A DNA stretch of 19,872 nt from an uncultured archaeon (GTDB lineage: Archaea > Asgardarchaeota > Lokiarchaeia > Sigyniarchaeales > SOKP01): contig CAYLZE010000096.1 in the NCBI GenBank assembly GCA_964388035.1, positions 1 to 19,872 of the forward strand, written 5' to 3'. The notes beneath the pieces are model-generated. The model had not been told where the DNA came from and ran no database searches. It worked only from the letters and a program-made list of their open reading frames with translations. Positions 1 to 19,872 of the stretch are shown here, piece by piece (positions within the stretch are counted from its first letter, which is position 1; every line of letters begins with the position of its first letter). A program made the position numbers and the translations under genes.

Positions 1-2105
1 TCGCAGGGCTCTAAATTCTTACTTGTTAACAATTTTCTCCAACAAACTAATTTTCCATCGGCAATCACCATATCCCTTCCGTGATGTTGCGGAATGATAT
101 TTTTCGTCTGACAATGCCCACATATCAAGACTTTTGCTTGACTTTCAATTTTATCCGTTTTGAACTCTTCAAAGGATTTTCTATATCGAAGCACTCTCAA
201 GCCATTAGCAAGCACTAAGAGAGAAACGCCCATATCACCTACTCCTACCGCAAGCCATAATGTCATAAATCCTAAGACCGTGAGGATGGCAAATAATACC
301 TTAACCAAGATAGAAGTCCATATGTTTTGTTTAATTATTCTATTCGCTTTCCTTGAAATATCAATAAATTTCAAGATATTTAATAAATCGTCATTCATTA
401 TAATGATATCAGAAGTTTCAAGAGTTAAATCCGTGGCAGAAGCACCAATCGCGATTCCCAGATCACTTGCAGCTAAAGCAGGTGCATCATTAATACCATC
501 TCCAACCATCGCAACCCCTTTATATTCTTTCTTTAATTCCAGAATTTCTTGATTCTTCTGTTCTGGAAATAATTCACCCCGTGCATAATCTATATCCAGA
601 CATTGACCAATAGTATCACACACTGCTTGTTTATCTCCTGAAATAAGAATGGACTTGTAATTTCGTTCTTTTAACCCATTAATTAGGAGTGGAGCATCAA
701 TTCTTAGTACGTCTCGAATGGTAATGATTCCAATTAGATGCTTTTCATCTCCAATTAAAATGGGAATAGTTCCTGTCTTTTCAATTTCGGTCAAATCATT
801 TTTTGGAAGGGTGTAATCAAGATCGCTAATAAGAGCTTGATTTCCTACATAATAAAAAGTTCCATTAATTTTTCCTTTTATTCCCTTCCCAGGATAGATT
901 TCAAATTTTTCGACGGGAAATAATGGAACGTTTTGCCTTTTAGCATAATTTAAAATTGCTTTAGCAATAGGATGTTCTGATAAATTTTCTAAACTAGCAG
1001 CTATCGTATATACTTCAGTTTTACTAGAATTATAGGAGAGAACTTCAAAAACTCTGAGGTTTCCTTCCGTTAAAGTACCCGTCTTGTCAAACGCGAAGAT
1101 TTCTAATTCATTAACCATTTCGATAAAGCGATTTCCTTTCACCATAATTCCCTCGCGTGCCAATTTGGTTAAAGCAGTAATATTAGTTAAAGGTGTGGAT
1201 AATGTTAGAGCGCAAGGACAAGAAACCACCAATAATATTAACCCCCGATAAAACCAGGTATCAAAATTTAAATTCAATACAAGAGGTGGAAATATCATGA
1301 CAAACAGTGCCGCGAATAAAATTGTGGGGGTGTAATATTTGGCAAATTTCTCAATGAATCGCTCATTTTTACTTTTATTTTTTAATGCGTTTTGGATGCT
1401 CCTTGCGATTTCTGCCACGATGGTATTCGAGCTATCTTTCATTATCTTAACATCAATAAAAGTATCAGTCACGAGGGTTCCCGCATAAACTTCATCGCCA
1501 TCTTTTTTAAATACGGGGAAAGATTCTCCCGTAATCGCACTCTCATTTATATACGTACTTCCTTTTACTATGAGCCCATCTAACGGTATTTTCATACCGG
1601 GTTTTACTCCAACAATATTTCCAATTTCAAGAGAATTTGCTGGAACATTTGTGTATTGCCCATCCTTTTTCAATAAAGCTTCATCGGGAGCAAGTTCCAG
1701 AAGTTCTTTGATTGCATTTTTAGATTTTTCCGTAGTCAATTCTTCAATGTATTCAGCAATTGAATATAGTAAAATGGCCGTCGCTCCTTCTTGACCGTGA
1801 GAGATGAAAAAAGCAGCAATAGCCGCTATTATCATTAACAGGTTTGCAGTTATTTTTTTATTCTTGATATCTTCAAATGCTTCCGAAACAACGCCATAAC
1901 TGGAAAGGAGGATAGAGATAACAGCAAATACTTGACTAAATATAACTAGGTTGGTGAAAAATTCCATAAAAATGGCAATAGCTAATGAGATTGCCGAGGG
2001 GATGATAAACTTCCAAAAATGCTTTTCAAAAAAAGATTCTTGCTCTTCCTCTAAAATTTCATCCAATTTACATGATTCTAAAGTACAACTAATACTTTTC
2101 ACCAT
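1..2105 (-). CDS. zntA: Heavy-metal translocating P1B-2-type ATPase (Zn/Cd/Pb exporter), 3' end runs off the window
   Basis: Absent from the ORF track because there is no stop in the window. Manual translation from ATG 2105 (MVKSISCTLESC...) gives ITGES, VVSCPCAL, FDKTGTLT, SEHP, MVGDGINDAP and TM signatures QNIW..LVK and GDMG typical of P1B-2. The frame is consistent at both ends. Confidence 0.93.
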   Translation of the reverse strand, partial: MVKSISCTLESCKLDEILEEEQESFFEKHFWKFIIPSAISLAIAIFMEFFTNLVIFSQVFAVISILLSSYGVVSEAFEDIKNKKITANLLMIIAAIAAFFISHGQEGATAILLYSIAEYIEELTTEKSKNAIKELLELAPDEALLKKDGQYTNVPANSLEIGNIVGVKPGMKIPLDGLIVKGSTYINESAITGESFPVFKKDGDEVYAGTLVTDTFIDVKIMKDSSNTIVAEIARSIQNALKNKSKNERFIEKFAKYYTPTILFAALFVMIFPPLVLNLNFDTWFYRGLILLVVSCPCALTLSTPLTNITALTKLAREGIMVKGNRFIEMVNELEIFAFDKTGTLTEGNLRVFEVLSYNSSKTEVYTIAASLENLSEHPIAKAILNYAKRQNVPLFPVEKFEIYPGKGIKGKINGTFYYVGNQALISDLDYTLPKNDLTEIEKTGTIPILIGDEKHLIGIITIRDVLRIDAPLLINGLKERNYKSILISGDKQAVCDTIGQCLDIDYARGELFPEQKNQEILELKKEYKGVAMVGDGINDAPALAASDLGIAIGASATDLTLETSDIIIMNDDLLNILKFIDISRKANRIIKQNIWTSILVKVLFAILTVLGFMTLWLAVGVGDMGVSLLVLANGLRVLRYRKSFEEFKTDKIESQAKVLICGHCQTKNIIPQHHGRDMVIADGKLVCWRKLLTSKNLEPC

Positions 2106-2210
2106 CCATACAAGAATAATCAATTAAATAAACTCTTTTCAAATAAAAAAAGTAAGCTTTATGATAAATAATTAATCCAAAACTTTCTCATGCAAGGAAT
2201 AATAGATTTC

Positions 2211-2262
2211 TTGAAATTTATTATAATTTCAAATTATGGCACTAGAAAATGATTTTCATTTT
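2211..2262. promoter_or_regulatory. Two inverted repeats in the divergent ATPase/roadblock intergenic region (candidate operators)
   Basis: TTGAAATT-N6-AATTTCAA at 2211-2232 and AAAATGA-N3-TCATTTT at 2246-2262. The AT-rich context raises the chance of random occurrence. Confidence 0.3.
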
Positions 2263-2400
2263 GGGATTAAAATCACAAACATTGGAAATGCTAAAGATAA
2301 AAAATAATTCTTTTTATATCATAATTAAGTGCTATGAAATAAAGGCATGATGAATGAAAATTTATTTTAAGAAATGAATTAAATAATTGCAATCAAAAAA

Positions 2401-2787
2401 GTGGAAAGATTGAGTAAAATTGAACAAATAAATACAACTCTGAGGGACTTAGAGGATAGGGTTTCGGATATAATAGGTTCTGCTGTTATTAGAACTAATG
2501 GACTTGTCATTTCCTCGGCCCTTCCACCTGAATCCAATGAAAGAATGTTGGCAGCTATGTCAGCTGCTTTGTTAGGAACGTCTAAACGATCTGCAGAGGC
2601 ATTATTTAAAGGGAGTTTCATGAGCCTTAATTTAGAACTCGATAAAGGAAACATGTTTTTAATGCAAGCCGGAAGAGTTATTTTAGTTGCCATCACAAAA
2701 AAGAATCCAAATATTGGGTTATTAACGCTCGAAATGGAAGAAACTTCTAAAAAATTAACGACACTCTTCCACACAGAAGGTGAGTAA
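2401..2787 (+). CDS. Roadblock/LC7 (MglB-like) domain protein
   Basis: 128 aa, GTG start. Typical roadblock pattern IIGSAVIRTNGLVISSAL...ERMLAAMSAALLGTS...LELDKGNMFLMQAG...ILVAIT...NIGLL. Confidence 0.92.
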   Translation: MERLSKIEQINTTLRDLEDRVSDIIGSAVIRTNGLVISSALPPESNERMLAAMSAALLGTSKRSAEALFKGSFMSLNLELDKGNMFLMQAGRVILVAITKKNPNIGLLTLEMEETSKKLTTLFHTEGE

Positions 2788-2790
2788 AAA

Positions 2791-3255
2791 ATGAGTAAAG
2801 ATAATATTGGTGAATTGAAATTCATTGCCTCCATGTTTCGAATGGCAATGGAAGAGTTTAATAATGTCATGGGACTTGAATCGATCCAAACCATCTTTAG
2901 GTTAATTGGAGAAAATCAAGGAACCAAGGTGGAAGAACGTCTTAGGGAAAAATTCAACATAAATACCTGGACGCCTGAAGATTTTGCAGAAAAATTTAAC
3001 AAGGATGTGCTAGATCCCGCCTTGGGTTTGGGTAATTCTGAGATAAAAGTCGAGGGAAACAAGATAAAATTAATCCTAAAAGAATGTCCCTTTAAAAGAG
3101 CGGGAATTGATATTTCTAACAAGTTTTACTGTACATATACTGAAGGATTAATTGAAACGGCAGCCAAGAAAGCATTTGGAAACATTGATTTTAAAACAGA
3201 TCATCTTCAATCGGAAGGAAATGAAGGATGCACGTTTGAATTAGAAGTGAAATGA
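2791..3255 (+). CDS. V4R / methanogen-output-like small-ligand-binding domain protein
   Basis: ECPF...FYC.YTEGLIE...EGCTFELEV pattern of V4R-type folds. Starts 3 bp after the roadblock stop. Confidence 0.75.
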   Translation: MSKDNIGELKFIASMFRMAMEEFNNVMGLESIQTIFRLIGENQGTKVEERLREKFNINTWTPEDFAEKFNKDVLDPALGLGNSEIKVEGNKIKLILKECPFKRAGIDISNKFYCTYTEGLIETAAKKAFGNIDFKTDHLQSEGNEGCTFELEVK

Positions 3256-3321
3256 AGCTTTTTAAGTAATTTTATTAAATTATCAAGATAAATTAAAATT
3301 TGGGAGCAAAAGTAAGAGGAA

Positions 3322-3735
3322 ATGTGGTCAAAAATTAAGGAAGCTTTAGGTGTTAAACCCTTAGAATCTCTAAAGGATTTTGAATCGGAATTGATAAAAT
3401 TACAGGAAAAAAGTAATTGTGACTTTACGGCGCTAATTGGGACAGGAGGGCGATTCAAGGGACTCCCCCTCATTTATGCCGCAAAAAATGAAGATCTTCT
3501 CAAGAAGTTCACTGCAAAATTGAGCGAGATAATAAAACCATTAAAAGATCTTTCTGAAGGTAAGATAATGAATGAATTTAGAATATATTATAAGGATTCA
3601 ATCTTGATCTTCAAGCCTATTACTGAAAATATCGATTTTCTCGCAATCACGAATAATAGTGATTATATTCAATATATCATCCAATATATTAATAAAAAGC
3701 TAGAACTATTGAAATCCATTTTTGAAAATAAATGA
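3322..3735 (+). CDS. Hypothetical protein, probable divergent roadblock/profilin-like fold
   Basis: 137 aa, with GAGG just upstream of ATG. Helix / TALIG..GLPLIYA / helix / EFRIYYKDSILIFKPI..IDFLAIT / helix matches roadblock topology. The fold call is inference. Confidence 0.6.
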   Translation: MWSKIKEALGVKPLESLKDFESELIKLQEKSNCDFTALIGTGGRFKGLPLIYAAKNEDLLKKFTAKLSEIIKPLKDLSEGKIMNEFRIYYKDSILIFKPITENIDFLAITNNSDYIQYIIQYINKKLELLKSIFENK

Positions 3736-3973
3736 GTTTTTTATATTTCTAATTCCACCTTTTTTTCTAATACTCTTTCAGTCATTTGCTTAGTTTAACG
3801 ATCCTTTATCACTGCAATGATAATCACCAGAAAAATATGACCAAATCCCACTAATCCTCTAATGGTTATTTCCTCACTTCCTATTAAAAAGAATACAAAT
3901 TATACAGCAAATACCGGTTCAGAGCGAAAATAATAGCTGTTTTAGAAGGATTAATGTGCTTCTGACCGTGATT
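3361..3973. repeat. Direct repeat copy 1 (~610 bp) of 4851-5464
   Basis: Colinear alignment with offset 1490 (1491 after a 1-bp indel near 3921), e.g. TATTATAAGGATTCAATCTT and ATAGTGATTATATTCAATATAT are identical in both copies. Confidence 0.95.
3741..3973 (-). pseudogene. Degenerate 3' fragment of the EamA/DMT transporter gene
   Basis: Homologous to 5231-5464 (HGQKHINPSKTA...EPVFAV*...EEITIRGL...KDR*). It has two in-frame TAA stops, a 1-bp deletion and no 5' part. Confidence 0.9.
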
Positions 3974-4076
3974 AATTGAATGATTATTCGACAAAATCTC
4001 TGTTTTAAAGCTTTCTTTAAAATAATTTGTATTTTATGAAAATTTCTTTCAGATTATATCAAATATTACACCAAGC

Positions 4077-4108
4077 TTTATATGTATGTAATACATATTT
4101 ACATACAT
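4077..4108 (+). promoter_or_regulatory. vapBC TATA box with overlapping palindromic operator; likely leaderless transcript
   Basis: TTTATAT at 4077-4083, about 24 bp before ATG 4107. Perfect IR ATGTATGTAA-N7-TTACATACAT at 4082-4108 and nested ATATGTAT-N3-ATACATAT at 4080-4098. Confidence 0.8.
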
Positions 4109-4337
4109 GCGAACTAATATAATAATTGATGACGAATTAAAAGATAAATGGTGGGAAATTAAAAAGGAAGCAGACCGGCTCAATATGAAAATCGGGGAAT
4201 ACATTATATTTTGTCATGAGCTTAGGAAAAAAAGCGATAACAAAGATAAAATATTGGAACTTCTAAACAATCCGTTAAGTGGCGGTGCTACTGACATTGA
4301 TGCTATTAAAGCTAGTAAAAGCATGTGGGAATCATGA
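4107..4337 (+). CDS. vapB: Antitoxin, VapB-like (RHH-type N-terminus)
   Basis: 76 aa with an MRTNIIIDDEL N-terminus typical of VapB/RHH antitoxins. Its stop overlaps the PIN gene start (ATGA 4334-4337). Confidence 0.8.
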   Translation: MRTNIIIDDELKDKWWEIKKEADRLNMKIGEYIIFCHELRKKSDNKDKILELLNNPLSGGATDIDAIKASKSMWES

Positions 4338-4741
4338 GGGGAATCGATTCAAATATATTAGTATATGCATTAAACCAAGATCTGCCTGAGCACTCACCTT
4401 GTAAAGAACTACTAGTTAATATTATTGAAGATAAAGAAGTAGTAAGCATTCCTTCTATAGTATTTATGGAGTCATTTCATGCCCTTGTATTTGTTTACAA
4501 ATTTCAAGTTAATGAGGTAAAATCACGATTGATTGCTCTTATTGATTCAAAAAATATCAATGTTTTAGATATTTCCACATCTTCAATTTTGCTTGCATTT
4601 GAAATAGCAGAGAAATATAATACAAAAGGTCGAGATTCTTTAATAGCAGCTTCGTTATTAGAAAATGAAATTCAAGAAATTTATTCTCACGATATGGATT
4701 TTGATAATATAAAAACCTTAAAGAGAATAGATCCAATTTAA
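4334..4741 (+). CDS. vapC: PIN-domain ribonuclease toxin VapC
   Basis: IDSNILVYA, ME, RDSLIAA and YSHDMDFD carry the PIN acidic residues. The start is placed at the ATGA overlap rather than GTG 4325. Confidence 0.93.
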   Translation: MRGIDSNILVYALNQDLPEHSPCKELLVNIIEDKEVVSIPSIVFMESFHALVFVYKFQVNEVKSRLIALIDSKNINVLDISTSSILLAFEIAEKYNTKGRDSLIAASLLENEIQEIYSHDMDFDNIKTLKRIDPI

Positions 4742-4850
4742 ATTGGAATTTCTAGAAATTTCCATTAACCAGTGGGTCCAAAGATATCGATATTATAAAA
4801 GTTAGCAAAAGAATGGTTAATAATAGGAGCAATAATTCAAATTTATAGCT

Positions 4851-5225
4851 TAAGAATCTTTAAAAGATGTTGAATCAGAATTAATAAAATTATGGAAAAA
4901 AAGTAATTGTGAATTTACGGCTCTAATAGGGACGGGAGAAAGACTCAAGGAATTACCCCTTATTTATGCTGCAGAAAATGAGGATCTTCTCAAAAAATAT
5001 ACCCCAAAATTAAATTAAGTAGTTAATCTATTAAAAAATCTCTCTGAAGGCAAGATAATGATTGAATTTAGGATTTATTATAAGGATTCAATCTTAATCT
5101 TCAAATCTATTACGGAAAATATCTATTTTCCCGCAATCACGAAAGATAGTGATTATATTCAATATATAAATCAATCCATTAATAAAAAGCAAGAAATTCT
5201 GAAATCCATCTTGGAGAATAAATGA
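4851..5225 (+). pseudogene. Degenerate copy of the 3322-3735 roadblock-like gene
   Basis: Codon-for-codon match (ESLKDVESELIKL...KSILENK*) lacking the first 13 codons, with in-frame TAA at 4851-4853 and 5016-5018. Confidence 0.92.
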
Positions 5226-5464
5226 GTTTTCTATATTTCTAATGCCACTTTTTTTTCTAAAATCCTATCTGTTGTTTGTTCAATTTCTTTATCCTTTATC
5301 ACAGCAATAATAATTGCCAAAAATATCAATCCAAATCCTATTAATCCTCGAATGGTTATTTCCTCATTTCCAATTAAAAGAGAAGCAAATAAGACAGCAA
5401 ATACCGGTTCAAGTGCAAAAATGACAGCTGTTTTGGAAGGGTCAATATGCTTTTGACCGTAATT
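4851..5464. repeat. Direct repeat copy 2 (~610 bp) of 3361-3973
   Basis: See copy 1. Roughly 75-80% identity by eye. Confidence 0.95.
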
Positions 5465-6175
5465 CTGAAAAATAAAAGTGAGAGCAGTGACAATGGCACC
5501 TAAATAAATTATAACAATCCAATAGTTAAAGTCAAAATTAAGAATTTCCAAGGATTCATTAAAGAGTAAAAAACTCAAGAAACTGGTTAAAGAGATCATT
5601 ACAATTTGGAAAAAGCAATACACATAAACGTCCATCTGTTTAATATTCACATGATAATCGACAATTATGATGTATAAGGCACAAAAAAAAGCACAGAATA
5701 TTTCAAATATATCTCCAATAACTATACCAGCAGGTCCTTCCAGCACCAAAAATGCCATTCCAAATACAGAAATGAACACGGCAATCCAAATTCTCTTTTT
5801 AATCCGACGTTTGAAACCAACCCAAGCCATGAAAGGTACAATGAGAGTGTTTAATCCCGTAATGAAACCCGCTTTTCCCGCTGTAGTAGTATACATGCCT
5901 ATTGTTTGAGTAGCAATGGCAAGAAAATATACTAATCCATTTAAAATCCCCGCTATCACTATTGATCGATTTACTTTTTTAACTCGAGAAAGAAAGATTG
6001 GGAAAAATACAATGCTCGCAATTAAAAACCTTGTAAGTAGATAAAAGAAAACGGGAATGGAAGATATAAGATTTTTGGCAATGATAAAGGATGTCCCCCA
6101 TAATAATGTTGTCAGTACTAATAACATGCCACTAAAATACCGCAACCAGTTAGGTGATTTCGAAGTATCTTCCAT
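5231..6175 (-). CDS. EamA/RhaT (DMT superfamily) transporter
   Basis: About 10 hydrophobic segments; LLWGTSF, TTAGKAGFITGL and IFALEPVFAVLFA motifs. Confidence 0.93.
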   Translation of the reverse strand: MEDTSKSPNWLRYFSGMLLVLTTLLWGTSFIIAKNLISSIPVFFYLLTRFLIASIVFFPIFLSRVKKVNRSIVIAGILNGLVYFLAIATQTIGMYTTTAGKAGFITGLNTLIVPFMAWVGFKRRIKKRIWIAVFISVFGMAFLVLEGPAGIVIGDIFEIFCAFFCALYIIIVDYHVNIKQMDVYVYCFFQIVMISLTSFLSFLLFNESLEILNFDFNYWIVIIYLGAIVTALTFIFQNYGQKHIDPSKTAVIFALEPVFAVLFASLLIGNEEITIRGLIGFGLIFLAIIIAVIKDKEIEQTTDRILEKKVALEI

Positions 6176-6350
6176 TAATCTTAGAAACGAAAAATATCAT
6201 AAAAACCCTATGTTTGTAATTTTTAGATAAATTCATTTACTCTGTTATTCACAACATTCTATTAGAATGAATTTTCTTTTTGGAATTCTATTAAAATGAT
6301 GTGTTGCAAAATAAACATGTAAATGTAAAATATAAAGCATTGGAAAGTAC

Positions 6351-6932
6351 CTAAATGTAAGAATTTTCGTGAATGGATATCTTTAAAAAATCTGCATTTG
6401 TTATGATCCCTTTATAATCATTTCCCTCTTTTATCAAAACTGCAGGATATGTGATGAGCATGTTGGAAACAGAGGATAAATTCCAATGAAGATCTACTTC
6501 GGGAAATGGCAATTCTTTAAATAAGAAGATATCTGCATTAACAAGATTTTTATCATCGGTAATAATTTTTTGGATTTTTCTTGAAGTGATGCTCCCATAA
6601 TTCGTATTATTTTCGATTATGGGTAATTGAGAAATGTCATGCTGATTCATTAGTTCAATTGCATCTCGTATTTTTGAATTGGCGCCAATGGCAATAATAT
6701 TTTTTGTCATGATATCTTTCAATTCTATTTCTGAATGCTTCTGGTTTAATGAAAATTCTTCTAGATAATCAAAAATTCTTTTAACAACTAAATATGAGGG
6801 ATTGCCTTTGCCACTTTCAATGCGGGATAACGTTGCTTGAGGAATATTTAGTCTATCTTCTAAATCTTTTTGAGTAAGGTTGAATTTACGCCGCAACTCT
6901 TTTATCTTGGTGAGATTGGGAATTGATGGCAT
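6351..6932 (-). CDS. XRE-type HTH plus tandem CBS domain transcriptional regulator (COG3620-like)
   Basis: IKELRRKFNLTQKDL...QATLSRIESGKGNPSY, followed by CBS motifs DIMTKNII, ISQLPII and GIITNADFL. Confidence 0.9.
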   Translation of the reverse strand: MPSIPNLTKIKELRRKFNLTQKDLEDRLNIPQATLSRIESGKGNPSYLVVKRIFDYLEEFSLNQKHSEIELKDIMTKNIIAIGANSKIRDAIELMNQHDISQLPIIENNTNYGSITSRKIQKIITDDKNLVNADIFLFKELPFPEVDLHWNLSSVSNMLITYPAVLIKEGNDYKGIITNADFLKISIHENSYI

Positions 6933-7101
6933 TTTTATGGATATTTGCGATAAATTATTATGGGAGTGAATATAATATGTTATATATGGATAAATAAATC
7001 ACAATTATTTATAAATGATATATTTTTTTAGATATTAAATTTAATGTAATTTTTAAAATAAACCTAATATTAAATAATACAAGTAATAATACGGTGATGA
7101 A

Positions 7102-8574
7102 TTGACCAAAACTTATGCGGAAATAAATGAAAAAATAAAAAAAGGGGAAGCAGTTGTGGTGACTGCCGAAGAAATGATCCATATCGTGGAAGAGAAAGGG
7201 CCTAAGGTTGCTGCCGAGGAGGTCGACGTCGTTACGACCGGTACTTTCGGCGCCATGTGTTCCAGTGGTGCATTCCTTAATTTTGGGCATTCTGATCCTC
7301 CCATCAAATTTGAACATCTCTGGTTAAATGACGTGCATGCTTATCATGGAAATGCTGCCGTTGACTGTTATATTGGCGTGACAAGAATGGCCGATAAAAG
7401 ACCCTTTGAATATGGGGGAGGAGATGTCATCGAAGAATTGGTTTCTGGCAAGTCCATACGTTTAAGGGGCATCTCATATACCACGGACTGCTATCCCTTA
7501 GGAGAGATAGATACTAATTTCACCATTCATGATTTGAATCAAGCCATATTATGCAATCCCCGAAATGGATATCAAAGGTATGTTTGCGCAACAAATAGCA
7601 CGGATAAAACCCTATATACTTACATGGGAAAGTTATTGCCGCATTTTGGCAATGCTCATTTCTCCGGAGCGGGATGTTTAAATCCTTTATGTAATGATCC
7701 GGAATATGAAACCATTGGACTCGGTACGAGAATATTCCTGGGAGGCGGTATTGGATACGTTATTGGTGAGGGAACTCAACATAACCCCGCTAATAATTTT
7801 GGTACTCTTTTTGTAAAGGGAGATTTGAAACAAATGACGCCTGAATTCCTGAAGGGGGTAAATTTCGAAAAGTACGGAACATCCATGTTCGTGGGTATCG
7901 GAATCCCCATCCCCATATTAAATGAGGGTTTAGCTAAGAAAACAGCGGTAAAAGACGAGGATATCATCACTGAAATCGTGGATTATGGAGTACCTCGGAG
8001 AGATCGCCCCACTATTAGAAAAACCAACTATAAAGAGTTAAAAGGAGGGACCATAGACATAAATGGAAAAAGTGTCAAATGTTCTTCTTTATCCTCGCTT
8101 TATCATGCTCGCAAAATAGCAAATATCCTAAAAAGCTGGATTGAAGCAGGAGATTTCTTATTGACAGCACCTCTCGAACGCTTGCCCCGAGAGCAAGCAT
8201 ATAAACCCATGAGGCAAGTATCAGAATTAAGATTTGTTAAGGATCTAAAAAAGAATGCCATTATTTGCTATGAAGATTGTGATTTAAAAACGGTGGCTGA
8301 TAAAATAATCAGAGAAAACATGAATCATATCGTAATCACGGATAAAGAAAATACATTAAAAGGTATTGTCACGAGTTTTGATATCACCAAAGCTATGGCA
8401 GGCGAAAAAACCAAATTAACCGAAATCGTTACCAAAAAGGTAATCACGACCACGGATAACGAACCCATCGAAGTTGCTGCCCGTAAAATGAAAATAAATG
8501 AGATTTCCGCATTGCCCGTGATAGATGCTCAAAAGAAAGTTATAGGAATAATTACCGCAGAGGAGTTGATGTAA
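7102..8574 (+). CDS. L-aspartate semialdehyde sulfurtransferase (homocysteine biosynthesis; DUF39/COG1900 plus CBS pair, MA1821/MJ0100-like)
   Basis: KTYAEINEKIKKGEAVVVTAEEM, VDVVTTGTFGAMCSSGAFLNFGHSDPP and TYMGKLLP, plus two C-terminal CBS domains. TTG start preceded by a GGTGA Shine-Dalgarno. Confidence 0.93.
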   Translation: MTKTYAEINEKIKKGEAVVVTAEEMIHIVEEKGPKVAAEEVDVVTTGTFGAMCSSGAFLNFGHSDPPIKFEHLWLNDVHAYHGNAAVDCYIGVTRMADKRPFEYGGGDVIEELVSGKSIRLRGISYTTDCYPLGEIDTNFTIHDLNQAILCNPRNGYQRYVCATNSTDKTLYTYMGKLLPHFGNAHFSGAGCLNPLCNDPEYETIGLGTRIFLGGGIGYVIGEGTQHNPANNFGTLFVKGDLKQMTPEFLKGVNFEKYGTSMFVGIGIPIPILNEGLAKKTAVKDEDIITEIVDYGVPRRDRPTIRKTNYKELKGGTIDINGKSVKCSSLSSLYHARKIANILKSWIEAGDFLLTAPLERLPREQAYKPMRQVSELRFVKDLKKNAIICYEDCDLKTVADKIIRENMNHIVITDKENTLKGIVTSFDITKAMAGEKTKLTEIVTKKVITTTDNEPIEVAARKMKINEISALPVIDAQKKVIGIITAEELM

Positions 8575-8577
8575 TAA

Positions 8578-8976
8578 TTGACAATCATTAACCTTTCCGT
8601 TCCCATCGGATTATTTAGCAATCTTGACGATTATTCTAAATTAATCAACAGAATTTTAAAACATGATATTTCTCTAAATATCTTGAAATTTTCCACGGGA
8701 ACTAGCGGAGTCAATCTCCTGATAGATGTTCCAGATGATAAAATAAAAGAGATAACGGAGGATCTGGAAAAAAGCAATATTATCTTAAGTAGCAAGGGGA
8801 GAATTACTTTGGATCGAGAAAAATGCATCGACTGCGGGGCTTGTGTGTCTCTGTGTCCAACTGATGCGCTACATTTTGATGAGGATCGTTCTGTAGATTT
8901 TTCTAAAAAGAGGTGCATCGGTTGCTTGCTATGTATCGATAGTTGTCCCAGACAAGCATTAGAAGAGAGCCTCTAG
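8578..8976 (+). CDS. NIL domain plus 2[4Fe-4S] ferredoxin (MA1822-like partner)
   Basis: CIDCGACVSLCP and CIGCLLCIDSCP motifs after a NIL-like N-terminus. Starts 3 bp after the COG1900 gene. Confidence 0.9.
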   Translation: MTIINLSVPIGLFSNLDDYSKLINRILKHDISLNILKFSTGTSGVNLLIDVPDDKIKEITEDLEKSNIILSSKGRITLDREKCIDCGACVSLCPTDALHFDEDRSVDFSKKRCIGCLLCIDSCPRQALEESL

Positions 8977-9282
8977 TTTACTTTTTCTTTCGAATTTAGC
9001 TATTTATTTAATATTTCGATAGATTTCTATTTAAAATATATAAAATAATGTGGAATACACTATTTGGCATCTAAATTATCACCATGACTCATTAATTGCT
9101 ATTATATCATCTCTAATAGATTGATTTGAATAATCTATCCCTTTATTTTCATTTAAATAATTTTTATGACTTCTTAGATGAGTAACTAACTCGATTTTCT
9201 TAATAAATAAATTATTAGAAGAAGTTATTTTATGGATGGGAAGAAACTTCTTAATAATCAGAAGTTGGCGGAAAAATAAATA

Positions 9283-10347
9283 ATGGAAATTAAAAATTGG
9301 ATGCTCTATGGTGCCTATGGTTATACGGGTAAATTAATTTTGGAAGAAGCGATTAAGAATGATCTCAATCCGGTATTAGCGGGCAGAAATTCAGAGAAAT
9401 TAATCTCTTTGGCAGAAAAAAATAGTTTAGAATACAAGGTATTTAACCTTGATGATCAAAAAATCATTAATGAAACTATCGAGGGATTTGATTTAGTTTT
9501 AAATGCAGCAGGTCCTTTTAATGAGACAAGCTTACCAATCGTTAAAGGGTGTTTAGAAAATTCTTCAAGTTATATGGATATTACCGGTGAAATAAATGTA
9601 TTTGAGAAGAATTTTTCATTTCATGAAAGAGCGAGAGATTTAGGTATAGTTCTTATATCTGGAGTAGGATTTGATGTTGTTCCAAGTGATTGCTTGATAA
9701 AATATGTGAGTGAAAAAGTTGAGAATCCAACTCATTTAGAATTAGGAGTTGCAGGATTGGGTGGATTAAGTGGAGGTACGTTAAAAACGATGATTAAAAA
9801 CCTGCCATATGGTACCGTTGTGCGCAGGGATGGAAAGATTATTTTGCAACCGATGGGAAAAAATCCAAAAGAAATTAGATTCATGGATAAAATCCAAAAG
9901 AAATTATATCCCATATCCTGGGGTGATATCGCGACGGCTTACAGAAGCACAAAAATTCCAAATATTACCGTCTACATGCAATTGCCAAAATATTTCAATA
10001 ATTTGACAGGACCAATAGAATCGTTGGTAAGAAAAATATTAAAGCTAGAAACAGTTCAAAACATGATCATGTCATGGATTGAAAATAATGTTGAAGGTCC
10101 TAATGAAGAAGAACGTGGAAGTGCCAAATCATATCTTTGGGCAAAAGCATACAACGAAAATACTGGAGACTCATATGAAGCATGGTTAAAAACATTAGAG
10201 TCTTATCAACTTACTGCTGTTTCCGCTATAAAATGTATTAAAAAATTGGATAATAGCAATATTAACGGTGCTTTAACGCCATCGCAAGCGTTCGGTAAAG
10301 ATTTCATTCTGGAATTTCCCAAAACAGAAAGACGAGATACCTTATAA
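9283..10347 (+). CDS. Saccharopine dehydrogenase-like NAD(P)-dependent oxidoreductase (trans-acting enoyl reductase family)
   Basis: LYGAYGYTG Rossmann motif, LAGRN, NAAGPF, YMDITGE, GFDVVPSD and GALTPSQAFG. Confidence 0.88.
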   Translation: MEIKNWMLYGAYGYTGKLILEEAIKNDLNPVLAGRNSEKLISLAEKNSLEYKVFNLDDQKIINETIEGFDLVLNAAGPFNETSLPIVKGCLENSSSYMDITGEINVFEKNFSFHERARDLGIVLISGVGFDVVPSDCLIKYVSEKVENPTHLELGVAGLGGLSGGTLKTMIKNLPYGTVVRRDGKIILQPMGKNPKEIRFMDKIQKKLYPISWGDIATAYRSTKIPNITVYMQLPKYFNNLTGPIESLVRKILKLETVQNMIMSWIENNVEGPNEEERGSAKSYLWAKAYNENTGDSYEAWLKTLESYQLTAVSAIKCIKKLDNSNINGALTPSQAFGKDFILEFPKTERRDTL

Positions 10348-10431
10348 TTACCCTATCCTCTTACTATAAAAGGATTTTTAATTAATTAAGGATTAGGTTT
10401 TTATTCTTTGGCAGGCATTATAAGAGAGCTT

Positions 10432-11460
10432 TTAAGAGCTTGTTATTTTCTCAAATATTTCCTCTAATCTTGGAGTTTTACGCCGCAGACTAATGCATCG
10501 TTCTTCTTCGCAACCTCTTAAAATTGCAACTAATTCGTTAAGATGAATGGTAGGAATGTCCAGGTTATCATCACAAAATTGTTTTTTCATGTCCTCTCTA
10601 TATTCTGGTTTACTTAAGGTATACAAACAAGTCGGACAAGGCATTAATAGAAAATCGGCTCCCACATTTTCGGCACTTTTTAATTTTTTATAAGTGACAT
10701 TTAAAGCTTGTTCTTTGTGAAGCACTATCTGGGAAGCACCCCACCCGCAACAGCTATCTCTTTCCTGATAGTCCACGGGCACCCCTCCAAATAATTCTAC
10801 TAATTCTTCCAACTTATTTTTATCCTTGAAATACTCCTCACTCAAACCATTAGGAGTTTTTTTATCCCGTTCGAGGTTTAAATAATGACAACCATAATGG
10901 ACTGCTACTTTAAGTCCCTTCAAATCAAATTTAAAGGTCTTAATGATCTCATTTCTTAATAAATATATAAAATCCAAATCATGAACAATTTTTAATTTAG
11001 GATTTTCTAACAAATGATATTGACCAGGATACTCTTCTTGACCGATTTCTGCCTTTACATCATCAAGAATTCTTTGAGTTTTATTTTTTACTTCGGGAGT
11101 ATCTAAAAAGTCCCTCCCTCTTAAAAGGGAGTTATAGCACCCATTACAACTCACTAATAAGATGTCTGCTTGATGAGCGATTTCATTTAAATTACGTTCA
11201 TTTATAGCCGCAAATTGAGCTCTAGTTATTAAATTTCTCTGAAAAAAGGTACCAGAACAACAAGTCTGGCTGTCACAGGTTGAAAACGTTAAATCTAAAT
11301 CTTCCAATAAGTCTTCAATCCCATATCGTACCCCGGGAAAATATTTTTCCAAGCATGCTTTAAATAAACATAATCTTTTCCCTTTAAAGAATTCTAAGGG
11401 GTTTTCAGGATAATTTTTCTCTATTTCCTTTAAATCCAAAACTAATTCATTGCCATTCAT
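10432..11460 (-). CDS. hdrB: Heterodisulfide reductase subunit B-like protein (two CCG domains)
   Basis: FKAC...TCCSG...SCNGC and HYGCH...SCCGWG...PCPTC. Confidence 0.88.
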   Translation of the reverse strand: MNGNELVLDLKEIEKNYPENPLEFFKGKRLCLFKACLEKYFPGVRYGIEDLLEDLDLTFSTCDSQTCCSGTFFQRNLITRAQFAAINERNLNEIAHQADILLVSCNGCYNSLLRGRDFLDTPEVKNKTQRILDDVKAEIGQEEYPGQYHLLENPKLKIVHDLDFIYLLRNEIIKTFKFDLKGLKVAVHYGCHYLNLERDKKTPNGLSEEYFKDKNKLEELVELFGGVPVDYQERDSCCGWGASQIVLHKEQALNVTYKKLKSAENVGADFLLMPCPTCLYTLSKPEYREDMKKQFCDDNLDIPTIHLNELVAILRGCEEERCISLRRKTPRLEEIFEKITSS

Positions 11461-11494
11461 GATTTTAAAATTTGTTTAATTGGTGAACATGAGT

Positions 11495-12022
11495 TTATTT
11501 ATCATTTTTATTATTTCGTGATGATTTGGTGGTTTTTCGAGCATTAAAAACGTATTTAATGCGAGCAAAATCACAAATCTTGTCTAGTTCTTTTACTCTA
11601 CGTTCGGGAAGTTCTTTTCCGAGAGGTTCCTCTAATACAGTGCCATTTGTTAGAAAATGCTCTGCCATTTCTACGTACTTGTTTAAGTCATTGTATTTTG
11701 GTCCATACCCTTTTTTGAAAGACTCATTTCTCAAATTTATAATTAAGAGCGGGATGTCGATTCCTTCCTTCGGACAGACCCGCTTGCACTGTTCACAGAG
11801 GAAACAATTCCAAATATCAGAATCCTTTAAAACACTGCGATCCCCTTTCAAGATCTTACTGATTATTTTCCGAATGTTAAAATTAGAAAGCTTGGCAGCT
11901 GGACAATTTCCGACACACTTCCCACAAGATATGCATTGAATGATATTCTTATTTTCTTCCACGTCATTACACAGTTCCTTATAGAAATCCCAATTCCATT
12001 CAGAATCCGAATAATCTCCCAT
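11495..12022 (-). CDS. hdrC: Heterodisulfide reductase subunit C-like 2[4Fe-4S] protein
   Basis: CISCGKCVGNCP and IWNCFLCEQCKRVCP; directly upstream of hdrB. ATG 12022 is preferred over GTG 12034 because an SD-like GTGAT lies upstream of it. Confidence 0.88.
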   Translation of the reverse strand: MGDYSDSEWNWDFYKELCNDVEENKNIIQCISCGKCVGNCPAAKLSNFNIRKIISKILKGDRSVLKDSDIWNCFLCEQCKRVCPKEGIDIPLLIINLRNESFKKGYGPKYNDLNKYVEMAEHFLTNGTVLEEPLGKELPERRVKELDKICDFARIKYVFNARKTTKSSRNNKNDK

Positions 12023-12262
12023 ATTATAGATCACGTATTATTTTAAGGTAAGAACTTCAAGTAATGAAGGTTATTCATGTTAAAAAAATCCTTATTTTTT
12101 AGACCAAAAATAGAGGGAGAGAAGAGATTATTAAAAATAATTATTTCTCTAAAACGGCTATTTTACTAAAAAGCGCGATTTAAAATATTTTTTATCCCAC
12201 GGATAATAGTGAACGAGGATTTCTTTATCTTTGGAGGAGTGAAGCGAAAATGATGAAGCCGT

Positions 12263-12517
12263 TTACTTTTTTAGAGAACGTAAATGGATTTTGATCAATT
12301 GCCGTTGTAAATTACAATAATTTAATTTTTGCGTGTAGCTAAGATTTTGAGTCTTTGAAATGAGTTCTTGAGTTTTTTTCAAAAGATATAATCGCTTATC
12401 CCTGTCAAGATATTCAGTATTATCTAGAACTTCTTTTATTGTTTCTAAATCTTCAATGTCATGCAATCCCGCATGATCATGATAACTATTCTCAATTTCA
12501 TTTATTCTTGAAATCAT
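12263..12517 (-). CDS. Small helical hypothetical protein
   Basis: 84-aa ATG ORF in an otherwise non-coding gap, with a protein-like charged amphipathic composition. No family recognised. Confidence 0.55.
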   Translation of the reverse strand: MISRINEIENSYHDHAGLHDIEDLETIKEVLDNTEYLDRDKRLYLLKKTQELISKTQNLSYTQKLNYCNLQRQLIKIHLRSLKK

Positions 12518-12714
12518 ATCGAAACGTGCAAAGAAAAGATAATTTAAAGGAGTTTAAAAGTTAAATTTTATACTTTTATGATCTACCAACAAATTTCTTT
12601 GTTTTTAATAGGTATAATATCTACATATTATTTTTAGCAATACAAGCAGAATATCAGAAAATGAATTTAGAACCCATGAGCCCATTTTCTATCTTTTCCC
12701 TAATATTCTCTACT

Positions 12715-13416
12715 TTAAGAATATCCCCCACTTATAATGTTTGAGGATTCCACTATCTCGCCTTTTAGAGTAACCCTAGTAGCGTTTAATTTAAGATTTA
12801 TGGCAGTATTCATATCCTCCACCACTATGACTCGTCCAAATACAAATTCCATTACTTTTAAATAAATGGAATTAAATTCGATTAAATCAATCGCTCTGCC
12901 CAAAATTTTCCCGTTGGCTCTCGTTATCATGTCAAATGGAAAGACTTTCAGGTTATTCAAGGGCATGAAACATGCCCTGCCAAGTTGGTTCTTTTTCAGA
13001 AAATTCATGCAGCTTTTAGCCGTTTGAATATCTTGTACAACGAGATAATTCAATTTTTCGGCTCCCACTGCCTTTAATGCAACTTCATATTTGGATTCAC
13101 ACGTGTATAAATGAGAAATAGTCCCGTGGATCTTGCCCTGAATGTGGCTTTTTAATTTAAGTTCTGGGCATCTCTCCAAGGTTAAAATAGAATTAATCGG
13201 ATTACTATCATCTAAAGAAATTTCACTTTTTTCAATGAGATTTTCCAGGTTAATTTGGTTAGTTTTTAATTTTAAAGTTTTCTGTAACCTTATTAGTTCA
13301 TTTTCTAAATTCGTGCGTGTTATCATTGATAAGGGGATATTGGTATTAGAGGTATTCTTGAGAGGAGTTTGATTTAACATGAAATTATTTTTTGTATTTT
13401 CTTCCAGGTGAGACAT
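12715..13416 (-). CDS. Stand-alone SMC flexible-hinge domain protein
   Basis: IHGTISHL..CESKYEVAL...LNYLVVQDIQTAKSCMNFLKKNQLGRACFMPLN...AIDLIEF...FVFGRVIVVED...RVTLKGEIVESSNIISGG covers a complete SMC hinge. There are no Walker motifs or long coiled coils. Confidence 0.88.
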   Translation of the reverse strand: MSHLEENTKNNFMLNQTPLKNTSNTNIPLSMITRTNLENELIRLQKTLKLKTNQINLENLIEKSEISLDDSNPINSILTLERCPELKLKSHIQGKIHGTISHLYTCESKYEVALKAVGAEKLNYLVVQDIQTAKSCMNFLKKNQLGRACFMPLNNLKVFPFDMITRANGKILGRAIDLIEFNSIYLKVMEFVFGRVIVVEDMNTAINLKLNATRVTLKGEIVESSNIISGGYS

Positions 13417-13458
13417 GAAGATTCCCTTTTCTTATTGTTGTAAATAAAATGTGGAGAA

Positions 13459-13485
13459 ATATATAATAGAATTATCTTAAGATAA
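13459..13485 (-). promoter_or_regulatory. TATA box and adjacent perfect 14-bp palindrome upstream of the SMC-hinge gene
   Basis: TTATATAT on the minus strand (13466-13459) and TTATCTTAAGATAA at 13472-13485. Confidence 0.5.
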
Positions 13486-13639
13486 GATGCGTTAGGGTAT
13501 TTAAAGAAACGTACTATCACCTCCGTGATATTATCCCATCCAATTTTAATTTGTTCGAAGAAAAAGCATCTTTATTGAGAAAAAAGAAATAAACGTAGAA
13601 TGTAGCAACCTAATGGGGAATGATGTTCATGCGAGCTTC

Positions 13640-14602
13640 CTAAGAAAAAGGACTCTTAAAGTTGATGACACCTTCCGATAAAATCTTAATCATTTCCTTC
13701 CATGTTTCTTTAATATTCCACGAGTTATTTTTCTTAATTTTTTCTGAAATTTCATTAAATATTTGTTTAATTTTTAAACTTTCAAAATAATTTATTCTAG
13801 GGGCAATTAGGGATAATAGAAATTGTTGTTCTTTTGCTCTTTGCTTTACATTTTCTCTAGAATCGAAAAAAACGAAACAATTCTTACCAATTTTATCAAT
13901 ATTTAATAAGATGCCCTCGGGACTGGTTAATTTACTCTGTCCATAAAGAAAAACGGAAGTTTGAAATAATTGGAATCCAATTTCTTCTAAAAATTGCTTA
14001 TTATCTTCCGTTATAGGATAATAGGAATCCAATTTAGGACCAAACCGATCATCCCATAACATGGAAAAGAGATGAATGTCCTCTGCCATTTTCTTTGATA
14101 AAGATGGGCGTGCTTCTTCCTTCAATTCTTCGAAAGAAACTTCAAACCTTTTCTTCATTGCATTAATTCTTTTTGTTTTGGTAATTTTCCCTTTAATTAT
14201 TGCTAATAAATCAATATTTTTAAAGGGTTTCACGATATAATCATCAACACCCAATAATTTTCCTTCCCTAATTTCTCCTCCTGAAGATTTAGCTGTTAAG
14301 AAAACAAAAGGGATGTGATTCCAAAAAATATTATTTGAAACGATGTTATAGAATTCATAGCCATCCATCTCCGGCATCAAGATATCGCTGATAATTACAT
14401 CTGGTAAATTAGGGATTGTTTGTAGCAACTCTATTGCCCTTTTCCCGCTGTTTGCAGTGATAACATCAAAATTATTCGATTGCAAGAGCAGCTCAAGATT
14501 GAATAAAATGTCCTCGTTGTCGTCAATGATCATGATGAGATCTCGTCGAGATGACACATTGCCGTTTTCACTCTTTTTATCATCATTCTTATTTGATCCC
14601 AT
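13640..14602 (-). CDS. Response regulator: REC domain plus C-terminal non-HTH, longin/uDENN-like domain
   Basis: Intact REC (IIDDN, ISDILMPEMDG, FLTAK, YIVKPF). The C-terminal ~140 aa begin LFSMLWDDRFGPKLDSYYP. The longin call is inference. Confidence 0.85.
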   Translation of the reverse strand: MGSNKNDDKKSENGNVSSRRDLIMIIDDNEDILFNLELLLQSNNFDVITANSGKRAIELLQTIPNLPDVIISDILMPEMDGYEFYNIVSNNIFWNHIPFVFLTAKSSGGEIREGKLLGVDDYIVKPFKNIDLLAIIKGKITKTKRINAMKKRFEVSFEELKEEARPSLSKKMAEDIHLFSMLWDDRFGPKLDSYYPITEDNKQFLEEIGFQLFQTSVFLYGQSKLTSPEGILLNIDKIGKNCFVFFDSRENVKQRAKEQQFLLSLIAPRINYFESLKIKQIFNEISEKIKKNNSWNIKETWKEMIKILSEGVINFKSPFS

Positions 14603-14646
14603 AGAATTATCTCAATATTCAATCAATCATCATTATATTTAAGTAT

Positions 14647-17223
14647 TTATAATCTAGGTAAAAAGACATAAAATGTTGTACCTTTGCCATGGATACTTTC
14701 TACATGAATTTCGCCCTCATGAAGTTCAATCAATTCTTTAGCTATGGATAACCCTAACCCCGTGCCCGGAATCTCTTGTACTTCTTTGGATCTATAGAAT
14801 CTTTCAAAGATCAAGGGTAGTTCCGTGCTTGAGATCCCAATTCCTTCATCTTGAAATTTAAATAGAACGCCATGTTTATTTTTTGAGTTATATTTTCCTT
14901 CATAATCCTTGATACTTTCTATAGATACTTTATTACCTTTATTTGAATATTTAATGGCATTATCAATGATGATTCGAAAGATTTGGTCGATTCTCATGGG
15001 GTCTCCCCGTAAGATGATGTCATGATCGACCTTTAATTGGCAGATAATACCTTTTTTTTCGCAAAAAGGATGCATCAATGTAAAAATCTCTTGGAAAATA
15101 TCCAGCGGTCTATATTCTTTCATCACCAATTTCACCCTACCCTCATCCAAAATGAATATATTTATCAAATCATCCGCCAATTTATGCAATAGACCCACGT
15201 TGCGTACCATGCCATCCATCAACCGTACTTCTACTTCTGGAGTGAGATATTCTTTATGGTTCTGAAGATGTTCTAAAGAGAGAGATAAAACGGTAATAGG
15301 AGTTCTTAATTCATGGGAAAGGATAGTGATTAAATTCTTAAGATTCTGCTCCGCCTTGACGCGATCGGTAATATCCATTCCATAGATATTTACATAATTA
15401 GCGCTTTTGACCGGAGTGATAATTAAAGAATAATGATGCTCTTTCAATTTAATTTCAAATTTTCTTAATTGATTCTTTTCCACCACGTCATTTATAGGAT
15501 CTAACAATAAGATCGGAATAGGATCTCCAATTTTAATTTCAAATAAATTCTCTCCCACTTTATTACTATAAATAATTTGCATTTTATCCACGCGTAAAAC
15601 GGGATTGGGATCTTCTGACGGAAATTTTGATAAATTGCGAATCTTTTCCTCAGCTTCCACTCTATCCGTGATATCTGCGACGCAAGCAAAACCGCCCATG
15701 TAATCCCCGTTTTCATTCATTAAGGGAGCGGCTTCTAGACTCGTATATACATCTTGGCCATTCTTTTTTAAAAATTTGAAGTCATACTGTTCTTTTACTC
15801 CTTGCTCTCTTCTTTTAAGATGCATTTTACAGAGTTCCTGCTCATGTTCCTCCATGAAAAAAAACACTGACTTCCCAAGCATCTCCTCGGGTTCATATCC
15901 TAATATTTCTGCCAATCTCTTATTAACATAGGTGGTATCAGCATTCTTATCAATTGCCCAAATTCCTTCTTGTGCGTTTTCTACTAATACTTTATATCTT
16001 TCTTCCGATTTTTTTAAAGCATCTTCCATATTTTTCTGAACCGACATGTTTCGAAAAAAACTTTGTATTATTTTTCGATTTCCAATATCCATTAAAGAAG
16101 CCACGACTTGAATGGGTATGACTTTTCCTGATTTAGTAATGATCTGAGTTTCATTATTATATACTTCTCCCTCATTTAATGCATTTTTATAAGAAGATAT
16201 GCAATTGATATCTTTTGAGGTAGGATGCAAAGTACTCTGATGGGAACCAATTAGTTCTTTTTTTTTCCGTTCAAATAACTCTTCTGCGGCCTTGTTACAA
16301 TTTATTATCATTCCATCTAGAAAATCTACCCATATAATCGCATCGGCTGCATTTTCGAAAGTTAATCGGAATTTTTTTTCTGAATCCTCCAGCTTTCGTG
16401 CTTTATCAGCCAGAATTTCCTCATTTTCTTTAAGTTTTTTAAATAGCGTGCTCCAAGGAGATTGTAATCCTGTTTCTACTAATGCTTTATAAACAAAAAA
16501 GAAGGCAACCACTTTCACAAGGTGTCCGAGGACGTTAAAAACACCATATATATCACCATGGATTGTAAAGAAGAATTCAGACAAAATACTTATCGTCAAA
16601 GAATATAATAGATAGTTAAAAACTTTCTGATTGTACCCTTCTTTATAATGAATTAACATTAAAACGCTACCGCCAAACGCAACTATTATAATGTATTCAC
16701 TTATCAAGTAAAAAAGAGTTACTCCACTATTCTCAATATAGCAAACGGGAAAAAATCCCAACGTAATAGAAATAAGAAAAATAGTAGTAATAATGCTATA
16801 GATCGGTAGAAGATGTTTATATCCTATGGTCCTTGTAACCGTTGCCGTCGCAATTAATAATGTAAATGCTTGCATGTATCTAGCGACAATCCATAATTGT
16901 GCAGCTACATTAGCATTATCTCGCATATAAATATTCATTCCCGGATAAAAAATAAGACAAAGTAAATCGATTAGCCCGATGAATAGAAATCCTACCCCCA
17001 CTAATGAAAAAAAAGTAGTACTTGTAAATTTTCGGGAATTCCATCCAATTATAAAGAGACTTGAAGCAATAATAACGGTGTAGAATTCAACTAAAACATA
17101 AAATAATAGATAACTAATAAGAACAAGAATACTGGATATTGCACAGAAAGAGAGGATGATGATAAACTCTACATTATTTTCCAAATGTTGTAAGAATTCC
17201 CTATTTTTGAACATGACCAGCAC
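14647..17223 (-). CDS. Membrane sensor histidine kinase, MASE3-PAS-PAS-(PAS-like)-HisKA-HATPase
   Basis: About 8 TM N-terminus (GWNSR, YPGM, QLWIVARY, GHLVK), PAS starts FENAADAI and VENAQEGIW, H-box SHELRTP, DNAIKYS, DEGIGI, IFERFYR and GTGLGLSI. The true start may be ATG 17214. Confidence 0.93.
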   Translation of the reverse strand: MLVMFKNREFLQHLENNVEFIIILSFCAISSILVLISYLLFYVLVEFYTVIIASSLFIIGWNSRKFTSTTFFSLVGVGFLFIGLIDLLCLIFYPGMNIYMRDNANVAAQLWIVARYMQAFTLLIATATVTRTIGYKHLLPIYSIITTIFLISITLGFFPVCYIENSGVTLFYLISEYIIIVAFGGSVLMLIHYKEGYNQKVFNYLLYSLTISILSEFFFTIHGDIYGVFNVLGHLVKVVAFFFVYKALVETGLQSPWSTLFKKLKENEEILADKARKLEDSEKKFRLTFENAADAIIWVDFLDGMIINCNKAAEELFERKKKELIGSHQSTLHPTSKDINCISSYKNALNEGEVYNNETQIITKSGKVIPIQVVASLMDIGNRKIIQSFFRNMSVQKNMEDALKKSEERYKVLVENAQEGIWAIDKNADTTYVNKRLAEILGYEPEEMLGKSVFFFMEEHEQELCKMHLKRREQGVKEQYDFKFLKKNGQDVYTSLEAAPLMNENGDYMGGFACVADITDRVEAEEKIRNLSKFPSEDPNPVLRVDKMQIIYSNKVGENLFEIKIGDPIPILLLDPINDVVEKNQLRKFEIKLKEHHYSLIITPVKSANYVNIYGMDITDRVKAEQNLKNLITILSHELRTPITVLSLSLEHLQNHKEYLTPEVEVRLMDGMVRNVGLLHKLADDLINIFILDEGRVKLVMKEYRPLDIFQEIFTLMHPFCEKKGIICQLKVDHDIILRGDPMRIDQIFRIIIDNAIKYSNKGNKVSIESIKDYEGKYNSKNKHGVLFKFQDEGIGISSTELPLIFERFYRSKEVQEIPGTGLGLSIAKELIELHEGEIHVESIHGKGTTFYVFLPRL

Positions 17224-17457
17224 GAGTGAACCTATATTCTAAGATATATATGACGTATCAAATTAATTATTCGATTTTATAATTTTTAAATCCATTATTT
17301 TCCATTAATTAATGCTTTTTCTAGTTTTTTGAATGAGAATAAAAAATGCTTCTTTCCCCTTTTTTTCCTATTTTATGGCTCTTTCCTGAAACCTTTTTTA
17401 AAGCTAATCTGAAAAAACAAAAATGATTCATTATTTCGACAGTTTAGCAGAGCACTG

Positions 17458-17988
17458 TCAGCCATGAAGATCGGAGCTCTTAAATACCGTAAAAATGGTC
17501 GACTTTTTGATGGTATAATCAAGATTGTTTGATATTAAGTACCTTATTTTATTGAGTAATTCCCTTACCTTCGGTTTGATATTTTCTATCTCGAGTTCTA
17601 AATTGGGATCATATTTATGCAAAAAAATTACTAATTTAGGTTTTTCATCTCTTGCTTCGAGAATTTTTATGATTTCTTCAAGGTAATCTAAGGCAAGATT
17701 GTATCTCTCCGTATCTTGAATATCAATAAGGTAGAGAATTTTACCAACTCCCAAGAAATACTTTTCGGAATTTTTAATAACATCGTTTCTATAAACCTCT
17801 TGGCCTCCAAAATCCAGGATCATGTAGGGATTTCCTTGAACTGTTATTGTTTTCATTTGCTGCCCTATCGTGGGAATTAATTGATCGTGTAACGATAACA
17901 GATTCTTTCCAAGCAAGCTAAAAACTATAGAGGTTTTTCCGCTATTATCCAACCCCAGAACCAGAATTCTATTGTTATTCTCTGCCAT
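17458..17988 (-). CDS. Small Ras-superfamily GTPase, Arf/Rag-like (Asgard type)
   Basis: G1 GLDNSGKT, G2 PTIG, G3 DFGGQ, G4 HKYD and G5-like STIF. Confidence 0.92.
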   Translation of the reverse strand: MAENNNRILVLGLDNSGKTSIVFSLLGKNLLSLHDQLIPTIGQQMKTITVQGNPYMILDFGGQEVYRNDVIKNSEKYFLGVGKILYLIDIQDTERYNLALDYLEEIIKILEARDEKPKLVIFLHKYDPNLELEIENIKPKVRELLNKIRYLISNNLDYTIKKSTIFTVFKSSDLHG

Positions 17989-18024
17989 TTCAAATCAAAA
18001 CTCTTGGATTTTCATATATAACTA

Positions 18025-18360
18025 TTATAATATAATATCTTCAAGCCCTCTCTTACTTGAATCCCAGAGTTGCTTTTTCTCAATATCGTCAATAAATGTT
18101 TTTACTATAGTTAATAGACGGAAAATTTCACTGTTCTTGATAAAATAAAAATTTACATTATCTTTCCTGTTAGAATCTACAAGATTGTTATCCCTTAACA
18201 CTTTAAGATGTTGAGAGATGGTTGATTGAGATTTGTCCAATTTTTCTTGAATTTCAGCCGACGTCTTTTCGTTCTCTTTTAATTCTTCTAAAATGTCTAA
18301 TCGAGTGTTGTCTGCCAAGATGTTTAAGAATGCAATCAATTTATCATTTTGAGAGCTCAT
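18025..18360 (-). CDS. ArsR/SmtB-family winged-helix regulator
   Basis: LADNTRLDILEEL...SQSTISQHLKVLRDNNLV. No cysteines; its stop lies 36 bp upstream of the GTPase start. Confidence 0.92.
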   Translation of the reverse strand: MSSQNDKLIAFLNILADNTRLDILEELKENEKTSAEIQEKLDKSQSTISQHLKVLRDNNLVDSNRKDNVNFYFIKNSEIFRLLTIVKTFIDDIEKKQLWDSSKRGLEDIIL

Positions 18361-18435
18361 GATGTTACCTAATTTATTATGCTTATTTGTTTAATATAAG
18401 ATTTTTCCTTGTAATCTATAAATTGATCCCATATA

Positions 18436-18498
18436 CGAAAGTTTAAATACGAGTTTATCGTTATATAATAATAAGGAAATATCGATGTATGCCGATAT
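18436..18498 (+). promoter_or_regulatory. BRE/TATA promoter for the lrp gene and downstream inverted repeat
   Basis: CGAAAG-TTTAAATA at 18436-18449; ATATCG-N8-CGATAT at 18479-18498. Confidence 0.5.
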
Positions 18499-18566
18499 GT
18501 CCATAGACCCATGTATTTTAAAAAAATGGCAGAAAAAGAATTATAATAATAATAAGGTGTAATTTT

Positions 18567-19070
18567 ATGGGAATGGAAGTATTAAATATTGATGATATTG
18601 ATAAGAAAATTATCCAGATTGTACAAAAGCATCCTAACTTGACACACACTGAAATTGCAAGTAGGGTGAATCGTTCTCAACCCACAGTAGGAATGAGAAT
18701 AAAGAAGCTTGAGGAAAGCGGAGTTTTGAAGTTCCAAGCGGGAATAAATATCAAATCCACGGACATGGTATTCGCACGGGTTGAGATAGAAACCAACCAT
18801 CCCGATAGAATTTTAAAGATAATTGAAGGATGCCCTTTCATGCTCAATGCCTTTAAATTGAACGGAACCATGAATGTTAGTGTAATTTTAGCAAGTTTTA
18901 GTCTTGAAAATTTAGATAAGATCGTGAATTTTCACTTTAGGAACAATCCGGATGTTATTACGTTAAAATTGGATATTATCGTAAACGTTTTAAGGGATTT
19001 CGTGTTACCATTCGACTTTCAATTTGATAAATGTCAGTGCGGGATGGCAAAGTGTTGCCTTGAAGAATAA
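18567..19070 (+). CDS. Lrp/AsnC-family transcriptional regulator with a Cys-rich tail
   Basis: IDDIDKKII...EIASRVNRSQPTVGMRIKKLEESGVL, a RAM-like C-domain and the tail KCQCGMAKCC. Confidence 0.92.
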   Translation: MGMEVLNIDDIDKKIIQIVQKHPNLTHTEIASRVNRSQPTVGMRIKKLEESGVLKFQAGINIKSTDMVFARVEIETNHPDRILKIIEGCPFMLNAFKLNGTMNVSVILASFSLENLDKIVNFHFRNNPDVITLKLDIIVNVLRDFVLPFDFQFDKCQCGMAKCCLEE

Positions 19071-19379
19071 GTAAACTTTTTTTGTAGTTCTCAGTAACAA
19101 TTTTATTTCTTTTCATTTTCTTTATTAAATAAATTTCAATAATTAAAATTCCCACCAATATACATCACCATTATTGCCTGCTCCTCTTCTTAATGCATAT
19201 AAACAATAAATATTAAAAAAGGATATTTCTTAAAGAATCTAAGAACAGAAAATAATCACTCTTTTTTTAATAATACTGTATTAGGTGGATAAAACTCCAA
19301 AAAGTATACACAAGGTATATACATTTAAATATTAGCTCCTCAAAATCGTGGGAAGGATGGGTTTTACACCAATTTTATG

Positions 19380-19399
19380 TTGATAAAATTTTTTATCAA
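19380..19399. promoter_or_regulatory. Perfect 9-2-9 inverted repeat, candidate operator
   Basis: TTGATAAAA-TT-TTTTATCAA, about 165 bp upstream of ATG 19563. Confidence 0.4.
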
Positions 19400-19562
19400 T
19401 ACAAAGATTATCGAATTTTTTGCTCCTTTAGAAATTTTTAAGTTTAAAGAAATATTTTTAGAGCCATTAGATTAATATTTTAGATTTAAATAAAGTAGAG
19501 ATTTTCCATACCATATTCTGGTAAGGATCGTTTCGTGCTATGATCCCAATCCTGTGTTTAAT

Positions 19563-19872
19563 ATGAGCGAAGAAAAACTAGCAATACATAAAAAAAAAGT
19601 AGAAGCAATCTCTGAAATGGTTAGAAATACGTATGATAACGCGAAGCCGGGAGAGTATTTCTCTCTAAGAAAGGCGAGCGTTTCCCACATGGCTCCACAA
19701 CCGGATCACCCGAAATATAGCGACAAGCCGATAGACGTAAAGTCACTAACAGAAATTATTGAGATAAATACGGATACAAGGACGTGTATTGCAGAAGCAG
19801 GGGTTACTTTTGTTAAGCTGGCAAGAGAAACCTTAAAGTATGGGCTCGTACCGCAATGTGTTTCCGAGCTCA
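19563..19872 (+). CDS. FAD-binding (PCMH/FAD_binding_4) oxidoreductase, Delta24-sterol reductase/Rv3719-like, partial
   Basis: Absent from the ORF track. Manual translation: MSEEKLAIHKKKVEAISEMVR...IDVKSLTEIIEINTDTRTCIAEAGVTFVKLARETLKYGLVPQCVSEL, open to the window end. Confidence 0.8.
   Translation, partial: MSEEKLAIHKKKVEAISEMVRNTYDNAKPGEYFSLRKASVSHMAPQPDHPKYSDKPIDVKSLTEIIEINTDTRTCIAEAGVTFVKLARETLKYGLVPQCVSEL

What the first reader, a model, noticed from the sequence alone, without database searches (positions are those of the whole stretch)
12715..13416. Stand-alone SMC hinge protein with no ATPase heads or arms
Seen: a 233-aa ORF with ~90 aa of Asn-rich sequence and a short coiled segment, then a whole SMC hinge that stops two residues after the terminal GG. 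It has its own ATG and TATA, and no SMC head or arm remnants are recognisable in the flanks. The dimerisation motif GX6GX3GG reads G-EIVESS-N-IIS-GG, a Gly-to-Asn change. Established: the hinge mediates SMC dimerisation and DNA binding, and hinges outside canonical SMCs are best known from eukaryotic chromatin factors (plant DMS3, SMCHD1). Inference: a dominant-negative or modulating partner of the chromosomal SMC, or an independent DNA-binding dimer, in an Asgard-like archaeon.
Basis: partly seen in the sequence, partly recalled or inferred. Interest (0 to 1): 0.8.

Follow-up and report, generated by a model that had tools for sequence, protein, structure and literature searches.

The report
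Conserved stand-alone SMC hinge protein
A small gene in an Asgard (Promethearchaeota) archaeon encodes only the dimerising "hinge" of a chromosome-organising SMC protein; it is what is left, in place, of a full-length smc gene, and selection has kept it in a handful of related species, so the hinge probably has a job of its own.

Summary
ORF 12715-13416(-) encodes 233 aa with a full SMC hinge (Pfam 3.8e-28; the AF2 model matches solved hinges) and stops 2 residues after the terminal GG. No head or arm relics lie in the flanks.

The interpretation needs correcting in three places:
- **Origin.** The gene sits at the ancestral locus of a hinge-bearing ~1200-aa SMC paralogue that relatives still have. 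It is an in-place truncation, and its hinge nests inside that paralogue's clade.
- **Selection.** It is not decaying. Five short orthologues exist (233-245 aa, plus a 328-aa intermediate) and form one clade. dN/dS is 0.17 in the closest pair, like neighbouring genes.
- **The "Gly-to-Asn" change.** It is not special. Every full-length SMC of this order has N or H there.

This genome has no cognate SMC to poison. Its main SMC (1478 aa, found order-wide, ScpAB-linked) has a helical hairpin instead of a hinge. Its other SMC has a hinge only 27% identical. The ScpB linked to the lost paralogue was not found either.

Best reading: an autonomous homodimeric hinge ring, modelled with the canonical interface. 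DNA binding is uncertain, because the basic post-GG segment is missing.

The scan's first stage noted an orthologue in another genome. This is a new variant of a known kind, of moderate to high interest.

The parts
12715..13416 (-). Complete ORF of the stand-alone hinge protein (233 aa plus TAA stop)
   Evidence: Orthologues.
12718..13206 (-). Residues 71-233: end of the ascending arm plus the alpha/beta SMC hinge domain, which is the constrained part
   Evidence: AF2 pLDDT >90 over most of it. Foldseek matches solved SMC hinges, 1gxj TM 0.84. 61% identity to G001, with pN 0.24 against pS 0.76.
12724..12762 (-). Residues 219-231: C-terminal dimerisation strand G-x6-N-x3-GG
   Evidence: G219, S225, G230 and G231 are invariant and N226 nearly so across short and full-length forms. 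In the homodimer model it pairs with residues 143-152 of the other copy.
12970..12990 (-). Residues 143-149 (motif Q-L-G-R-A-C-F, the usual GRASF strand): start of the 143-152 segment that forms the other half of the dimer interface
   Evidence: R147 and F150 invariant. Interface contacts.
13228..13332 (-). Residues 29-63: lone N-terminal helix, homologous to the ascending coiled-coil strand just before the hinge. Its intramolecular partner strand is missing.
   Evidence: Aligns to the arm of full-length SMCs. Helix modelled with pLDDT 46-67. The motif R-L-Q/E-K-T-L...L-E-N is shared by the short forms.
13333..13416 (-). Residues 1-28: poorly conserved, modelled as disordered
   Evidence: pLDDT <50 for residues 1-32. 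Residues 1-70 are 27% identical to G001, with pN 0.48 against pS 0.61.
13417..13639 (-). Intergenic region upstream of the ORF, presumed to hold its promoter (inferred only)
   Evidence: A gap of 223 nt to the response-regulator gene. The TATA-like word at 13498-13505 is no more than chance gives. Not conserved with G001.
18567..19070 (+). Lrp/AsnC-type regulator gene: the synteny anchor that marks the ancestral smc locus
   Evidence: Its orthologue lies divergently and directly upstream of the full-length smc in G010, followed there by the gene block that in G001 lies beyond this Lrp gene (the window ends before it).

Best explanation
The gene is the in-place remnant of the hinge-bearing ~1200-aa SMC paralogue of Lokiarchaeia-type Asgard archaea. 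In the ancestor of a small clade the heads and most of both arms were lost. What remained was first a 'hinge plus short coiled-coil stubs' protein, of which the 328-aa form still exists. In the window's genus it then became a protein that ends 1-5 residues after the terminal GG. The remnant has since been kept by purifying selection. It most likely works as an autonomous homodimer: two copies join through the two canonical hinge beta-sheet interfaces (strand 224-233 against 143-152) into the usual doughnut. It does not work as a partner of a cognate SMC, because the heads, the arms and the ScpB linked to that paralogue were not found in this genome. The ring is basic (pI about 9) and keeps the invariant Lys141, so weak nucleic-acid binding is plausible. 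The unpaired N-terminal helix could dock onto another coiled-coil protein. Status of each step: origin, selection and fold are shown here; dimerisation is modelled and follows from homology; DNA binding and the cellular role are inferred.
For: Domain and fold. In-place origin: gene order around the short gene is collinear in G000, G001 and three further assemblies. In G010, and apart from the Lrp gene also in G005, the genes that in G001 lie beyond its Lrp gene sit directly upstream of the full-length smc (Lrp-type gene, then genes of 215, 172, 319, 267 and 263 aa). In the 328-aa form's locus a 579-aa gene sits downstream in the position and orientation of the 575-580-aa gene beside smc-scpB in G005 and G006 (homology of these two genes was not tested). 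Phylogeny: the five short forms make one clade (UFBoot 90, SH-aLRT 98) nested in the family's full-length SMC hinge clade (96/99). Selection: in the closest pair dS is 0.99, dN 0.17 and omega 0.17, against omega 0.17 and 0.12 for two neighbouring genes. For G000-G001 the hinge part has pN 0.24 against pS 0.76. In a neutral simulation only 3e-4 of replicates stay open at the per-lineage divergence. Two variants in one low-depth contig are both synonymous third positions (weak). No cognate complex: the genome has only two hinge matches, this ORF and the C80 SMC. The best SMC matches TIGR02169 at 1-495 and 738-1165 only, and its centre is modelled as one helical hairpin without strands. The weak ScpB type that lies next to the hinge-bearing smc in G005 and G006 is not found in G000, G001 or G003. 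Dimer: homodimer model score 0.82, best of 3 controls 0.00. That mark was reached by 20 of 30 proteins solved as pairs of one chain and by 1 of 23 solved as single chains, and these counts hold only roughly because my own alignment was used. The runs agree in 100% of contacts and the partner pLDDT is at least 87. Hinge dimers have been solved, so the pass shows likeness rather than binding. Interface residues G219, S225, G230, G231, R147, F150, P152 and L153 are invariant. Charge: hinge part +4 to +6 with pI about 9, like most full-length relatives.
Against: No expression data exist. [quoted passage not shown] In B. subtilis SMC the basic patch comprises K565 and K666-K668 (PMC2879519, read). 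The K/R-rich segment that follows GG in the full-length relatives is missing from the 233-245-aa proteins, so DNA binding may be weak or lost. A glycine that is invariant in all full-length hinges (position 104) is Y, F or I in all the short forms, and the stem branch to the short clade is long (0.86), so the function may have changed. The family is confined to a few closely related lineages: only 2 of 154 species genomes of the order carry it.
Confidence: 0.6

Rival explanations
1. A dimeric adaptor that does not bind DNA. The hinge ring serves only as a dimerisation module, and the exposed N-terminal helix (which has lost its intramolecular partner strand) recruits some other coiled-coil or signalling protein. 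This could be a product of the conserved neighbouring cluster of ArsR-type regulator, Arf-like GTPase, histidine kinase and response regulator.
For: The post-GG basic segment, implicated in hinge DNA binding (PMC2879519), is deleted. The N-helix motif is conserved among the short forms. The response-regulator gene lies directly upstream in G000, G001, P0003 and P0004, and in the P0005 locus one opposite-strand gene intervenes.
Against: The neighbourhood conservation is no more than expected among close relatives, since more distant flanking genes are collinear too. The gaps to the upstream gene are 166-262 nt, which does not indicate a tight operon. No partner has been identified. The net basic charge is retained.
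Confidence: 0.2
2. A hinge supplied in trans to the hingeless long SMC. The ring docks onto the conserved helical apex of the 1478-aa SMC and restores a hinge-type DNA-binding or gate function.
For: The genome's main SMC lacks a hinge. Its apex is the best-conserved stretch of the central segment aligned (residues 600-900). The two proteins co-occur in G000 and G001.
Against: The long SMC is found in all 41 relatives searched, most of which have no hinge sequence at all. This includes 0 of 54 and 0 of 42 genomes in two genera, so it does not need a hinge. The two genes are not linked. No interaction test was run.
Confidence: 0.08
3. A modulator or dominant-negative partner of the other hinge-bearing SMC (C80, 1168 aa, the SMC5/6-like paralogue). 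It would form a mixed hinge dimer and cap that SMC.
For: C80 is the only other Pfam hinge match in the genome.
Against: The two hinges share only 27% identity over 135 residues (E 0.007), and the alignment stops before the C-terminal dimerisation strand. The short protein derives from a different, homodimeric paralogue. The C80-type SMC is also present in relatives without the short gene.
Confidence: 0.07
4. A non-functional gene fragment that happens still to be open.
For: It is a truncation product. The N-terminal 70 residues are barely constrained (pN 0.48 against pS 0.61). Its distribution is narrow.
Against: Five intact orthologues exist, with omega 0.17. The hinge part is 61% identical at saturated synonymous divergence. 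Under neutrality the frame survives in about 3e-4 of replicates per lineage. The Pfam score of 98.6 bits shows an undegraded domain.
Confidence: 0.04

Closest known systems
Hinge of the hinge-bearing ~1200-aa SMC paralogue of the same archaeal order (full-length genes in G005, G006, G009, G010 and others)
   Same: Direct homologue and evolutionary source. Identity is 35-46% over the hinge, the G-x6-N-x3-GG variant is the same, and so are the genomic locus and the basic charge.
   Different: There is no Walker A/B head, no signature motif and no long arms. The descending strand is absent and the post-GG basic segment is deleted. The invariant Gly104 is replaced. The adjacent scpB is gone.
Laboratory hinge constructs of prokaryotic SMCs (T. 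maritima 1GXJ/1GXL, P. furiosus 3NWC/4RSJ, G. stearothermophilus 5H69)
   Same: Same fold (Foldseek E 3e-15 to 1e-12; TM 0.84 to 1gxj) and the same predicted doughnut homodimer. The natural 233-aa protein resembles a construct with only an N-terminal coiled-coil stub, and the 328-aa form resembles 'hinge with short coiled coil'.
   Different: Those are artificial fragments of full-length proteins. This one is a natural gene kept by selection.
Plant DMS3 (DDR complex) and animal SMCHD1: eukaryotic proteins that use an SMC hinge without SMC ATPase heads
   Same: The architectural idea is the same: a hinge used outside a canonical SMC and dimerising through the hinge. DMS3 chains are retrieved by fold (6oit, E 1e-7).
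   Different: The origin is independent and recent. This protein is far closer to true SMC hinges than to DMS3 (E 3e-15 against 1e-7). It has no GHKL ATPase as in SMCHD1 (Pfam finds only the hinge) and no long coiled coil as in DMS3. No partner complex is known.

Membership tests
SMC hinge domain (Pfam PF06470) | Profile match above the curated cut-off | tested here: met
   98.6 bits against 22.5, E 3.8e-28, profile positions 3-115 of 116.
SMC hinge domain (Pfam PF06470) | Two-lobed alpha/beta hinge fold | tested here: met
   AF2 model with pLDDT >90 over most of residues 71-233. The top 44 Foldseek PDB matches are all SMC hinges or SMC chains, and 1gxj has TM 0.84 and rmsd 2.8 A.
SMC hinge domain (Pfam PF06470) | C-terminal glycine motif G-x6-G-x3-GG | tested here: inconclusive
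   It reads G-x6-N-x3-GG. The second Gly is N or H in every full-length SMC of the order as well, so the lineage's own functional variant is met but the textbook motif is not.
SMC hinge domain (Pfam PF06470) | Doughnut-shaped dimer through two beta-sheet interfaces | tested here: met
   Prediction only: score 0.82, best of 3 controls 0.00. The mark was reached by 20 of 30 solved one-chain pairs and by 1 of 23 single chains, and these counts are rough because my own alignment was used. Contacts agree 100% and pLDDT is at least 87. Strand 224-233 lies against 143-152. Like complexes are solved, so the result shows likeness, not binding.
Canonical SMC protein (NCBIfam TIGR02169) | N-terminal Walker A head and C-terminal signature/Walker B head | tested here: not met
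   Only model positions 481-660 are matched, at 117 bits against a cut-off of 729. No head sequence is found in the window.
Canonical SMC protein (NCBIfam TIGR02169) | Long antiparallel intramolecular coiled-coil arm | tested here: not met
   About 35 residues of the ascending strand remain and the descending strand is absent.
Headless hinge proteins of eukaryotes (DMS3, SMCHD1) | Specific relationship to DMS3 or SMCHD1 rather than to SMC proper; a GHKL ATPase for SMCHD1 | tested here: not met
   It nests inside archaeal full-length SMC hinges. DMS3 is a much weaker fold match. There is no GHKL domain. The two are analogous, not orthologous.
Pseudogene or decaying fragment | No intact orthologues, omega near 1, disrupted frame | tested here: not met
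   Five intact orthologues. Omega 0.17. Neutral simulation gives 3e-4.

The most novel reading that the evidence does not exclude
The SMC hinge has a function that does not need heads or arms, and that function is why it alone survived the loss of its SMC. In the most novel version, the free hinge ring works in trans with the order's hingeless, ScpAB-linked long SMC (or with another coiled-coil partner, through its orphaned N-terminal helix). That would be a natural 'split SMC', with hinge and motor as separate polypeptides.
Probability: 0.08. Interest if true: 0.85.

Novelty: new variant of a known kind. Interest (0 to 1): 0.6.

Why it matters
SMC hinges are usually treated as the dimerisation end of a motor protein. 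Whether they do more, such as binding DNA, acting as a gate or signalling to the heads, is a long-running question. Here nature has removed everything but the hinge and then kept it under purifying selection. This happened in a lineage whose main SMC manages without any hinge. That gives a clean natural test object for hinge-autonomous function. It also documents, step by step (1200 aa, then 328 aa, then about 235 aa), how a headless hinge protein can arise, in parallel with eukaryotic DMS3 and SMCHD1 and within the archaeal group closest to eukaryotes. The family is small, and its function is not shown.

Tried and rejected
- **RNA evidence.** No RNA holder was listed for window 12200-14700, so expression could not be examined.
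- **Near-length homologue searches.** Searches with the single protein and with the alignment returned only the window's protein and one orthologue. The exhaustive representative search was needed to find the 235-aa and 328-aa forms.
- **Gene fission.** I tested whether the conserved 84-aa ORF downstream (12263-12517) is the split-off descending coiled-coil strand. It has no similarity to SMC arms or to the tail of the 328-aa form (best E 0.56). It has weak paralogues all over the family, including in genomes without any hinge. Rejected.
- **Head or arm relics in the flanks.** None found. A K/R-rich in-frame stretch after the stop in the 235-aa orthologue's locus is too short to interpret.
- **Promoter.** The TATA-like word is not above chance, the upstream regions of G000 and G001 do not align meaningfully, and the sigma-70-type scan is not applicable to archaea.
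- **Other short hinge hits in the global search.** P0007 (410 aa) and P0063 (377 aa) lie on contigs of 1.3-1.6 kb and cannot be judged. P0097 is not on record. P0148 is a different case and is listed under things noticed.
- **Interaction models.** Heterodimer models with the C80 hinge or with the apex of the long SMC were not run, because the single complex job went to the homodimer.
- **Literature.** Searches found no paper on a prokaryotic stand-alone hinge. The library is incomplete, so this is not proof of absence.

Full report
**1. What is there.**
The minus-strand ORF at 12715-13416 starts with ATG and encodes 233 residues. Pfam SMC_hinge matches residues 95-208 at E 3.8e-28 (98.6 bits, cut-off 22.5). 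The archaeal SMC model TIGR02169 aligns residues 56-232 to positions 481-660 of 1165, which is the last part of the ascending arm plus the hinge and nothing else. An AlphaFold2 model built on 16 homologues is confident over most of residues 71-233 (pLDDT >90). It shows a low-confidence helix at 29-63 and a disordered residues 1-32. Foldseek against the PDB returns SMC hinges first: G. stearothermophilus 5h69 at E 3e-15, T. maritima 1gxj at TM 0.84, and P. furiosus 3nwc. Plant DMS3 comes much lower, at E 1e-7. A sequence search of the PDB agrees. The protein ends two residues after the terminal GG.

**2. The rest of the genome changes the question.**
The window is contig C96 of a 5.47-Mb, 211-contig genome that is 96.7% complete. 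Pfam SMC_hinge hits only two places in it: this ORF, and weakly (34 bits) an 1168-aa SMC on C80. The best match to TIGR02169 is a 1478-aa protein on C27. Its heads match model positions 1-495 and 738-1165, but the hinge positions are not matched. Its sequence shows Walker A, signature and Walker B motifs. Pfam finds no hinge even at E<=1. An AF2 model of residues 600-900, built on 15 orthologues, is one long helical hairpin (helices 2-138 and 148-300 of the fragment, joined by a nine-residue loop) with no beta-strand. No other SMC heads exist in the genome apart from a Rad50-like 910-aa frame and coiled-coil noise. There is thus no full-length SMC with a hinge of the window's type.

**3. Where the short gene came from.**
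Across 40 relatives, the long hingeless SMC is present in every genome. In several genomes a weak ScpA-type kleisin gene lies beside it, and in G001, G003, G005 and G006 a strong ScpB gene lies within about 4 kb of it.

A second, hinge-bearing SMC of about 1200 aa is patchy. It was found in four other genera of the family (g5, g6, g9, g10) and in two of the other three families of the order. No hinge sequence at all was found in the other eight genera, including 0 of 54 and 0 of 42 genomes in two large genera. Where present in G005, G006 and G009, that gene is followed by a short ORF that is a weaker-scoring ScpB in G005 and G006.

In the window's genus the best match to the window protein is again a short frame (G001, 245 aa). 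Everywhere else it lies inside the 1200-aa protein.

Gene order is collinear between G000 and G001 around the short gene. The block that lies directly upstream of the full-length smc in G010 (and, apart from the Lrp gene, in G005) is a divergent Lrp-type gene followed by genes of 215, 172, 319, 267 and 263 aa. In G001 the same block lies just beyond the short gene, in the same relative orientation. It is separated from the short gene only by an inserted cluster of ArsR-type regulator, Arf-like GTPase, (histidine kinase) and response regulator.

tblastn finds no head or arm remnants in the window. A maximum-likelihood tree of the hinge region puts the short forms inside the family's clade of full-length hinges (97/99 and 96/99). 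The gene is therefore an in-place truncation of that paralogue.

**4. More orthologues, and an intermediate.**
The exhaustive search of 1.84 billion representatives added two forms:
- A 235-aa orthologue (58% identity), which lies in the same gene order and ends GGV*.
- A 328-aa protein (38% identity), found in two NCBI assemblies and one Logan assembly, on contigs up to 484 kb. It has the same upstream cluster, and its downstream neighbour is a 579-aa gene on the opposite strand, in the place and orientation of the 575-580-aa gene beside smc-scpB in G005 and G006; homology of the two genes was not tested. It keeps about 50 residues of descending coil after GG.

A further 245-aa orthologue comes from an NCBI assembly labelled Promethearchaeota. 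The five short forms make one clade (90/98), with the 328-aa form on a long basal branch. The stops in the four shortest forms lie 2, 5, 5 and 1 residues after GG. The simplest history is 1200 aa, then about 330 aa, then about 235-245 aa. Only two of the 154 species genomes of the order held here carry a short form.

**5. Selection.**
Between G000 and G001 synonymous sites are saturated in all genes (pS 0.72-0.89). The short gene has pN 0.31, which is at the high end of its neighbours (0.10-0.36) but far below pS. The hinge part (residues 71-233) is 61% identical, with pN 0.24 against pS 0.76. The first 70 residues are almost unconstrained (27% identity, pN 0.48 against pS 0.61).

The closest pair (G001 against the NCBI orthologue) is not saturated. 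It gives dS 0.99, dN 0.17 and omega 0.17, compared with omega 0.17 and 0.12 for the adjacent response-regulator and GTPase genes. In a neutral simulation at the observed per-lineage divergence, the frame stays open in about 3e-4 of replicates.

Contigs from salt-marsh metagenomes are identical to the window over 12225-13385 and 12765-13453. One low-depth contig carries two differences, both synonymous third positions, at Gly219 and Arg214. That last point is weak evidence.

**6. The Gly-to-Asn point.**
All 14 full-length SMCs aligned from this order have N (one has H) at that position of G-x6-G-x3-GG. It is a lineage trait of working SMCs, not a lesion of the short protein. What is specific to the short clade is the replacement of a Gly that is invariant in full-length hinges (position 104, now Y, F or I). 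There are also several conservative changes: A73P, I137L/M, I151L/M, D220E and M228I.

**7. How it probably works.**
*Dimerisation.* The residues of both interface strands are invariant. A controlled homodimer prediction of residues 68-233 scores 0.82 against 0.00 for the best of three controls. The mark was reached by 20 of 30 proteins solved as one-chain pairs and by 1 of 23 solved as single chains, and these counts are only rough because my own alignment was used. The runs agree in 100% of contacts and the partner pLDDT is at least 87. Strand 224-233 lies against 143-152 of the other copy, which is the classical doughnut. Hinge dimers have been solved, so this shows likeness to them, not binding.

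*Partner SMC.* A cognate one was not found (section 2). The only other hinge in the genome is 27% identical over 135 residues, and the alignment stops before the dimerisation strand. The ScpB type that accompanies the hinge-bearing SMC in G005 and G006 is not found in G000, G001 or G003, which have only the ScpB type that is linked to the long SMC in G001 and G003. A dominant-negative role is therefore unlikely.

*DNA binding.* The hinge part keeps a net charge of +4 to +6 (pI about 9), like most full-length relatives, and the invariant Lys141 in the L-K-K-N-x-L-G-R segment. I infer, without testing it, that Lys141 corresponds to B. subtilis K565. Against this, Griese et al. [quoted passage not shown] The K/R-rich segment that follows GG in the full-length relatives is simply missing from the 233-245-aa proteins. 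I therefore rate dimerisation as likely (about 0.8) and DNA binding as open (about 0.4). The N-terminal helix has lost its intramolecular partner strand and may be a docking site, which is the basis of the adaptor rival.

**8. Comparison with what is known.**
By descent it is an archaeal SMC hinge. By architecture it is not an SMC protein, because it has no heads and no arm. It is analogous to DMS3 and SMCHD1, which use a hinge outside a canonical SMC, but it arose independently and recently. Four literature searches found no description of a prokaryotic stand-alone hinge, and the library is incomplete. Published surveys of archaeal SMCs describe canonical and SMC5/6-related paralogues in Asgard archaea. 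The passages retrieved by my term searches of the two surveys mention neither a headless hinge nor a hingeless SMC. I searched for terms and did not read the papers in full. First-stage notes of this scan had flagged the hingeless SMC, the C80 operon and an scpAB pair in this genome, and a stand-alone hinge in another genome. I tested the first of these directly.

**9. Verdict.**
This is a real, selected, headless hinge protein, produced by in-place reduction of a lost SMC paralogue. It is confined to a small Asgard clade, and its cellular role is unknown. I classify it as a new variant of a known kind, with interest 0.6.

Noticed in passing
G000 contig C27:92-4528 (-), locus L011; not in the window: The genome's best SMC (1478 aa) has canonical heads but no hinge. 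Its centre is modelled as a single helical hairpin, and it is the best-conserved part of the central segment aligned (residues 600-900). Orthologues of about 1490 aa occur in all 41 genomes of the order that were searched, and ScpA-like or ScpB genes lie beside them in the genomes checked. This may be a more important finding than the hinge ORF itself.
   Followed up: partly
relatives G002-G153: The hinge-bearing ~1200-aa SMC paralogue has been lost completely in most genera of the family, with no hinge sequence in 0/54 and 0/42 genomes of two genera. These archaea appear to rely on the hingeless SMC plus an SMC5/6-like one.
   Followed up: partly
window 12263-12517 (-): An 84-aa helical ORF directly downstream of the hinge gene is conserved in three hinge-only loci (C-terminal motif C-N-x-Q-R-Q-L-I-K). 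It has weak paralogues of about 90-110 aa scattered through the family. There is no Pfam match and no SMC similarity. A 3-nt in-frame insertion variant (AAA after 12424) appears in a metagenome contig in each of two runs.
   Followed up: partly
window 13640-18360 (-): A cluster lies between the Lrp-type gene and the hinge gene in the G000, P0004 and P0005 loci; G001 and P0003 lack the kinase. It comprises an ArsR-type regulator, an Arf-like small GTPase, an 858-aa MASE3/PAS histidine kinase, and a response regulator with an unassigned C-terminal domain of about 180 aa. It occupies the place of the lost 5' half of smc.
   Followed up: no
L057:4001-5669 and L058:362-2030 (unrelated metagenome contigs): A 212-aa hinge ORF is followed after 44 nt by a 328-aa SMC_N/AAA_15 ORF. 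Both sit in an island with integrase, WYL, PDDEXK, Prim-Pol and recombinase genes. This is either a disrupted smc or a split mini-SMC module of a mobile element.
   Followed up: no
window 10432-12034 (-): Two cysteine-rich ORFs (342 and 179 aa, the latter with paired CxxCxxCxxxCP motifs) that I provisionally labelled HdrB/HdrC-like from the sequence alone, with no family search, lie downstream. They are conserved at 75-79% identity with G001.
   Followed up: no
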